NCBI GenBank assembly: GCA_963740355.1
Contig: CAVUDW010000003.1
Span: forward strand, 1,088,001 to 1,152,000
Length of the DNA: 64,000 nt
Reading direction: 5' to 3'
Source of the DNA: an uncultured Gemmatimonadaceae bacterium
GTDB taxonomy: Bacteria > Gemmatimonadota > Gemmatimonadetes > Gemmatimonadales > Gemmatimonadaceae
In this document: piece by piece, positions 1-64,000 of the stretch
Layout of the letters: each line of letters opens with the position of its first letter
How positions within the stretch are numbered: position 1 is the first letter of the stretch
Made by a program: the position numbers and the translations under genes
The notes under the pieces: model-generated
Databases searched by the model: none
The model's input: only the letters and a program-made list of their open reading frames with translations
What the model was told of the DNA's origin: nothing

Positions 1-395
1 CTCCGGAGCATGAAGTCATCCCGGCTCTGCATCGCCAGCGCCGCCCCCTTGAGCCAGAGCGCCGACACCCCGGCCCCGAGCAGGGCATCGACCGCGGCAC
101 CCGCCGCTTCAGACAACTCCGCGCTGCGGAACGCGGCCACCCGGAAGATGCCCTGCATGGCATGGTGCACGTCATCCGGCACCGAGCCCACCGGCGCCGC
201 ACGCAACAGTCGGAACACCTGCGCCTCGGCCCGTTCGAACGACGTCAGCGACACCAACGTCGGCCAGTGCACATCACTCCACGGGAGCTGTGCAGCCACT
301 GACGCACCTCCATCGGGCATCGCGGCTGCCACCAGCACGCGCGCAGAGGGCGATAGCAGCGCGGGGGCCGTGCGTGGAGTCAGTGGCGCGAGCAT
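1..395 (-). CDS. Nucleotidyltransferase family protein (NTP_transf_5-like) of the RiPP cluster, 5' part only; runs off the left edge
   Basis: Hand translation from ATG at 395, 6 nt after the permease stop: MLAPLTPRTAPALLSPSARVLVAAA...DALLGAGVSALWLKGAALAMQSRDDFMLR. The LKGxAL...R motif is typical of this family. Not in the ORF track because no stop lies in the window. Confidence 0.7.
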   Translation of the reverse strand, partial: MLAPLTPRTAPALLSPSARVLVAAAMPDGGASVAAQLPWSDVHWPTLVSLTSFERAEAQVFRLLRAAPVGSVPDDVHHAMQGIFRVAAFRSAELSEAAGAAVDALLGAGVSALWLKGAALAMQSRDDFMLR

Positions 396-401
396 CAGGC
401 G

Positions 402-1205
402 TCAGTACTGCGTGAGTGTGCCGGCACGGCGCGCGTGCTGCAGCGCCAGATGGAAGCAGGCGCCGCCAAGCACGAGGCCCGCCAGCGAAAACAGCGACAG
501 CTGCAGCAGGTCAGGCAACACCGCCGACAGCGACACATCCTTCAACAGCAACTGCCGCGCGGCGCGCAAGGCGGGCGTCATCGGCACGAAGCTCGCGAAT
601 GGCGCAAACGCGGGCGGCAGGACGGTGACCGGGAAATACACGGTGCCGAGCAATGTCGATGCGGTGAGTACCGCCTGCGGAATGAAGAGCGATGATCGCA
701 CCGCCAGCACGACGGCGCCGGCGATCAGCCCAATGCCCAGATACGCCGCGCCGAGCAGGCACATGATCACCACGAATTCCATCATGCGCGGCCATGCGAT
801 GGTGGATGTCGCCCAGATCCATGCGGTCACCAGCAACACCAGTGATCGTAACGCGACCCACCCGAAACCGTACGCAGACAAGCCACCGATCATCGACGGC
901 CACCGAATCGGGGTGGTGAGCAGCTGCTCGAGCGTGCCGGAAGTGATGTAGCTGTTGATCAACGACGGAATCGCCGACACCGCTTCGGCAATCACGAACG
1001 ACGCCACCGACCCGACGATCAGGTACGTGAAGTATTCCGACGACTCGGCCGCGATCGCCTTGGCGGCCAGCGGCTGCAGGGCACCCGCGATGAAATACAC
1101 CGGGATGACGGCGATCAGCACCGACAACAAGCTCACGAGGGTGCGCGTGCGGTACGTGACCATGCTCAGCGTGTACGCGCGCGCCACCGCAAGCAGTCTA
1201 CGCAT
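402..1205 (-). CDS. ABC-2 type transporter permease
   Basis: 267 aa, about 6 hydrophobic segments, GTLEQLLTTP and GTVYFPVTVLP motifs; overlaps the ATPase gene. Confidence 0.9.
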   Translation of the reverse strand: MRRLLAVARAYTLSMVTYRTRTLVSLLSVLIAVIPVYFIAGALQPLAAKAIAAESSEYFTYLIVGSVASFVIAEAVSAIPSLINSYITSGTLEQLLTTPIRWPSMIGGLSAYGFGWVALRSLVLLVTAWIWATSTIAWPRMMEFVVIMCLLGAAYLGIGLIAGAVVLAVRSSLFIPQAVLTASTLLGTVYFPVTVLPPAFAPFASFVPMTPALRAARQLLLKDVSLSAVLPDLLQLSLFSLAGLVLGGACFHLALQHARRAGTLTQY

Positions 1206-2223
1206 GGCGGACTCCCCCCGCGGGCATCGCGCTCACACCGACGGATTCCAGCAGATCCGCCAGCGTCAGCGCGAGCGGCGCAAACTCCGCCACGCGAACG
1301 CCAGCGCGCACCAGTGCCTCGACCACGACAGGCGCGTGCGCGGCATCCGGGAGCGTTGCCTCGAGCAGGACGAAGCCATCCAGCGGCGGCGTGATCACGT
1401 CGACGGGAAGGTGGAGTAACACGCGTGCGCGCGCTTCATGAGCGGCTTCGACACGCACACGGACCCGCGCGCCACCGACCCTGGAGGCCAGTTGCTGCAA
1501 CGAGTCGGTAGCCACCACTCGCCCTCGCACCATCAACGCAGCGCGATCACACAACTGCATTGCTTCTTCCGTGTTGTGTGTGGCCAGCACGATGGTGGCG
1601 CCGAGTTGCGTGCAGAGCACGTCCCGGATGAACCGGCGAAGCTCACGCGCCGTGATCGGATCGAGGCTGCGCGTCGGTTCATCGAGGATGAGAATCGGCG
1701 GACGTGTGACCAGCGCGCGCGCAATCAACGTCCGCTGGCGCATCCCGGATGAAAAGCTGCCCACCTGCTGACGACCCACGTGCGACAGCCCGACGAGTTC
1801 CAGCGCACTGGCGACGGCAGTGTCGCGCGCCTCGCCGCGGAGCCCGTAAAGCGAGGCGAAGAGCCGAACATTCTCGGCGGCACTGATGCGCCAGAACAAC
1901 GCCCGTTCATCCGCCGGCACAACCGCGAGGCGCGTGCGAACCGCCGCGGGATCGGCGAGTGCATCGACACCATCCACCATCACGCTGCCGCGCTCTGGAA
2001 GCAGCACCGTCGAGAGGATCTTCAGCAGCGTCGTCTTCCCCGCGCCGTTGGCGCCGACGAGCCCGAAGATTTCGCCACGCTGCACGGTGAGACTGACGGC
2101 ATCGAGCACCGCGCGTTGCTGTGTGCCAGGTGCGTGCCGAAGGCGACGGAGCAGTCCGCGGTCGGCACGGAAGAACTTCGACACATCGCGAAGCGCGATC
2201 GCCGGATCGGCACCCTCGGTCAT
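1198..2223 (-). CDS. ABC transporter ATP-binding protein
   Basis: Walker A GANGAGKT, signature FSSGM, Walker B ILILDE; ATG at 2223 overlaps the kinase stop (ATGA). Confidence 0.95.
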   Translation of the reverse strand: MTEGADPAIALRDVSKFFRADRGLLRRLRHAPGTQQRAVLDAVSLTVQRGEIFGLVGANGAGKTTLLKILSTVLLPERGSVMVDGVDALADPAAVRTRLAVVPADERALFWRISAAENVRLFASLYGLRGEARDTAVASALELVGLSHVGRQQVGSFSSGMRQRTLIARALVTRPPILILDEPTRSLDPITARELRRFIRDVLCTQLGATIVLATHNTEEAMQLCDRAALMVRGRVVATDSLQQLASRVGGARVRVRVEAAHEARARVLLHLPVDVITPPLDGFVLLEATLPDAAHAPVVVEALVRAGVRVAEFAPLALTLADLLESVGVSAMPAGGVRHA

Positions 2224-3203
2224 GCTGGCACGCTGTCGTTCGCCGGTGCGTGACCATGCCACTGCAGCAACATGTCGATCACTGCACCGAGCCGAGACAG
2301 GTCGCGTGGCACAGCAAGATCGAACACCGCGGTGGCCTGTGCGATGTCGATGCAGCGCGTGAGCGCATCACCGGCAGCATCGGCGCCAAGGAGTTCCGTG
2401 ATCTTTCCATTCGAGAGTAACGCAAGCGCTGCGGCGCGCGTTGTACGAGGCGCACGCGCGACGTCCGCATCGGGCGACACTGGCGAGAGCACGTAGACGG
2501 CAGCCAGCGGAAGTGCGTCCGTGGCCACGTCGGCAACCACGCGCACTTTCCCCCAGTCATCGACAGTGCTCGACGCAACACCGACGGCTCGTGCGGTTTC
2601 GGCGCGCAATCGAAGCGGCAGTCCAGTCGGCGTCACTGTGACGCCGTGCGCACTCTGTCGCAGCACGACGACATCGTCGGCGACGAGGGCGCATCCGGCC
2701 TGCAGGCACGCAGTGGCGAGCGTGGACTTGCCCGTGCCACGTGGAGCGACGAATGCCACAACACCATCACCCATCACAACCGCGCTGGCGTGCATGCACC
2801 AGTCGCCGTCGCGGTGCAGTGCGTACGGCAACACCACACCGATCAGGTCAAGCGCGACCGCACTGCGGTCCACTCCCGAGGGTGCGAGGTGCGCAATCCG
2901 CCGACCGTCGTTCGAAAGCGTGAAGCGCCCGGTGTCAGTGACGAGGATCTCCGCACCGCCGACGCCTGTCGCAAGCGTCACATCGATGCCGTTCGAATAG
3001 GTGTGTCGCCCGATGATGGTTGCGGCCGGGTCGTGCTCGATGGCTCCCACATCCGACGGCGTCGTACACAGCTCCCAGAACGGGAACTGCCCATCACCGG
3101 GAGCGGCGACAGGCAGGCCAGGAAGTGGGCGATCGGTGGCGAGCACTCTGCCAAACACACGAACCCGCCCCGGCGCGAGATGCGCAGCTGGAGCGGGCTG
3201 CAT
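2220..3203 (-). CDS. HPr kinase/phosphorylase-like peptide kinase (paeninodin PadeK-like)
   Basis: MHASAV...APRGTGKSTLA...LVADD motifs; start placed at the ATG 4 nt after the precursor stop. Confidence 0.85.
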   Translation of the reverse strand: MQPAPAAHLAPGRVRVFGRVLATDRPLPGLPVAAPGDGQFPFWELCTTPSDVGAIEHDPAATIIGRHTYSNGIDVTLATGVGGAEILVTDTGRFTLSNDGRRIAHLAPSGVDRSAVALDLIGVVLPYALHRDGDWCMHASAVVMGDGVVAFVAPRGTGKSTLATACLQAGCALVADDVVVLRQSAHGVTVTPTGLPLRLRAETARAVGVASSTVDDWGKVRVVADVATDALPLAAVYVLSPVSPDADVARAPRTTRAAALALLSNGKITELLGADAAGDALTRCIDIAQATAVFDLAVPRDLSRLGAVIDMLLQWHGHAPANDSVPA

Positions 3204-3207
3204 CACA

Positions 3208-3378
3208 TCAGGAACGCGTTCCGCCGCCTGGTGGCGTCGTCTCACCCGGAATGCAGTCACAGGAGGCGACGGAGCCATTGATGACATTCGAATTCAGCGC
3301 AAATGCCCCGAGGTTCAGCGACACCTGGGTCAGCTCGCGAAACGTGCCATAGCGCTCGAGGCGCGGCCGCTCGTACAT
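3208..3378 (-). CDS. Lasso-type RiPP precursor peptide, 56 aa
   Basis: MYERPRLERYGTFRELTQ-VSLNLGAFALNSNVINGSVASCDCIPGETTPPGGGTRS. YxxPxL...G...T leader; GAGAGG Shine-Dalgarno 6 nt upstream; lies between the B2 peptidase and the kinase. Confidence 0.85.
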   Translation of the reverse strand: MYERPRLERYGTFRELTQVSLNLGAFALNSNVINGSVASCDCIPGETTPPGGGTRS

Positions 3379-3471
3379 GGAATGCCTCTCAGTCATCTGG
3401 CAAAAAGTGTCGGATGCGCGCCACAGAGACAAGGGCTCTGTGGCATATCTCCACCGCTGCGACGCCCTAAG

Positions 3472-3912
3472 TCAGCGCAGCGTCACACCTTGGAGCGAGG
3501 AAAACCCTCCCCGCAGTGCTTCAGGCTCGGCAATTGGTGTGCCGTCCTGCTCCACCCAGGCGTGGGCCTCGAAGCCCGACGGACCTCGCCGGACCCCGAT
3601 GCGCACCACGGCCCTTGGCAAGCCGTGCTGGGTCACCAGTTCGCGGAGCGCGCTGGCCCGCACGAGGCAGGCCGAGTCACCGGGAAGCCAGCGGAGGGCC
3701 CGATCGACCGCCGCGCCCCAGCGCTCTGCGTGGCGGCGGTCCGCCGGCGACAGTGCCGACTCTCGTCTGGACTCAACAGACTCGGAGACATCATCGGCGG
3801 TGCGTTCAACGAGGGTTCCGACCGGGCGACCCGCCACGAGGCGGCGGGCCCGAACCACGGCCACTGCCGCCAGGCCGACATCGAATGCGGCTCGGGCCTT
3901 CCGCACCAGCAC
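3472..3912 (-). CDS. Lasso peptide biosynthesis B2 protein (transglutaminase-like leader peptidase)
   Basis: CLVRA...VRIGVRR...EAHAWVE catalytic Cys/His motifs; GTG start. Confidence 0.9.
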   Translation of the reverse strand: MLVRKARAAFDVGLAAVAVVRARRLVAGRPVGTLVERTADDVSESVESRRESALSPADRRHAERWGAAVDRALRWLPGDSACLVRASALRELVTQHGLPRAVVRIGVRRGPSGFEAHAWVEQDGTPIAEPEALRGGFSSLQGVTLR

Positions 3913-3917
3913 GCTGG

Positions 3918-4202
3918 TCAGCCCAGCGTTGCAGCGGTGTCCACGAGCAGCCCTTCGATCGACAGGTCCGCCAGCAACTCGCGGACGTGGCAGACTACGT
4001 CGGTCGCGCCTGCGTCAGGCCAGCGCTCGCGAACGGCGGCGGCCAGCGCCTCCTCGGACGACGCGCCGCTGGCCAAGGCCTGCCAGATCACGGTGCCGGT
4101 TTCATTCAGACCGAAATACACCTCGGTCAGCGGATGAAAGAGCACGCTGCCGTCGGGCAGTGTGCGCGTGACCACATCGGGGTGCGGAACGGGAAGCGAC
4201 AT
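3918..4202 (-). CDS. PqqD-family RiPP recognition element (lasso B1)
   Basis: About 94 aa: DGSVLFHPLTEVYFGLNETGTVIWQAL...VRELLADLSIEGLL; start could instead be 4226. Confidence 0.88.
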   Translation of the reverse strand: MSLPVPHPDVVTRTLPDGSVLFHPLTEVYFGLNETGTVIWQALASGASSEEALAAAVRERWPDAGATDVVCHVRELLADLSIEGLLVDTAATLG

Positions 4203-4389
4203 CGAGACGGAAAAGGGAATCGGCATCCGGAAGTGAGACGCGCGGGATGCATTCGGGAAACGCACAAAGCGCTCCATCGCGGCAGGGGGTCGCGCACTGC
4301 GACCACCGACCGCGCGCCCTGATACAGACCCCTTCACCTCACGTTCCGTTAAGCAACGAACTCAGCCGAAACAACGTGCCCGCTCTCGT

Positions 4390-5727
4390 TCAGCGTCCAG
4401 GTGCAGGAGCCGATGCAACGCCGCTGACCAGTTTCCCTTCCTTCATCACCATCCGCACACGCTCGATCGCCGCGATCTCACGCGTCGGATCGCCATCGAC
4501 GGCCACGAGGTCGGCCAACATGCCCGGTGCCACGGTGCCGATCCGGTCGCCCATGTCGAGCACCTTGGCGGCAGCAGAGGTGGCGGAGACCAGCGCCTGT
4601 GTCGGTGTGAGGCCGTACTCCACCATCAGGATGGGTTCCCGCGCATTGGTGCCGTGCGTGAACACACCGACGTCACTGCCGTTCGCAATCGTGACGCCGG
4701 CGTCGATCGCCATCTTCACGCTCGCCCGCTTGGCGGTGATGCGCGCGGGTTCCGCACCGGTGCCCTTCTTCCAGCCACCGTACTGCGAGACGGCATCTCC
4801 AGCGGCGACCGTCGGCACCAGCACGACACCACGTTCCTTCATCAGGCGAAAGACTTCCGGCGTGCCATCGTCGCCATGGTCGATGGTTTTCACGCCCGCG
4901 AGAATCGCGCGCCGCATGCCTTCCGGTGTCGTCGAGTGGGCGACGACGTGCCGCCCGCTCGACTCAGCGATTTCAACCACCAGGTTCAATTCGGCCTGCG
5001 TGAAGGCCGGGCGCGCACTGCCATTCGCGCCCCAGCGATAGTCCGCGTAGATCTTGATCCAGTCCGCACCACGGCGGATCTGGTCGCGCACCACACGCGA
5101 CAGTTCTTCCGGCCCGGCAGCCTCCTCGGCGCCTTGCGGCACATCGACTTCCGGTGCGAAGCCACCCGGTCCGTAACTGCCGCGCATCACGATGGCGCGC
5201 GTGACGACGACGAGGCGTGGCCCTTCGATGATGCCCTGCTCGACCGCCTTCTTGAGCCCCACGTCCGCGTCAGCCGCGCCTTCAGTACCGAGGTCGCGCA
5301 AGGTGGTGAATCCTGCGCGCAGTGTGCGCTGCATGCTGACGGTCGCGCGGGCGACGCGAAGTCCGAGTGGCTCCTTGAGCACCTGATCATTCCACGTCGC
5401 TTCGTTGTACGGGTGCAGCAGCACATGCGAGTGGAGGTCGATCATGCCCGGCATCAACGTCATGCCAGGCAGGTCGATGACCGTCGCATCGCTTGGTGCC
5501 TTCACGCTTGCCGGTGAACCCACCGCCGTGATGCGGCCATTCTGCACCAACACCACCACGCCGGACTGCGGAGCCTGGCCCGTGCCATCGAAGACACGCG
5601 CCGGCTTGAGCAGGTAGCTGACCGATACGGCGGCGACGGGGGCTGCCTGTGCTGCGACCAGTGACGGCACGAGTGCTGCGACTGCGGACACACATCGGAG
5701 AACACGTGCGAAGGGCATGAGCATCAT
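4390..5727 (-). CDS. Secreted amidohydrolase (Xaa-Pro dipeptidase-like metallo-dependent hydrolase)
   Basis: Signal peptide, [39 protein letters not shown]. Confidence 0.9.
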
Positions 5728-7817
5728 CGTGAGCAGAGTGAGGGGCGTGCGGCGCTCGACGCGGGCGAAGTGGCAGCGGGTGATGCCGGTGCCGCAATCG
5801 ATGATGCATCGCGCGGCCAGACGTTGTCGGATGGGTCTCGATCGGGAAAACGACAGCCCGGATCAAAGAGCACCTGCGTGATGCGACGATTGCCGAAGTT
5901 GAGCACTGCGTCGAAGGTGCGCTTGCCACCGAACCAGACATCGACCGGCCAGGTGACGATGGCCGTCACGCTGTCCTGCATGACGGCGTTCGGCATCGGC
6001 TTGATCGCTGGGCCGGTGGCATCGAATCGCACGCGCAGCACGACCGGTGATGGCATCTGTCCATCCTGTCGCACAGTGACGGTGGTGCGCGATCCTTTCA
6101 CTGCCAGGTTCGCGATCGAACCGTCGACACGTTCGGTGGTGAAGAGCCAGGAATACCAGAACCACCCGAGATCACGATTGAGGGCCTTGTTCATGAAGAA
6201 CATGTAGTCCCACGGCGACGGATGCTTGAACATCCAGGCGGTCGCCCATTCACGCTGCGCGCGCCGTACTGCCGAATCGCCGACCACACCACCGAGCATC
6301 GACAGCATCAACGGCGTCTTGCCATAGGTGGTGAAGCTGTACGAGGGGCCGGCGTAGTTCGCGTTCCACATCATTGGCGGCTCGCTCTCACTGCCGCTGG
6401 TGAGGCCGTACGACTGTCCCAGGCGATCGAGATTCGGCGACTGCTTCGTGTTGTCGGCCGCCGAGAGGATGTTCATGTACTGGTTGAATCCTTCATCCAT
6501 CCAGCCGTACCAGGTCTCGTTGTTGCTCACCACCATCGGCCACCACTGATGCCCGGTTTCGTGATCGGCGGCGCCCTGATTGGAATTGATCACCATCGGG
6601 TATTCCATGCCGGCACTGGGCCCGTCCTGCAGCGTCAGTTGCGGGAACTGGTACGGGAACCAGAGTGCAGAGTAGAACTCGAGCGCATGGCGCGTGATGC
6701 GACCCGCATTGGCGAACAGGGCTTCCCGTCCCGGCAGGTAGACCATGTGCACCGGCACCGGACCCTTGCCAGGTATGGTGGCGCGTGTTGCCTGCCAGAC
6801 GAACTTCTTCGCCGTGGCCCATGCAAAGTCATTGACGTTGTCGGCCACGAGGTGCCACACCAGTCGATCACCAATCGCCGTGGCCTGCCCCGGGCCAATT
6901 TCAGTCGGACCGACGATGGTGACGATGCTGTCGCTCTCCAGCACGCGCGCGAGACTGGCACGTGCAGCGGCCGTAAGCACCTGATCCGGATTCTGCAGCA
7001 CGCCGGTGCCGCTGACGATCCAGCCTCCGGGCACATCGATCTTCACATCGAAGCGGCCGAAGTTGTTGTAGAACTCTGACGGGCCCAGATACAGCTCCGG
7101 ATCCCAGCCACGCAGGTCGTCATAGACGGCGATGCGCGGGAACCACTGTGTGGGCTGAAAGAGTGAATCAGCCCAGCGTTGTGTCATGCGATGGCCAGAC
7201 CCTGGCCCGCCCGGCAGCGCGTGGTTCCACTCGATGTCGATGGTGGCACTGCCGTTCGGTGCAATGGCGGATGCGAGGAAGAGTCGCGCGAGCGTGGACT
7301 TCAGGTTCACCACGGCGGCTTCGGTGGCGACGGCGCCGCGTGAGGGCGGCGGCGCGTCGAACCGCACCGGCTTGCCATTGACGCGAATGGCCGTGACCAC
7401 CATGCCGTCGGTCAGCTGCGCCGGCACCCACGGCAATGCGCGTGGATTGGTCCCGATGAAATGGTTGGCATCCAGCCGCAGTGCGATCTGCGAGAGCGAG
7501 TCGGGGCTGGCGTTGTGAAGCGTGATCGTCTCGCGCCCACTCAGACGCTGGGCGGGCACATCGAGTCGCGCCTGGATGACATAGTCGGTGCGCAGTTGCC
7601 AGTATTTCGCGCCGGGCTTGCCGGTGGAGTCGCGGGTCCCGGCACGAAACGCGGCGCGGATCGCGTCGGTCATCGGGATGTCGCGACGGATGGCGCGGTC
7701 GGGCCAGGCTGACGGAGCGGACTGGGCAAGCGCTGTGGACGCTGCCAATACGAGGATGGCGGGGAGTCGAAGCACGGGCGAACAGGCCCGGATGTGGCGT
7801 ACGATTTGGCAAGGCAT
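5724..7817 (-). CDS. M1 family zinc metallopeptidase, secreted
   Basis: AGMEYP and HETGH-X18-E zinc motif; signal peptide; start uncertain. Confidence 0.88.
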
Positions 7818-7863
7818 GCGGAATCGTCGACCACAACGACCGCAGGCGCAAGAGCGGCGGGTA

Positions 7864-9282
7864 CTATTCGCCGAGCGCGAGCACCGACGCCACGGCGGCG
7901 AGCGTGCGCCGCACATCCTCCGCATTCGTGCGCCAGTTCACGACGCTGACACGCATGGCCCGCTGTCCCTGCCACGTGGTGCCGCTGAAAAAGGCCTCGC
8001 CGGTGGCATTCACGCCCTCGATCACGGCATCGGTACGCCGGTCGTGATCGGCGCTCGTTGCCCCCAGGCGCGGGTCGAGGAACCGCACCAGACCCTGATT
8101 CAGGTTCGGTTCCCAGAGCACCTCGGCGCCTGGCAACGCGCCGATGCCGGTGACGATGGAGTGGCAGTGTGCACAGTCGCGATCGATCAGGTCGGCGAGG
8201 CCGTTGCGGCCCATTTCCCGAAGGGCCGCAAAGACGGCGAACCCACGCGCACGACGTGACCACTCCGGATTCCAGTCGATCTGGCTCCGTACATCGGTGT
8301 TCTCGGAGATGTACGAGGCCGAGAGTGTCATGGAAGCGCGATGCGCCTCGCGGTCACGCACGACGGCAAAGCCGCAGTCGTACGGTACGTTGAGCCACTT
8401 GTGTGCATCGGTGGCCCAGCTGTCCGCGAGCTCGACGCCGCGCAGCAGTTCTCGCTTGGTCGCGCTGGCACGCGCCATCAGGCCGAACGCACCGTCGATG
8501 TGCACCCAGGCGCCAGCAGCATGCGCGATCGGGATGAGCGTCGCAAAATCATCGATGGCACCGATGTTGAGGTCCGCGGCATCGAGCACCACGATCGTCG
8601 GTCCAGCGTGTGCGGCCAGCGCTGCGGCGAGCGTCCTGGCTTCGACGACGCCTATGTGGTTGGTGGGCAGCGCCACCAACGCATTGCTGCCGATACCGAG
8701 GAAGCGAATCGCGCGATCGATCGAGCCGTGGCGATGTTCACTGGTCAGGACACGAATCGCTGGCGCACCAAACAATCCATCGCCGTGCACATCCCAGCCC
8801 GCGCGTGAAAGGACTGCATGACGGGCGGCGGCAAGCGCGGTGAAATGCGCCAGTTGGCAGCCAGTGGTGAACGCGAATGATGCATCGCGCGGCAGGTCGA
8901 GCACGTCGAGCAACCATGCGCCCGCTACTTCCTCGACGACGGCCGCCGCCGGCGCCGTGGAATAGATGGCGGCATTCTGATCCCACGCGCACGTCAACCA
9001 ATCCGCCGCCAGCGCCGATGGCAGCGCCCCGCCGATGACCCAGGCGAAAAATCGTCCGCTGACCGCGGCATGCAATCCGCCATCGGTCATCGCGACGAGG
9101 TCGTCGATCACCTGCTCCGCGCTGACGCCATCCGCTTCGAGTGCGATGTGCATCCTGCGCCGCAACTCGGCGGCGGAAGCGGTGGCGCCGACCGAGCGGG
9201 TATCGATGCCGTCGAGCCACGCGAGCGCAGCAGCGTGCGCGCGCTCGAGGGCCGCGTGTGCGGTGGGGTGGGGCGTGGTCAT
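7864..9282 (-). CDS. Group II pyridoxal-phosphate-dependent decarboxylase (aromatic amino acid/glutamate decarboxylase family)
   Basis: WVHIDGAFG, ADSWATDAHKWLNVPYDCG (PLP lysine), EWSRRARG. Confidence 0.92.
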   Translation of the reverse strand: MTTPHPTAHAALERAHAAALAWLDGIDTRSVGATASAAELRRRMHIALEADGVSAEQVIDDLVAMTDGGLHAAVSGRFFAWVIGGALPSALAADWLTCAWDQNAAIYSTAPAAAVVEEVAGAWLLDVLDLPRDASFAFTTGCQLAHFTALAAARHAVLSRAGWDVHGDGLFGAPAIRVLTSEHRHGSIDRAIRFLGIGSNALVALPTNHIGVVEARTLAAALAAHAGPTIVVLDAADLNIGAIDDFATLIPIAHAAGAWVHIDGAFGLMARASATKRELLRGVELADSWATDAHKWLNVPYDCGFAVVRDREAHRASMTLSASYISENTDVRSQIDWNPEWSRRARGFAVFAALREMGRNGLADLIDRDCAHCHSIVTGIGALPGAEVLWEPNLNQGLVRFLDPRLGATSADHDRRTDAVIEGVNATGEAFFSGTTWQGQRAMRVSVVNWRTNAEDVRRTLAAVASVLALGE

Positions 9283-9348
9283 GGTGCGGGCGTGAACGGA
9301 GGCACGGGAGGCAAATCGGCCGAGAGGGTGCGCGGCATTTTCGCAGGG

Positions 9349-9534
9349 TAACGTATTGGTGCGTCTGGAGTTAGCACGCGATCAAGGGGTCGGAGATCTT
9401 GGTCGATCAAGGGGTCAGAGATCTTGGTCGGCCGATTGCAGGCGTAAGCGGTTGCTGCATATGGAGTTAGCATCTGATCAAGATCTCCGACCCCTTGGTC
9501 TTCCGACGCGTTGATCAGGTCCGACCCGTGGATC
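9349..9534. repeat. Modular intergenic repeat, locus 1
   Basis: Arms GATCAAGGGGTC(G/A)GAGATCTTGGTC at 9380-9404 and 9405-9429, inverted arm at 9476-9500; 25-bp TAA..TTA boxes at 9349-9373 and 9445-9469; degenerate arms to 9534. Confidence 0.9.
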
Positions 9535-9587
9535 TTCCTGCCGCCGTCTGTCGCCGGCCATGGTTCACGTCCCTGCGCTTGTCCAGC

Positions 9588-9623
9588 AAAACCAAAACGC
9601 CCCCCGGATAACCGGGAGGCGTT
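9588..9623 (-). terminator. Intrinsic terminator after rpsG
   Basis: Minus strand AACGCCTCCCGG-TTAT-CCGGGGGGCGTT followed by TTGGTTTT. Confidence 0.8.
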
Positions 9624-9646
9624 CTGTACTGCGACGGAATCGACGA

Positions 9647-10113
9647 CTACCAGCGGTAGTGCGCGAAGGCCTTGTTGGCCTCGGCCATGCGGTGCGTGTC
9701 TTCCTTCTTCTTGATCGCGTTGCCTTCGCCCTTGCTGGCGGCGATGACTTCCGCAGCCAGGCGCTCCGGCATCGACTTCTCGTTGCGATCGCGCGAATAG
9801 CTGATCAACCAACGCATCGCGAGCGCCGTGCGGCGATCGGGACGGACTTCGACCGGCACCTGATACGTGGCACCGCCGACGCGGCGGCTCTTCACTTCCA
9901 CGACCGGCTTCAGGTTCGTCAGGGCCTGCTTGAAGATGTTCACGCCCGGCTGGCTGGTGCGTGCTTCCACCAGGTCCATCGCGGCGTAGAAGATCTTCTC
10001 TGACGTGGCCTTGCGACCCTGCAGCATCAGGTTGTTGATGAACTTGCTGACAGTCTGGCTGTCGTAGCGGGCATCAGGCAGGATGATGCGCTTTACGGAC
10101 TTTTTGCGGCGGC

Positions 10114-10117
<4 letters not shown>
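9647..10117 (-). CDS. rpsG: 30S ribosomal protein S7
   Basis: [34 protein letters not shown] start overlaps the rpsL stop. Confidence 0.99.
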
Positions 10118-10530
<413 letters not shown>

Positions 10531-10605
10531 TGCCTCTGAGTGTTCGGACCCCGACATCTACGTGGATCGCTCCCCGGGGCGGGGGCGGCACGGAACAGAC
10601 CTGCA

Positions 10606-10635
10606 AACCTAGGTGGTCAGGGGGGTGAGCGTCAA
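10606..10635 (-). promoter_or_regulatory. Putative sigma-70 promoter for rpsL-rpsG
   Basis: TTGACG-N18-TAGGTT on the minus strand, about 75 nt upstream of the rpsL ATG. Confidence 0.55.
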
Positions 10636-10712
10636 CCGCAGACTTTCGCGCGTACCCAATCAGGGGGATCAATTCGGGTCCCCGACGAGTCAACCGCGCA
10701 CCCCTACGAACG

Positions 10713-11159
10713 ATGTTTCGCACACTCACCACCGCCCTGATGCTGCTCGCCTGCACGGCCAGGACCGCTGCGGCCCAAGCCGATGACCAGACGACCGAAG
10801 CGCTGCTGGGCGGCTTTCGCACGCCTTCCGGCAACATCTATTGTCAGGCCTTCTCGATCGGCAAAGCCCGTCGGACCGAGCTGCGGTGTGACGTCCTCAA
10901 GAACGACGCGCCGATGGTGCGGCGGCCGGCCGACTGCGAGCAGGACTACGGGAATGCGTTCAACCTGACGGATGGTGGCCGCGCGACCCGACTCTGTGTC
11001 GGCGACACGGTGGCAGATCCGGAGCTACCGGTGCTCGCATACGGCCAGACTTGGAGCGCCAAACAGATCCGGTGTGAATTGACGACACTCCGTCTGCGTT
11101 GCAGCAACCCTGCCGGGCGATACTTCGCGCTTTCGCGGCGCGCGCAGCGCCTGGGCTGA
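10713..11159 (+). CDS. Secreted cysteine-rich hypothetical protein (DUF6636-like)
   Basis: Signal peptide; FRTPSGNIYC...CVGDT...PVLAYGQTW...C pattern. Confidence 0.7.
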   Translation: MFRTLTTALMLLACTARTAAAQADDQTTEALLGGFRTPSGNIYCQAFSIGKARRTELRCDVLKNDAPMVRRPADCEQDYGNAFNLTDGGRATRLCVGDTVADPELPVLAYGQTWSAKQIRCELTTLRLRCSNPAGRYFALSRRAQRLG

Positions 11160-11178
11160 CAAGGCCGACTCGACGCGC

Positions 11179-11796
11179 CTACGTCGTACTGTGGGTACCG
11201 GAGATCAGGCGCTCGACGGCCCAGCGCGCACTCAGCATCGCTTCCCGACCGCTGCCACAGGGCGCTTGCGATACGGCACCCTCGTACAGCGACACGACCG
11301 CCCGCGCCAACTGCGGCGGGGCGTCGGGGACTGCACCGGCAACCAGTGAGTCGATCAGCGCGGCAAACCAGGCGCGCTGATCCCGAAACACTGGGCTCGC
11401 AGGGTGCGATGCATCCGGAAGTTCGGCTGCTGCAATCTGAAAGTGACAGCCCCTGAATCCCGGCCCTTCCGCCGAAGCCGCCGCCATGTCGAAGAGGGCC
11501 AGCAGCCGAGCACGCGGATCCGGCCCGGCACGTTCGATCGTCTGGCTGACCAGTGTTCTGGTCTGCGTCGCCCGTGCGTCGAGGTAGGCCGCGACCAACT
11601 CGTCCTTCCCCGAGAAGTGCGCGTACAGCGACGCCTTCGCAGCCCCGGACTCGGCCAGAATGCGATCGATGCCGACAGCGCGAATGCCCTCGGCGTAGAA
11701 GAGGCGATCGGCGGTTTCGAGGAGGCGAGAACGGACGTCCGGAGCGTCCTTCAGCCCAGGCGGTCGTCCACGGCGCGGTTTGGTCATTTCTGCCAT
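11179..11796 (-). CDS. TetR/AcrR family transcriptional regulator
   Basis: LFYAEGIRAVGIDRILAESGAAKASLYAHFSGKDEL helix-turn-helix; GC motif in the C-terminal domain; divergent from the SDR gene. Confidence 0.95.
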   Translation of the reverse strand: MAEMTKPRRGRPPGLKDAPDVRSRLLETADRLFYAEGIRAVGIDRILAESGAAKASLYAHFSGKDELVAAYLDARATQTRTLVSQTIERAGPDPRARLLALFDMAAASAEGPGFRGCHFQIAAAELPDASHPASPVFRDQRAWFAALIDSLVAGAVPDAPPQLARAVVSLYEGAVSQAPCGSGREAMLSARWAVERLISGTHSTT

Positions 11797-11798
11797 GC

Positions 11799-11827
11799 TT
11801 GACAATACAGACAGACCGGTCTATTGT
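11799..11827 (+). promoter_or_regulatory. Sigma-70 promoter for the SDR gene, overlapped by TetR operator 1
   Basis: TTGACA-N17-TATTGT; the spacer and -10 contain AGACAGACCGGTCTATT. Confidence 0.75.
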
Positions 11828-11840
11828 CTAGCCCAGAAGC

Positions 11841-11858
11841 AGACAGACCTGTCTGTCT
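11841..11858. promoter_or_regulatory. Putative TetR operator 2
   Basis: Palindrome AGACAGAC-CT-GTCTGTCT, similar to the site at 11809-11826. Confidence 0.7.
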
Positions 11859-11885
11859 AAAAAGCCATCCCCTGCAGCCCAACTC

Positions 11886-12629
11886 ATGTCACAGAAGATC
11901 GAAGGATCCGTCGCACTCGTCACCGGTGCAAATCGCGGAATCGGCCGAGCCATCGTGGATGCGCTCGTCGCCGCCGGCGCCGCAAAAGTTTACGCGGGCG
12001 CTCGCACACTCGCATCACTTGAGCCCCTGAAGCGCCAGCATGGAGACATCATCGTTCCCGTCGAGCTCGATGTGGTGAAGGCTGATCAGATTGCCGCGTC
12101 CGCAGCGCTTGCGACGGATGTGACCATCGTCGTGAACAACGCCGGTATTGCGCTCGAGTACGGCACGCAGTTCGTGGACATCAATCTCGATCTGGCACGC
12201 GAGCAGCTCGAAGTGAATGCCTTCGGCACCCTCAGTGTGACACAGGCCTTCGCGCCGCATCTGAAGCGGAATGGTGGTGGCTCGCTGGTCAACATTATCT
12301 CAGCCGTCGCCTTCGCGAACTTCCCCGGCGTCGTTTCCTACAGCGTGTCGAAGGCTGCAATGCACTCGATCACGCAGGCGTCGCGCTCCGCGTTGGCGGG
12401 GCAAGGCACGGTTGTGATTGGCGTGTACCCAGGGCCCGTCGACACCGACATGGCGAGTGAAGTCCAGATGGACAAGGTGCCGGCGAAGGGTGTCGCCGAG
12501 CGGATCCTGCGTGGAATCGAGCTGGGCGAGGAGGAAGTCTTTCCCGATCCAGTGTCCGCGCAGCTCGGCGGCGTCTATGCGTCCGATCCGAAGGGTGTGG
12601 AGCGCGCGGTGGCGGCAATGGTGGTGTAA
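11886..12629 (+). CDS. SDR family oxidoreductase
   Basis: TGANRGIG, NNAG, YSVSK catalytic motif, PGPVDT. Confidence 0.95.
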   Translation: MSQKIEGSVALVTGANRGIGRAIVDALVAAGAAKVYAGARTLASLEPLKRQHGDIIVPVELDVVKADQIAASAALATDVTIVVNNAGIALEYGTQFVDINLDLAREQLEVNAFGTLSVTQAFAPHLKRNGGGSLVNIISAVAFANFPGVVSYSVSKAAMHSITQASRSALAGQGTVVIGVYPGPVDTDMASEVQMDKVPAKGVAERILRGIELGEEEVFPDPVSAQLGGVYASDPKGVERAVAAMVV

Positions 12630-12635
12630 CGCCGC

Positions 12636-12847
12636 GATCAAGGGGTCAGAGATCTTGAACGGCGAATTTTCGGCCTAAGTCACTGGGGCTCAGAGGGTTG
12701 CGTGCCGATCAAGGGGTCAGAGATCTTGATCGGGAGAGCTTGATCGATCACGATCAAGATCTCTGACCCCTTGATCGGAGGCCAACTGCATGCGCTCCAA
12801 CACATTACCCCGCTAAAACGCCGATCAAGATCTCTGACCCCTTGAAA
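12636..12847. repeat. Modular intergenic repeat, locus 2 (two units head to head)
   Basis: Arms at 12636-12660 and 12707-12731, inverted arms at 12752-12776 and 12823-12847; boxes at 12676-12700 and 12783-12807; spacers exactly 15 and 6 bp. Confidence 0.92.
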
Positions 12848-12874
12848 ACGTGGCCCCCTCGCTCGGCCGCCGAG

Positions 12875-13504
12875 TCAGACCTGCGGCAACAGCATGTCGG
12901 CCGCGGCCACCGAATCGATCGGCTCCGACACCGGCTTCAGCATCCCCGTTGCGACGTCATACACGACGCCCTGCAACAGGACCTTCTGCCCCTTCTTCCA
13001 CGCGTCCAGCACGATCGGCGTGCGCGCAAGAATGCCCATCTGCTGCAGCACATTCAGCTCCGACAGGCGGCTGAGGCGCGCCGTCTCATCCACGATGCGA
13101 TCCAGCTCCTGGCGATGCCAGCGAATCACGGTCCGGATGTCGCTGAGCCAATGGTCGATCACACCGTGCGCGCCGTCGTTCATGGCGGCCTTCAGCGCGC
13201 CACAATTGGTGTGACCACAGATCATCACGTGCTCCACCTTCAAGACATCGATCGCGTACTGCAGCACCGAGATCAGGTTCATGTCCGTCTCCCACACCTG
13301 ATTCCCGATGTTCCGGTGCACGAACATCTCGCCCGGCAACACGCCCGTCAGCGTCTCCGCTGGAACACGACTGTCGGAACAGCCGATCCAGAGGAAGTGC
13401 GGCTCCTGAGAGGAGTCTCGCTCCGAGAAGAAGTCCGGGTCCTCCGTGACGATACGGGCGGCCCAGCTCCGGTTGTTCTCGAGTATTCGTGCGAAATTCA
13501 GCAT
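12875..13504 (-). CDS. can: Beta-class carbonic anhydrase
   Basis: WIGCSDSRVP, FVHRNIGN, ICGHTNCG zinc ligands. Confidence 0.95.
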   Translation of the reverse strand: MLNFARILENNRSWAARIVTEDPDFFSERDSSQEPHFLWIGCSDSRVPAETLTGVLPGEMFVHRNIGNQVWETDMNLISVLQYAIDVLKVEHVMICGHTNCGALKAAMNDGAHGVIDHWLSDIRTVIRWHRQELDRIVDETARLSRLSELNVLQQMGILARTPIVLDAWKKGQKVLLQGVVYDVATGMLKPVSEPIDSVAAADMLLPQV

Positions 13505-13706
13505 GACGGTGAGCGAAAAGAGTCGAGAGGTGGGCGCGCTGAAATCGGGCAGCCGGCGAACAGGGCGAGATTCCAGCGAATTCGCTCGATTCCCCTACAC
13601 AGAATCTTAAAAAGGCTCAAGGAATCCAGCACGTGAGCCGAATCTCACAATCAAGCGATTGCTGAGCACGCCGGCAGGTCAGGCACCACTGGGAGCACGA
13701 CCAGAA

Positions 13707-15974
13707 GTGAACGATACCGAGAGCACCCTGCCGCGACCATCGAATACCAGAAGCCTGAGCCGCAGTTATTCGCTCGGACTTGGACTGATCGCGGCCCTTG
13801 CCCTCGGAACTTCGGCGCTGATTCTCGCGGTCGCCAACCGGAGTGCGCCGACCGAGCTGCGCGAGCGAATCGTCGCTCGACAGCTGGCGGAAGCCGACCA
13901 GCTGATCGCGGCCGGACGTACCATCGCGGCCACGTCGCCGTCCGACCCACTGGCCACGGCCGAGTCGCGCGCGCAAGCGGGTGCGGCGCTGACGGCCCAT
14001 GGCGTCGCATTGGTGAAGGCAATCGACGACGCCAACGTCAGCATCGCGGCAGATCACGCCCAGACCGTCACGCAACTGAAGCGGATCGCCATCGGATTCT
14101 GCGTCACCCTCCTCGGCGTCCTGATCTTCGAGGTGATGGTCGTCTTCCGCCCGGCGACGAAGGCGATCGGCGCACTGTTGCTGGATCAGGAAGCCGTCAA
14201 GAACGAGCTGTACGCCAAGGCCGAAGAGATGTACCAGAGCAACGTGCAGCAGGAGATCCAGAACGATACGCTCCATGCGCAGCAGCAGACGTTGCTCGAA
14301 CAACAGGAAGAACTTCTCGCGCAGCAGTCGACGCTGATCGAGCAGCGTGACCATCTTGAGCAGCGCACCAACGAGTTGTCGCGATTGACGGCGATTCTCG
14401 ACGCGACACCCGACGCCGTCGCCGTCTTCTCGCTCACGGGCGAGGTGCTCTATACGAATGCCGCGGCCGAACGGCACCTCGAGGATGTGCGTCGCCGCGA
14501 TTGGACGCACGCAGCGCACCTGCTGACGACAGAGTCGGTGCGCCAACTCCGTGACGTCGCCTTCCCGCGCGCCATTCGTCGTGGCCTCTGGCAGGGCGAG
14601 GCGACACTCCGCACCCGCGGCGGGCCGCAGCGAACCGTGATCCAGACTCTCATTGCCCATCGCGGCCCGGATGGGCGCGTGTCCACCGTGTCGGTGATGC
14701 TGCAGGATGTGACGGAATCGCGCCTTGTGGCACGAGAACTCGAGACACTCTCGCTGGTTGCACGCCAGAGTGACCACGCGATCGTGACGACTGATGCCCG
14801 CGGTGCGATCACGTGGGTGAACCCCGCCTGGGAGCGACTCACTGGCTACACGCTGACCGAGGTCTTCAGCCGTCGCCCCGGCGAATTGCTGCAAGGCACA
14901 CACACGAACAGCGAGACGGTGACGCAGATGCGGCACGCGCTGCGCGCCGGCAATGGGTGGAGCGGTGAAATCCTGAACTATCGGCGTGACGGGGCACCGT
15001 ACTGGATCGAGACGAGCATCACACCATCCCTGAACGCCGAGGGTACGATTTCAGGATTCGTCGGCCTCTCGCGAGACATCACCGCGCGCCGCAATGCCGA
15101 TCGCGAGCGACAGCAACTGGCGGCCGCTGTCGCGGTGACGGCGGACGGTATCGCAATCACCGGCGTGAGCGGCGCGCTGGAGTTCGTGAATCACGCCTTC
15201 GCACGAATGCATGGCGTGAAGCCGGCCGACCTGCTGCAGACACCATGGGCCTCGCTGTATGGCGACGACGAATCACGTCGACTGGTACGCGACGCGATTC
15301 CGGAAGTGACGCAAGTCGGTTTCTGGCACGGCGAGGCGACCGGACGGGCGAAGGATGGTACGCAGTATCCGCAGGAACTGTCGTTGACGTTGTTGCCCCA
15401 CGGCGGCCTGGTTGCGGTCGCACGCGACATCTCCGAGCGGAAGGCGGCCGAGGAGCGATTGCTGCACCTCTCGGTGCGTGATGAGCTGACGTCGCTCTAC
15501 AATCGACGCGGGTTCCTCGAGCAAGCGGATTCGGTGTTGAAGCTGTCAGCCCGACAGGGGGTGCCGTGTGCCCTGCTCTACGGCGATCTCGATTCGTTCA
15601 AGTCAGTCAATGACGGCTATGGGCACGACGCCGGCGACGCCGCCTTGAAAACAGTCTCACGCATCCTGTCGTCGACGTTTCGTGAGACCGACCTCGTCGC
15701 CAGGCTTGGCGGGGATGAGTTCACGATCCTCGCCATTGACGTCCGCCCAGAGGATGTGTCGATCATCCTCGCGCGGATCGATGACGCCGCGGCCGAGAGC
15801 AATTGCGCACGCGCGAACGACCCATCGCAGGCGTGGCGGCTTGGTATCAGCATTGGCGCGGCATACTTCAATCCTGACGCACCGGTCGACGTCGAGACGT
15901 TGCTGCGTACCGCAGACGAGGCGCAATACCTGGAGAAGCGGCTGCGCAAATCGCGGGCGGCGCAGGCCGCGTAG
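13707..15974 (+). CDS. Membrane-anchored multi-PAS diguanylate cyclase
   Basis: Two TM segments, Gln-rich coiled coil, three PAS/PAC domains, RETD I-site followed by ARLGGDEF; start uncertain (13659 or 13707). Confidence 0.92.
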   Translation: MNDTESTLPRPSNTRSLSRSYSLGLGLIAALALGTSALILAVANRSAPTELRERIVARQLAEADQLIAAGRTIAATSPSDPLATAESRAQAGAALTAHGVALVKAIDDANVSIAADHAQTVTQLKRIAIGFCVTLLGVLIFEVMVVFRPATKAIGALLLDQEAVKNELYAKAEEMYQSNVQQEIQNDTLHAQQQTLLEQQEELLAQQSTLIEQRDHLEQRTNELSRLTAILDATPDAVAVFSLTGEVLYTNAAAERHLEDVRRRDWTHAAHLLTTESVRQLRDVAFPRAIRRGLWQGEATLRTRGGPQRTVIQTLIAHRGPDGRVSTVSVMLQDVTESRLVARELETLSLVARQSDHAIVTTDARGAITWVNPAWERLTGYTLTEVFSRRPGELLQGTHTNSETVTQMRHALRAGNGWSGEILNYRRDGAPYWIETSITPSLNAEGTISGFVGLSRDITARRNADRERQQLAAAVAVTADGIAITGVSGALEFVNHAFARMHGVKPADLLQTPWASLYGDDESRRLVRDAIPEVTQVGFWHGEATGRAKDGTQYPQELSLTLLPHGGLVAVARDISERKAAEERLLHLSVRDELTSLYNRRGFLEQADSVLKLSARQGVPCALLYGDLDSFKSVNDGYGHDAGDAALKTVSRILSSTFRETDLVARLGGDEFTILAIDVRPEDVSIILARIDDAAAESNCARANDPSQAWRLGISIGAAYFNPDAPVDVETLLRTADEAQYLEKRLRKSRAAQAA

Positions 15975-15991
15975 CACGATGCCTCGGCGCC

Positions 15992-18676
15992 TTACCCGGT
16001 CCTGATCGCGCGAGTGACCGCGGTGTACAACTCTTCGGCGCGGAAGGGTTTCTGCACAAACCCAGCAGGCTCCATGCCGACGAACTGCGCCGTCACCTCG
16101 CGTTCGCGATAGCCGCTGGTCAGCAGCACACGCACGCTGGCGTCGATTCGGCAAAGTTCCGCCATGGTTGCGGCGCCTCCCATTCGAGGCATGGTGAGGT
16201 CGAGCAGCACCAATGCAAATGTGGAAGGCGCGGCCCGGAACTTCGCAACACCATCCTCGCCATCGTTGGCGACGACGACGGTGAATCCGCGGCGCTCCAG
16301 CAGTCGCTTCGCCACGACGCGCACCGTGTCATCATCATCGATGACCAGCACGGAGCCAAGGCCGGCACCCGTGACCGGCATGGCGCTGGCTGCGGCAGCG
16401 GGCCGCGCCACATCCGCCACGGGTAACAGGATCCGGAACGTCGAACCTGTCCCTCGCGCACTCTGAATGCGGATGCCACCACGATGACCGCGGACGATAC
16501 CGAGTGTCGCGGCGAGGCCGAGCCCGCGACCGGTGAACTTTGTGGTGAAGAATGGCTCGAAGATTCGCGTCAGCGTCTCGTCAGTCATGCCTTCGCCGGT
16601 ATCCTGCACTTCGACGAACACATAATCGCCCGCGGGCAGCGCATCACCCGCATATCCCGGCTCCGCGCTGTCGACTCCAAGCAGCTGGCGTCCGGTGCTG
16701 AGGCGGATCGTTCCCCCGCTCTCGTCCAAGGCATCCGACGCATTGGTGATCAGGTTCATGATCACCTGTCGCACCTGCGTCGCATCCGCCTCGATCAGCG
16801 GGAGTGACGGATCGAGGTTGAACTCGAGTCTCGCCTGCCGCGAGAGGACGGTACGCAGCAACGCGCTCATCTCGGCGACGAGGTCCGAGAGATCGACCGG
16901 TTCGACCACGAATTGGCCGCGGCCCGAATAGGCCAGCATCTGTCGTGTCAGATCGGCTGCACGCTGTGCCGCGCGCTCGATGTCGACCACTGGACCGTAG
17001 GCCTGGGATGCAGCGTCGAGGTCGAGCAAGGCCAGGCTCGCATTTCCAAGCACACCAACCAGCAGGTTGTTGAAATCGTGTGCGATGCCACCCGCCAGCA
17101 CCTCGAGCGACTCGAGCTTCTGGGCGCGGAGCATCTTCTGTTCGAGCTGTCGGCGCGCCTCTTCGGCACGGCGGGCATCGCTGATGTCGTCGACCGTGCC
17201 GACACGACCGACGATGGCACCAGTTTCGTCGCGGATCGCGGCGCTGTGAGCCAGCACCCACCGCTCGAGGCCATCGCTCATGACCAGACGGAATTCACCG
17301 CGGAAGTCGTGACTGCCGACCGACTTGCCAAGCCACGAATTCGCGATCTCGTGATCCTCCGGGTGGACCCGTGACGAGAATCCGGTGGTGATGAGCGACG
17401 CCTCACGCAGTTCCCAGATTCGCTGCAAGCGAGGGTTGGCGTAGGTGCATTGGCCGGCGGCATCGGCAAGGAAGATCCCGATCGGCGCCGCTTCGCCAAG
17501 CGCGCGAAAGCGAGCCTCGCTCTCGCGTAGCGCGGTGAGGGCCACTTCGCGATCCGTGACGTCCTTGGCGACCATCACGGCGCCCGCCGGATTGCCATGC
17601 GTATCGCGGAGTGCGCCAAAGCTGATTTCGTACGCTTGCATCGTTTCCGGCGTCTTGCCGAAGACGGCGAACTGGTTGGCGGCCTTTCCTGCAACTGCGG
17701 CTTCCCACATGGCGATGGCGGCATCCCGCTGCGCCTTCGGCTGCACGGCAAGCGCATCGTAGAGTGAGTCGCCAACCTCGAGCGTGGTACCCCACAACGT
17801 GCTGAAATCCGCCCGCGCGTGCTCGTTCATCGCCACGACGCGCAGCGACTGGTCCACGCCAACGACGCGATCCGGGCTGTATCGAATCACGGCGTCGAGG
17901 CGCTCGGTCAACGCCGCCAGCGCCGAGCGATCGCGCACCGTGTCGGTGACGTCATTCATGATCGAGACCGCACCGATCAAGGTGCCCGCGCTATCTCGGA
18001 GGTTGCCGAAGCGCGCGTCGAACAGCCGGGGTTCGCCGCCATCGGCGCTGATCTCGCGACGGACGGTGAATTCCTCGCCGCCGAGGGTGGCGCGCTCCCA
18101 ACGTTGGACGGCTTCCGCCAGCGCATCCGGAAAGTCCGCCAAGGCATCGCGGAAGTTGTCACCGACCTGAATGGTGCGTCCGAACACCGCCGTGAAGACA
18201 CGGGCGTAGGCCTTGTTGAACGCGAGGAAATCGAGGTTCATGTTCATCGCGACGACCATGTCCGGCGTGCTGTCGAGAATCGCCGCCAATCGTTCGTTCG
18301 CAACAGCGACGTCCGCCTGGTGCCGAAATTTTGCCGAGACTTCGGTGGCGAAGATCACCACGCCGTCCGGCAGCGGCCGCACGACGATCGATGCCCATCG
18401 CTCGCTGGGCGGATGCGGAAGTTCGAACGCGACCTCATCCCCGGCCATCGCCCGAGAGATCTGCGCCTGCAGCGCTGACCCATTCATCTCTGGCGCGACA
18501 TCGACGGCGTGGCGACCGAGCAGCGTCGTCGCGTCGCCATCTCCGAGCACGGCCGCGGCGGCGGGGTTCAGGTACCGGATTCGCCACTCGCGATCGAGTA
18601 CGACGACCGGATCGGGGGCTCGATCAAGCACAGTCAGCGCCAACCGCGCATCCGCCTCGGCGGGAATAGTGTCCAT
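15992..18676 (-). CDS. Multi-PAS hybrid sensor histidine kinase/response regulator
   Basis: GGIAHDFNN H-box, NLITNASDA, FEPFFTTKFTGRGLGL, receiver domain LLDLTMP...QKPF. Confidence 0.95.
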   Translation of the reverse strand: MDTIPAEADARLALTVLDRAPDPVVVLDREWRIRYLNPAAAAVLGDGDATTLLGRHAVDVAPEMNGSALQAQISRAMAGDEVAFELPHPPSERWASIVVRPLPDGVVIFATEVSAKFRHQADVAVANERLAAILDSTPDMVVAMNMNLDFLAFNKAYARVFTAVFGRTIQVGDNFRDALADFPDALAEAVQRWERATLGGEEFTVRREISADGGEPRLFDARFGNLRDSAGTLIGAVSIMNDVTDTVRDRSALAALTERLDAVIRYSPDRVVGVDQSLRVVAMNEHARADFSTLWGTTLEVGDSLYDALAVQPKAQRDAAIAMWEAAVAGKAANQFAVFGKTPETMQAYEISFGALRDTHGNPAGAVMVAKDVTDREVALTALRESEARFRALGEAAPIGIFLADAAGQCTYANPRLQRIWELREASLITTGFSSRVHPEDHEIANSWLGKSVGSHDFRGEFRLVMSDGLERWVLAHSAAIRDETGAIVGRVGTVDDISDARRAEEARRQLEQKMLRAQKLESLEVLAGGIAHDFNNLLVGVLGNASLALLDLDAASQAYGPVVDIERAAQRAADLTRQMLAYSGRGQFVVEPVDLSDLVAEMSALLRTVLSRQARLEFNLDPSLPLIEADATQVRQVIMNLITNASDALDESGGTIRLSTGRQLLGVDSAEPGYAGDALPAGDYVFVEVQDTGEGMTDETLTRIFEPFFTTKFTGRGLGLAATLGIVRGHRGGIRIQSARGTGSTFRILLPVADVARPAAAASAMPVTGAGLGSVLVIDDDDTVRVVAKRLLERRGFTVVVANDGEDGVAKFRAAPSTFALVLLDLTMPRMGGAATMAELCRIDASVRVLLTSGYREREVTAQFVGMEPAGFVQKPFRAEELYTAVTRAIRTG

Positions 18677-18888
18677 TACGCCCGAGGTGGAAGACTGAGT
18701 GCCATCCTACACAACGTCGAAGGAACCTGCCCACCTGTAAAGCGTGCTCTGGTGCAGCGCAGTTCCGGATCGTGACCAGCCAGTCGGTCGGAAAGCGATC
18801 CGAACGCCCGAAAAGGCACACGGCCGAGGCCGGGTTCGGTATCTTTCCCAGCGACCGATTCCCGGTCCGACACCCGATTTCCGATTCG

Positions 18889-20499
18889 ATGACCAGTTCC
18901 ACGACCTCCGCCGCCATCGCCAGTACCATCGAGCGCCGACGGACGTTTGCCATTATCAGCCATCCCGACGCCGGCAAGACCACGCTCACCGAGAAGCTGC
19001 TGCTCTACGGCGGCGCGATCCATCTCGCCGGCTCGGTGAAGGCGCGCCGCGCACAGCGCCATGCGACGTCCGACTGGATGGCGCTGGAACAGGAGCGCGG
19101 CATCTCGGTCACGTCCAGCGTGATGCAGTTCAACTGGGAAGGCTATCACATCAACCTGCTCGATACGCCTGGCCACGAGGACTTTTCGGAGGACACGTAT
19201 CGCACGCTGGTTGCGGCCGACAGCGCCATGATGCTGCTCGACAACCGCAAGGGCGTCGAGGATCGCACGCGGCAGCTGTTCTTGGTGTGCAAGCGTCGGC
19301 GCATGCCGATCTTTGCGCTTGTCAACAAGTGTGACCGCGTCGGTGAAGATCCGCTGAAGCTGATCAGTGATGTGGAGACGGACCTCGGCATCAACTGTCA
19401 TCCAGTGACGTGGCCGATCCATCGCGACGGCTCCTTCGTCGGCGTCTACGATCGTCGGAAGGAACAGATCTACCTCTTCGATCGCGGCGACGATCACGGT
19501 GCGAAGCGTGCGACGGGTCACGAAGGGCGCCTCGACAGTCCGGAGATCATCGAACTGCTTGGCCCAGAGGCGCATCAGCAGCTGCTGCACGATCTCGAGC
19601 TGCTGGAAGCGGCTGGGCATCCCTTCGATCACGAGGAGATTCTCGACGGCAGCCTGGTGCCGGTGTTCTTCGGCAGCGCGCTGACGAACTTCGGCGTCGA
19701 ACCGTTCTTCCGGGAATTCCTCGAGCTGGCCCCTGCCCCGACGTCGCGCGAGTCGACGCTCGGAGCGGTGGAGCCCACACAAGAGGAGTTCACCGGTTTC
19801 GTGTTCAAGATCCAGGCGAACATGGACCCGAAGCACCGCGACCGCATTGCGTTCGTGCGCGTCTGTTCGGGCAAGTTCGAGGCGGGCATGCCGTCGATGC
19901 ACGTGCGCACCGGCAAGACGGTGCGCCTCAATGCGCCACAGCAGTTCATGGCGCGCGAACGCACGATCATCGAGGAAGCGTGGCCGGGCGACGTGATCGG
20001 CATCATGGATCGCGGCAACCTGCGCATCGGGGATTCACTCACCGAGGGTGCGAAGCTCGAGTTCAGCGACATCCCGCGCTTCCCACCTGAGCACTTCGCC
20101 CGTGTGGTGCTGAAGGACCCGATCAAGCGAAAGCAACTCGATGCGGGCCTGCGTCAGCTGACGGAAGAAGGCGCCGCGCAGGTGTTCTACACGTCGCAGT
20201 CCGATGTCTCGCAGCCGACGCCGGTGGTTGGCGCAGTCGGTGTGCTGCAGTTCGACGTGATGCTGCATCGCCTGGAGCACGAATACGGGGTGCGTTGCAA
20301 GCTGGAGCCGATCAGCGCGCGGTATCCACGCTGGGTGACGGGCAAGGAAGCCGACATCGATCGACTCGCGGCCGAACCTGGCCGCCTGCGCATCTTCGAT
20401 TCTCTGGGCAACCCGGTGATCCTGTTCGAGAGCGAATGGGCACAGCGCTGGACGGTGGACCGTGTCTCAGCGCTGCAGTTCCACGAAGTGGCTCCCTGA
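18889..20499 (+). CDS. prfC: Peptide chain release factor 3
   Basis: RRTFAIISHPDAGKTTLTEK, DTPGHEDF, FKIQANMDPKHRDR. Confidence 0.98.
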   Translation: MTSSTTSAAIASTIERRRTFAIISHPDAGKTTLTEKLLLYGGAIHLAGSVKARRAQRHATSDWMALEQERGISVTSSVMQFNWEGYHINLLDTPGHEDFSEDTYRTLVAADSAMMLLDNRKGVEDRTRQLFLVCKRRRMPIFALVNKCDRVGEDPLKLISDVETDLGINCHPVTWPIHRDGSFVGVYDRRKEQIYLFDRGDDHGAKRATGHEGRLDSPEIIELLGPEAHQQLLHDLELLEAAGHPFDHEEILDGSLVPVFFGSALTNFGVEPFFREFLELAPAPTSRESTLGAVEPTQEEFTGFVFKIQANMDPKHRDRIAFVRVCSGKFEAGMPSMHVRTGKTVRLNAPQQFMARERTIIEEAWPGDVIGIMDRGNLRIGDSLTEGAKLEFSDIPRFPPEHFARVVLKDPIKRKQLDAGLRQLTEEGAAQVFYTSQSDVSQPTPVVGAVGVLQFDVMLHRLEHEYGVRCKLEPISARYPRWVTGKEADIDRLAAEPGRLRIFDSLGNPVILFESEWAQRWTVDRVSALQFHEVAP

Positions 20500-20516
20500 C
20501 GGCGTTCTCGCGCTGA

Positions 20517-22998
20517 CTATCGTCCGCGCACTGCTTCGGCTGCGGACATGCGAGTTGGGCCGGGATAGGGGACGGCCTGCCCCTTGATCGTGTACCAGAG
20601 AATGCGGTTGAAGAGGTCTTCCTCGGCCACGTCTTCATAGCGCAGGTCGAGCTTGCGTGACTCGATGGCGCCGGTGCCGCGCGGTGGGTTCTTCTGCGTC
20701 AGGCTCTGGGCTGGCGTGATCGCGGCATAGGGGCGCACGTCGGGTGCCGTGCGCCAGATCTCGCGCAACGGCCGACCGTAGTGATCGTACGGCGACAGCG
20801 CATCAAGGCCGAGCAGTGTCTCCATCGTCGCCATCACATCGGTGGTGTTGACGAAGCGATGCTGCGCGTCGGAACGGACCCACGGGGACACGACAAGCAA
20901 CAGCGAGCGATGTGAATCCACGTGATCGGGGCCGGCCTGCGCATCATCCTCGAGGATGAAGACCGCGGTGCTCTCCCAGAACTTCGTCTTCGACAACGCC
21001 TCGATGATGCGGCCGAGTGCGAGATCGTTGTCGGCGAAGTGTGCTTGCGGTGTTGGCTTGCCTGCGGAGGCGCCCGACGTGTGATCGTTGGGAAGTCGAA
21101 GGATCTGGAGCTGCGGCATCTCGCCCTTGCTCACGAATCCGCCAAGCTCCTTGATCCACACGTCGGCGCGGCGCTGATCCTGGATGTCGAGGTTGTAGCC
21201 AGGGAAATCCTTGCTGGTGTTGGCGACCAGGAACGGCTTCACGCCGCGATAGCCGGCCGGAGCATTTTCGTTCTCGCCTTCCGGCGCCACGAATTCACCG
21301 AAGTTGCGGAAGGTGATGCCCTTCTTCTTCGCGAGGTCCCAGAGATAGCCATTGGCCGGCTCCGCGGCATCGTCATCGCCGTCGTCGGAGGGCACGCGAC
21401 CACGATTTGTGCCCTCGTAGTCGTAGGATCGACCACGGCCCGAGTAGTTCGACGGCACGGTCTTCTGCGTGTAATCGGTGGTGTACGCGGCAGTGCTCCA
21501 GTTGTGGCCGTCCGCACTCACTTCCGCGTTGACGAAGAACCGATCGTAGAGGCCGAATCGCTCGGCGAGCGCGTGATGGTTCGGTGACGACGTCGTCGGA
21601 AAGAACATCAGCGTCGTGTCGCCATCGCCCTGCTTCATGTCGGAGAACACCTGGTCGTAGGTGCGATTCTCCTTGATGATGTAGATCACATGCTTGATCG
21701 GCGGCATGTTGTTGGCGACCGTCGGCGAATCCCAGTTGTTGGCGCGCGCGACACGGCCGGACAAGGCGGCCAGTGTGGGTTCGGCCAACGTAGACACCGC
21801 AAGTCTGGTGATGGTGCCGTTGATCTGCCCCGACGTGTAGTTGGTGGCGCGATTCTCGAGGCCAGTTGTTGCACCGGGTTGCGGCAGCTTCGGATTGGGC
21901 GCCGTTCCGCGGCCCTTGGCGTCGATCACGTGAAGGGTGTCGCCGACCAGCAGGATCGACGCCGGATACCAGCCCACCGGTGCGCGGCCGAGCAGCGAGT
22001 CGCGCGGGGCTGTGGCCTCAGAGACTGCCGGCAGTCTTCGCGCCGAGCGCGAACACGGCCACCGCATTATTGTCGCCTTCTGTTACGAATAGCCGCGAAC
22101 CATCGCGCGAGAGCACCAGTCCGATCGGTGCGCTACCCTGGCCGAGGTTCGCGGGTGTCGGATCCTTGAGTGTGGCGATCACGGTGCGCGTCTTCGTGTC
22201 CACCACGCTGATCGCGTCGGTCGATGCCGATGCGACGAAGAGCCGGGCACCGTCGGCGCTGAGCAGCAGCGTCGAGGGATGCCGGGCGACGGCGATCGGC
22301 GGCAACGGCGCGAGCACGCCGGCCGTCGCTACGAAGGGATGCACACTGGTGGTGCCCCAGCTCGAGACGAACACTTTGTCGTCAGCACCGACGGCCACGC
22401 CGTATGGGTATCGGCCTGCGGCCAGACGCTGCACCACCTTGCCCGACGCGAGGTCGACCACGGCCAACGAGTCCGCCAGATTCTCCGCGACATACAGCAT
22501 CTTGCCGTCGCGACTTGGCGCGAGACCCGCCGGATAGCTGCTGCCGTTGCTGCGTGGGCTGGGGCGACTGCGAATGATCAGCGAATCACGCAGTGTGAGC
22601 TTGTCGACGTTCCAGTCGTAGCGATACACGACATCGGTGTTGCCACCTGACGCATAGACGGTTTTGCCATCGGGCGAATACGCGAGTCCGATGAACGCGG
22701 CCGGTTGATCGAGCGTCTGTGTGACCTTGCCCGTCCGCCGGCTCACCACCTGCACACCTTGTTGCCGCCATCCGTTGAGCAGCAGCAGGATGTGCGAAGA
22801 GTCAGGCGAGAGCACTGCGGCAAGGGGAAGCGAGCCGACGTCGGTGCGCGGGCCGGCAGGATCCAGCCGCACACCGGTCGGCAGCCGCTGCGGCACCTTG
22901 GGTTCCGCTATTTCGGCGGAGGGCGTGTTTTTGCAGCCGGAGATGGCGGCCGCGACAAGAGCGGCCTGAAGCAGGCGGGAGACGGTGTGCGAGGGCAT
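20517..22998 (-). pseudogene. YncE-like beta-propeller/phosphoesterase (alkaline-phosphatase-like) lipoprotein, frameshifted near 22026
   Basis: The lipobox AISGC and YVTN-like repeats (22018-22998) continue in another frame as the phosphoesterase domain (IKHVIYIIKENRTYD, DGHNW, LPNDHT, EDDAQAGPDHVDSHRS); removing one base joins them. Could be an assembly error. Confidence 0.8.
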
Positions 22999-23130
22999 GC
23001 TGAAATGTGTATCAGGCGCGTTTTCACTGCATGGCCGCATCATCATTTCCGCTCACTTCAGCGCTCCTCTCGCCACGGTATTACTCCTTCGCCGTGACGC
23101 TCCTGTGACGGGGTCCGGTAGGCTCGTCGC

Positions 23131-23718
23131 ATGGCACATCTCTCATCCGCCTCGCCGAGCAGCTCTCCAGTGTCGTACACGGCAGCGCTATTGTCCGCCG
23201 AAGACCTTCAGGCGAATCCAGTGCCGAACAAGAGTGTCGAGCTCGTGGCTGGCCGCCTCGTCGTGCGCGAGCCACCAGGTTTTCAGCATGGCGTTGTAGT
23301 TGCGCGCATGCTCGTCGCGATCGCCAATCATGCAAGCGATCATTCGCTTGGTGCGGTGCTGTCAGCTGAGACAGGATTCACCTTGTTCCGGAACCCGGAC
23401 ACAGTCCGTGCGCCTGACGTCGCATTCATTTCTGCAGCTCGGCTGCCTGTTGAACGGATCATCGGGTATCCGGAGTTTGCGCCCGATCTCGTGGTGGAAG
23501 TCTTGTCGCCTTCCGATCGCGCCGGGCGGGTGCTCGCGAAGGTTGGCGACTGGATCGACGCCGGTACGCAACTGGTCTGGGTGGTGGATCCCGAGCGTCG
23601 TGTCGCCCGCGTGTATCGCATCGACGGGAGCGAATCCGTTCTGACGGCGAATGACGCCTTCGACGGCGAGGATGTCCTGCCGGGGTTGGTCATTTCGATC
23701 GCGGCCATGCTCGACTGA
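23131..23718 (+). CDS. Uma2 family (PD-(D/E)XK) putative endonuclease
   Basis: ELVAG, VRAPDVAF, APDLVVEVLSPSD, VWVVDP. Confidence 0.92.
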   Translation: MAHLSSASPSSSPVSYTAALLSAEDLQANPVPNKSVELVAGRLVVREPPGFQHGVVVARMLVAIANHASDHSLGAVLSAETGFTLFRNPDTVRAPDVAFISAARLPVERIIGYPEFAPDLVVEVLSPSDRAGRVLAKVGDWIDAGTQLVWVVDPERRVARVYRIDGSESVLTANDAFDGEDVLPGLVISIAAMLD

Positions 23719-23728
23719 GATGTGCGGC

Positions 23729-23948
23729 GATCAAGATCTCTGACCACGCCGATCAAGATCTCCGACCCCTTGATCAGAGGCTAACCCTTGCGCGGACATG
23801 ACCTTAGCCCGGGAAAACGCCGATCAAGGGGTCTGACCCCTTGATCAGAGGCTAACCCTCGCGCGGACATGACCTTAGCCATGGAAAACGCCGAGCAAGG
23901 GGTCTGACCCCTTGATCGGAGCTTAACGCCATACGGGGCAACGCTTTA
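23729..23948. repeat. Modular intergenic repeat, locus 3 (tandem 71-bp units)
   Basis: Arms at 23751, 23822 and 23893 (period 71 bp) plus a partial arm at 23729; boxes at 23782-23806, 23853-23877 and 23924-23948. Confidence 0.92.
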
Positions 23949-23977
23949 CGCTGCGTTTTTGCTGTACGCCCAGCGCC

Positions 23978-24017
23978 ACAAACAAAACGGCCCGGAGCAT
24001 TTCGCCCCGGGCCGTTT
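23978..24017 (-). terminator. Intrinsic terminator after rpoC
   Basis: Minus strand AAACGGCCCGGGGC-GAAAT-GCTCCGGGCCGTTT followed by TGTTTGT. Confidence 0.85.
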
Positions 24018-24044
24018 GTCCATCAGACTGCAACCTGCCGCGTC

Positions 24045-27000
24045 TTACTCCTCGTCGGCCACCGCTGCTGCCGCAACCGGCATCGACAGCGGGGTGACAG
24101 CGGGCGGCTCGAGGTACGACGCACTGGCGTCGTACGGGTTCTCGGGCGCCGGCGGCGGCTCCATACCATCGATCTCGACATCGTTGTATCGGTACATACC
24201 CGTGCCTGCCGGGATGAGGTGACCGATGATGATGTTCTCCTTGAGGCCGAGCAGGTCGTCCTGCGAACCGCGGATCGCGGCATCGGTGAGGACTCGTGTC
24301 GTCTCCTGGAAGCTGGCGGCCGAGATGAACGACTGCGTCGTCAACGACGCCTTCGTGATACCCAGCAGCAGCGGCTCGGCCTGCGACGGCGTCTTGCCAT
24401 TGCCTTCGACGACCAGGTTTTCCGCCAGCCAGATCGCGCGCTCCACGTGCTCCCCTTCCAGGAATTCCGTGTCGCCGCTCTCCGAGATCCGAACCTTCTG
24501 CAACATCTGACGCACGATCACGCCGATGTGCTTGTCATTGATCTTCACGCCCTGCAGACGGTAGACCTCCTGCACTTCATTCAGGAGGTACTCCTGCACC
24601 GCGCGCGGACCCTTAATCGCGAGGATGTCGTGCGGATTGACCGGGCCTTCCGACAGTCGGTCGCCAGCGCGCACGCGGTCACCCTCGTGCACTCGGAGAT
24701 GCTTGCCGGACGGCACTTCGTACTGCTTCGGCTCCGCTGACTCGACTTCCGTCCACCCAGTCTTCGGATCGGCCGGGTACACGCGAATCTCACGCTTGCC
24801 GCGCTTGATGTCGCCGAACCGCACCACACCGTCGATCTCGGTGATCGTTGCCGGATCCTTTGGACGACGTGCCTCGAACAACTCGGCCACGCGCGGCAGA
24901 CCACCCGTGATGTCGCGCGTCTTGTAGGCCTCGCGGTTCACCTTGGCGATGATCGTACCGGCACTGATCGTCTGCTCGTCCTTCACTTCCAGCTTCGCGC
25001 CCACCGGCACCACGAAGTCGCGGATACGCTGGCCCTTGGCATCGATGATCTCGATGTGCGGATGCAGCTTCTTGTCGCGATCCTCGATGACGCGGCGTTC
25101 GCGCATGCCGGTCAACTCGTCCAGCTCGTCCGACATCGACTCGTCCTCGACGAGGTCCACGAAGCGGACCACACCGCTGACGTCCACGATGATCGGGTTC
25201 GAGTACGGATCCCAGCTGAAGATGGTGTCGTCCTTCTTCACCACCTGACCATCAGCCACCATCAGCTCGGCGCCGAGCGGCACCAGCAGACGAGCGCCGA
25301 CGCCATAGCTGGCATCTGCAGAACCCTTGATCGTGAGCTCGCCTTCGTACGAGGTGACGATCGTCTTGCCGTCCTTGTCCGTCACGAACGTGAGGCGATC
25401 GCCGAACTCGACGACACCCGGCACCTTCGTCTTCTTCACCGTGTTTTCGGCGATACGAGCAGCAGCACCACCGATGTGGAAGGTGCGCAGCGTGAGCTGC
25501 GTACCCGGCTCACCGATCGACTGTGCGGCGATGATGCCCACCGCTTCGCCAAGGTCCACCACCGCCATCGTGGCCAGGTTGCGACCGTAGCACATGCGGC
25601 AGAGACCGCGCTTGCTCTCACAGGTGAGAACGGAGCGGATCTTCACCTTCTCGATGCTCGACTCCTCGATGACCTTGGCCATGTCTTCGTCGATCATCAT
25701 GCCGGCTTCGACCAGCAGCTTCGGACGGCCGCTGTCGTCGCGCTCGAACGGATCGTACACATCCTCACCAGCGAAGCTGCCAACGATGCGCTCGCTGAGC
25801 GACTCGATCACGTCTTCGCCTTCCTTCAGCGCTTCGGCGTCGATACCCAGCAGCGTACCGCAATCTTCCTCGGCAATCGTCACGTCCTGTGCGACGTCGC
25901 AGAGACGACGCGTCAGGTAGCCGGCGTCTGCCGTCTTCAGTGCGGTGTCGGCGAGACCCTTACGGGCACCGTGCGTCGAGATGAAGTACTCGTGCACCGA
26001 CAGGCCTTCACGGAAGTTCGACTTGATCGGGCTTTCGATGATTTCGCCGAGACCACCGGTGAGCTTCTTCTGCGGCTTCGCCATCAGGCCGCGCATACCG
26101 GCGAGCTGACGGATCTGGTCGCGTGAACCACGCGCGCCGGAGTCGAACATCATGAACACGGGGTTGAACCCGCCCTGTGAGGCGCGCATGGCATCGACCA
26201 TCGAGTTGGCGATGTCGGTGTTCGCGTGCGTCCAGGTGTCGATGACTTTGTTGTAGCGCTCGCCGTTCGTGATGTTGCCCGTCTGGTAGGCGCGCTGGAA
26301 GCGATCCACTCGCTCACCCGCTTCCTTCAGCAACTCTTCCTTCTCCTTAGGGATGTGCAGGTCTTCGATGCCGATGGACACGCCGGAACGCGTCGCATTG
26401 GTGAAGCCGAACTCCTTCAGGCGGTCGAGGAACATCACGGTCTCGGCCAAACCGGCGCGACGGTAGCTCTCGAACACGAGCTCACCGAGCACCTTCTTCT
26501 TCATGTCCTTGTTCTGGAAGCCAAGCGCCTTCGGCACGATCGCGTTGAACAACACGCGGCCGGCGGTCGTGGTCACCCACGCGCCTTCGTACATATAGCG
26601 AATGACATCCTTGCGAATCAGCTTGCCGAGGGTCAGCGCCGTCTCGACGTCAGCATGTGCGCTGAAGTGCTTGAGGGCGTTGAACTTCTTCGGATCCTTG
26701 GCGGTCTGGTCGAAGTCGGCCGGAGCCTTGGTTGCGACGTAGCAGCCGAGCACGATGTCCTGTGACGGCTCCGCCACCGGACGACCGTCGGCCGGCTTGA
26801 GGATGTTGTTGGACGACAGCATGAGCACACGCGCCTCGATCTGTGCCTCGAACGAGAGCGGCACGTGCACGGCCATCTGGTCACCGTCGAAGTCGGCGTT
26901 GAACGCCGCGCAGACGAGCGGGTGAATACGAATGGCCTTGCCTTCCACGAGCACCGGCTCGAACGCCTGGATGCCCAGACGGTGCAGCGTCGGTGCGCGG

Positions 27001-28349
27001 TTCAGCAGCACCGGGTGGTCGCGGATGATCTCCTCGAGGATTTCGTACACCTCGGGGCTTTCGCGCTCCACGATCTTCTTGGCGCGCTTGACCGTCTCGG
27101 CAATGCCCTTGTCGACCAGCTTGTGGATGATGAACGGCTTGAAGAGTTCCAGCGCCATCGCCTTCGGCAGACCGCACTGGTGCAGCTTCAGTTCCGGACC
27201 GACCACGATGACCGAGCGGCCGGAATAGTCCACGCGCTTGCCGAGCAGGTTCTGACGGAACCGGCCCTGCTTGCCCTTCAGCATGTCCGACAGCGACTTC
27301 AGCGGACGCTTGCCACGACCACGGATCGCCTTCGAGCGACGACCGTTGTCGAACAATGCGTCGACGGCTTCCTGCAGCATGCGCTTTTCGTTCCGGAGAA
27401 TGACTTCCGGGGCGCGATGCAGGATCAGCTTCTGCAGACGGTTGTTGCGGTTGATGACGCGACGATACAGGTCGTTCAGGTCGGACGTCGCGAAGCGGCC
27501 GCCATCAAGCGGGACGAGTGGACGCAGGTCCGGCGGGAGCACCGGAATCACGTCCATGATCATCCACTCAGGACGGTTGCGCTGCTCGCCGTTTTCACCC
27601 GAGTTACGGAATGCATCGACGATCTTGAGGCGCTTCAGCATCTGCTTCTTGCGATGCTGGCTCGTCTCGGTGGTCAGCGACAGGCGCAGCGAGTCCGCCA
27701 GCGTATCGACATCGAGACGCTTGAGGAGTTCACGCACGGCCGGCGCGCCGATGTCGGCCAGGAACGCGGTGTCACCCTGTTCCTTGGCCCGCATCCGCAG
27801 GTCGAGATATTCGTCTTCATTGAGCAGCTGGTTCGCACGCACTTCCTGCGAACCCGGGTCAATGCAGATGTAGTTGCTGTAGTAGATCACCTTCTCGAGG
27901 TCACGCAGGGTGACGTCGATCAGGTTGCCCATCGGGGACGGCAGGGTCTTGAAGAACCAGATGTGCGCAACCGGCACGGCCAGTTCGATGTGACCCATGC
28001 GCTCGCGCCGGACCTTTGCGAGCGTGACTTCCACGCCGCAACGGTCACAGATCACGCCGCGATAACGAATCCGCTTGTACTTGCCGCAATGGCATTCCCA
28101 GTCCTTGACGGGACCAAAGATGCGCTCGCAGAAGAGACCGTCCTTTTCCGGCTTGAAGCTGCGGTAGTTGATGGTCTCGGGCTTGGTGACCTCACCCCAT
28201 GACCACCACGTGCGCAGACCCGTGAGCTCGAGACGCTCGCGTTCCTTCGGATCCTTCGGACCGCGGATCTCCTCCGGAGAGGCGATCCGGATCCGGATAT
28301 AGTCAAAGCTGGACGCGCGGGCTTCGCGCGCATTTCGGAAGTCAATCAT
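24045..28349 (-). CDS. rpoC: RNA polymerase beta' subunit
   Basis: [13 protein letters not shown] catalytic motif, zinc-finger Cys motifs; ATG 4 nt after the rpoB stop. Confidence 0.99.
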
Positions 28350-28353
28350 CGGC

Positions 28354-33009
<4,656 letters not shown>

Positions 33010-33029
33010 CTCTCACCCGCACGCAGGCG

Positions 33030-33085
33030 AAAAGCGCCACGCCCCCGCAGCGACCGAAAAGTTTCGGCGACGCGGGGTTGTGGCG
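33030..33085 (-). terminator. Putative attenuator/terminator between rplL and rpoB
   Basis: Long GC stem CGCCAC..CCCCGC...GCGGGGGCGTGGCG followed by CTTTT, just upstream of rpoB. Confidence 0.55.
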
Positions 33086-33292
33086 GGAAACTGCAGGGAA
33101 GGACCAGCGGAATTGGCAGTCAGCACGATCGTCCGGAGAGTCAAGTGACACCGTCGGTTGGGACCGGGATAGCCCGGAGGACCGAACGGCGGCGGGACGA
33201 CCCCTTCATCGGGCATCGATTCCAGTCCAGCAAGAGCAAACGCGTGAAACTGGAATCGAGTGCCTTCAGTCGAGGTCGTTACCCCGCCAGCG

Positions 33293-33673
33293 TCACTTGA
33301 CTTCGACGACTGCGCCTTCTGCTTCGAGCTTTGCCTTGATGGCGGCTGCGTCGTCCTTGGTGGCTCCACCCTTGACTTCCTTCGGGGCGGCTTCGACCAG
33401 ATCCTTCGCTTCCTTCAGGCCCAGGCCGGTGATTTCGCGAACCACCTTGATGACCTGGATCTTCTTCGCGCCAGCTTCCTTCAGCACGACCGAGAATTCG
33501 GTCTGCTCTTCGACAGCGGCGGCGGGGCCGGCACCGGCAGCGGCCGGAGCGGCAGCAGCGATGGTGACGTTGAACTTTTCCTTGAATGCTTCGACCAGCT
33601 CGGACAGCTCGATGACCGACATGCCGCCGATCGCGTCGAGGATCTCGTCCTTGCTCAGGGTGCTATTCGCCAT
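33293..33673 (-). CDS. rplL: 50S ribosomal protein L7/L12
   Basis: [25 protein letters not shown]. Confidence 0.99.
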
Positions 33674-33747
33674 TTCTCAAATCTCCGTCGTGGTTCCCAG
33701 GCGACGCTGACTGCGCGCCGGGTGCGTGAAAATCGGTACGCCTGGGA

Positions 33748-34242
33748 TCAGGCAGTTGCGGTGGCGCCTTCGCGCTCCGCCTTCAGGGCTTCGAGGGCAC
33801 CCAACATGGCTCCGAGCGGAGCCTGCAGAGCACCGGCCAACATCGAGAGGAGCACATCGCGTGGCGGAATGGCTGCCAGCTTCGCGACCATCTTCGCATC
33901 GACTTCCTTGCCCTCGTACACCCCGCCCTTCACTTCGGGCTTCTGGTCGTTCGCCTTCGCGAAGTCGGTGAGCACCTTGGCCGCCATCAAGGCGTCCTTG
34001 CCCACCACGATCCCGGTCGGACCCTTCAACTTGGTCGACACGAGGCCTGACTCCGACACGGCCCGCAATGCGAGCGTGTTCTTGATGACCACGTACTCCA
34101 CGCCGGCTGCACGCAGCTTGCGACGGAGGTCGGTCATCCGCTTCACGTTCAGTCCCGTGAAGTCGGTGTAGTACAGCGCCGCAGCGCCGCTGATCTTTTC
34201 CCGCAGCTCGACGACGAGCTGTTCCTTTTCGGATCGCTTCAT
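33748..34242 (-). CDS. rplJ: 50S ribosomal protein L10
   Basis: DFTGLNVKRMTDLRRKLR, VIKNTLA; position in the operon. Confidence 0.97.
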   Translation of the reverse strand: MKRSEKEQLVVELREKISGAAALYYTDFTGLNVKRMTDLRRKLRAAGVEYVVIKNTLALRAVSESGLVSTKLKGPTGIVVGKDALMAAKVLTDFAKANDQKPEVKGGVYEGKEVDAKMVAKLAAIPPRDVLLSMLAGALQAPLGAMLGALEALKAEREGATATA

Positions 34243-34248
34243 GTCGTG

Positions 34249-34938
34249 TTACCGGTAGGGATTGGGATCGACAAGCACGCCCGGGCCCATCGTGCTCGAG
34301 ACCGAGATGGTGCGGACGTACACACCCTTGGCCGCGCTGGGCTTGGAACGCACTACCTGATCGATGAAGGCCGAGAAATTCTGTTCCAGCGCTTCAATCG
34401 CAAACGAGACCTTGCCGATCGGGACGTGCACATTGCCGCCCTTGTCGACGCGGAACTCGATACGGCCGGCCTTCGTCTCCTTCACCGCGCGAGCGACATC
34501 GAACGTGACGGTGCCGGTCTTCGGATTCGGCATCAGGCCACGGGGCCCGAGCACGCGTCCAAGCTGACCGACCTGACCCATCTGGTCCGGCGTTGCAATC
34601 ATCACGTCGAAGTCGAGGAAGCCGTCCTTGATCTTCTGGATGTACTCGATACCGACGAGGTCAGCGCCAGCCGCTTCGGCTTCCGCTGCCTTCGGACCGG
34701 CCGCAATCACGAGGACGCGAACGGTCTTGCCGGTGCCGGCAGGCAGCACGACTGTGCCGCGCACCAGCTGATCCGCATGCCGCGGATCGACACCAAGGCG
34801 CACGACGACTTCGACGGTCTCGTCGAACTTCGCGAATGCGCCGGCCTTCACTGCTTCCAACGCGGCGCGCGAGGCGTATGCCTGCGTGGCGTTGATCTTG
34901 GCCGCAGCGGCCTTGAACTTCTTGCCATGAGCGCGCAT
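34249..34938 (-). CDS. rplA: 50S ribosomal protein L1
   Basis: [29 protein letters not shown]. Confidence 0.99.
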
Positions 34939-35360
34939 CAGCCCTTGACCTCCACACCCATCGAGCGTGCTGCACCAGCCATCATCTTGATGGCCGACTC
35001 AATGGTGTCGCAGTTCAGGTCCGGCATCTTGATCTCCGCAATCTTGCGCAGCTGAGCCGTGCTGATGGAACCCACCTTGGTCTTGTTCGGCGCGCCTGAC
35101 CCGCTCGCCAAACCCAACTCCTTCTTGATCAGGATCGCCGCAGGCGGCGTCTTGAGGATGAAGGTGAAGGACTTGTCGCCGTAGATCGTCACTTCGACCG
35201 GGAGAATCGTATCCTGGCCCTGCGTCCGAGCGTTGAACTCTTTGCAGAACCCCATGATGTTGATTCCCTGGGGGCCGAGCGCCGTACCTACTGGAGGGGC
35301 CGGCGTCGCCTTGCCTGCAGGGATCTGCAGTTTGACGAATCCGGTGACCTTCTTGGCCAT
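34938..35360 (-). CDS. rplK: 50S ribosomal protein L11
   Basis: [29 protein letters not shown]. Confidence 0.99.
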
Positions 35361-35534
35361 CTGTACCTCGCTGACGTTGCGGTGCTGATCCACGCGTGTG
35401 CGACATGCGCACGGTGTAGCACCGGAAACTCCCATGGGGTTTTGCGTCGTCGTGGTCGCCGACGTCCTGCACCTGCCCTGCTCTGTCCTGCTCTACGTCA
35501 CCGCCGTCTCGACTGCTGACGGCGAGGAGCCGTT

Positions 35535-36089
35535 CTAGTAGCCCTTCAACTGCAGGTAGTCGAGTTCGACACTCGTCGGGCGACCGAACAGGCTCACCGA
35601 GACGCGCACCTTGCCCTTGTCCGGCATGACTTCTTCCACGGTGCCGTTGAAATCGGTGAACGGGCCTTCGGTGATCTGAACGGCCTGACCCACCAGGAAG
35701 GGAATCTCCTCGACCGGGGCGGACGCGGCCTTCTCGTCCACGATCCCCAGGAGTCGCTTCACTTCCTCATCCCGCAGCGGCGCCGGCTCCTTGTCCTTGC
35801 CGACGAACTTGATCACGCCCTGAATGCCATTGACGGTGTGCTGGGTGTCCTGATTGACCACCATTTCCACCAGCACATATCCAGGAAACGTCTTCTTCTC
35901 GACTTCCACCTTCTTGCCGTTCTTGACCTCGACCACGGTCTGCGTCGGCACCATCACCTGACGGATCTGACGCTCTTCCGGCGCCGTCGGATCGGTATCG
36001 ATCCGGCGCTGCAGCAGCGTGCGCACCTTGTTCTCGTGGCCGGCGGTGGTCTGCACGGCGTACCAGCGATGACTGGTGGCGGAGAGCAT
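35535..36089 (-). CDS. nusG: Transcription termination/antitermination factor NusG
   Basis: WYAVQT..GHENKV, FPGYVLVEM, KOW domain GPFTDFNG, FGRPTSVEL. Confidence 0.98.
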   Translation of the reverse strand: MLSATSHRWYAVQTTAGHENKVRTLLQRRIDTDPTAPEERQIRQVMVPTQTVVEVKNGKKVEVEKKTFPGYVLVEMVVNQDTQHTVNGIQGVIKFVGKDKEPAPLRDEEVKRLLGIVDEKAASAPVEEIPFLVGQAVQITEGPFTDFNGTVEEVMPDKGKVRVSVSLFGRPTSVELDYLQLKGY

Positions 36090-36094
36090 GGGCA

Positions 36095-36328
36095 CTAGCG
36101 GGCGAAGAGACGGGGGAGCCCAGAAACGAGCACCGCCTGACAGACCAAATCGATGATGCCAATCACGGCGCCGATGAACAGCACCACGACGATGATTCCG
36201 AGCGTGGCCTGACGCACCTGCGGCCAATCAGGCCAGGTGACCTTGCGCATCTCGACCATGACGTCGTTGTAGAACGTCACGAGGCGAGTTGGCAGGCTTG
36301 CACGGGGTGTTTCGACGGCGGTACTCAC
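36095..36328 (-). CDS. secE: Preprotein translocase subunit SecE
   Basis: EMRKVTWP followed by one TM helix; GAAGGAG Shine-Dalgarno; upstream of nusG. Confidence 0.96.
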   Translation of the reverse strand: MSTAVETPRASLPTRLVTFYNDVMVEMRKVTWPDWPQVRQATLGIIVVVLFIGAVIGIIDLVCQAVLVSGLPRLFAR

Positions 36329-36378
36329 GCGGACTGCTCCTTCAGGTCTGAACAGTGGAACCAGCTTGTCCGGGCACG

Positions 36379-36409
36379 AAAGCCGGACTCCGGGAAACGG
36401 AGTCCGGCT
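36379..36409 (-). terminator. Stem-loop/terminator after tuf
   Basis: AGCCGGACTCC-GTTTCCC-GGAGTCCGGCT followed by TT. Confidence 0.6.
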
Positions 36410-36428
36410 CGTACCTCAGTCGTGCGAC

Positions 36429-37622
<1,194 letters not shown>

Positions 37623-37772
37623 GACAGCGCAATCCTGGAATAGAGGTGGTGAAGAAAACGGTCCAGACGGTCGACGCGCGCCAAGGCATGATCCGAGGCT
37701 AGCGCAAGCGGCGGGTCCGCTCGTGCGCCGCATGGCACAAGTCGAATCCGCCGAGGTGGTACAGCCCTACAG

Positions 37773-37845
37773 AGCTCGCAATCGGGATCGAACCGATGAC
37801 CTCATCCTTACCAAGGATGTGCTCTACCGACTGAGCTATGCGAGC
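37773..37845 (-). tRNA. trnT: tRNA-Thr(GGT)
   Basis: Acceptor stem GCTCGCA/TGCGAGC, anticodon arm CATCC-TTGGTAA-GGATG, T-arm ATCGG-TTCGATC-CCGAT; CCA not encoded. Confidence 0.97.
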
Positions 37846-37881
37846 ATGCCCGACGCAGAAGCGGCGCGGGGCAAGTCTGTG

Positions 37882-37910
37882 AAGGTAAGGGGGATGGGTG
37901 TGGGACTCAA
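37882..37910 (-). promoter_or_regulatory. Putative sigma-70 promoter for tRNA-Thr and tuf
   Basis: TTGAGT-N17-TACCTT on the minus strand, 36 nt upstream of the tRNA. Confidence 0.55.
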
Positions 37911-38236
37911 GGGCAGGGGGACTGCCCGAATGGCTGGGGGTGGTCGGCAACGGATGAGTTCGACCGCTGAAGCGCCACTGAGCCCCCCGAGGTGCTCGGC
38001 CGAGGGTGCCGAGGGCGATCTCCCCCCCAACCTCTACCTCGCCTCGATTCACGAGATCAGCCCCCGGCGCCTGCCGCTCGGCGCGCCTTGCCTTGAGCGT
38101 GGGGAGCTTGAGCGAGGGTGCTATCCCCCCAGCTCTCACACCTGACGCTACGCTCGGGGCCGCTGGCTTGGAATCGCAGACGACGACCACGCGCTGCAAC
38201 AACGTGAGCTCAAGGAGGGCCGGGGAGAGATGACCG

Positions 38237-39208
38237 TCAATTGTGTGAGCGAACTCGGTCGATGAATGTGACCAGGGTGTCGATCAATGCCGCAGGGAGG
38301 GGTACGGATGGGTCAGTGTAGTACCGCTGCTGCTCCCCCGCGGATGCAGGCGTGATCTTCAGCACATGGTTCATGCCGGGGATGAGCGCGAGTCGCGCTT
38401 TCGGGAGCGCTGCAGCCAGCATATCGACCTCCGACGGCGCCACCTGAAGGTCGTGGGTGCCCTGCACGAGGAGCACCGGTACGGTGAGCTTCGCAATTTC
38501 CGTCGCTCCGGAATAGCGCAACCACGAGATCAGGTACGGCTGCACACTCGGGCGATAAAGCGCGAGCAATGCCGCCGGAGGATTCACTACGGTGTCGCCG
38601 CGAACAAGACGGGCCAGAACGGAATCGGACTGCACCTGCATTGCCGTTGGTAACCGCGTTGCCAACTGTTCGTGAATCACCTCGTCAGCGCGGCGCGCGG
38701 GCCCCGCAATGGAAACGAAGGCGTCGGGATGGGAAATGCTTGAGGCGAGCATTCCAAGTAGCGATCCTTCGCTGTGCCCGATGATAACGACGCGGGAGAA
38801 TCGCTTGTCGGCGCGCGCCTGCGTGACCCACGCGCTGGCATCTGCGGCTGCCAACTCGAAGCGGAGGTCATGCTCCGCTGGCATCGCGGCGCGGCTTTCG
38901 CCGATGCCACGTTTGTCATAGCGCAGAGTAGCGATGCCGTGCGCTACGAGGCTGTCCGCAAGCATGCGGTATGCATCGGATCCGCTGGGCATGCCGATGG
39001 TGTTGCCGTTGCGGTCCGTTGGGCCAGAGCCTGGGATCACGACTGCAAGCGGATGGGCGCCAACTCCTGCTGGCAGCTGCAGCGTTCCCGCCAGGGTGCC
39101 AGTGGGCGTGCGAAGGGCGACGGCCTCCGACGTTTGCGCCCAGCCACTAGTGACCGTGGCGGCGAAGCAGACTGCGACGGCGGCGAACGTGCGAGTTGCG
39201 AAGGGCAT
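38237..39208 (-). CDS. Secreted alpha/beta hydrolase (S33/S9-like)
   Basis: Signal peptide, GSGPTDRNGN, RYDKRG, GHSEG nucleophile, QGTHDLQV, MNHVL. Confidence 0.9.
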   Translation of the reverse strand: MPFATRTFAAVAVCFAATVTSGWAQTSEAVALRTPTGTLAGTLQLPAGVGAHPLAVVIPGSGPTDRNGNTIGMPSGSDAYRMLADSLVAHGIATLRYDKRGIGESRAAMPAEHDLRFELAAADASAWVTQARADKRFSRVVIIGHSEGSLLGMLASSISHPDAFVSIAGPARRADEVIHEQLATRLPTAMQVQSDSVLARLVRGDTVVNPPAALLALYRPSVQPYLISWLRYSGATEIAKLTVPVLLVQGTHDLQVAPSEVDMLAAALPKARLALIPGMNHVLKITPASAGEQQRYYTDPSVPLPAALIDTLVTFIDRVRSHN

Positions 39209-39212
39209 GGTG

Positions 39213-39647
39213 TCAGGGCTGCGCGATCGAGGGAAGTTCAACCTGCGGCACGCGTGCGCGTATCAACGCAAGAAATTCGGCCTCCCGCGCCGGCGAAATC
39301 ACAGCGAGCCCCGATGAACCGTAGTCGATCTCGAGTCGCCGCAGCGACAGCGCCGGCGCCGAGATCAACGTGTTGCTTCGGCGCACCCGTCGGATGCTCG
39401 CCAAGGGAAGCGTGACCCGCATCGGACCGCCGCGGATGCGCAGTTCGGTGTCGGTCACCGTGTAAGACGTGTCGAGCAGCAGCCACAGGATCAGACCAGT
39501 CGTCACAGCGCAGACCAGCGCCGGAACCATCAGCGACTCGCCGCCACGTCGCGCCACACCGATCAGCGTCCAGGCGACGACGGCCACCGGCGTCACAAGC
39601 ACCACCGCGACCACCGCATCGATTCGCGACCGGAACCGTTCGCTCAC
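39213..39647 (-). CDS. Membrane protein with bacterial PH domain (YyaB-like)
   Basis: Two TM helices followed by SAPALSLRRLEIDY...ISP. Confidence 0.75.
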   Translation of the reverse strand: MSERFRSRIDAVVAVVLVTPVAVVAWTLIGVARRGGESLMVPALVCAVTTGLILWLLLDTSYTVTDTELRIRGGPMRVTLPLASIRRVRRSNTLISAPALSLRRLEIDYGSSGLAVISPAREAEFLALIRARVPQVELPSIAQP

Positions 39648-40150
39648 CTTGGAGCCGCCGCAGCCGATGCGTGCGATGTGAGTTCTACAAAAAGCCGGCG
39701 CGTCGCGGCGGAATCGCGGTCGTTCACGAAAACGACTCCGGATTTCGCGTAGACAACGACATACGGCGGTTTAGTCGCGTTGACGAAGAGTCTTGCGCTG
39801 CCGAACGGCCGCATGGCGAAGCGACCGGCGTATGAACTCCCCCACTGGAAGCCATTCTGTTTCGACCCGAGGCCGGACAATTGCGTCACCAACGCGACGC
39901 TGTCGATGTCGGCACGCTGCACGTTGGCCGAGAAGCCGGCAGCGCTCACCCGCAATTTCGTCGAGGAAAGAGAGATCGCGGCAGGGCGTGAACTCACGAA
40001 CACAGCTGCAGCGATGAAGACGACGGTGCCGGCGAAAATCCCGAGCACCAAGTTACCCTGCCGAGTGGCCGCCGCGTCGGCGTTCAGCATGGCGGCATGC
40101 CGTGTTTCAGCCGCTTGCGAGTTCTCGCCAACCATCCCGTCGATCGACAT
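39644..40150 (-). CDS. Membrane protein, probable bacterial PH domain
   Basis: One TM helix followed by GSKQNGF...GRF...ARLFVN; GTGA overlap with the next gene; start uncertain. Confidence 0.6.
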   Translation of the reverse strand: MSIDGMVGENSQAAETRHAAMLNADAAATRQGNLVLGIFAGTVVFIAAAVFVSSRPAAISLSSTKLRVSAAGFSANVQRADIDSVALVTQLSGLGSKQNGFQWGSSYAGRFAMRPFGSARLFVNATKPPYVVVYAKSGVVFVNDRDSAATRRLFVELTSHASAAAAPR

Positions 40151-40421
40151 CGGCGTCCTTCCGAGTGAGACGCGAGCCCCAATTCTGCAGAACAACGTGC
40201 GGATTGGTATTTACTCAAATCGGGATAATCTGACAACAAGTTCGAGGGCGACGGGCGCCGGACAAGCGTACCGTGCGGTTCAGGAGCAGCGACTTCAGAG
40301 TCCTGGAGAGCAGGCAGTCGACAGGCCAGAACACACGTTCGTCCGCATGCCGCCGCCGGACCGCGCCGTCGAAGCGGGGTTTGCCGAGGAGGACTCCGAA
40401 CGAAGCTTCCTCCCAGCCACC

Positions 40422-41734
40422 CTACCGCCTCGCCTTCGCCCCGCTCCACTTGTACACCACCCCGCCCCGCATCACGAACACCACCCGCCGTACGGCCGTC
40501 GGGTCCGCGACCGGGTCGCCATCCACCGCGATCAGATCAGCCTCGTAGCCTGGAGCCAAGGCGCCGATCCGATCACCAAGGCCAATGGCCGAGGCCGCCA
40601 GCGACTGCGCCGACACCAGCGCGGCCATCGGTGTCTGCCCGCAGTGTTCGATCCGCCCCAGAAACTCCTCGGCGTTGCGGCCATGCGCGCCGGCCGTCGC
40701 GTCGGTGCTGAACACCACCTTCGCGCCCGGCGTGTGCACCGCAATCCGGCAGATGTCGAAATCCAGCGGCAGGTCCTTCTCCATCGTGGCCATGCCCGCC
40801 ACGCTGTAGTTGCCGACCCCGAGGTACCGCGGCGTGTTGGCGATGTAGTTCTGCACCACCAGGCCGACCTGCGGACTGATGAACGCGCCCATCTTCACCG
40901 CCGTCGCGATGTCCTCGGCAGTGGCATACGTGGCATGCTCGATCTGATTGCAGCCGGCCAGTGCAGCCGCACTGACCTGCGAACGATATGCATGCACCAT
41001 CGATCGCATCCCCAGCGCCTTCGCTTCGCCACAGAGAATCGTGAGCTGTTCCTGCGAAAGCGTTGGCTTCGCTCCGATGCGCTGACTGGTCGACGCGAAG
41101 ATCTTGACCAGGTCCGCGCCTTCTGCCTTTCGCTGCCGGACCATCGCGCGCAGCTGCTCCGGCGTGCCGGTGCTGTCACCCTTGCCTTCGATCCAGGCCA
41201 ACGACGTGAGCACGCGCGGACCGGGAAACCCATGATCGCGAATGATGTCGCGCAATGGTTTCTCGGTTGGATCGCCAACGGTCTGCACCGTGGTGAACCC
41301 GCCCATCAATGTTTCCCAACCCGCGAGCGCGATGCCCATTGCGGCTTCCATCGGCGGCTCGGAATCAGTTGCGATGCGGCCCGCGCTGTTCCAGTGCGAA
41401 TCGAGATGCACGTGGGTGTCGATCCACCCAGGCATCACCGTGTAGCCGCGAAGGTCGATCTCGGTGCCGCCGGCGCCGGCCGTCAGCGAGGATGATGCGA
41501 CCATTCGCGATGCCGATACGACGTGCGGGGCTCACGTTGCCGCGTCCATCGAGGGCGTGATCGGTGAGGATCACGACGGGCCCGGGCGGTCGTGGCAGGC
41601 GGCGGAATCGGCGCCACGGTGCCTGGCGCCTGCGCATGCGCCTGCAGCGTTTGCGTCATGCCGACGGCAAGCGTGAGCGCGATCCAGATTGCCCGGCGGC
41701 GACACCGAGTGAGCGTCATGTCGTTCATGTTCAC
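40422..41734 (-). pseudogene. Secreted amidohydrolase with two frameshifts in the 5' region
   Basis: Catalytic part MPGWIDTHVH, VHA, IEHA, STD, ADLIAVDGDP (40422-41489). The signal peptide and the GPVVILTDHALDGRG...NGRI segment lie in two other frames, with shifts near 41585 and 41491. Could be assembly errors. Confidence 0.75.
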
Positions 41735-42885
41735 GGGTGGATCGGCAGTCGCGCGCTGAAGCAGGTACCGTCTGCGTCAGTGGAGGTCACGGTCAATCGG
41801 CCACCGTGCCCCTCGACGATCTGCTCGGCAATGAACAGGCCAATGCCCAGGTGCCTTGGATCTTCGACCACTGCAGTGCCCGGGAGCAGGCGCTTGAAGG
41901 GGTCGAAAATGCGCTGCAGATCCTGGCGGGCGATCGCAGGCCCCTGGTTCAGCACCTTCAGCACACCGGCACCATCCTGCTTGAGCACGTCGATGTGGAT
42001 GGGTTGACCGGGCTCACCGTGTTCCACGGCGTTGTCGAGCAGGTTGATCAGCAACTGCTTGATCCGATCGGCGTCGGCACGACAGGGAATGGCTTCGTCG
42101 CCGCTGAACACGAGCTTTTGCTCGGGGAACGCCAGCGCGAACTCCTCGACGCCCTCATGCACGACGCGCGCGAGGTCGATGTCGCGCAGAACGATGCCGA
42201 TGCCCGCCCCGAGCCGGCTTCGCGTGAAGTCGAGCAGATCGTCGATCATGCGGTACATGCGCTTGGTGCTGCGCTTCGCCCGCTGCAGCGCTTCCTGCTG
42301 CGGTGCGCCCAGCGACGACGCCTCGAGCAGCTGGGCGGTCAGCAGCACTGTCTGCAACGGCATGCGAAGGTCGTGGGAGAGGATCGCCACGAACATGTCG
42401 CGCGCATGATCGATGTCGGCGGTGAATCGCGCCAGCGATTCGGCCACGGCCTGATCGATCGCCTCGTTGAAGCGCATCAGGTCCTCGAGGTCGGCTGCGT
42501 CATGCATGCCGTACCGATGGATCCAGAGGCGCAGCACCGTGGCGCGCAGGGCGCGGAATTCCGCCACCATGTCACCGACCGTGAATCCGCTTTTCGCACG
42601 CTCGGCGCCGTGTGTCTCGGCCGCCGTCACCTCGTCACCCGCGCCTGGATTTCCGGGGACCGCAGCTTGCGGCTGCGAATCGCTCGTGCCCTGCGACTTG
42701 TCGAACTGCTCGCGTCGCGATTGCGGTGTGCCGAGATCCCTGGCGATCTGGTGCAGCATGCCGCCTGCGTGATCGCGCAGCGCACTCAGGTTCATGCCCT
42801 CGGCGGCATCTCGTGTCCGAGCGAACGCAACCCACTCCGCGAGAATTTCCTCGAGGTTCGTTTCAATGAATTCCTGCAAACGCAC
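41731..42885 (-). CDS. Cytoplasmic sensor histidine kinase with RsbRD-N-like N-terminal domain
   Basis: EILAEWVAFA...HGAERAKSGF...EFRALR; LSHDLRMPL H-box; NLLDNAVEHG; LGIGL. Confidence 0.88.
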   Translation of the reverse strand: MRLQEFIETNLEEILAEWVAFARTRDAAEGMNLSALRDHAGGMLHQIARDLGTPQSRREQFDKSQGTSDSQPQAAVPGNPGAGDEVTAAETHGAERAKSGFTVGDMVAEFRALRATVLRLWIHRYGMHDAADLEDLMRFNEAIDQAVAESLARFTADIDHARDMFVAILSHDLRMPLQTVLLTAQLLEASSLGAPQQEALQRAKRSTKRMYRMIDDLLDFTRSRLGAGIGIVLRDIDLARVVHEGVEEFALAFPEQKLVFSGDEAIPCRADADRIKQLLINLLDNAVEHGEPGQPIHIDVLKQDGAGVLKVLNQGPAIARQDLQRIFDPFKRLLPGTAVVEDPRHLGIGLFIAEQIVEGHGGRLTVTSTDADGTCFSARLPIHP

Positions 42886-42976
42886 GGACGCTCCGAATCG
42901 GTGGAGTGACAAACTCGACACCGGCAATATATCGTGCGGCCACGCATGAGGTCTCGCGACTTCGTGCATGAAACAG

Positions 42977-43009
42977 ACGACGCCCCTGCGCACTGCACAG
43001 GGGCGTCGT
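42977..43009 (-). terminator. Stem-loop after the lipoprotein gene
   Basis: Inverted repeat ACGACGCCCCTG...CAGGGGCGTCGT. Confidence 0.55.
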
Positions 43010-43039
43010 GTTCATGACCTGCCGAACTCGTCATTCAGC

Positions 43040-44038
43040 TCACGGGCACACGGGCCGACCGCGCGGCAGTGCCAGTGTGCAAACCTTGGTTGCACCATCC
43101 TTCGTGATGCTGATCTTCGCGGTAGCGGTGCCATCGTAGGTGACGACTTCGCGGCGCGACGAGGCGACCGGTGTGCCGCTGGCGTACGTCACCGACACCG
43201 ACATGGCGCGGATCACGGTGCCAGCCGTTGGATACGGATAGCCGCTGGCGACGACCGGGATGACGAGACCGGTGGTGGTGTCGCCCATCACACGCACCGA
43301 GGTGAATGCGCCAGCCGTGCTGGTGCCTTCGGTGGTTTCACGTCCGGCAGACACGCCGTTCACAGTGCGCTGCGTGCTGCCGGCGGCGAGACCCGTCACG
43401 ACACGGGAGCTGGAGCTGCTGACCGTGGTGCGTGCGGTGGTGATGTCGACGCGTGTGCTGTCCTGGCCCGGAGGGCCGAAGCCGTGACCGAAGCCTTCGC
43501 GACGACCGGGAGTGAACGTCGTGGTACCGGTGACGCTACGAGTCGTCTCGATCTTGTCGGTGGTGAGTGTGTCACGCGACGCCTGTGCGACACCTGCCGC
43601 CGTGCTGAACTTGAAGGTGCGATTGATGGTGAGGCTGTCACGCACGACTGGCGTACAGGTGACGACACCAGTCGTCGCATCGAAGGTGGTGCAGGTCGAC
43701 AGCGAGAACCGTTCGCCGAAGGGTCCGCGACCGATGCCGGGGCCCATGCCGATGCCACCGCTGAATTCATCGCGGAATCCACCGCCCATCATCTCGCCGC
43801 GGCCAAGGCTGTCGCCCGGCATGCCGCGATCGCCATGATGACGCGGGCCGAACACACCGGTGTTGCCGCTCGCGCTGTAGGTGCTCGACAGCGAGTCATA
43901 CCCTGGTGATGCAGTGCGGAACGCGGCTGCGACGAGTTGCGTCTCGGCGCTGGAGGACTGCGTCGACGTGTTGTCGGCACACGCCACTGCGACCAGCAGG
44001 AGTGCACCAACGGCGGTGCAGGATTTGAGTGAAGACAT
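43040..44038 (-). CDS. Hypothetical Thr/Gly-rich lipoprotein
   Basis: Lipobox-like VAVAC at residue 20; GGAG Shine-Dalgarno; beta-rich body. Confidence 0.75.
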   Translation of the reverse strand: MSSLKSCTAVGALLLVAVACADNTSTQSSSAETQLVAAAFRTASPGYDSLSSTYSASGNTGVFGPRHHGDRGMPGDSLGRGEMMGGGFRDEFSGGIGMGPGIGRGPFGERFSLSTCTTFDATTGVVTCTPVVRDSLTINRTFKFSTAAGVAQASRDTLTTDKIETTRSVTGTTTFTPGRREGFGHGFGPPGQDSTRVDITTARTTVSSSSSRVVTGLAAGSTQRTVNGVSAGRETTEGTSTAGAFTSVRVMGDTTTGLVIPVVASGYPYPTAGTVIRAMSVSVTYASGTPVASSRREVVTYDGTATAKISITKDGATKVCTLALPRGRPVCP

Positions 44039-44118
44039 GCGCGTGTTTCTCCGGCATGAAGGCCTTGCGAACGATCAGCAGGAGGCGATGTCCTCCGCGA
44101 TCAGGTCGTCGTAGCAGG

Positions 44119-44145
44119 AGACACGTGTGTCACGCGACACCCCCA
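44119..44145 (-). promoter_or_regulatory. Putative ECF sigma promoter for the lipoprotein gene
   Basis: TGGGGGT-N14-GTGTCT, same motif and spacing as 44914-44940. Confidence 0.6.
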
Positions 44146-44249
44146 CGCTGCCTCGCGGGGCAATCACATGCGGCGCGATTCCGCTGGAGAAATGCACACG
44201 ATGCGCATGCCGAGCGAAGGCGAATCGCACGCCTTCCGTCGAGAAGCGA

Positions 44250-44849
44250 TCAGTCGTTCTCGTTGCCGGGCAACCAGGAGGCGAGCGCCACGCGCAGCAT
44301 GCGGAGTGCCTTGCCCATCTGGTTCTCCACGGTTTTCGGCGCAATCTCGAGCGCCTCGGCGATCTGTGCGTAGCTCATGTTGTGGCGACGCGAGAGTTCG
44401 AACACGGCGCGACAGCGATCGGGCAGCGTGGCGACAGCCTGGGCGATCGCGACCTCGAGCTCCTTCGCCTGCACCATCGCCGGTGCGGTGGCCGCGTGGG
44501 CTTCCTCGGAGACATCGCGCGCCGCGGCACGGGCTGCGACCTGCTCGTGCCGCACGTGATTGAGGGCACGGTTGCGTGTGGCGCGCATCAGGTATCGCCG
44601 CGGCTCCTGCTCGAATGCCAGCGTTTCGCGACGCCGCCAGACTTCGAGCAGCACGTCCTGCACCACTTCCTCGGCGATTCCCTGATCGTGCAGCAGGTAG
44701 GTGCCCACCCGCACGAGCGGAGCGTACCAGGTGCGGAAGATGGTGTCGAAGGCGGCTTCGTCCCCGGCCGCGAGTCGGGCGAAGAGGGCACGCTGCACAT
44801 CCTCAGGCGGGAATCCCGCATCGAGGCTGGAGGGAGCGTTGAGCGACAC
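44250..44849 (-). CDS. ECF RNA polymerase sigma-70 factor (FecI-like)
   Basis: AEEVVQDVLLEVW, RNRALNHVR, LPDRCRAVFELSR...SYAQIA...KTVENQMGKAL. Confidence 0.93.
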   Translation of the reverse strand: MSLNAPSSLDAGFPPEDVQRALFARLAAGDEAAFDTIFRTWYAPLVRVGTYLLHDQGIAEEVVQDVLLEVWRRRETLAFEQEPRRYLMRATRNRALNHVRHEQVAARAAARDVSEEAHAATAPAMVQAKELEVAIAQAVATLPDRCRAVFELSRRHNMSYAQIAEALEIAPKTVENQMGKALRMLRVALASWLPGNEND

Positions 44850-44913
44850 GTCGGCGGACGTCCTTGACCCGGGGAAGCGAGGACGGGCAAGTTGCGTCGT
44901 CCAGAAGGAGCTA

Positions 44914-44940
44914 TAGGGGTAGTGGACCCCAGCTGTGTCT
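44914..44940 (+). promoter_or_regulatory. Putative ECF sigma promoter for the FecR and TonB receptor genes
   Basis: TAGGGGT-N14-GTGTCT ending 9 nt before the FecR ATG. Confidence 0.6.
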
Positions 44941-44949
44941 ACAAGGTAT

Positions 44950-45942
44950 ATGAGCGATCAATCCGCCGGCCTCGCGCCGGAAGACGGCACTCCGGTGCAG
45001 GATGCAGCGCTCGACGCCGTGATGGCGCAGTGGATCAGTGCCACTGCAGAGCCGATCGATGTCGACGGTGCGCTGGCGCGCGTGAACGCGCGACGGTTGG
45101 CCGATGCGGCGATGTCTCGTGCTGCCGCGCCGATCGACGATCTCGCGCTGCGCCGTGATGCGAAGCGAGTGAGCGACGTGCAACCGGTGCCGCTCTGGCG
45201 TCGCGCCGGTTTCCGCGCCGCTGCTGCGGTCGTTGCCGTCTTCGGCGCAACGGTGCTCTGGCGCGCGACGTCGACGCCGTCGCGGACCACGTCGTATGTG
45301 ACGACCACTGGTGCGTCGCAGGAGATTCGATTGGTTGATGGTACCGAGGTTCGCCTCGGCCCTGGCAGCTCGCTCACGCTCGATCCAGCCTTCGGTCGCG
45401 GGAATCGCAAGCTGACGCTGCACGGTGAGGCCTGGTTCAAGGTGACCCACAACGCGGCAATGCCATTCTCCATCCGCGCCGGCTCGACGACGGTGGAGGA
45501 TGTGGGAACGGCATTCCTGGTCCGCGAGTCGCTGGAGAAGGAAGTGAGCGTGCGCGTCGCCGAAGGGGCGGTGAAAGTGACGACCGCGCGCGACTCGAGC
45601 GTGACGTTGCAGGCTGGCGACGGCGCGGTAGCGACATCGACCGGGATCACGGTTGCGGCCGGCGGCGTGACGGCGGGCGAGAGTGCCGCGCTGGCGTCAG
45701 GGCGACTGACGTTCACGGATGCCTCGCTGCTCGAGGTGCAGGATGCGCTTCACCGCTGGTATGGCGTGTCGCTGCTGATTTCTGACAGCACGCTGGCAGC
45801 GCGCCACGTGACGGCGGATTTCACCGGCGAACCCATCGCACGCGTGGCCGCGGTGCTTGGATTGACGTTGGGCGTGACAGCTGATGCGCACGGTGACACG
45901 ATCGAACTGCATTCAGCCGCAGGGGTGCCTACACGGCCATGA
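44950..45942 (+). CDS. FecR family anti-sigma factor
   Basis: One TM helix, LVDGTEVRLGPGSSL, LHGEAWFKV, VGTAFLV, C-terminal LTFTDASL domain. Confidence 0.92.
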   Translation: MSDQSAGLAPEDGTPVQDAALDAVMAQWISATAEPIDVDGALARVNARRLADAAMSRAAAPIDDLALRRDAKRVSDVQPVPLWRRAGFRAAAAVVAVFGATVLWRATSTPSRTTSYVTTTGASQEIRLVDGTEVRLGPGSSLTLDPAFGRGNRKLTLHGEAWFKVTHNAAMPFSIRAGSTTVEDVGTAFLVRESLEKEVSVRVAEGAVKVTTARDSSVTLQAGDGAVATSTGITVAAGGVTAGESAALASGRLTFTDASLLEVQDALHRWYGVSLLISDSTLAARHVTADFTGEPIARVAAVLGLTLGVTADAHGDTIELHSAAGVPTRP

Positions 45943-48453
45943 CCGGCGGGAGACGACACGCGACGCGCGGCCTCTGGGTTGTTGTGGCCAGCGCGATCGC
46001 CTGTGGTACTGCCGCAGCGCAGGCGAGCCCCTGTCCGGTGCCCGCCCGCGATAGCGTGCGCGTCTGGCAGCCACCGCTCGACCGCTTGGTGACGCTGAAC
46101 TCGAGCGGTGCCTCGCTTCGTACCGCGCTCGACCTGGTGGCCGCGCGGGCTGGCATTCGACTCTCGTATTCCAGTGACGCGCTCCCGCTCGATCGCGAGG
46201 CGTGTGTGCCACAAGGCCAGATGCCGTTGGGTGCGGCGCTGAGCGCACTGCTGCACGATGTGGCGGTGATTCCAACCTCCAGCGGCGGCACGCAGGTGGT
46301 GCTGGCCCCGGTGCGCGCAACCGAGGTGGTGCCGGTCGCCGCCCACACCGCCACGCTCGACCGTGTGGTGGTCACGGGCAGTGCCGCGGGTGCCGCGCAG
46401 CGCAGCCTACCCTACGCGGTGGATGTCATACAGGGGCGCGACCTGCGTGGCGCTGCGGCACCATCGCTCGGCGCGGCGCTGAATGGCTCGATTCCTGGAC
46501 TGTGGATCTGGGCCGATGCCCCGACGACGCTGCTGACGCGTTTTGGTAGCCTGCGCGGCGCGAGTTCGTTCGGGGTCAGCTCGCCCAAGGTCTTCGTCGA
46601 TGGCATCGAGCTCGCCAATCCGCTGCTGCTCACACGCATTTCGGCGGATGCCGTCGATCGCATCGAAGTCATTCGCGGTCCACAAGGCGCCGCGTTGTAC
46701 GGCGCGGACGCAATCAGTGGCGTGGTGAACGTGCAACTACGACACGATGGCGCCGCCAATGGTCGTGGCGATGCGAGCATTCGCTCGAGCGCCGGTGCGG
46801 CGCAGTCGCGGTACGCGTCTGGTGATGCGTTCACGCAGGAGCACACCGTATCGCTGCGCGCTGGGAGCGCGGAGAAGTCGGCCGGTGCGGTCCTCGCGCT
46901 GAATACCACCGGCGCCGTCGTTCCGGGCGGCGGCACGCAGCAGTTCAGTGCCGACCTCGGTGCGCGTCGTGTGTCAGCACGCACGATCCTGTCATCCACG
47001 GCGCGGCTCTGGGTGGCACGCGCCGACTCGCCCGTGAATCCGATCTTTTCTGCGCTGGGCACGAGCGTACCGGGCATGTCTCCACTCGAACCAGACGCCG
47101 AACAACGTGTCACGCAATACACGCTCGGCGGTACGATGACGCACGCGCCGGACGCGGCCTGGACCAACACGATCACGGCTGGCGTGGATGGATATCGCCT
47201 GTCGGGATTGTCGGTGGACTTCGTCCCGGTGCCATCATCGCTCGATTCGGCGATGCGGTCGACACGCGGCGGTGCGGACAAGGGCACGCTGCGGGCGACC
47301 AGTGTGCGGCGGATCGGCATCGGCGACGCGAGCACTGCGACACTGACGTTCGCTGGCGATGCGGCGCTGCTGCGTGACGGCACCACGTCGACCGATCCGT
47401 GGCGCGACGACATCCGGCAGCCAGCCACGCCCGATCGCCCTCACGGAGGGCACGCGGTGGCTGAGTACCGCGGGCCTCGGGCTTCAGGCCGGCTTCGACT
47501 ATCACGAGAAGCTGTTTCTCACGGCAGGATTGCGCGGTGAGCGCAACGATGGCTTCACAGCAGCCAGCCGATTTGCACTGCTGCCGGCGCTCGGGGCCAG
47601 TGTCGTGCACCAGACCGGCGATGTGACGTGGAAGGCACGCATGGCATACGGCGGCGGCATGCGGCCGGCGCGAAACCCAATGCGTGAGACGGTGTGGCGT
47701 GGAACGGGCGCCGGCGCCATCGGGTCGGATCTGTTGCCGGAAAAGCAGGTCGGTGTCGAGGCCGGGCTGGACCTCTACTGGCGTCGCAACCTGTCGTTCC
47801 AGGTGACACGCTTCGACCAACGGGCGTCGTCGCTGATTCAGCAGGTGCCGGTGCTCGAGCAGGAGATGGAAGGGCCTGCCGAAGACTCCATCGAACATGG
47901 CGGATATTCTCGTCCCGCGCGGTACGGCTACGTGCTCGAGAATCTGGGCGCCATCACGAATCGCGGGTGGGAGTTCGCGCTCCGCCAGACGGTTGGGACA
48001 CTGAGCATTGCCGGGACGATGTCGCTGGTGGACAGTCGTGTGGATCAGGTAGCGCCGGGATACGCTGGCGACCTGCAGGTCGGCGACCGCCTGTTGGCGG
48101 TACCGGCGCGCACCACAGGCCTGATGGTGACGTGGACGCCTAAACGCTGGCAGTTCCAGGTTGGCGGTACGCAGGTGGCCGACTGGGTGAACTACGATCG
48201 CTTGTCGCTGGCCGGGACGTATCTGCGCGGCGGCAAGCCGTCGCGCGGGCTGACGGGATCGACGTTGCGCTCGTACTGGATTAACTACGGGGAGGTCACC
48301 CGCCTGCGCGCCTCGGTCTCGCACGACCTCACGCGCGCCCTCTCACTGCGCTTCATCGGCGACAACCTGCTCGACCGCCAGCGCGGTGAGCCGGACAACG
48401 TGACCATCGTGCCCGGGCGCACGCTGTCGTTCGGGATTTCCGCGCGCTTCTGA
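45939..48453 (+). pseudogene. TonB-dependent receptor/transducer, frameshifted near 47420
   Basis: N-terminal STN-like region, TonB box DRVVVTG, plug RIEVIRGPQGAALYGADAISGVVN (45939-47540 frame); the barrel and C-terminal PGRTLSFGISARF are in the +1 frame (47359-48453). Confidence 0.82.
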
Positions 48454-48574
48454 CGGGGCGTCCTGCGGATTGGGACATCCTCAGCATTCTCCGGCACAGG
48501 TCGATACTCCTGTGGGCAGCCCGGCATAGGCCGAGGCGCGTGGCGCACCTGTCCAGGCCCCTGCACTGCCCTGA

Positions 48575-49951
48575 ATGCCTCATTCGCTCCTGTTCGCGAA
48601 GTCGCTCTCGCTCCTGCTCGAGGAAGTGCAAACCGCTGCTGACCTCACCATGGTCCGCAGTGGGCTGTTGCGTGTGCGGCGTTTCTCGCGCTCGCACGGC
48701 TTGACGCTCGAACTGTCCGAGGGGCGGCTGAGCGTCGACACGGTGCGCCTGACGCGGCCCTTGCCCGGCCTGCAGCGACTGATGTCGGCGATGGCCTCGC
48801 ACGGCGTGGCACAGATCAACCTCAGTGCCGGCGCCGTGCCGCGTGAGCTGTTGAAGCTGGCGATGCTGCTGGCACGCAAGCGGCCCGCGGACAGCGATAC
48901 GACGAGCATCTTCGAGGAGATTCGCGAAGCGTCGCTCTGGTATGTGCAGTGTTATCCAGTGCCGCGCGCGGGCTCACCGGAACAGGCCGATGCCTACGCC
49001 ACCGAGGTGGCACTCGATTCGGCCGGCGCGATCATGGCGCGCGGACAGGAGATTGCCCGACTCGCATCCGAGGCACTGCTTTCGGGCGAGACGCAGAAGC
49101 TCGCTGCGCTGATTGCCTCGGTGGTAGCGATCGAGAGTGTGGTCACACACAAGGAACTTCGACCGGCATGGTCGGCCGTCTTCGATTCGATGGCGACCCC
49201 GGAGGCGTTGCGTGCACTGGTGGTCTCGCTCCCGACGTGCGGAGACGCGATCGGCTCGGCGATGGCGACGCTCAAGCGATCGGGCGAAGCGGGTGCCGAG
49301 GCACTGATCGCCGAACTGCTCGCCAGCGACTCGATGGATGTGCGCCGTGCATGCTTCGACGCTTTGGTGGAAGTGCGGCGCGGCACCGGCGAACTGGTCA
49401 AGCTGCTCAATCACGAGCAATGGTTCGTGGTCCGGAATGCGGCGTGCCTGCTGGGCGCCTTCAAGTCCCGATCATCCGAGCCAGAACTGACGGAGTCGCT
49501 CACGCACACCGACGAGCGTGTGCGCGCGGCGGTCGTGACGGCGCTGCTCCAGATCGACACGCAATCATCACGCGCTGCGGTGCGTGGCATGATTCGCGAT
49601 GACTCGGCGGAGGTACGGCGGCGATCGGTGCGCGGATTCCTGGCGGAACAGGGGATGTTTTCCAACGTCGAGAAGCTGCTGCAGGCCCTTGAGCGAGAGA
49701 CCGAACTCGATGTGCAACTCGAGTTCCTTTACGCGCTTGGCACGTTGGCCACACCTGATGCCGTGCAGAAGCTGATTCGTCTCTGCTCGGTTGATGGGCA
49801 CAACCGTCCCCCCGATTTCCGGATTGCGGCGGCTGAGGCACTGGCATCGGCGCGACTCGGTGCCGCCGTGCCGATGCTGCGCGCGATGCTGAAAGATCCC
49901 GACCAACATGCGCGCGCTGCAGCGCGGCACCTGATTCGCGCGGTCAGCTGA
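48575..49951 (+). CDS. HEAT repeat domain protein
   Basis: Repeated helical units such as WFVVRNAACLLG, DERVRAAVVTAL, DPDQHARAAA. Confidence 0.8.
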   Translation: MPHSLLFAKSLSLLLEEVQTAADLTMVRSGLLRVRRFSRSHGLTLELSEGRLSVDTVRLTRPLPGLQRLMSAMASHGVAQINLSAGAVPRELLKLAMLLARKRPADSDTTSIFEEIREASLWYVQCYPVPRAGSPEQADAYATEVALDSAGAIMARGQEIARLASEALLSGETQKLAALIASVVAIESVVTHKELRPAWSAVFDSMATPEALRALVVSLPTCGDAIGSAMATLKRSGEAGAEALIAELLASDSMDVRRACFDALVEVRRGTGELVKLLNHEQWFVVRNAACLLGAFKSRSSEPELTESLTHTDERVRAAVVTALLQIDTQSSRAAVRGMIRDDSAEVRRRSVRGFLAEQGMFSNVEKLLQALERETELDVQLEFLYALGTLATPDAVQKLIRLCSVDGHNRPPDFRIAAAEALASARLGAAVPMLRAMLKDPDQHARAAARHLIRAVS

Positions 49952-49983
49952 CAGCAGGGGCGCCCTGGCATCGGCATGGCACG

Positions 49984-50604
49984 TCAGAAGATCAAGCCGA
50001 AGGTGACAGGAAAGGACTGAATCGACTTTGTATCGATAAGGCCTTGCTGCTTCGTGTACACGTTCTGAATTCGGGACTCGATGAACCCGTTGATTCGGCC
50101 CATGCGGAATGACAGTCCCGCGCCGCCGTCGAAGCCGATCTTCGTCGTCGAAAGCGTTTCTGCGCTCAGGTTGCCGTCAGCATTGAGCGCGTCTCGAATG
50201 TTGAACGCGCCGACACCGGCGAGGATGTAGGGGCGCACGGGTCCGGGGAGCAGGTCGAAGCGCAGCGATGCGATACCGCCAAGCTGGGTGCGTGTGGACC
50301 CGATGGGGCTTTCGCTGGAGGCTGCGCCGGCGCTGGCCTCTCCGAACTTCATGCGCGCGAAATCGGCGCCAATCCGCAATGCTGGGAGCCCCGGCGCCAG
50401 TCGGAGGAGCAAGTACGCCTGTCCGACGGCACCGGCCATCACGTCCTGATACCGCGCATTCGTTCGCGGAATGATTGCGCCGCCGCCAATTCCGAACTGC
50501 AGCGGCCGCGTGTTGTTGAAATCGCCGCCGCCTATTCCCTGACCGCCGGCGGTTGAAAGCGCGAGCAAGGCGGCGAGGCCAGCACAAGCAAGACGACGGG
50601 GCAT
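49984..50604 (-). CDS. Outer membrane beta-barrel protein
   Basis: Signal peptide, RPYILAGVG, C-terminal PVTFGLIF; AAGGAG Shine-Dalgarno. Confidence 0.8.
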   Translation of the reverse strand: MPRRLACAGLAALLALSTAGGQGIGGGDFNNTRPLQFGIGGGAIIPRTNARYQDVMAGAVGQAYLLLRLAPGLPALRIGADFARMKFGEASAGAASSESPIGSTRTQLGGIASLRFDLLPGPVRPYILAGVGAFNIRDALNADGNLSAETLSTTKIGFDGGAGLSFRMGRINGFIESRIQNVYTKQQGLIDTKSIQSFPVTFGLIF

Positions 50605-50722
50605 ACACGCGCTCCTTGTTGGGTTGTCACCGCAACAAGACGCCCCCATCCCGATTCATTCTCACCCGTCTACAGCAGCGGCAGAATTCCCGATCAACAG
50701 GTGGTCGGAACGCCCGGTGGGC

Positions 50723-51274
50723 TCAGAAGAAGTACCGCCGCCAACCGGTGACGTCCTTGCGGCGCATGCGCCAGAAGATCGCGATGCCGGAGATCGTCAG
50801 CGCAACCAGGGAGAGCGCCCAGAACATGGCCACGACGAGGCCGCCGTCGCCGAAGAATTCGCCGCTGTGCAGCCGGTTGAGGAAGGGCTTGTCGGCATAC
50901 GCCTCGACACTCACCAGCGCACCAGTGGTGGCGTTGACCACGAACTTCTGGTCTTCGCCGCCCGTCGGCTTCCCAGTGAAGATGGCGACGGTCGGTTCCG
51001 CGCCCTTCAACTGCAACACGACCTTGTCGATCGGTGCACCGGGCGCCTTTGCTGCGACCGTGGCGAATGCCTTCTCCAGCGGCGTGACGGCGCCGGCGGG
51101 CGTGGCAACCGTCACCGTGCTGACGAGATCGCGCGTCGCCTCGCGAAGCGCCTCGTCTTCACCGAAGAACTCAGTACCGGCGAGAATGATTCCGGTGACT
51201 GAGGCAAACAGCAGGAAGAGTGCAGCGGGGAAACCGATCCAGCGGTGCCAACGGCGCCAGAATGCAGGGGTCAT
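50723..51274 (-). CDS. PepSY-associated TM helix protein
   Basis: WRRWHRWIG...TG, LHSGEFFG...ISG motifs. Confidence 0.85.
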   Translation of the reverse strand: MTPAFWRRWHRWIGFPAALFLLFASVTGIILAGTEFFGEDEALREATRDLVSTVTVATPAGAVTPLEKAFATVAAKAPGAPIDKVVLQLKGAEPTVAIFTGKPTGGEDQKFVVNATTGALVSVEAYADKPFLNRLHSGEFFGDGGLVVAMFWALSLVALTISGIAIFWRMRRKDVTGWRRYFF

Positions 51275-51332
51275 GACGAGAACGGGGAAGAATGAAGGGT
51301 GCCGCTGAGGCGGCGTGAGAGCGTACGAACTG

Positions 51333-53792
51333 TCATTGCGGCGCCGACGCCCATCCGGTGAGAAGCCGTCGTGCCGCCGCGAAATGAGCGAGCAACCGGG
51401 GATGATCGGCCCCTGCATATCCGATTTCCAGCGCCTGGTCCGCCACATCCATCGCGCGCAGGAGGTCGCGGGCAGCAGCGACCTTGGCGGAAGGCTCGGT
51501 GCTGCCCACGCGATCGATCCATACCGGAGCGGTGTGTGCGTAGGCGTACGAATCCATCGCAGGCCAGGCTTTCGTTGCAGGCCCAGATACGCGAGCAGCG
51601 ATCCAGCCACCCGAGGGCAGTGTTGTCGAACCGCTGTAGTGCTTCGAGCCGGTGAACGCGGCGCCGGCACGACGATCGACGACGACGCCATTGACGAGAA
51701 TCTCGACGGTGTCGACCGGCACGGCCGAGTGCACATCGAGTTGCCATGCTTGTGGTGCGGCATTGCGTGCCACGACCTGGCCAGGCCCCGACCTACCGAC
51801 GTGGAAGTCGAGCATCGGTCCGTTCGAGACGAAGCTGCGTCCGGCCTTCAGTGCTGCGAAGTAGCTGCCAAGCTCCGACGGCCGATCGGGATGGACGTAG
51901 ACACGTGTGGTGCCGATGGCCATGGTGCGATAGAGGTTGTTCATGGCGTCGGTGCCAGCCGTGATCACCATCGGCATGCCAACGTTCAGCATCCGATACC
52001 AGAGATCGGCGGAGCCGCGTTCATCGCTCCACAAGCACGCAAGCTCGATGGCGTTGACGCGTCCTTGCACCGCATCGGCCACGAAGCCGAGTGGCAGACC
52101 ACGCAGCGATGCGGCGGAAGTGAAGGGATCAGCCGCCGGCACGGGGTGCACGTAGGTGCTGATTCCCCCATGCTCACGCGACCAGTCCAGCGCCTCGGCG
52201 TTGGGTCGATCGTCGCGCGCGTGCACGTCGTACCCTGGCCCCCAGATCCATGGCCAGAAGAGCGCCGAGGTGTTGAGCAATCCCACGTGCCCGAAGAAAT
52301 GCGCACGAACCTCCTGCGCCCACACGATCCACGGCTTGCTGCCGGTATGTCGCCAGGTGAAGAGCGGCTGATCCTCGAACCGTTGCGCAAGGTTCGCCAA
52401 CATCGGTGTCAACACGTCGAGGTCTTCGGCCTCGCCCATGCGCAACAGCGCCGTTGGATCGAGGTGATACGGACCACCGTAGTTGAGGTGGAAGTGGTGT
52501 TCGCCGCTCAGCCAGCCGTTGGCTCGCGCGTCCCACACCTGCGTCATCGTGATGGTGACGGTACGCGTCTCACCGGCGCCGACGCGCACACGCTGCGTGG
52601 CGGTCGGCGTCGCGATCCCCTGCACCGCTGCGATCTCGACTTCGCCGGCGGGGACGGTGACTTCCGTCGTGCCACCACTATAAAAGAACGCGATGCCGTT
52701 CTGCCCGTCGAATCGCATCTGACCGCTGTCCGGCACCACGGGATGCTGGCTGGCGCGAATCGAGAGCCGGGCGCTGACGGGCGCGCTGCGCGACACCATA
52801 CGCGTCACGACCCGCAGGCGGCCGGTGGCGGCGCCCCAGTGCCACTCCTTCACGGCCACATCCTGCGGCACACCACCAACGCTTGGCACCCGAGCCAGCA
52901 CCATGCGCTGCTGCGCGTCGGCGTGTGTGTACCAGATGGTGGCGCCGTCGCGACTGAACGCCGGCGTCAGCGGCACGAGACGCACATCGCGCATGACCTG
53001 CACGGTGGCGCCGGCCTGCTGCGAGTTCGTGAGGCGGAGCTCGTAGCCGTCCTGCGACGGCCAGGTGAGCGCCAATGAGCGCCCATCCGGGCTGACACTG
53101 CCGCGCGTCATGGAGAGAATGTTCCCCGATGCCAGCACAGTCTCCACGCCGGTTGCCAGGGTACGCCGCCGAACGAGGTCGCCACCAGCACGTGTCTTGG
53201 CGAGATAGATCAATGCGAGGCCATCAGGCGTGGGCATCGGCTCGATCTCGAGGCTGCCGACATGATCGGTGATGCGTGTCGTCGCCTTGGTGGCGAGGTC
53301 GATGCGCCAGATATCGATGTCGCCGGCGATGCCCGAGCTGTAAAACAGTGACTTGCCGTCCGGTGCGTAGGCGGGGTCGAGCACGATGGCCTTGTCCGCG
53401 ACGAGCGTCGTTTCCGTGCCTGTCGCAACATCGACCGTCACGATCGAGAGCATGCTGCCATCATCACGCAGGCAGGCGATGGCGCGACCGTCAGGGCTCC
53501 ATACTGGTCGCGCGTCGACTGCCGCGCCCTTCGTGAGCCGCGTCGCAACGCCACTGGCAATGTCGAAAACCCAGATCCAACCTCGCGACGCAAAGGCGAG
53601 GCGCTTGCCGTCCGGTGCTGGCGCGGGATCGATGGGGCCGTTCGTGAGCAGCGGCAGCTCGTACCCTTCCAGGTACACATGGTGGTTGAATCCGGCGACC
53701 TTCGGGTAGTGATTCGACCACTGCGCCTGCAGCGGTGTTCCCAGCCCAAGTGCGGCGGCCGCGGCACACAACCACCACCGGCGAACCATCAC
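51333..53792 (-). CDS. TolB-like PD40 repeat protein fused to a CehA/McbA-type PHP metallohydrolase
   Basis: SPDG repeats; WLSGEHHFH, GH, YVHP, AGTD, GRSFVSNGP, AHTAPVW. Confidence 0.8.
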   Translation of the reverse strand: MMVRRWWLCAAAAALGLGTPLQAQWSNHYPKVAGFNHHVYLEGYELPLLTNGPIDPAPAPDGKRLAFASRGWIWVFDIASGVATRLTKGAAVDARPVWSPDGRAIACLRDDGSMLSIVTVDVATGTETTLVADKAIVLDPAYAPDGKSLFYSSGIAGDIDIWRIDLATKATTRITDHVGSLEIEPMPTPDGLALIYLAKTRAGGDLVRRRTLATGVETVLASGNILSMTRGSVSPDGRSLALTWPSQDGYELRLTNSQQAGATVQVMRDVRLVPLTPAFSRDGATIWYTHADAQQRMVLARVPSVGGVPQDVAVKEWHWGAATGRLRVVTRMVSRSAPVSARLSIRASQHPVVPDSGQMRFDGQNGIAFFYSGGTTEVTVPAGEVEIAAVQGIATPTATQRVRVGAGETRTVTITMTQVWDARANGWLSGEHHFHLNYGGPYHLDPTALLRMGEAEDLDVLTPMLANLAQRFEDQPLFTWRHTGSKPWIVWAQEVRAHFFGHVGLLNTSALFWPWIWGPGYDVHARDDRPNAEALDWSREHGGISTYVHPVPAADPFTSAASLRGLPLGFVADAVQGRVNAIELACLWSDERGSADLWYRMLNVGMPMVITAGTDAMNNLYRTMAIGTTRVYVHPDRPSELGSYFAALKAGRSFVSNGPMLDFHVGRSGPGQVVARNAAPQAWQLDVHSAVPVDTVEILVNGVVVDRRAGAAFTGSKHYSGSTTLPSGGWIAARVSGPATKAWPAMDSYAYAHTAPVWIDRVGSTEPSAKVAAARDLLRAMDVADQALEIGYAGADHPRLLAHFAAARRLLTGWASAPQ

Positions 53793-55261
53793 GGCACCCT
53801 CACGACCAGCGCCTTGCCGGCGAACTGCGCCGGGTTGACGTTGCGAGTGCGCACAACCTTCCGCTTGCCACGTGATGGCCAGGTGACTTCGACATCGACA
53901 CGCTGCATCGACGTGAGTCCGAAGTGCACGGGCATGTCGCTTTGCGCGTTGTAGCCTGACCCGGTGTCGACGAGCTGGGTGCCGAGGATGCGCCGCGAGT
54001 TGGGTGCATAGATCCGGACTTCGGCACCGGCACGGGTGGCATGTCCCTTCCCGTCCAGCACGCGCACCATCAACGAGCGATGCGCCGCGGCGGAATCAAG
54101 GTCGTTGCGCAGCACGAAGTGCATGCCGCTGGCCTGGGCGCCGGTGAGTGCGAGATCGAGGTCACCATCCCCGTCGACATCGAACCAGAGCACACCGTGA
54201 TCGGCCTCCAGCGCGCGCAGGCTGTCAGGGGTCACGTCGGCGTACTTGCCGCCAGCGTTGTGGAAGAGGACATCGGGATAACTCTTGCCGCCGGTGACAG
54301 TACCGTTGACGTAGAGGTCGAGCGCACCATCGTGATCGAAGTCAGCGAAGGCGCATGCATCGTAGCGGCCGTCGGCATTGATGCCCCACGCGGCCGAGAC
54401 GTCGCTGAACATACCATCGCGCTTGAGGAACAGGCCGTTGGGTCCGTAGTTCGCGAAGAAGAGGTCGAGGTGCCCGTCGCCATCGGCATCCGCCGCACAC
54501 GGTCGCACGCTGCCATTGCTGGCGAGTTTCGGCGCACGCCCGCCCCAATCGACACCCATGGAGTCAGCCTTGTCGGTGAAGCGAGCGCCATCATTGCGGA
54601 AGAGCGCATTGGCGTCGCCATCCTGGTTGGCGACGAGGTAGTCGAGGTCACCATCCTCATCGGCGTCGACCCAGAGCGCGCCGACACTCTTGCGCGGATC
54701 GGCCAGGCCGACACTGTCGGCCATCTCGTGGAACACGGCCTTGGTGTTGCGGAACAGGAGGTTCGCCTTGTCGCGAAAGGCGACGGACAGATCGAGGTCA
54801 CCGTCACCGTCGAAATCGATGAAGCTGAACTGCCGCACACCACCGGTGGCGACGGTCACGCCGGCCGCGGCAGTGACGTCGACGAACCGACCGCCATCAT
54901 TCCGGAACAGCTGCAGCACGGACGTCGTCCCGGGCGCGTAGCCAACGAGCAGGTCGGGATCCCCGTCGTTGTCGTAGTCGGCCCACGCGGCCGATCGCAC
55001 GCCCCGTGCGACGTTGACGCCGGCTGCGGCGCCGACATCCACCAACGTTCCGCCGTCGTTGCGATAGAGGCGATTGGGCGTGCCACCAAAGCCGACAAAA
55101 AGATCCAGATCTCCATCGCCGTCATAATCGGCGGCGACGTTGGTGAAGCTCAGGCCAAGGCCGAGCACCTCGCGCTGGAGCACGGTGAAGTGCGGTGGTG
55201 CCGTGTCGAGCGCGATCGGCAGCAGGAACAACGGGGCGAGCAGTGCAGTGCGCATCGACAT
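53789..55261 (-). CDS. CRTAC1 family protein (FG-GAP/VCBS repeats plus ASPIC/UnbV domain)
   Basis: About 7 DxDxDGDLDL repeats; GSGYNAQS...VHFGL...VTWPS. Confidence 0.88.
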   Translation of the reverse strand: MSMRTALLAPLFLLPIALDTAPPHFTVLQREVLGLGLSFTNVAADYDGDGDLDLFVGFGGTPNRLYRNDGGTLVDVGAAAGVNVARGVRSAAWADYDNDGDPDLLVGYAPGTTSVLQLFRNDGGRFVDVTAAAGVTVATGGVRQFSFIDFDGDGDLDLSVAFRDKANLLFRNTKAVFHEMADSVGLADPRKSVGALWVDADEDGDLDYLVANQDGDANALFRNDGARFTDKADSMGVDWGGRAPKLASNGSVRPCAADADGDGHLDLFFANYGPNGLFLKRDGMFSDVSAAWGINADGRYDACAFADFDHDGALDLYVNGTVTGGKSYPDVLFHNAGGKYADVTPDSLRALEADHGVLWFDVDGDGDLDLALTGAQASGMHFVLRNDLDSAAAHRSLMVRVLDGKGHATRAGAEVRIYAPNSRRILGTQLVDTGSGYNAQSDMPVHFGLTSMQRVDVEVTWPSRGKRKVVRTRNVNPAQFAGKALVVRVP

Positions 55262-55379
55262 CTTTCGAGTGGTTCGAGGAACAAAACAGCGAATCGCAGA
55301 GAACTGCTCGCGCGTGCGCACCGCACCGACGGTCAACACATTCTTGCTCGTGCGTGCCGAACCAACGGTCCACACTCCC

Positions 55380-55532
55380 TCACGCGGAGCCGCGGGGGAC
55401 GCGGAGCCGCGGAGAACTGCTTAACAGCAAGGGAACTGCAAACTGCGGGGAACGGCAAACTGCAAGGATTTGAATTCCTGCTTTGGCTGTTGCTGTCCTC
55501 CGCGGCTCCGCGTTCCCCGCGGCTCCGCGTGA
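55380..55532. repeat. 153-bp element bounded by 35-bp inverted repeats (MITE-like)
   Basis: TCACGCGGAGCCGCGGGG(G/A)ACGCGGAGCCGCGGAG at 55380-55414 and inverted at 55498-55532 (one mismatch); interior rich in AACTGC. Confidence 0.85.
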
Positions 55533-55599
55533 TTCGTGTGGACAGTCCGTGCGTTGCCCCGGTCGCCACTGACGGCGGGAGCGCTGCACCGGGTCGACA

Positions 55600-56910
55600 T
55601 CACTTCATTGTGGCTGAAGAAGACGCGGCGACTTTTTCGACGGCTTCCATGACGCGGAGGAGGTTGCCGCCCCAGATCTTGCCGATCTGCTCCTCGGTGT
55701 AGCCGCGGCGCACGAGTTCGAGCGTGACGTTGAACGTTTCGCCGGCGTTGCGCCAGCCGTCTACACCGCCGCCGCCATCGAAGTCGGACGAGATGCCGAC
55801 ATGGTCGATGCCGATCATCTTCACCACGTAATCGATATGGTTGACGTAGTCGGCGACGTTGGCCGGCGTGTCGCCGAGGGTGCGGCGGGAGATGATCTCT
55901 TCCTGCTTGGCCAGGTAGGCGTTCTTGCGTTCCGTTGGCAGGGCGTCGATCTGGGCGCGGGCTTCGGCCTGCGCGGTGGCCGTGATACCGAACTCCTTCC
56001 GCAGGGCCGCGATCGCGTCGGCGCGGATCTGGTTGCGTTCGGCATCCTTGACCGGATCACACTTCACATAGCTGTTGAATGCGACCAGCTGGATAACGCC
56101 ACCGTTCTTGCCCATCGCGCGGATCTGCTCGTCATCGAGGTTGCGGCTATGATTGCAGATCGCGCGTACACCAGAGTGCGAGGCGATGATCGGCGCCTTC
56201 GACAGCTCGATCGTCTGCATCATCGAGGCCTTCGACGGGTGCGAAATGTCGATCATGATGCCGAGTCGATTCAATTCGCCCACCACCTGCTTGCCGAGCG
56301 GCGACAGTCCGTTCCATCGCCAGACACCATCCCGCTCACCGGTGTTCGAGTCGGAGAGCTGGCTATGTCCGTTGTGCGCAAGCGACATGTAACGTCCGCC
56401 CATTTCGTAGAACTTTCGCACGTTGGTGACGTCGGCACCGATCGGGAAACCATTCTCGATGCCGATGAAGATCACCTTGCGGCCGCTGGCGTAGATCGCC
56501 CGCGCTTCGGCCGCGGTGGTGGCGAGGCCGACACGCTGCGGAGCGATCTGCTCGGCGAGGCGATGAATGGCGGCGAACTTCTCGACCGCCTGTGCGTTGG
56601 CGCGCGCGAAGGCGGCGCTATCGAGTTCCGGCGTCTGACCGACGTAGACGACGAGGAAGGCGCCGTCGAGGCCCCCTTCTTCCATCTTCGTGATGTCGAC
56701 CTGCGTGCGCGGCAGCTTGGTGGCGTAGTTGACCGTATCGCTGCGGAAGTTGGCCGGGTTGATGTCGACGTGGGTGTCGATCGTGAGCACCCGCTCGTGG
56801 ATCCCGCGGGCCCGGGCGATCATCGCCTCGTCCGGCTGTTTCATGGTGGCTGCGGCGTGGGCGCAGCCAGTGAGCAGGAGCAGCAGGGAGAGCGACACGC
56901 GCGAGGTCAT
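55600..56910 (-). CDS. Membrane dipeptidase (peptidase M19) lipoprotein
   Basis: LTGC lipobox, IDTHVD, GIENG, IDISH, ASHSG, RNLDD, SSDFDG. Confidence 0.93.
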   Translation of the reverse strand: MTSRVSLSLLLLLTGCAHAAATMKQPDEAMIARARGIHERVLTIDTHVDINPANFRSDTVNYATKLPRTQVDITKMEEGGLDGAFLVVYVGQTPELDSAAFARANAQAVEKFAAIHRLAEQIAPQRVGLATTAAEARAIYASGRKVIFIGIENGFPIGADVTNVRKFYEMGGRYMSLAHNGHSQLSDSNTGERDGVWRWNGLSPLGKQVVGELNRLGIMIDISHPSKASMMQTIELSKAPIIASHSGVRAICNHSRNLDDEQIRAMGKNGGVIQLVAFNSYVKCDPVKDAERNQIRADAIAALRKEFGITATAQAEARAQIDALPTERKNAYLAKQEEIISRRTLGDTPANVADYVNHIDYVVKMIGIDHVGISSDFDGGGGVDGWRNAGETFNVTLELVRRGYTEEQIGKIWGGNLLRVMEAVEKVAASSSATMK

Positions 56911-57007
56911 GGCAGGCCCGATCCGGGGTTCGAGAGGGAGGATGCAGCGGTGAATCTGCACCATCTGCGCGCCGGGGGCAGGAAGTGTTGACCTTACGCG
57001 CACTCCG

Positions 57008-57676
57008 TCAGGCCGGCCGCAGCAGCACCCGGCAGGGAACGCCGTCCGCGTCGGCCAGCCGCACGGGGAGACAGACCATCTCGTACTGGCCAGCCGGGAT
57101 CTCGGCCAGGTAGAGGCCCTCGATGATCCAGATACCGGCGCCCAGCAGGTGGTGATGCACCGCGACACCGTTGTCGAGGTTGCCCACCGACAGGTAATCG
57201 ATGCCAACCGCGCGGATGCCGCGGGCGGCGAGGAGGGCCGCCGCATCGGGAGTGAAGCACGCAAAGCCGGCGTCGAACGGACGGCTGAACCAGGGCACAC
57301 TGGAGTTGCGAGTGCGGAACAGCACCCGCTCGCCCGACAGCAGGTCGAGCGGTTCGAGGGCGCTGGCCTCGATCATCGCGTCCTGCCTCAGATCGACGAC
57401 ACGTGCGAGGCCGACCGTGTCGCCCGGAGTCCAGTCGCTCATGGTGCGACCGTCGCGAATGAAATGGCGCATCGAATCCATGTGTGTGCCGGTGTGCGCC
57501 GACAGCGACAGTTTCGACGCCTGCACCTCGTCGCCCGCCTCATAGCTCAAGAAGTGCGCGACCTCCAACGTGGGATCGTCGGGCCAGGTCGGGAGCGCCG
57601 CACCGAGCGGCACCGAGACATCGCGCCAGTGAAGACTGAGAGGATCGAGAGACATGCGTGGTATAGGAATCTCCAT
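57008..57676 (-). CDS. Cyclase family protein (kynurenine formamidase-like)
   Basis: HTGTHMD, VGIDYLSV, HHHLLGAGIWIIEGL. Confidence 0.9.
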   Translation of the reverse strand: MEIPIPRMSLDPLSLHWRDVSVPLGAALPTWPDDPTLEVAHFLSYEAGDEVQASKLSLSAHTGTHMDSMRHFIRDGRTMSDWTPGDTVGLARVVDLRQDAMIEASALEPLDLLSGERVLFRTRNSSVPWFSRPFDAGFACFTPDAAALLAARGIRAVGIDYLSVGNLDNGVAVHHHLLGAGIWIIEGLYLAEIPAGQYEMVCLPVRLADADGVPCRVLLRPA

Positions 57677-57733
57677 GCTGCCTCAACGCAAGCGGGCGAA
57701 CGCGCACCACTCACGACCCGCGCCGAGCGGCTC

Positions 57734-58312
57734 TCACACCTTGGTGTCGTTCCCGTCGCTCAATGCCCGCCTCAGGAAGGCGCGGGCAACCGCCCAGTCG
57801 CGTTTCACCGTGGCTACCGACACATCCAGCGTCTCGGCCGTCTCCTCCACCGAGAGACCTCCGAAATACCGTAGCTCCACCACGCGCGCCTGGCGCGGGT
57901 CGAGCTGTGCGAGCCGATCGAGCGCGTCATTGAGATCGAGAATGTCGACGGCGCTTGCACTGTCGCCACCAATGTTCGCCGTCAACGCAACCCGCTCACC
58001 ACCGTCCCGCTTCAGCTGGTGACGTGCCCGCGCATGATCCACCAGCAAGCGACGCATGGCCTGCGACGCGATCCCGAAGAAGTGATGGCGATTCTGCCAG
58101 GCGACACGCTGCTGTCCCACGAGTCGCGAAAAGGCTTCGTGCACCAGCTCCGTTGGCTGCCAGGTGTGCCCCTCGTCCTCGCGACGCATCGCGGCGACGG
58201 CGATCACGTGCAGTTCTTCATAAACGAGCGTCGCCAGTCGGTTGGCGGCATCGGTGCCACCGGACGACAGCTCACCCAGCAGGCGCGTCACCTCATTCGC
58301 TTCATCCGGCAT
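57734..58312 (-). CDS. ECF sigma factor of the Ser/Thr-kinase-associated type
   Basis: LVYEELH, HTWQPTELVHEA, HFFGIASQAMRRLLVDHAR, VELRYFGGL, TVKRDW. Confidence 0.93.
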   Translation of the reverse strand: MPDEANEVTRLLGELSSGGTDAANRLATLVYEELHVIAVAAMRREDEGHTWQPTELVHEAFSRLVGQQRVAWQNRHHFFGIASQAMRRLLVDHARARHQLKRDGGERVALTANIGGDSASAVDILDLNDALDRLAQLDPRQARVVELRYFGGLSVEETAETLDVSVATVKRDWAVARAFLRRALSDGNDTKV

Positions 58313-58472
58313 TGCGTCGCCGGTCGCGACGGGATCACTGCGCATGCGCCTCTCGGTGACTGTGTGAATGCGGTCCGGCAGAGTCTGGCAGCGTGGTGCC
58401 GGAAGCGCAATATTCCAGCCCAGTTGCGGCCATCCCGACTGCCATCGACCACCCACTGCCTTCCTGACGACC

Positions 58473-60941
58473 ATGGACCTCAGTCCGGAACAGTGGGAGC
58501 GGATCACGCTCGCGTTCGACGCGGTGCGAAGCGCGGCACCGGAGGAGCGCTCGGCGCACCTCGATCGGTTGCTGGGCGACGCACCGCTGCTGCGAGCGGA
58601 AGTCGAGAGCCTGCTCGCGGCCGACGACGACACAGAATTTCTCGAGCCCTCGGGAGGCGGTGCCTTTGGACGTCTGGTGCCTCCGGCATCGCGCCTGCTC
58701 GGGCGAACGGTCGGCGCGTATCGGGTCGAGCGCGAGATCGGGCGAGGGGGCATGGGCGTCGTGTACGAGGGACATCACCTCGATGCCCAGCTGAACAAGC
58801 GCGTGGCCATCAAGACCCTCCCGATCGGCGTCGATCGTCCTGAAATGCTCTGGCGCTTCAGGCGCGAGCGGCAGATCCTCGCGCGGCTGGACCATCCGAA
58901 CATCGCCGCGCTCTACGATGGCGGCACGACCGAGGATGGTATCCCGTATCTCGTGATGGAGTACGTGGCGGGCCAGCGGATCGACAGTTGGTGCGAGCAG
59001 AAGCAGCTCACGATCGCTCAGCGTCTCGACCTCTTTCGGCAAGCCTGCGCTGCGGTGCAATTCGCGCACACGAAACTCATCGTGCATCGCGACCTGAAGC
59101 CGGGCAACATCCTGGTGACGGACGACGGCGTGGTGAAGCTGCTGGATTTTGGCGTGGCGAAGCTGCTCGAGAGCGAGCCATCCGACAGCGATCTCACCAT
59201 TGGTGGTGCGGCACCGCTGACGACGGCGTACGCCAGTCCGGAGCAGTTGCATGGTGACGAGGCCACGACCAGTTCGGACATCTACTCGCTCGGCCTGGTT
59301 CTCTATCGGTTGCTGACTGGCGTGCTCCCATTCGACGTGGAGGGCCGCTCGCCTTCGCAGCGCCGCGACATCGCGACGAGCAGTGCGGTGCCAGCGCCCA
59401 GCGTGCGGATGCAGGAGGCGGGGGCCAGCGCACCACTCGGCAGTCGGGGCCACGTGAATTCGGAGCTGGATGCGATCGTGCTGATGGCGCTGCGTGTCGA
59501 TCCCGCGCGTCGCTACGCCACCGTCGAGGCCTTCAGCGATGACATTCATCGGTTTCTGCGCGGGCAGACCGTCCGCGCTCGACCGGACACTCTCGGCTAT
59601 CGTGTCCGCAGCTTCGTGCGTCGGCAGCGCGCCCTCGTGACGGCCATATCCGTTGCCGTGGTGGCGCTGGCCGGTGTCACCGTGGTCGCCGTTCTGGCGG
59701 CCCGCACCGCCCGCGAGGAAGCGGCGCGGACGATGCGGGTAGCGCTCGTCTTGCAGGAACTCATCGGGGCTGGGGCATCGGATCGTTACCGCTCCGTGCC
59801 AACACTGCTGACCGTGCTCGATTCTGCCAGAGCTGCGGTGGCGGTGCAATTCGCCAATGATCCGCGAGCACGCGCGGATCTCTACGATGTGTTCGGCGCG
59901 AGCTACTTCAACTTCGAGCGGCCCGATCTTGCGTTGCTGATGCTGGATTCCGCTCGAGCCTTGCACGCACAGACACGTGGCGAAGCGTCACTCGAAGTGG
60001 CACGCGACCTAGCCGCGTCGGCAAATTCGATCATCGCGCTCGGCCAGACGGACAGTGCGTTCGCCCGTCAGCGACGTGCGATCACCCTCATGCAACAGTT
60101 TCGCCCACTGCCAGAGCACGACCTCAATGAAGCGGAGATCGAGCTGAGCTTCAACGAGATCGGCCTGCTGCAATCGGTTGAGGCACTGCCGCGGATGGCG
60201 AAGGCGCTGGATCGTGAGCGTGCGGCCCCCGCGCCTCGGTGGGGGCTGATCGCCATGGGCGAGGCAGTCACGATCCTTCCGTATCTGTACCAGAAGCATC
60301 CGGAGCTGGCTGACGCGGCGTTCGCACGCTCCGAGTCGGCACTCCGACGCGACACGACGCAATCGCAGCAGTATCGCACCGCGCTCGCGTTCCAGGGGCA
60401 ATCGCTCCTCGTGCGCGGGCGCCCCGCCGAGGCGGAGCCGCGAGTGCGCGAGTTGCTCACGATCACCGCGAACCGCCTCGGTGAAAGTCACTACCTCACC
60501 GCGCAGGCACAGAACCTGCTCGCCCGGGTGATGATGGAGCTGGGACGTTATCGCGAAGGGCGCGCCCTGATCGACTCGGCGATCGCGAACAACGAAGCCG
60601 CGCAGGCCCGCGACCCGCTCTACCTCGGCGAGATGTACATCACCCGAACCGGCTTCGAAGTGAAGCTGCATGATTGGGCCGCCGCAGAGCGAAGCCTGGC
60701 GCGCGCAGCACTCCAACGCGACCGCCTGGGTGTACAACGCCCGATTCTCGATGTCAGCATTCTCTACACAACCGCAGCGCTGTACGAAGAGCAGGGACGG
60801 GTTGCACAGGCGCGTGCGTCATTTGCTGGCGCTGTCTCGCTCGCCCGCGAAAAGCTGCAGGCGGGCGCCAAGAACAGCGGGATCGCCGAGGCGAAGCTGG
60901 TGGCATTCGAGGCGCGGCACCCGACGCTGGCGAGCCACTAA
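58473..60941 (+). CDS. Hanks-type Ser/Thr protein kinase with TM helix and TPR-like C-terminus
   Basis: GRGGMG, VAIK, HRDLKPGN, DFG, YASPE. Confidence 0.95.
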   Translation: MDLSPEQWERITLAFDAVRSAAPEERSAHLDRLLGDAPLLRAEVESLLAADDDTEFLEPSGGGAFGRLVPPASRLLGRTVGAYRVEREIGRGGMGVVYEGHHLDAQLNKRVAIKTLPIGVDRPEMLWRFRRERQILARLDHPNIAALYDGGTTEDGIPYLVMEYVAGQRIDSWCEQKQLTIAQRLDLFRQACAAVQFAHTKLIVHRDLKPGNILVTDDGVVKLLDFGVAKLLESEPSDSDLTIGGAAPLTTAYASPEQLHGDEATTSSDIYSLGLVLYRLLTGVLPFDVEGRSPSQRRDIATSSAVPAPSVRMQEAGASAPLGSRGHVNSELDAIVLMALRVDPARRYATVEAFSDDIHRFLRGQTVRARPDTLGYRVRSFVRRQRALVTAISVAVVALAGVTVVAVLAARTAREEAARTMRVALVLQELIGAGASDRYRSVPTLLTVLDSARAAVAVQFANDPRARADLYDVFGASYFNFERPDLALLMLDSARALHAQTRGEASLEVARDLAASANSIIALGQTDSAFARQRRAITLMQQFRPLPEHDLNEAEIELSFNEIGLLQSVEALPRMAKALDRERAAPAPRWGLIAMGEAVTILPYLYQKHPELADAAFARSESALRRDTTQSQQYRTALAFQGQSLLVRGRPAEAEPRVRELLTITANRLGESHYLTAQAQNLLARVMMELGRYREGRALIDSAIANNEAAQARDPLYLGEMYITRTGFEVKLHDWAAAERSLARAALQRDRLGVQRPILDVSILYTTAALYEEQGRVAQARASFAGAVSLAREKLQAGAKNSGIAEAKLVAFEARHPTLASH

Positions 60942-61033
60942 CTTCCAGCGGAGAGCTCGCGGGACGGGCGTCGTACCGCCGCGGTATCTCCAGGGCGATA
61001 CCGTCCTCGACACTTTCATTCGCAGACTGGCCA

Positions 61034-61783
61034 ATGCCCCGCACCCTTGAAGTTCCGCTCGACTCGATCGACTCCGCCAGGATGGCAGCGCAGTACGCCG
61101 ACCGTCTTGAACTTTGCGACGACCTGTCGAGCGAGGGCTGGACCCCGACCACGGCGCTGATTCGGGCCGCCAAGGAGTTGGTCGACCCGTCGCGGACGAA
61201 GATCGTGAGCATGATCCGCCCACGCAGCGCGAACAAGAGCACGAAATTGGACGTCGCCGCGTTCACTACGACGCAGCAGATCCTGGAAGATTCCTTGTTC
61301 GAGATCGAAGCGAGCGCCAAGGCGGGTGCCGATTCGGTGGCGATCGGGCTACTGACGGCTGACGGCTTCGTGGATGTCGAGGCGTGCGAGCGGATGCGCG
61401 ATGTGGCGCTCGAGCACGGGATGATCGTGGCGTTCCTGCGGAACTTCGACTTGCTCACCGACCGAAAGCGCGGCATGGAGGACATTGCGTCGCTGGGGAT
61501 GGTGCGCGTGATCAGCGCCGGTGTGCTGGGATGGGATGCGTCGGTGCTGCCGCTCGAGAAGCGCCTCGCCGTGCTGGCTGAGGATGTGCGCAACGCCGAG
61601 GCGGCCGCGCTGAAGTTCGGCGGGACCCCGGTCGAAGTGGTGCCATGTGGTGGTGTACGCTCGGCGAATGCCCGCGAGTTTCTCACCGTGTCGCCGCACC
61701 TGCATGCGTCCTGCCGGCGGGATGGCGCGATGTCAGTCGAGGAGCTGCAGACGTTGCACGACATCCTGGTCGCGGAGGACTGA
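61034..61783 (+). CDS. cutC: Copper homeostasis protein CutC-like, divergent
   Basis: ADRLELC...TP, MIRPR, G.LT.DG.VD, RNFD, CGGVR, HAS. Confidence 0.7.
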   Translation: MPRTLEVPLDSIDSARMAAQYADRLELCDDLSSEGWTPTTALIRAAKELVDPSRTKIVSMIRPRSANKSTKLDVAAFTTTQQILEDSLFEIEASAKAGADSVAIGLLTADGFVDVEACERMRDVALEHGMIVAFLRNFDLLTDRKRGMEDIASLGMVRVISAGVLGWDASVLPLEKRLAVLAEDVRNAEAAALKFGGTPVEVVPCGGVRSANAREFLTVSPHLHASCRRDGAMSVEELQTLHDILVAED

Positions 61784-61924
61784 CCTGTCCGTAGTTTTTC
61801 GGAATGCGGTCGGCGGAAGCGTGGTGAAGTTTGTTTTCGAAAAGTGTCGCCCCACGTACATCGACGTTCATGATCGCGAGCGAGGGCTGCTCGCTGCGTG
61901 TCCCACCTTATCTGGAGTTGCCCC

Positions 61925-62332
61925 ATGAAGAAGCTGTTCCTTGCTGCCGTGTTGAGCCTGTTTGCGATGACGACTGCCGCCGCGCAATCGGTGAGTGGCG
62001 AGTGGGATGCGTCGATGAACACGCCGGGCGGGCCACGGGTGTTCAAGATCGTGTTCGTGCAGGAGGGTGAGAAGCTGACCGGTACCGTCAAGCGTTCGAC
62101 TGGCGACGTCCCGCTGGAAGGGACGGTGAAGGGCGCGGAAGTGAAGTTCCGCTATATGATCAACTACAACGGCAACCAGATCGCGATGGCGATGACTGCG
62201 ACGCTGTCGGGCGCCAACGACATGAAGGGCCAGGTGGATATCGCAGGCCAGATGCAGGATGAGTTCTCGGCCAAGCGTGTGGCGGGGTCGACACCGCCGT
62301 TCACGACGCCGCCGGCTGGCGCGGGACGCTAG
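61925..62332 (+). CDS. Secreted hypothetical protein
   Basis: Signal peptide MKKLFL...AAAQ; VSGEW...TPGG...GEKLTGT beta-rich domain; GGAG Shine-Dalgarno. Confidence 0.75.
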   Translation: MKKLFLAAVLSLFAMTTAAAQSVSGEWDASMNTPGGPRVFKIVFVQEGEKLTGTVKRSTGDVPLEGTVKGAEVKFRYMINYNGNQIAMAMTATLSGANDMKGQVDIAGQMQDEFSAKRVAGSTPPFTTPPAGAGR

Positions 62333-62442
62333 CGCAGCAGTCGCAGCGAAGTACGAACCCCGCCGCAGCGGGAAACCTGTGGCGGGATCGGATCGTAGAC
62401 GGCGTTGGTGCCCTGACCTGATCCACTCCGACAATCGATCCG

Positions 62443-64000
62443 ATGGCCAATCACGCCTGCCGCTCGTTCCTGCCCCTTCTTTTTCTCGGCGCGAGCGTGG
62501 CGCTGGGCGCGCAGGTACCGGATAGTCTCGACCGCGCCATTCGTCGCGAGATGGCGCGGCGCGAAATCCCAGGGCTCTCGATCGCGGTGATCGACAGCGG
62601 ACGCATCGTCCTTGCGCGCGGGTATGGCGTGACGAAAGTTGGCGGAAGTCCGGTCACCGAACAGACGCTCTTTCAAGCCGGATCGATCAGCAAGGCGGTA
62701 ACTGCCGTGGCGACGATGCGCCTGGTCGCGCGCGGCACGTTGAAGCTGGATCGCGATGTGAACGAGCAGCTGGTGAGCTGGAAGCTGCGCGACACGGCGG
62801 TTGCGGAAGGCGAAAAGGTCACGGTGCGTCAGCTGCTGAGTCACAGCGCCGGCCTGAACGTCCATGGCTTTCCGGGATATGCGCTCACGGAACCGATGCC
62901 GACCGCAGTCCAGGTTTTGAATGGCGAGAAGCCGACAAATACACAGGCCATCCGTATCGAGCAGAAGCCTGGCTCGCAGTGGCGATACTCGGGCGGCGGA
63001 TACACGATCCTGCAGGTGCTGATGAGCGATGTCGCGCACCAGCCGTTTGCGGAACTGATGCAGGCGGAGGTGCTGACACCGGCCGGCATGACGGCGAGCA
63101 CGTACACGCAGCCACTCCCACCGACACACTCACCGAAGGCTGCAACTGGACACTACCCGGATGGCTCAGCGGTGGTCGGCGGTTGGCATTCGTATCCGGA
63201 GATGGCAGCGGCGGGGCTGTGGACGACACCAAGTGACCTGGCGCGATTTGCGATCGCGTTCCAGAATGCATACCGCCGAGAGCCGAATGGCATCGTGCCA
63301 GCGGAGATTGCCAATCAGATGCTGTCGTATCAGCGCAATGACTTTCAGGGCCTCGGTTTTGCCTTGAAGGGAAACAATCGCCGGCTCGAGTTCAGCCACA
63401 ATGGCCGTGACGAAGGGTTCGACGCGTCGCTGTCGGCGACCGCATCGTCGGGTCAGGGCGTCGCGATCATGATCAACGCCAACGAAAATTCCGGCGCCGT
63501 GGAGCGGATCCGCCAGGTGGTGGCGAAGCTGTATGGCTGGCCGAGCGAGCAACGATCGCCGGCGCCATCACGCGCCATTACTGTATCGAGCCAACAGCTG
63601 GCGAGTGTTGCCGGTCGCTATGAGATGCGCAACAACCAGATGGCGACGTTCGAGGTATCGAGTGGTGCATTGGCGCTGATGATCGACGGTCGGCCCGCCG
63701 ATGAGTTCGTGGCCGTCGGCACCGACGACTACGCTCGGACTGACGGAGTCGTCGCGCTGCACTTTCTGCGTGACGGCGGTGGTCGCGTGACCGGCTTCGA
63801 GGTGCGTGACGAAGGTGGTACGCGGCGGGTGCCACGCATCGGTCCAATCACGACCAGCATCGCCGCCGTGCCAGATCCTGATCGCCAGCGGACGTCGCGC
63901 TTCGACGCCTTCGTGCGGTCGTTGGCGGCGGGCAAGGCGGCTGACCAGGCGGCGTTGCTGGCACCCGGAGCGCTGCGACAGTTCTCGGGGAATGCGGCGC
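62443..64000 (+). CDS. Serine hydrolase (class C beta-lactamase-like), runs off the right edge
   Basis: Hand translation from ATG 62443: signal peptide, IPGLSIAVI, FQAGSISK (SxxK), WRYSGGGY, FSHNGRDEGF, all in frame. Confidence 0.9.
   Translation, partial: MANHACRSFLPLLFLGASVALGAQVPDSLDRAIRREMARREIPGLSIAVIDSGRIVLARGYGVTKVGGSPVTEQTLFQAGSISKAVTAVATMRLVARGTLKLDRDVNEQLVSWKLRDTAVAEGEKVTVRQLLSHSAGLNVHGFPGYALTEPMPTAVQVLNGEKPTNTQAIRIEQKPGSQWRYSGGGYTILQVLMSDVAHQPFAELMQAEVLTPAGMTASTYTQPLPPTHSPKAATGHYPDGSAVVGGWHSYPEMAAAGLWTTPSDLARFAIAFQNAYRREPNGIVPAEIANQMLSYQRNDFQGLGFALKGNNRRLEFSHNGRDEGFDASLSATASSGQGVAIMINANENSGAVERIRQVVAKLYGWPSEQRSPAPSRAITVSSQQLASVAGRYEMRNNQMATFEVSSGALALMIDGRPADEFVAVGTDDYARTDGVVALHFLRDGGGRVTGFEVRDEGGTRRVPRIGPITTSIAAVPDPDRQRTSRFDAFVRSLAAGKAADQAALLAPGALRQFSGNAA

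Follow-up and report, generated by a model that had tools for sequence, protein, structure and literature searches.

What does a lasso-type gene cluster make when it lacks the enzyme that defines the class? The window analysed here, a stretch of 64,000 nucleotides from an uncultured Gemmatimonadaceae bacterium, raises this question at its left edge, where seven minus-strand genes lie between rpsG and fusA. Their common orientation and order are those of the original prediction, and profile matches were found for the parts; as it had also stated, the genes are mostly coupled, being overlapping or spaced by 10 bases or fewer; B2 and the precursor, 93 nt apart, are the sole exception. The asparagine-synthetase-like macrolactam cyclase, a lasso-defining feature, is absent from the locus. 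The features are as follows.

3918..4202, minus strand: B1, a stand-alone RiPP recognition element with the PqqD fold (PF05402, E 1.8e-11, above cut-off)
3472..3912, minus strand: B2, a lasso-type cysteine leader peptidase (NF033537, 68 bits with a cut-off of 33, and PF13471, both above cut-off)
3379..3471, minus strand: gap between B2 and precursor, with a promoter-like element at ~3402-3433; the site of the ~1.9-kb cyclase gene of relatives
3208..3378, minus strand: precursor A, 56 aa (NF033521 leader, 27 bits with a cut-off of 19)
2220..3203, minus strand: HprK-like peptide kinase (PF07475, E 6e-4, and TIGR04352, weak and below cut-off)
1198..2223, minus strand: ABC ATPase of an ABC-2 exporter (PF00005, E 2e-32; best NCBIfam match DrrA-like, below cut-off)
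402..1205, minus strand: ABC-2 permease (PF01061, E 1e-8, above cut-off; dN/dS 0.17)
1..395, minus strand: 5' part of an NTP_transf_5 nucleotidyltransferase of 406 aa (PF14907, E 2.5e-35)

The nucleotidyltransferase gene continues for 825 bases past the left edge (whole gene, G000:C3:1087175-1088395). B1 is the sole PqqD match in the genome, and the genome holds a single B2, whose Cys and AHAWV motif are retained in 90% or more of 17 copies from the lineage. The original prediction had allowed for a cyclase just outside the window; extension of the contig ruled this out, since fusA and tuf adjoin the cluster, with S10/spc genes beyond them, and the assembly has no N in C3:1,080,000-1,100,000. 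The conserved element in the gap shows a TTG(T/C)C-N16-GACAC-like spacing in most genus copies and reads TTGCGA-N16-TATACT in the sister genus; a sigma-70 consensus scan gave no site in the cluster, gap included, so its role as a promoter is putative. The amidohydrolase gene upstream of B1, previously called unrelated, is probably no dedicated part, but it is syntenic with the cluster across the genus. As dedicated parts, the amidohydrolase and an M1 peptidase were rejected: of 150 family genomes, 118 have a close homologue of the former and 60 of the latter, at other sites in those that could be compared. Synteny with the cluster holds for the amidohydrolase in 13 and for the M1 peptidase in 12 of the 18 lineage loci, and for neither in any of 36 cyclase-bearing loci. 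Both proteins look secreted (signal peptides, by eye), and the M1 enzyme may trim the peptide.

The same operon is found in other Gemmatimonadaceae, frequently at the matching chromosomal position, and there a cyclase gene separates B2 from the precursor. In the synteny comparison that had been suggested with the original prediction, all 18 of the 18 lineage loci have B2 next to the precursor, about 92-100 nt away, and no cyclase, whereas relatives have one in the corresponding place. Other kinase loci contain a cyclase in 36 of 38 cases, the remaining two being incomplete loci; the order B1-B2-C-(A)-K-ABC-permease-NT is seen in 20 of these 36, and both rpsG and fusA are present in 11. These uncharacterised clusters (L055, L056, L059, L068, L069, L071, L101, L111 and others) resemble the present one in gene order, homologous genes, a near-identical leader, often the rpsG-fusA site, and mostly RS, TS or SR ends. 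They differ in that an asparagine-synthetase-like gene (~650 aa, non-MCG) stands between B2 and A, and their cores mostly have Gly2 and Asp8.

The precursor consists of an 18-aa leader (Tyr-17, Pro-14, Leu-12, Thr-2) and a predicted 38-aa core, VSLNLGAFALNSNVINGSVASCDCIPGETTPPGGGTRS. The lasso leader motif YxxPxL with Thr at -2 is present, with NF033521 above cut-off, and is invariant in all 18 loci, as are core residues S2, G6, V14, G17, A20, C22, D23, C24, P26 and the terminal RS. The dN/dS is 0.03 for the leader, 0.08 for the core through CDC-x-P, and 0.48 for the tail. With the canonical cut, no lineage precursor (0/18) has Asp or Glu at core positions 7-9, in contrast to 32 of 38 cyclase-bearing relatives, although this ring-acceptor rule is not absolute because 6 of those 38 also lack one; the first acidic core residue is position 23 in 16 of the 18. 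The terminal Ser noted in the original prediction was found in 18 of 18 lineage loci (26 of 38 relatives). As the proposed modification site it holds up in being invariant, but it is one of two candidates, since Ser2 is equally invariant (18/18, versus 1/38 in relatives). A fold prediction of the precursor was of low confidence (pLDDT 56) and was left unused.

Core positions 16-23 resemble the ring motif of the family, xGxxxxCD, shifted downstream, with Gly17 and Asp23 invariant, and another cut could thus yield a ring-competent core. It is conceivable, albeit unlikely, that core residues 1-15 prolong the leader, and that a cut after Val14-x15, by B2 or by later trimming, gives a 23-mer from Asn16 with Asp at position 8, either linear or ring-closed without a canonical cyclase, for example via the nucleotidyltransferase activating Asp. 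A matrix of 24 family ring starts peaks at core 16 (14 in the sister genus) across all 18 precursors, Val14 and Cys22 are also invariant, the inter-genus indel precedes the motif, the Bsf subfamily accepts Val or Ile at -2 (PMC10368454), and cyclase-bearing L101, L104 and L109 have N-terminal extensions before a GKxxxxxD-like motif. However, the matrix gives modest scores of 1.7-5.5 bits (shuffle p 0.02-0.27, below 0.05 in 4 of 18, rows non-independent), the canonical register, Tyr-17 to Thr-2, does not vary, strong selection acts on residues 1-15, and ring closure required the cyclase in the pseudomycoidin work (PMC6993621). A variant in which the 15-residue hydrophobic insert acts as such a leader, B2 cuts after Val14-x15, and the nucleotidyltransferase (by Asp activation) or B2 (as a ligase) closes a macrolactam on the ancestral xGxxxxCD motif at core 16-23 is very improbable; if true, a lasso-like or branched-cyclic peptide would be reached without a cyclase.

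The reading we prefer, and consider likely, is a linear, B2-cleaved, Ser-phosphorylated, further decorated and exported product, for which we infer site, sugar and function. The HprK-like kinase with His-Lys-Asp-Asp, together with a precursor ending in Ser, is a paeninodin/pseudomycoidin-type feature, as is the NTP_transf_5 enzyme with its metal-binding D-x-D; tailoring of this type places phosphate and hexose on the C-terminal Ser. His138, Lys159, Asp176 and Asp177 of the kinase are invariant in 41 close homologues, and this is the motif of lasso kinases (PMC9266682), which act on the linear precursor (PMC9266682, PMC6993621); two characterised kinases of this type modify Ser at the core start (PMC10368454, PMC13381572). 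A predicted kinase-precursor complex scored 0.22 (mark 0.32). In the nucleotidyltransferase, KG and D-x-D (D122 and D124 of alignment A4) are invariant in 39 homologues. Its model (pLDDT 88.7) matched MenT1, ANT(2'')-Ia and LnuA with Z 13.6-15.3 and FKRP with Z 8.6, and this fold search favours NMP transferases over sugar-phosphate transferases; Foldseek retrieved nothing at E 0.001.

The second modification is uncertain, because LppN of the linear polyphosphorylated peptides (LPPs), RiPPs with an RRE, a kinase and an NTP transferase described in Bacillota in 2026, was inactive in a heterologous test (PMC13381572), and because the hexose added by PsmN of pseudomycoidin may stem from a host enzyme (PMC6993621). 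The product might therefore be linear and phosphorylated only, an exported (poly)phosphopeptide like LPP intermediates, with the nucleotidyltransferase acting off the peptide or needing a partner outside the cluster. This, too, is improbable. Deletion of lppN changed nothing in B. subtilis (PMC13381572), the operon has no glycosyltransferase or sugar-nucleotide gene, and the fetched stretch of 10 of 36 cyclase-bearing loci, some of them incomplete, has no nucleotidyltransferase. Against this, the enzyme is kept in 15 of 18 lineage loci, and contig ends explain its absence from L086 and L088, which stop before it while the same genomes hold it beside fusA on another contig (L087, L160); L115 stops after the kinase. 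Moreover, PsmN requires the same D-x-D to add hexose (PMC6993621). Most likely the product carries phosphate, and probably also sugar.

Cyclisation in trans to an ordinary lasso peptide, by a cyclase elsewhere or in an unassembled part, has in its favour a source genome that is 94.5% complete in 5 contigs and contains five AsnB-fold genes. These full-length genes, recovered by the search for PF00733 homologues that had been proposed, all start with MCG, and the two that were scanned both pass TIGR01536, as ordinary glutamine amidotransferases do. Cyclases were recognised by MCG start, TIGR01536 and a family-cyclase profile; the NF033535 cut-off was set aside because it does not discriminate: cyclases of the relatives miss it as well and, at 166-232 bits, score lower than ordinary AsnB (240-270 bits). 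On the family profile the five genes score at most 225 bits, compared with 450-808 for full-length family cyclases outside the seed. Across 15 genus genomes and G436, the search for cyclase-type proteins found none, the best profile score being 273 bits as against 405-882 in six control genomes. The lineage matches opened (above about 210 bits) all start with MCG, versus 0 of 39 cluster cyclases, and two of the 16 genomes have no AsnB-like match whatever at E 1e-20. A single absence is weak because the genomes are 74-100% complete; the case is made by 16 related, non-independent genomes. Since the core also has no acceptor at 7-9, we regard trans cyclisation as highly improbable, and the suggestion that the product is linear if no cyclase lies off the window is supported by the sequence past the edge, by the genome and by 15 related genomes.

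All cluster genes are under purifying selection (dN/dS 0.14 for B1, over 15 loci, and for the ABC ATPase). That the operon is a decaying relic is barely credible: its class-defining enzyme is gone, and B2, kinase and nucleotidyltransferase (0.26, 0.27 and 0.29) have about twice the dN/dS of fusA or the amidohydrolase (0.13), but all genes are open in the loci covering them, the kinase is present in 14 of 14 other genus genomes, catalytic residues are retained, and the low precursor values come with dS near 1.

The lineage enzymes form one branch in a concatenated tree (SH-aLRT 100), and a rooted EF-G tree places the lineage (100/99) within the family, with same-site cyclase-bearing clusters diverging earlier; this nesting points to a single loss. 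These trees were preferred to a quick kinase-only tree, in which the grouping of G436 with the genus had a support of only 24. The precursor type occurs in 15 of 15 genus genomes and G436, a search of the 385 remaining family genomes gave none, and the lineage makes up one of 26 loci among the matches listed in a metagenome scan. It is likely that a single loss removed the cyclase, in the common ancestor of a Gemmatimonadaceae genus and its sister genus, and that the operon now makes a linear modified peptide.

Judging from characterised relatives, B1 would bind the YxxPxL leader, and the kinase would phosphorylate a core Ser of the uncut precursor. C-terminal Ser38 is the slightly favoured target; Ser2 is a rather unlikely one, and modification of both is a little less likely still. 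The nucleotidyltransferase would cap that phosphate, fairly probably with a hexose as in pseudomycoidin, and otherwise with NMP or another activated phosphate compound. B2 would then cleave after Thr-Gln to give the 38-aa core, and the ABC-2 pair would export it. Such a product would be amphipathic, with a hydrophobic, uncharged 21-residue N-terminus, a Cys-Asp-Cys that may form a disulfide or bind metal, then a Pro/Gly linker, and a phospho-sugar at its end.

The description of LPPs makes this chemistry less new. The Gemmatimonadaceae system works like LPPs but is not one. In LPPs, it is a Ser close to the start of the core that is polyphosphorylated. The LPP cluster (lppA-K-B-S-D-N, PMC13381572) likewise has a free-standing RRE, a kinase of the HprK type, an NTP transferase, an exporter, a YxxP leader and no cyclase, and, as in its consensus YxxPxVLxHQxIxFETxxS, a Ser (here Ser2) follows the leader Tyr at the same distance (Y1, P4, T16, S19); by eye, Tyr, Pro, Thr and Ser match, whereas the HQ-x-I-x-FE part differs. 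Unlike LPPs, which use a SipW-like SpI peptidase cutting directly after Thr, an MsbA-like exporter and variable cores in a capsule locus of Bacillota, the present cluster has a lasso B2 cysteine protease with a predicted cut after Thr-2/Gln-1, no SipW-like protein among its seven genes, a separate ATPase and PF01061 ABC-2 permease, and highly conserved cores, in the str operon of Gemmatimonadota. Its descent from cyclase-bearing sister clusters is also traceable. Pseudomycoidin (psmC-A-K-B1-B2-N-D, PMC6993621) and paeninodin share B1, B2, the His-Lys-Asp-Asp kinase, the C-terminal Ser and an ABC exporter, and psm also the NTP_transf_5 enzyme with D-x-D, but here cyclase and acceptor at 7-9 are missing; psm without PsmC yields linear peptide only (PMC6993621). 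The Bsf lasso cluster of Bradymonas sediminis (PMC10368454) is similar in its Gram-negative host, its A, B1, B2, kinase, nucleotidyltransferase and ABC transporter genes, YxxPxL at -17 to -12, and adjoining ribosomal protein genes. Its kinase, aided by B1, acts on a core-start Ser, as Ser2 is a candidate here; it differs in having a cyclase, Gly1-Asp8 and Ile-2 rather than Thr-2, no cyclase and a terminal Ser. Among titles and abstract openings, with subscription journals mostly outside, we found no description of this cluster or of a B2-dependent, cyclase-free kinase/nucleotidyltransferase cassette; supplements (e.g. PMC13381572, PMC7470986) could tabulate such clusters.

What is added to the known cyclase-less systems is a traceable cyclase loss: the enzyme that defines the lasso class has been knocked out by nature, while sister genera preserve the parent state at the corresponding chromosomal position. 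The locus thereby shows one route from a lasso pathway to a linear phosphopeptide pathway, which the LPP paper could not trace. Pairs of clusters with and without cyclase, having small soluble enzymes and one short substrate, offer a clean test of NTP_transf_5 transfer. The hexose of pseudomycoidin has been proposed as a lock of the threaded fold (PMC6993621), a role it cannot have in a ringless product; that kinase and nucleotidyltransferase stay under selection without a ring speaks for the phospho-sugar having its own function beyond locking the knot. With the cyclase lost and the peptide changed to match, the operon most likely serves a linear export product whose job needs no knot. All 15 of the 15 genus genomes have the operon inside the rpsG-fusA interval, which suggests that its role is routine and physiological, not that of a patchy weapon; the peptide may be a signal or an antimicrobial, and we tentatively propose a cell-surface or matrix peptide.

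All seven lasso-type genes claimed in the original prediction are present, co-oriented on the minus strand and in the predicted order:

4202-3918, minus strand: B1, RRE protein (PF05402 above cut-off)
3912-3472, minus strand: B2, peptidase (NF033537 and PF13471 above cut-offs)
3378-3208, minus strand: precursor (leader NF033521 above cut-off)
3203-2220, minus strand: kinase (PF07475 match weak, below cut-off)
2223-1198, minus strand: ABC ATPase
1205-402, minus strand: ABC-2 permease (PF01061 above cut-off)
395 to 825 bases left of the window, minus strand: nucleotidyltransferase (PF14907 above cut-off)

The window spans G000:C3:1088001-1152000, and the closest named relatives are Gemmatimonadaceae. 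The cluster sits within the str operon, with rpsG at window 9647-10117 and fusA after the transferase gene, and a TTGACT/ACTAAT promoter-like site was spotted by eye in the transferase-fusA gap. While rpsG directly adjoins fusA in the four outgroup families examined, the operon is interrupted between these genes by a RiPP cluster in many Gemmatimonadaceae (window 1-10557, G000:C3:1084769-1098557 in the genome under study, G000; further loci L055, L063, L070, L071, L099, L101, L104, L109, L111, L113, and L114). Between rpsG and B1 (window 4390-7925, minus strand) lie genes for an Xaa-Pro-dipeptidase-like amidohydrolase (PF01979) and an M1 peptidase (PF01433). These are found in 13/18 and 12/18 loci, respectively, of the cyclase-less lineage formed by the genus of G000 and its sister genus (G436), and both in 0/36 cyclase-bearing loci; close homologues are frequent elsewhere in the family. 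In G000, rpsG and the M1 peptidase gene are separated by a pyridoxal-dependent decarboxylase gene (PF00282; window 7864-9282, minus strand); in most genus loci the two are within a few hundred bases of each other. The gap between B2 and the precursor gene contains a conserved element, which from its sequence may be a promoter for an extra precursor transcript.

The original prediction saw no asparagine-synthetase-like macrolactam cyclase in the window and held that the product may be linear if none lies beyond the left edge; the genes there are fusA, tuf, and ribosomal protein genes. The G000 assembly (94.5% complete, 5 contigs) encodes a single B2, a single PqqD, and a single leader of this type, all within the cluster. 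Its five full-length PF00733 genes each begin MCG, a start seen in 0/39 cluster cyclases, and both of the two that were scanned passed TIGR01536. Scored against a profile built from 10 family cyclases, these five genes reached at most 225 bits, compared with 450-808 bits for full-length non-seed family cyclases; the NF033535 cut-off was left out as a test because it does not separate AsnB-type proteins from cluster cyclases in this family. The other, weak PF00733 matches presumably resemble NAD synthetase, QueC, and MnmA. One AsnB-type amidotransferase gene (G000:C2:624353-626319) is split into two overlapping frames of 498 and 284 aa, which is a frameshift or an assembly error. Using a 9-row alignment, no cyclase-type protein was found in the 15 genus genomes and G436 (at most 273 bits); six control genomes, several of which contain seed rows, gave 405-882 bits, and all lineage matches above about 210 bits outside G000 (12 regions) start MCG.

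The parental state was examined in 61 regions around family B2 or kinase matches, taken best first out of 165 genomes with a kinase match and therefore not at random, and in one close locus from a metagenome. The kinase gene is present in 56 loci: 18 of the lineage (G000, 14 other genus genomes, G436, one named Gemmatimonadaceae contig, and one metagenome contig), 36 with the cyclase, and two that are truncated. The order B1-B2-cyclase-(precursor)-kinase-ABC-permease-transferase is found in 20/36 cyclase-bearing loci, 11 of the 36 containing both rpsG and fusA; in 18/18 lineage loci the precursor comes about 92-100 nt after B2. In G436, too, the transferase gene adjoins fusA. In an unrooted tree of concatenated B2, kinase, and ABC ATPase (37 rows), the 15 lineage rows fall on one branch (SH-aLRT 100), with a long-branch warning on its neighbour. 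An EF-G tree rooted with four other families recovers the lineage as a single clade within the family (100/99); earlier branches lead to the L071 and L111 genomes, whose cluster at the same site includes the cyclase (100/98). From these data we infer that the cyclase was lost once, in the common ancestor of the genus and its sister genus, that of G436. In six other loci (L089, L091, L094, L095, L097, and L102), the order is B1-cyclase-precursor-kinase-ABC-permease, B2 and the transferase being absent from the fetched stretch; either this is the opposite type of reduction or B2 is located elsewhere. L072:9540-11201 holds a three-gene unit of B1, B2, and NTP_transf_5, whose surroundings lack a kinase, a cyclase, and a recognised precursor.

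The lineage precursors were compared with 38 precursors from 31 cyclase-bearing loci, found by a pattern that missed the precursor of several loci; core numbering assumes a cut after Thr-Gln. Asp/Glu at core positions 7-9 occurs in 0/18 lineage precursors versus 32/38 beside a cyclase, Ser2 in 18/18 versus 1/38, Cys-Asp-Cys in 18 versus none, and a terminal Ser in 18/18 versus 26/38; given the probable single loss, the Ser and Asp counts represent one event, not 18. Over the first 21 core residues, mean hydropathy is +0.86 versus -0.24 and charged residues number 0.2 versus 3.0. A search found this precursor type in 15/15 genus genomes and in G436, but not in the 385 remaining family genomes; among 1.84 billion representatives there are three full-length matches. 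A precursor of this type that diverges further (Ser2, SCDC-LP, RS end) is encoded on a 512-base contig (P0113) and by its sequence may mark a third lineage. The precursor at L092:7453-7563, whose neighbour is a second, ordinary lasso precursor, has a core that is rich in Trp and Arg and lacks acidic residues. In pairwise comparisons of 15-17 loci (G436 excluded; dS near 1), dN/dS was lowest in the leader (0.03) and in the core as far as the CDC-x-P motif (0.08); it was 0.14-0.29 in the six proteins and 0.48 in the tail. The cluster is an intact, maintained system.

Core residues 16-23 (NGSVASCD) resemble family ring starts displaced downstream. Gly17 and Asp23 are invariant, and this likeness leaves room for a second cut, with a ring that may be made by some other route. 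A matrix of 24 ring starts chose this stretch in 18/18, but weakly (p 0.02-0.27 versus shuffles). The acceptor at 7-9 is also missing from six cyclase-bearing precursors, and some cyclase-bearing precursors have a ring-like motif behind a short extension. Five of them (L070:12215-12358, L099:8639-8803, L101:7947-8102, L104:10116-10274, and L109:10183-10347) have 3-12 extra residues from the Thr-2 site to a GKxxxxxD-like motif, which suggests that the cut is shifted, the peptide trimmed, or the ring larger. In the simplest history, the N-terminal extension lengthened until ring closure became impossible, making the cyclase dispensable; a new role for the CDC region would then explain why Gly17 and Asp23 do not vary.

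Kinases of this kind are reported to carry His-Lys-Asp-Asp and to use the linear precursor as substrate (PMC9266682), and all four of these residues are conserved without exception in 41 close homologues of the present kinase. PadeK, ThcoK, and PsmK act on the C-terminal Ser, whereas BsfK, aided by B1, and LppK act on core Ser3 (PMC10368454, PMC13381572). Both Ser2 and Ser38 are invariant in the lineage. By analogy, Ser38 is the favoured site, because Ser within the last two positions is common in the family (34/38 cyclase-bearing precursors) and the kinase is inherited. Ser2 is a serious second candidate, being new in the lineage and in the same register to the leader Tyr as the site in the linear polyphosphorylated peptides (LPPs) of Bacillota. 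In pseudomycoidin, attachment of one or two hexoses to the phosphate requires PsmN and its D-x-D, and only linear peptide is made when PsmC is absent (PMC6993621). The modelled transferase (pLDDT 88.7) shares its fold with ANT(2'')-Ia, LnuA, and MenT1 (Z 13.6-15.3, rmsd 3.2-3.6, 150-177 residues) and matches FKRP more weakly (Z 8.6). Such a fold is no guide to the donor, and a transferase linked to a RiPP pathway is reported to be able to use a non-nucleotide donor (PMC13622209). In the pathway we propose, leader binding would be followed by phosphorylation of the precursor, capping of the phosphate, leader cleavage, and ABC-2 export. The calculated monoisotopic mass of the 38-aa core is 3674.77 when unmodified and 3672.75 as a disulfide; it would be 3754.73 with phosphate, 3916.79 with phosphate and one hexose, 4078.84 with phosphate and two hexoses, 4083.79 with phosphate and AMP, and 3656.76 as a macrolactam, while a cut before Asn16 would give 2161.94. 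As a guess, the product could be a surface or matrix peptide, which would fit the predicted hydrophobic rod with CxC and flexible phospho-sugar tail, and the placing of LPP and paeninodin loci in capsule regions (PMC13381572).

The cluster departs from lasso peptides in two tested features, the cyclase and the ring acceptor. It would work like the LPPs but falls outside them on the leader peptidase and the exporter; LPPs are described as confined to Bacillota, with Gemmatimonadota unmentioned in the main text of that report (PMC13381572). RREs without a cyclase and other RRE-peptidase classes have been noted in reports that, as far as covered, do not include the present cassette (PMC7470986, PMC10036551), and no published description of it was found in a partial coverage of the literature. 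The chemistry proposed for the cluster already has precedent in such systems. Its value lies in a loss of the class-defining enzyme that can be traced to a single event, and with the parent cyclase-bearing clusters at hand, paired experiments are possible.

Follow-up and report, generated by a model that had tools for sequence, protein, structure and literature searches.

What does a bacterium make from a precursor peptide that carries a canonical lasso leader on a core without an acceptor acid for the lasso ring? This question is raised by precursor gene A, a 56-aa open reading frame (ORF) in the genome of an uncultured Gemmatimonadaceae bacterium. Its product is MYERPRLERYGTFRELTQVSLNLGAFALNSNVINGSVASCDCIPGETTPPGGGTRS (translation of window positions 3208-3378, minus strand; the window is the whole stretch of 64,000 nucleotides that was analysed). 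The leader contains Tyr2, Pro5, Leu7, Gly11 and Thr17, the last at position -2, and matches the NCBIfam model NF033521 (lasso_leader_L3) at 27.2 bits, above the cut-off of 19. A preliminary description had recognized the YxxPxL motif, the Thr at -2 and a 38-aa core in which residues 7-9 are A-F-A, Asp23 and Glu28 are the only acids and a C-D-C motif is present; our translation is identical in all these respects. It had offered two options: a non-lasso RiPP that reuses lasso leader machinery, or a cryptic ring formed after a later cleavage.

Gene A is confirmed as a real ORF. A Shine-Dalgarno-like GAGAGG lies 6 nt 5′ of its ATG, and only 5 nt separate its stop codon from the ATG of the following kinase gene. 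It is the sole NF033521 match in the whole genome (5.45 Mb, five contigs), and a six-frame regular-expression search for the leader motif gave four matches, with gene A the only one near lasso genes. A second canonical precursor beyond the window, which the preliminary description had raised, is absent from the assembled genome by both searches.

Gene A belongs to a co-directional cluster on the minus strand, in the order B1, B2, precursor A, HprK-like kinase K, ABC ATPase, ABC-2 permease and NTP_transf_5, with the genes overlapping or separated by short gaps. The cluster lies between rpsG and fusA. Features of the region are as follows.

1-395, minus strand: NTP_transf_5 nucleotidyltransferase, N-terminal part (PF14907, 123 bits)
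402-1205, minus strand: ABC-2 type permease (PF01061, 35 bits)
1198-2223, minus strand: ABC transporter ATPase (PF00005, 113 bits; DrrA-like TIGR01188, 220 bits)
2220-3203, minus strand: probable HprK-like kinase K, 327 aa, Walker A GTGKS (weak HMM matches and predicted fold)
3208-3378, minus strand: precursor gene A, 56 aa, stop codon included (translation, NF033521 and conservation)
3325-3378, minus strand: leader of A, residues 1-18
3211-3324, minus strand: predicted core of A, residues 19-56
3208-3210, minus strand: stop codon of A
3379-3471, minus strand: B2-A intergenic region, 93 nt, with a genus-conserved non-coding motif and a ribosome-binding site (alignment)
3472-3912, minus strand: B2 leader peptidase, a transglutaminase-like Cys protease, 146 aa (PF13471, 78 bits; NF033537 lasso_biosyn_B2, 68 bits, cut-off 33)
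3918-4226, minus strand: B1 leader-binding protein, PqqD-like RRE (PF05402, 43 bits; TbiB1, PDB 5V1U, E = 2e-4)
4390-5727, minus strand: secreted amidohydrolase, Xaa-Pro-dipeptidase-like (PF01979, 131 bits; NF051886, 290 bits, below its cut-off of 500; signal-peptide-like N terminus)
5724-7817, minus strand: secreted M1-family metallopeptidase (PF01433; HExxH motif; signal-peptide-like N terminus)
7864-9282, minus strand: PLP-dependent decarboxylase, between rpsG and the M1 peptidase
9593-9626, minus strand: terminator-like hairpin, 15-bp stem, directly after rpsG (the total of terminator-like sites is not above that in shuffled sequences)
9647-10557, minus strand: rpsL-rpsG, upstream flank of the insertion site (PF00164, PF00177)

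The wider minus-strand order is thus rpsL, rpsG, hairpin, PLP decarboxylase, M1 metallopeptidase, amidohydrolase, B1 through NTP_transf_5, fusA and tuf. B2 starts with GTG, 5 nt past the B1 stop, and is present in one copy in the genome; the B1 frame is open to 4337, with a likely start at the ATG at 4226 or 4202. The likely ATG of the ABC ATPase, at 2223, overlaps the kinase stop (ATGA). The 406-aa NTP_transf_5 gene extends off the left edge of the window (L010:15175-16395), and fusA follows it after 286 nt, with the genes for EF-G and EF-Tu lying downstream. The kinase gene, fusA, rpsG and rpsL are each single-copy in the genome. Two copies of tuf (window 36432-37622, and off-window G000:C3:1083539-1084729), about 40 kb apart, encode identical EF-Tu proteins. 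In a PDB sequence search, B1 matched TbiB1 as listed above, the kinase and NTP_transf_5 gave nothing meaningful, and the weak matches of B2 were chance matches to repeat proteins.

Since the HMM scores of the kinase are weak (PF07475, 19.7 bits, below the cut-off; TIGR04352, 25 bits), we predicted its structure from a 26-sequence alignment. In a Foldseek comparison with the PDB, the AlphaFold model (pLDDT 89) most closely resembled PEP carboxykinases and one HPr(Ser) kinase (E = 2e-7 to 1e-5). PEPCK and HprK have a common fold. The G-K-S of the P loop is invariant in the 26 aligned sequences. We therefore call K a putative HprK-like kinase, an assignment that draws on the weak HMM scores together with the predicted fold.

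The key fact, which the preliminary description had not seen, is that the cyclase gene is missing. Pfam searches of the cluster ORFs revealed no Asn-synthetase-type lasso cyclase, and the gap between B2 and A, only 93 nt long (3379-3471), contains no cyclase remnant. The same holds for other loci of the genus. When we used three cyclases from sister loci in tblastn searches of 18 genus loci (17 from the precursor scan and one partial locus), no cyclase was found, and 16 of the 18 loci span both B2 and A. A further locus, L051, has the same cluster order, likewise without a cyclase. Thus, the cluster lacks a macrolactam cyclase, and here its absence is seen directly.

Elsewhere in the genome, we found five long Asn-synthase paralogues, all on other contigs and all scoring below the cut-offs of both lasso-cyclase models; the nearest weak Asn-synthase match on the contig that carries the cluster is more than 480 kb away. 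The three sister cyclases share 43-48% identity among themselves (402-541 bits), while their best match in this genome is about 26% identical and scores at most 107 bits. Cyclase orthologues in other genera of Gemmatimonadaceae score 229-676 bits, and none of the 20 genus genomes contains a match better than 104 bits or 28% identity. As these genomes are all metagenome-assembled and 81-100% complete, a cyclase could still lie elsewhere in a genome, and for the genomes we say only that it was not found.

To learn whether the unusual core is peculiar to this copy, we turn to its homologues, as the preliminary description had suggested. Each of the 19 other species genomes in the genus contains a homologue of the precursor, full-length in 18 and cut by a contig end in one, so that 19 of the 20 genus genomes contain an intact ORF. 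The 19 genus copies are 81% identical per aligned column, with YxxPxL, the Thr at -2 and core Ser2 invariant. A search of 5.8 billion proteins yielded another 50 metagenomic protein clusters of homologues, 62-93% identical. Pooling the metagenomic clusters with the genus copies gave 61 distinct cores.

None of these 61 cores has Asp or Glu at positions 7-9. The preliminary description had considered that close homologues might all carry an acid there; the opposite is the case. As the stretch is free of acids in 61 of 61 cores, it is neither a sequencing error nor the mark of a degenerate copy. Other parts of the core are strongly conserved. The CDC motif occurs in 60 of the 61 cores, and in all 60, Gly17 and Asp23, the latter being the Asp of CDC and six residues further on, are both invariant at a fixed, lasso-like spacing. 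The position of Glu28 is acidic in only 50 of the 60. An Arg-Ser C terminus is found in 58 of the 61 cores, and the three exceptions appear truncated or frameshifted. The pattern G[TSA]xASCDC[IL]P, sought in 185,579 species genomes, occurred in this genus only. Three unpublished genomes (G026, G075 and G076) enter the tallies of precursor homologues, of cyclases from other genera and of M1 peptidase orthologues as single counts only.

All genes of the cluster are under purifying selection. In pairwise Nei-Gojobori comparisons within the genus, median dN/dS was 0.08 for A, 0.19 for B1, 0.24 for B2, 0.27 for K, 0.28 for NTP_transf_5, 0.15 for the ABC ATPase and 0.17 for the ABC-2 permease, values that are rough because dS, at about 1.1, is near saturation. 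Within the precursor, pN/pS was 0.04 for the leader, 0.17 for core residues 1-26 and 0.50 for the tail. The Cys and His of B2, part of what we take, after McjB, to be a Cys-His-Asp triad, are invariant in our alignment. The third catalytic position is Glu in eight of eight aligned genus sequences, Asp in five of six sisters and Glu in the cyclase-bearing locus L058. The low dN/dS and the retained catalytic residues of B2 indicate that the cluster is maintained and not decaying.

Alignment of 17 upstream regions from the genus revealed conserved non-coding blocks about 25-60 nt 5′ of the precursor ATG, which could be a dedicated promoter. A sigma-70 promoter scan detected none on the minus strand, with counts not above those in shuffled sequences. 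The B2-A spacer did not fold better than shuffled versions (z = -0.6), and window positions 1-10700 contained no Rfam match at E ≤ 0.1.

Which of the neighboring genes belong to the pathway was assessed by comparison with other loci. Only in this genus are the M1 peptidase and amidohydrolase genes found directly upstream of B1. Orthologues of the M1 peptidase occur in 18 other genera (57-72% identity), and in none of these 18 does the gene adjoin rpsG, the amidohydrolase gene or lasso genes; it thus appears to have been relocated rather than duplicated, being the single orthologue of a gene sited elsewhere in those genera. As both genes are also missing from the divergent locus L117 described below, we rejected them as pathway members, and they probably stand outside the pathway. 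The PLP decarboxylase was likewise set aside: it lies between rpsG and the M1 peptidase in the present genome (G000) and in L051 but is missing from that spot in the other genus loci.

The relatives of the cluster reveal how the present state may have arisen. The cyclase-less order rpsG, M1 peptidase, amidohydrolase, B1, B2, A, K, ABC, ABC-2, NTP_transf_5, fusA is common to the 16 genus loci covering both B2 and A, to G000 and to L051. In other Gemmatimonadaceae genera the order is B1, B2, C, A, K, ABC, ABC-2, NTP_transf_5, where C is an Asn-synthase-type cyclase of 640-780 aa located between B2 and A. We confirmed this cyclase with Pfam and NCBIfam models in three loci and by 40-52% identity to those in L091-L095 and L119. 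These sister lasso loci (L056, L058, L064 and L091-L095) and the present cluster have gene order, strand, leader and often chromosomal site in common, and their K, ABC, ABC-2 and NTP_transf_5 proteins are 28-51% identical to those described here. However, the sisters have a cyclase and cores with Asp8 or Asp9, mostly Ser-terminal, whereas the present cluster has neither the cyclase nor the acid. Sister loci L056, L059, L065, L091, L092 and L095 are located either next to fusA or in the rpsG-fusA interval.

A second, divergent cyclase-less lineage is represented by L117, a single metagenome contig. Its K is 39%, its B2 50% and its EF-G 89% identical to those of the present locus. Between rpsG and fusA, the cluster genes of L117 follow the same order, likewise without a cyclase, and the M1 peptidase and amidohydrolase genes are missing, as noted. 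Its core contains CDC, and the first ~10 core residues are unrelated. In both cyclase-less lineages, no other part of the core is as conserved as A-S/A-C-D-C-(I/L/V).

In a tree built from concatenated K, ABC and ABC-2 proteins, a single branch with an SH-aLRT value of 100 separates 10 cyclase-less from 8 cyclase-bearing loci (18 of 20 loci; L059 and L062 lack two of the three genes and were left out). As one branch separates the groups, one change of cyclase state suffices. We infer that this change was a loss, since B2 together with a Thr(-2) leader is otherwise known only from cyclase-containing pathways and since L064, which comes from another family, falls among the cyclase-bearing loci. 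As cyclase-bearing sisters occupy the same chromosomal site, the states before and after the loss can be compared gene by gene.

Several other loci came to light in these searches. L093 and L094 contain two tandem cyclase-precursor pairs (B1-B2-C-A-C-A-K...), with a canonical core in each precursor. L033 (G032:C273) has two precursors, one with a Trp/Arg-rich core devoid of acidic residues, adjoining a canonical one with Asp9. The str operon (rpsG-fusA) houses a lasso or lasso-derived cluster in the co-directional orientation in several Gemmatimonadaceae genera (L056, L059, L065, L091, L092, L095 and L117). Two loci matched through the leader only, and both were uninformative: L060 has no lasso genes nearby, and L061 is an ordinary cyclase-bearing cluster.

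Taken together, these results favor the view, to which we assign a probability of roughly 60%, that a lasso-peptide gene cluster here lost its macrolactam cyclase and was kept as a working linear-peptide pathway. Of the two options in the preliminary description, the non-lasso RiPP that reuses lasso leader machinery is the one that is supported: B1, B2, kinase, exporter and nucleotidyltransferase were kept, no cyclase is present and 0 of 61 cores have an acid at 7-9. The later-cleaved cryptic ring fares poorly, as the enzyme for it is missing.

By analogy with characterised relatives, from which the cleavage, phosphorylation, glycosylation and export steps are all drawn, the pathway could proceed as follows. 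B1, judging from its homology, would bind the YxxPxL leader. B2 would then cleave after Gln18, with the Thr at -2 as guide, to release the 38-residue core. As the cluster lacks a cyclase and the core has no acceptor acid at positions 7-9, no ring would form. The HprK-like kinase would phosphorylate the C-terminal Ser of the still-linear peptide, the NTP_transf_5 enzyme may attach a sugar to the Ser phosphate, and the ABC/ABC-2 pair would export the product. The most likely product would thus be a leader-trimmed linear peptide that is phosphorylated, perhaps glycosylated on its C-terminal Ser, and exported. The conserved Arg-Ser end fits a kinase target, and core Ser2, also conserved, is an alternative candidate site. 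We propose that the invariant G-x-x-A-S-C-D-C-(I/L/V)-P segment and the Arg-Ser tail together form the functional heart of the predicted product; the segment could serve in recognition or provide a disulfide or a metal site. The linear model leaves the invariance of Gly17 and Asp23, at their lasso-like spacing, without explanation. The host, an uncultured soil and sediment bacterium, is most likely a maker of a linear phosphate-tagged peptide and not of a lasso.

An alternative places the chemistry in the CDC motif: a disulfide, a metal site or modification by an unlinked enzyme would define a linear or otherwise modified product, with phosphorylation secondary or absent. The conservation of A-S/A-C-D-C-(I/L/V) above all other parts of the core, in both lineages, speaks for such a role, and sister lasso cores also contain two Cys, though widely spaced. 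However, the cluster encodes no enzyme of Cys chemistry, and purifying selection has conserved the kinase and the nucleotidyltransferase as well as the terminal Arg-Ser. We regard this alternative as possible but rather unlikely.

A cryptic ring is harder to sustain. Here a second trimming would remove the 16-residue hydrophobic stretch, after which a non-Asn-synthetase enzyme or an unlinked paralogue would close a 7-residue Gly17-Asp23 macrolactam. This corresponds to the Gly1-Asp7 ring of the preliminary description, of which the residues and their spacing have held up, being invariant in 60 of 60 CDC cores, while such a ring would call for a further protease site as well as a cyclase, which our searches did not find. 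The first ~10 core residues, wholly different in L117, resemble a spacer, and two secreted peptidases adjoin the cluster in this genus. However, residue -2 relative to Gly17 is I, V or L and not Thr, and the adjoining peptidases are relocated, family-wide housekeeping orthologues, absent from L117. Moreover, neither the 20 genus genomes nor the present genome searched on its own yielded a cyclase orthologue. We therefore hold a cryptic ring to be very improbable. The Ser1-Glu8 ring that had been proposed alongside it finds no enzyme either, and its acceptor position is acidic in only the 50 of 60 cores noted above.

One form of the cryptic ring would have a non-Asn-synthetase enzyme of the cluster, for example the HprK-like kinase or NTP_transf_5, activate the Asp carboxylate once the second trimming has exposed Gly17. 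If true, the Gly17-Asp23 macrolactam would be a lasso-like ring made by a new enzymatic route. The kinase and the nucleotidyltransferase are also present in the cyclase-bearing sister clusters, so neither is a cyclase replacement. We give this form less credence still. Finally, a decaying, functionless remnant, to which the loss of both cyclase and acceptor acid might point, is scarcely credible and already contradicted by the intact ORFs in all but one of the 20 genus genomes (the exception is cut at a contig end), the 50 metagenomic clusters, dN/dS values of 0.08-0.28 across all genes (dS about 1.1), and the retained B2 catalytic residues and kinase P loop.

How does the proposed linear-peptide pathway relate to known systems? 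Of the features of a lasso cluster, it has the leader and the B1/B2 pair and lacks the cyclase and the Asp or Glu at 7-9. Of the features of paeninodin-type clusters, it has an adjoining HprK-like kinase (by weak HMM scores and predicted fold) and a C-terminal Ser, in 58 of 61 cores. According to the available portions of a review, lasso kinases act on the linear precursor, placing a phosphate on its C-terminal Ser, and do not work on the threaded form, and in pseudomycoidin the associated nucleotidyltransferase attaches a hexose to the phosphate (PMC8498205). The present cluster resembles those of paeninodin, the proteobacterial polyphosphorylated lassos and pseudomycoidin, as that text presents them, in the B1/B2 split, the HprK-like kinase, the C-terminal Ser and the NTP_transf_5-type enzyme. 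However, paeninodin-type clusters use a cyclase and an Asp/Glu acceptor to make threaded lariats (PMC8498205, same portions), and the present cluster is without both.

Among the literature surveyed, mostly titles and the beginnings of abstracts, we found no account of a lasso cluster without a cyclase, in Gemmatimonadota or elsewhere. Searches for "HprK-related kinase" returned nothing, and those for lasso clusters at rpsG/fusA gave nothing on this location. One paper on lasso peptides of Gemmatimonadota merely counts lasso clusters (PMC11316326). In the sections of the RRE-Finder paper at hand, only ~4,000 of almost 8,000 proteins from the discrete lasso-RRE model co-occur with a leader peptidase and a cyclase, and the remainder are treated as possible false positives (PMC7470986). 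For genome-mining tools that infer a lasso peptide from a lasso leader plus B1/B2, the present cluster is a warning. It also offers a natural test of how B1/B2, the kinase and the nucleotidyltransferase act without a cyclase, and its 61 distinct cores form a defined peptide family for biochemistry.

The closest functional parallel is with the linear polyphosphorylated peptides (LPPs) of Bacillota (lppA-K-B-S-D-N; Popov et al., Nat Commun 2026, PMC13381572). As described in the accessible text of that paper, cyclase-free clusters with an RRE, an HprK and an NTP transferase make linear polyphosphorylated peptides, which its authors call linear analogues of phosphorylated lasso peptides and state to be restricted to Bacillota; "Gemmatimonad" has no occurrence in its main text. 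Going by the same text, LPP clusters and the present one both lack a macrolactam cyclase and contain an RRE in discrete form, a kinase resembling HprK, an NTP transferase and an exporter. However, the LPP leader peptidase is the SpI-like LppS, with no B2, whereas the present cluster has B2 and, by Pfam searches of every cluster ORF, no signal-peptidase domain. The LPP leader reads YxxPxVLxHQxIxFETxxS; the leader of gene A, with Thr at -2 and a Gly nine positions after Tyr (+9), is a lasso-type leader and does not fit. The LPP exporter is an MsbA-like pump and not an ABC ATPase and ABC-2 permease encoded by two genes, and LPPs are phosphorylated on Ser3, near the N terminus, whereas the conserved candidate here is the C-terminal Ser. 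The first report of linear analogues of phosphorylated lasso peptides dates from 2026 and concerns Bacillota only, where, in the text available, a signal-peptidase-like enzyme takes the place of B2 (PMC13381572). Most likely, the present cluster works like an LPP cluster yet is not a member of that group, having arisen separately; the same outcome would thus have been reached independently in Gemmatimonadota, with the lasso B2 protease kept.
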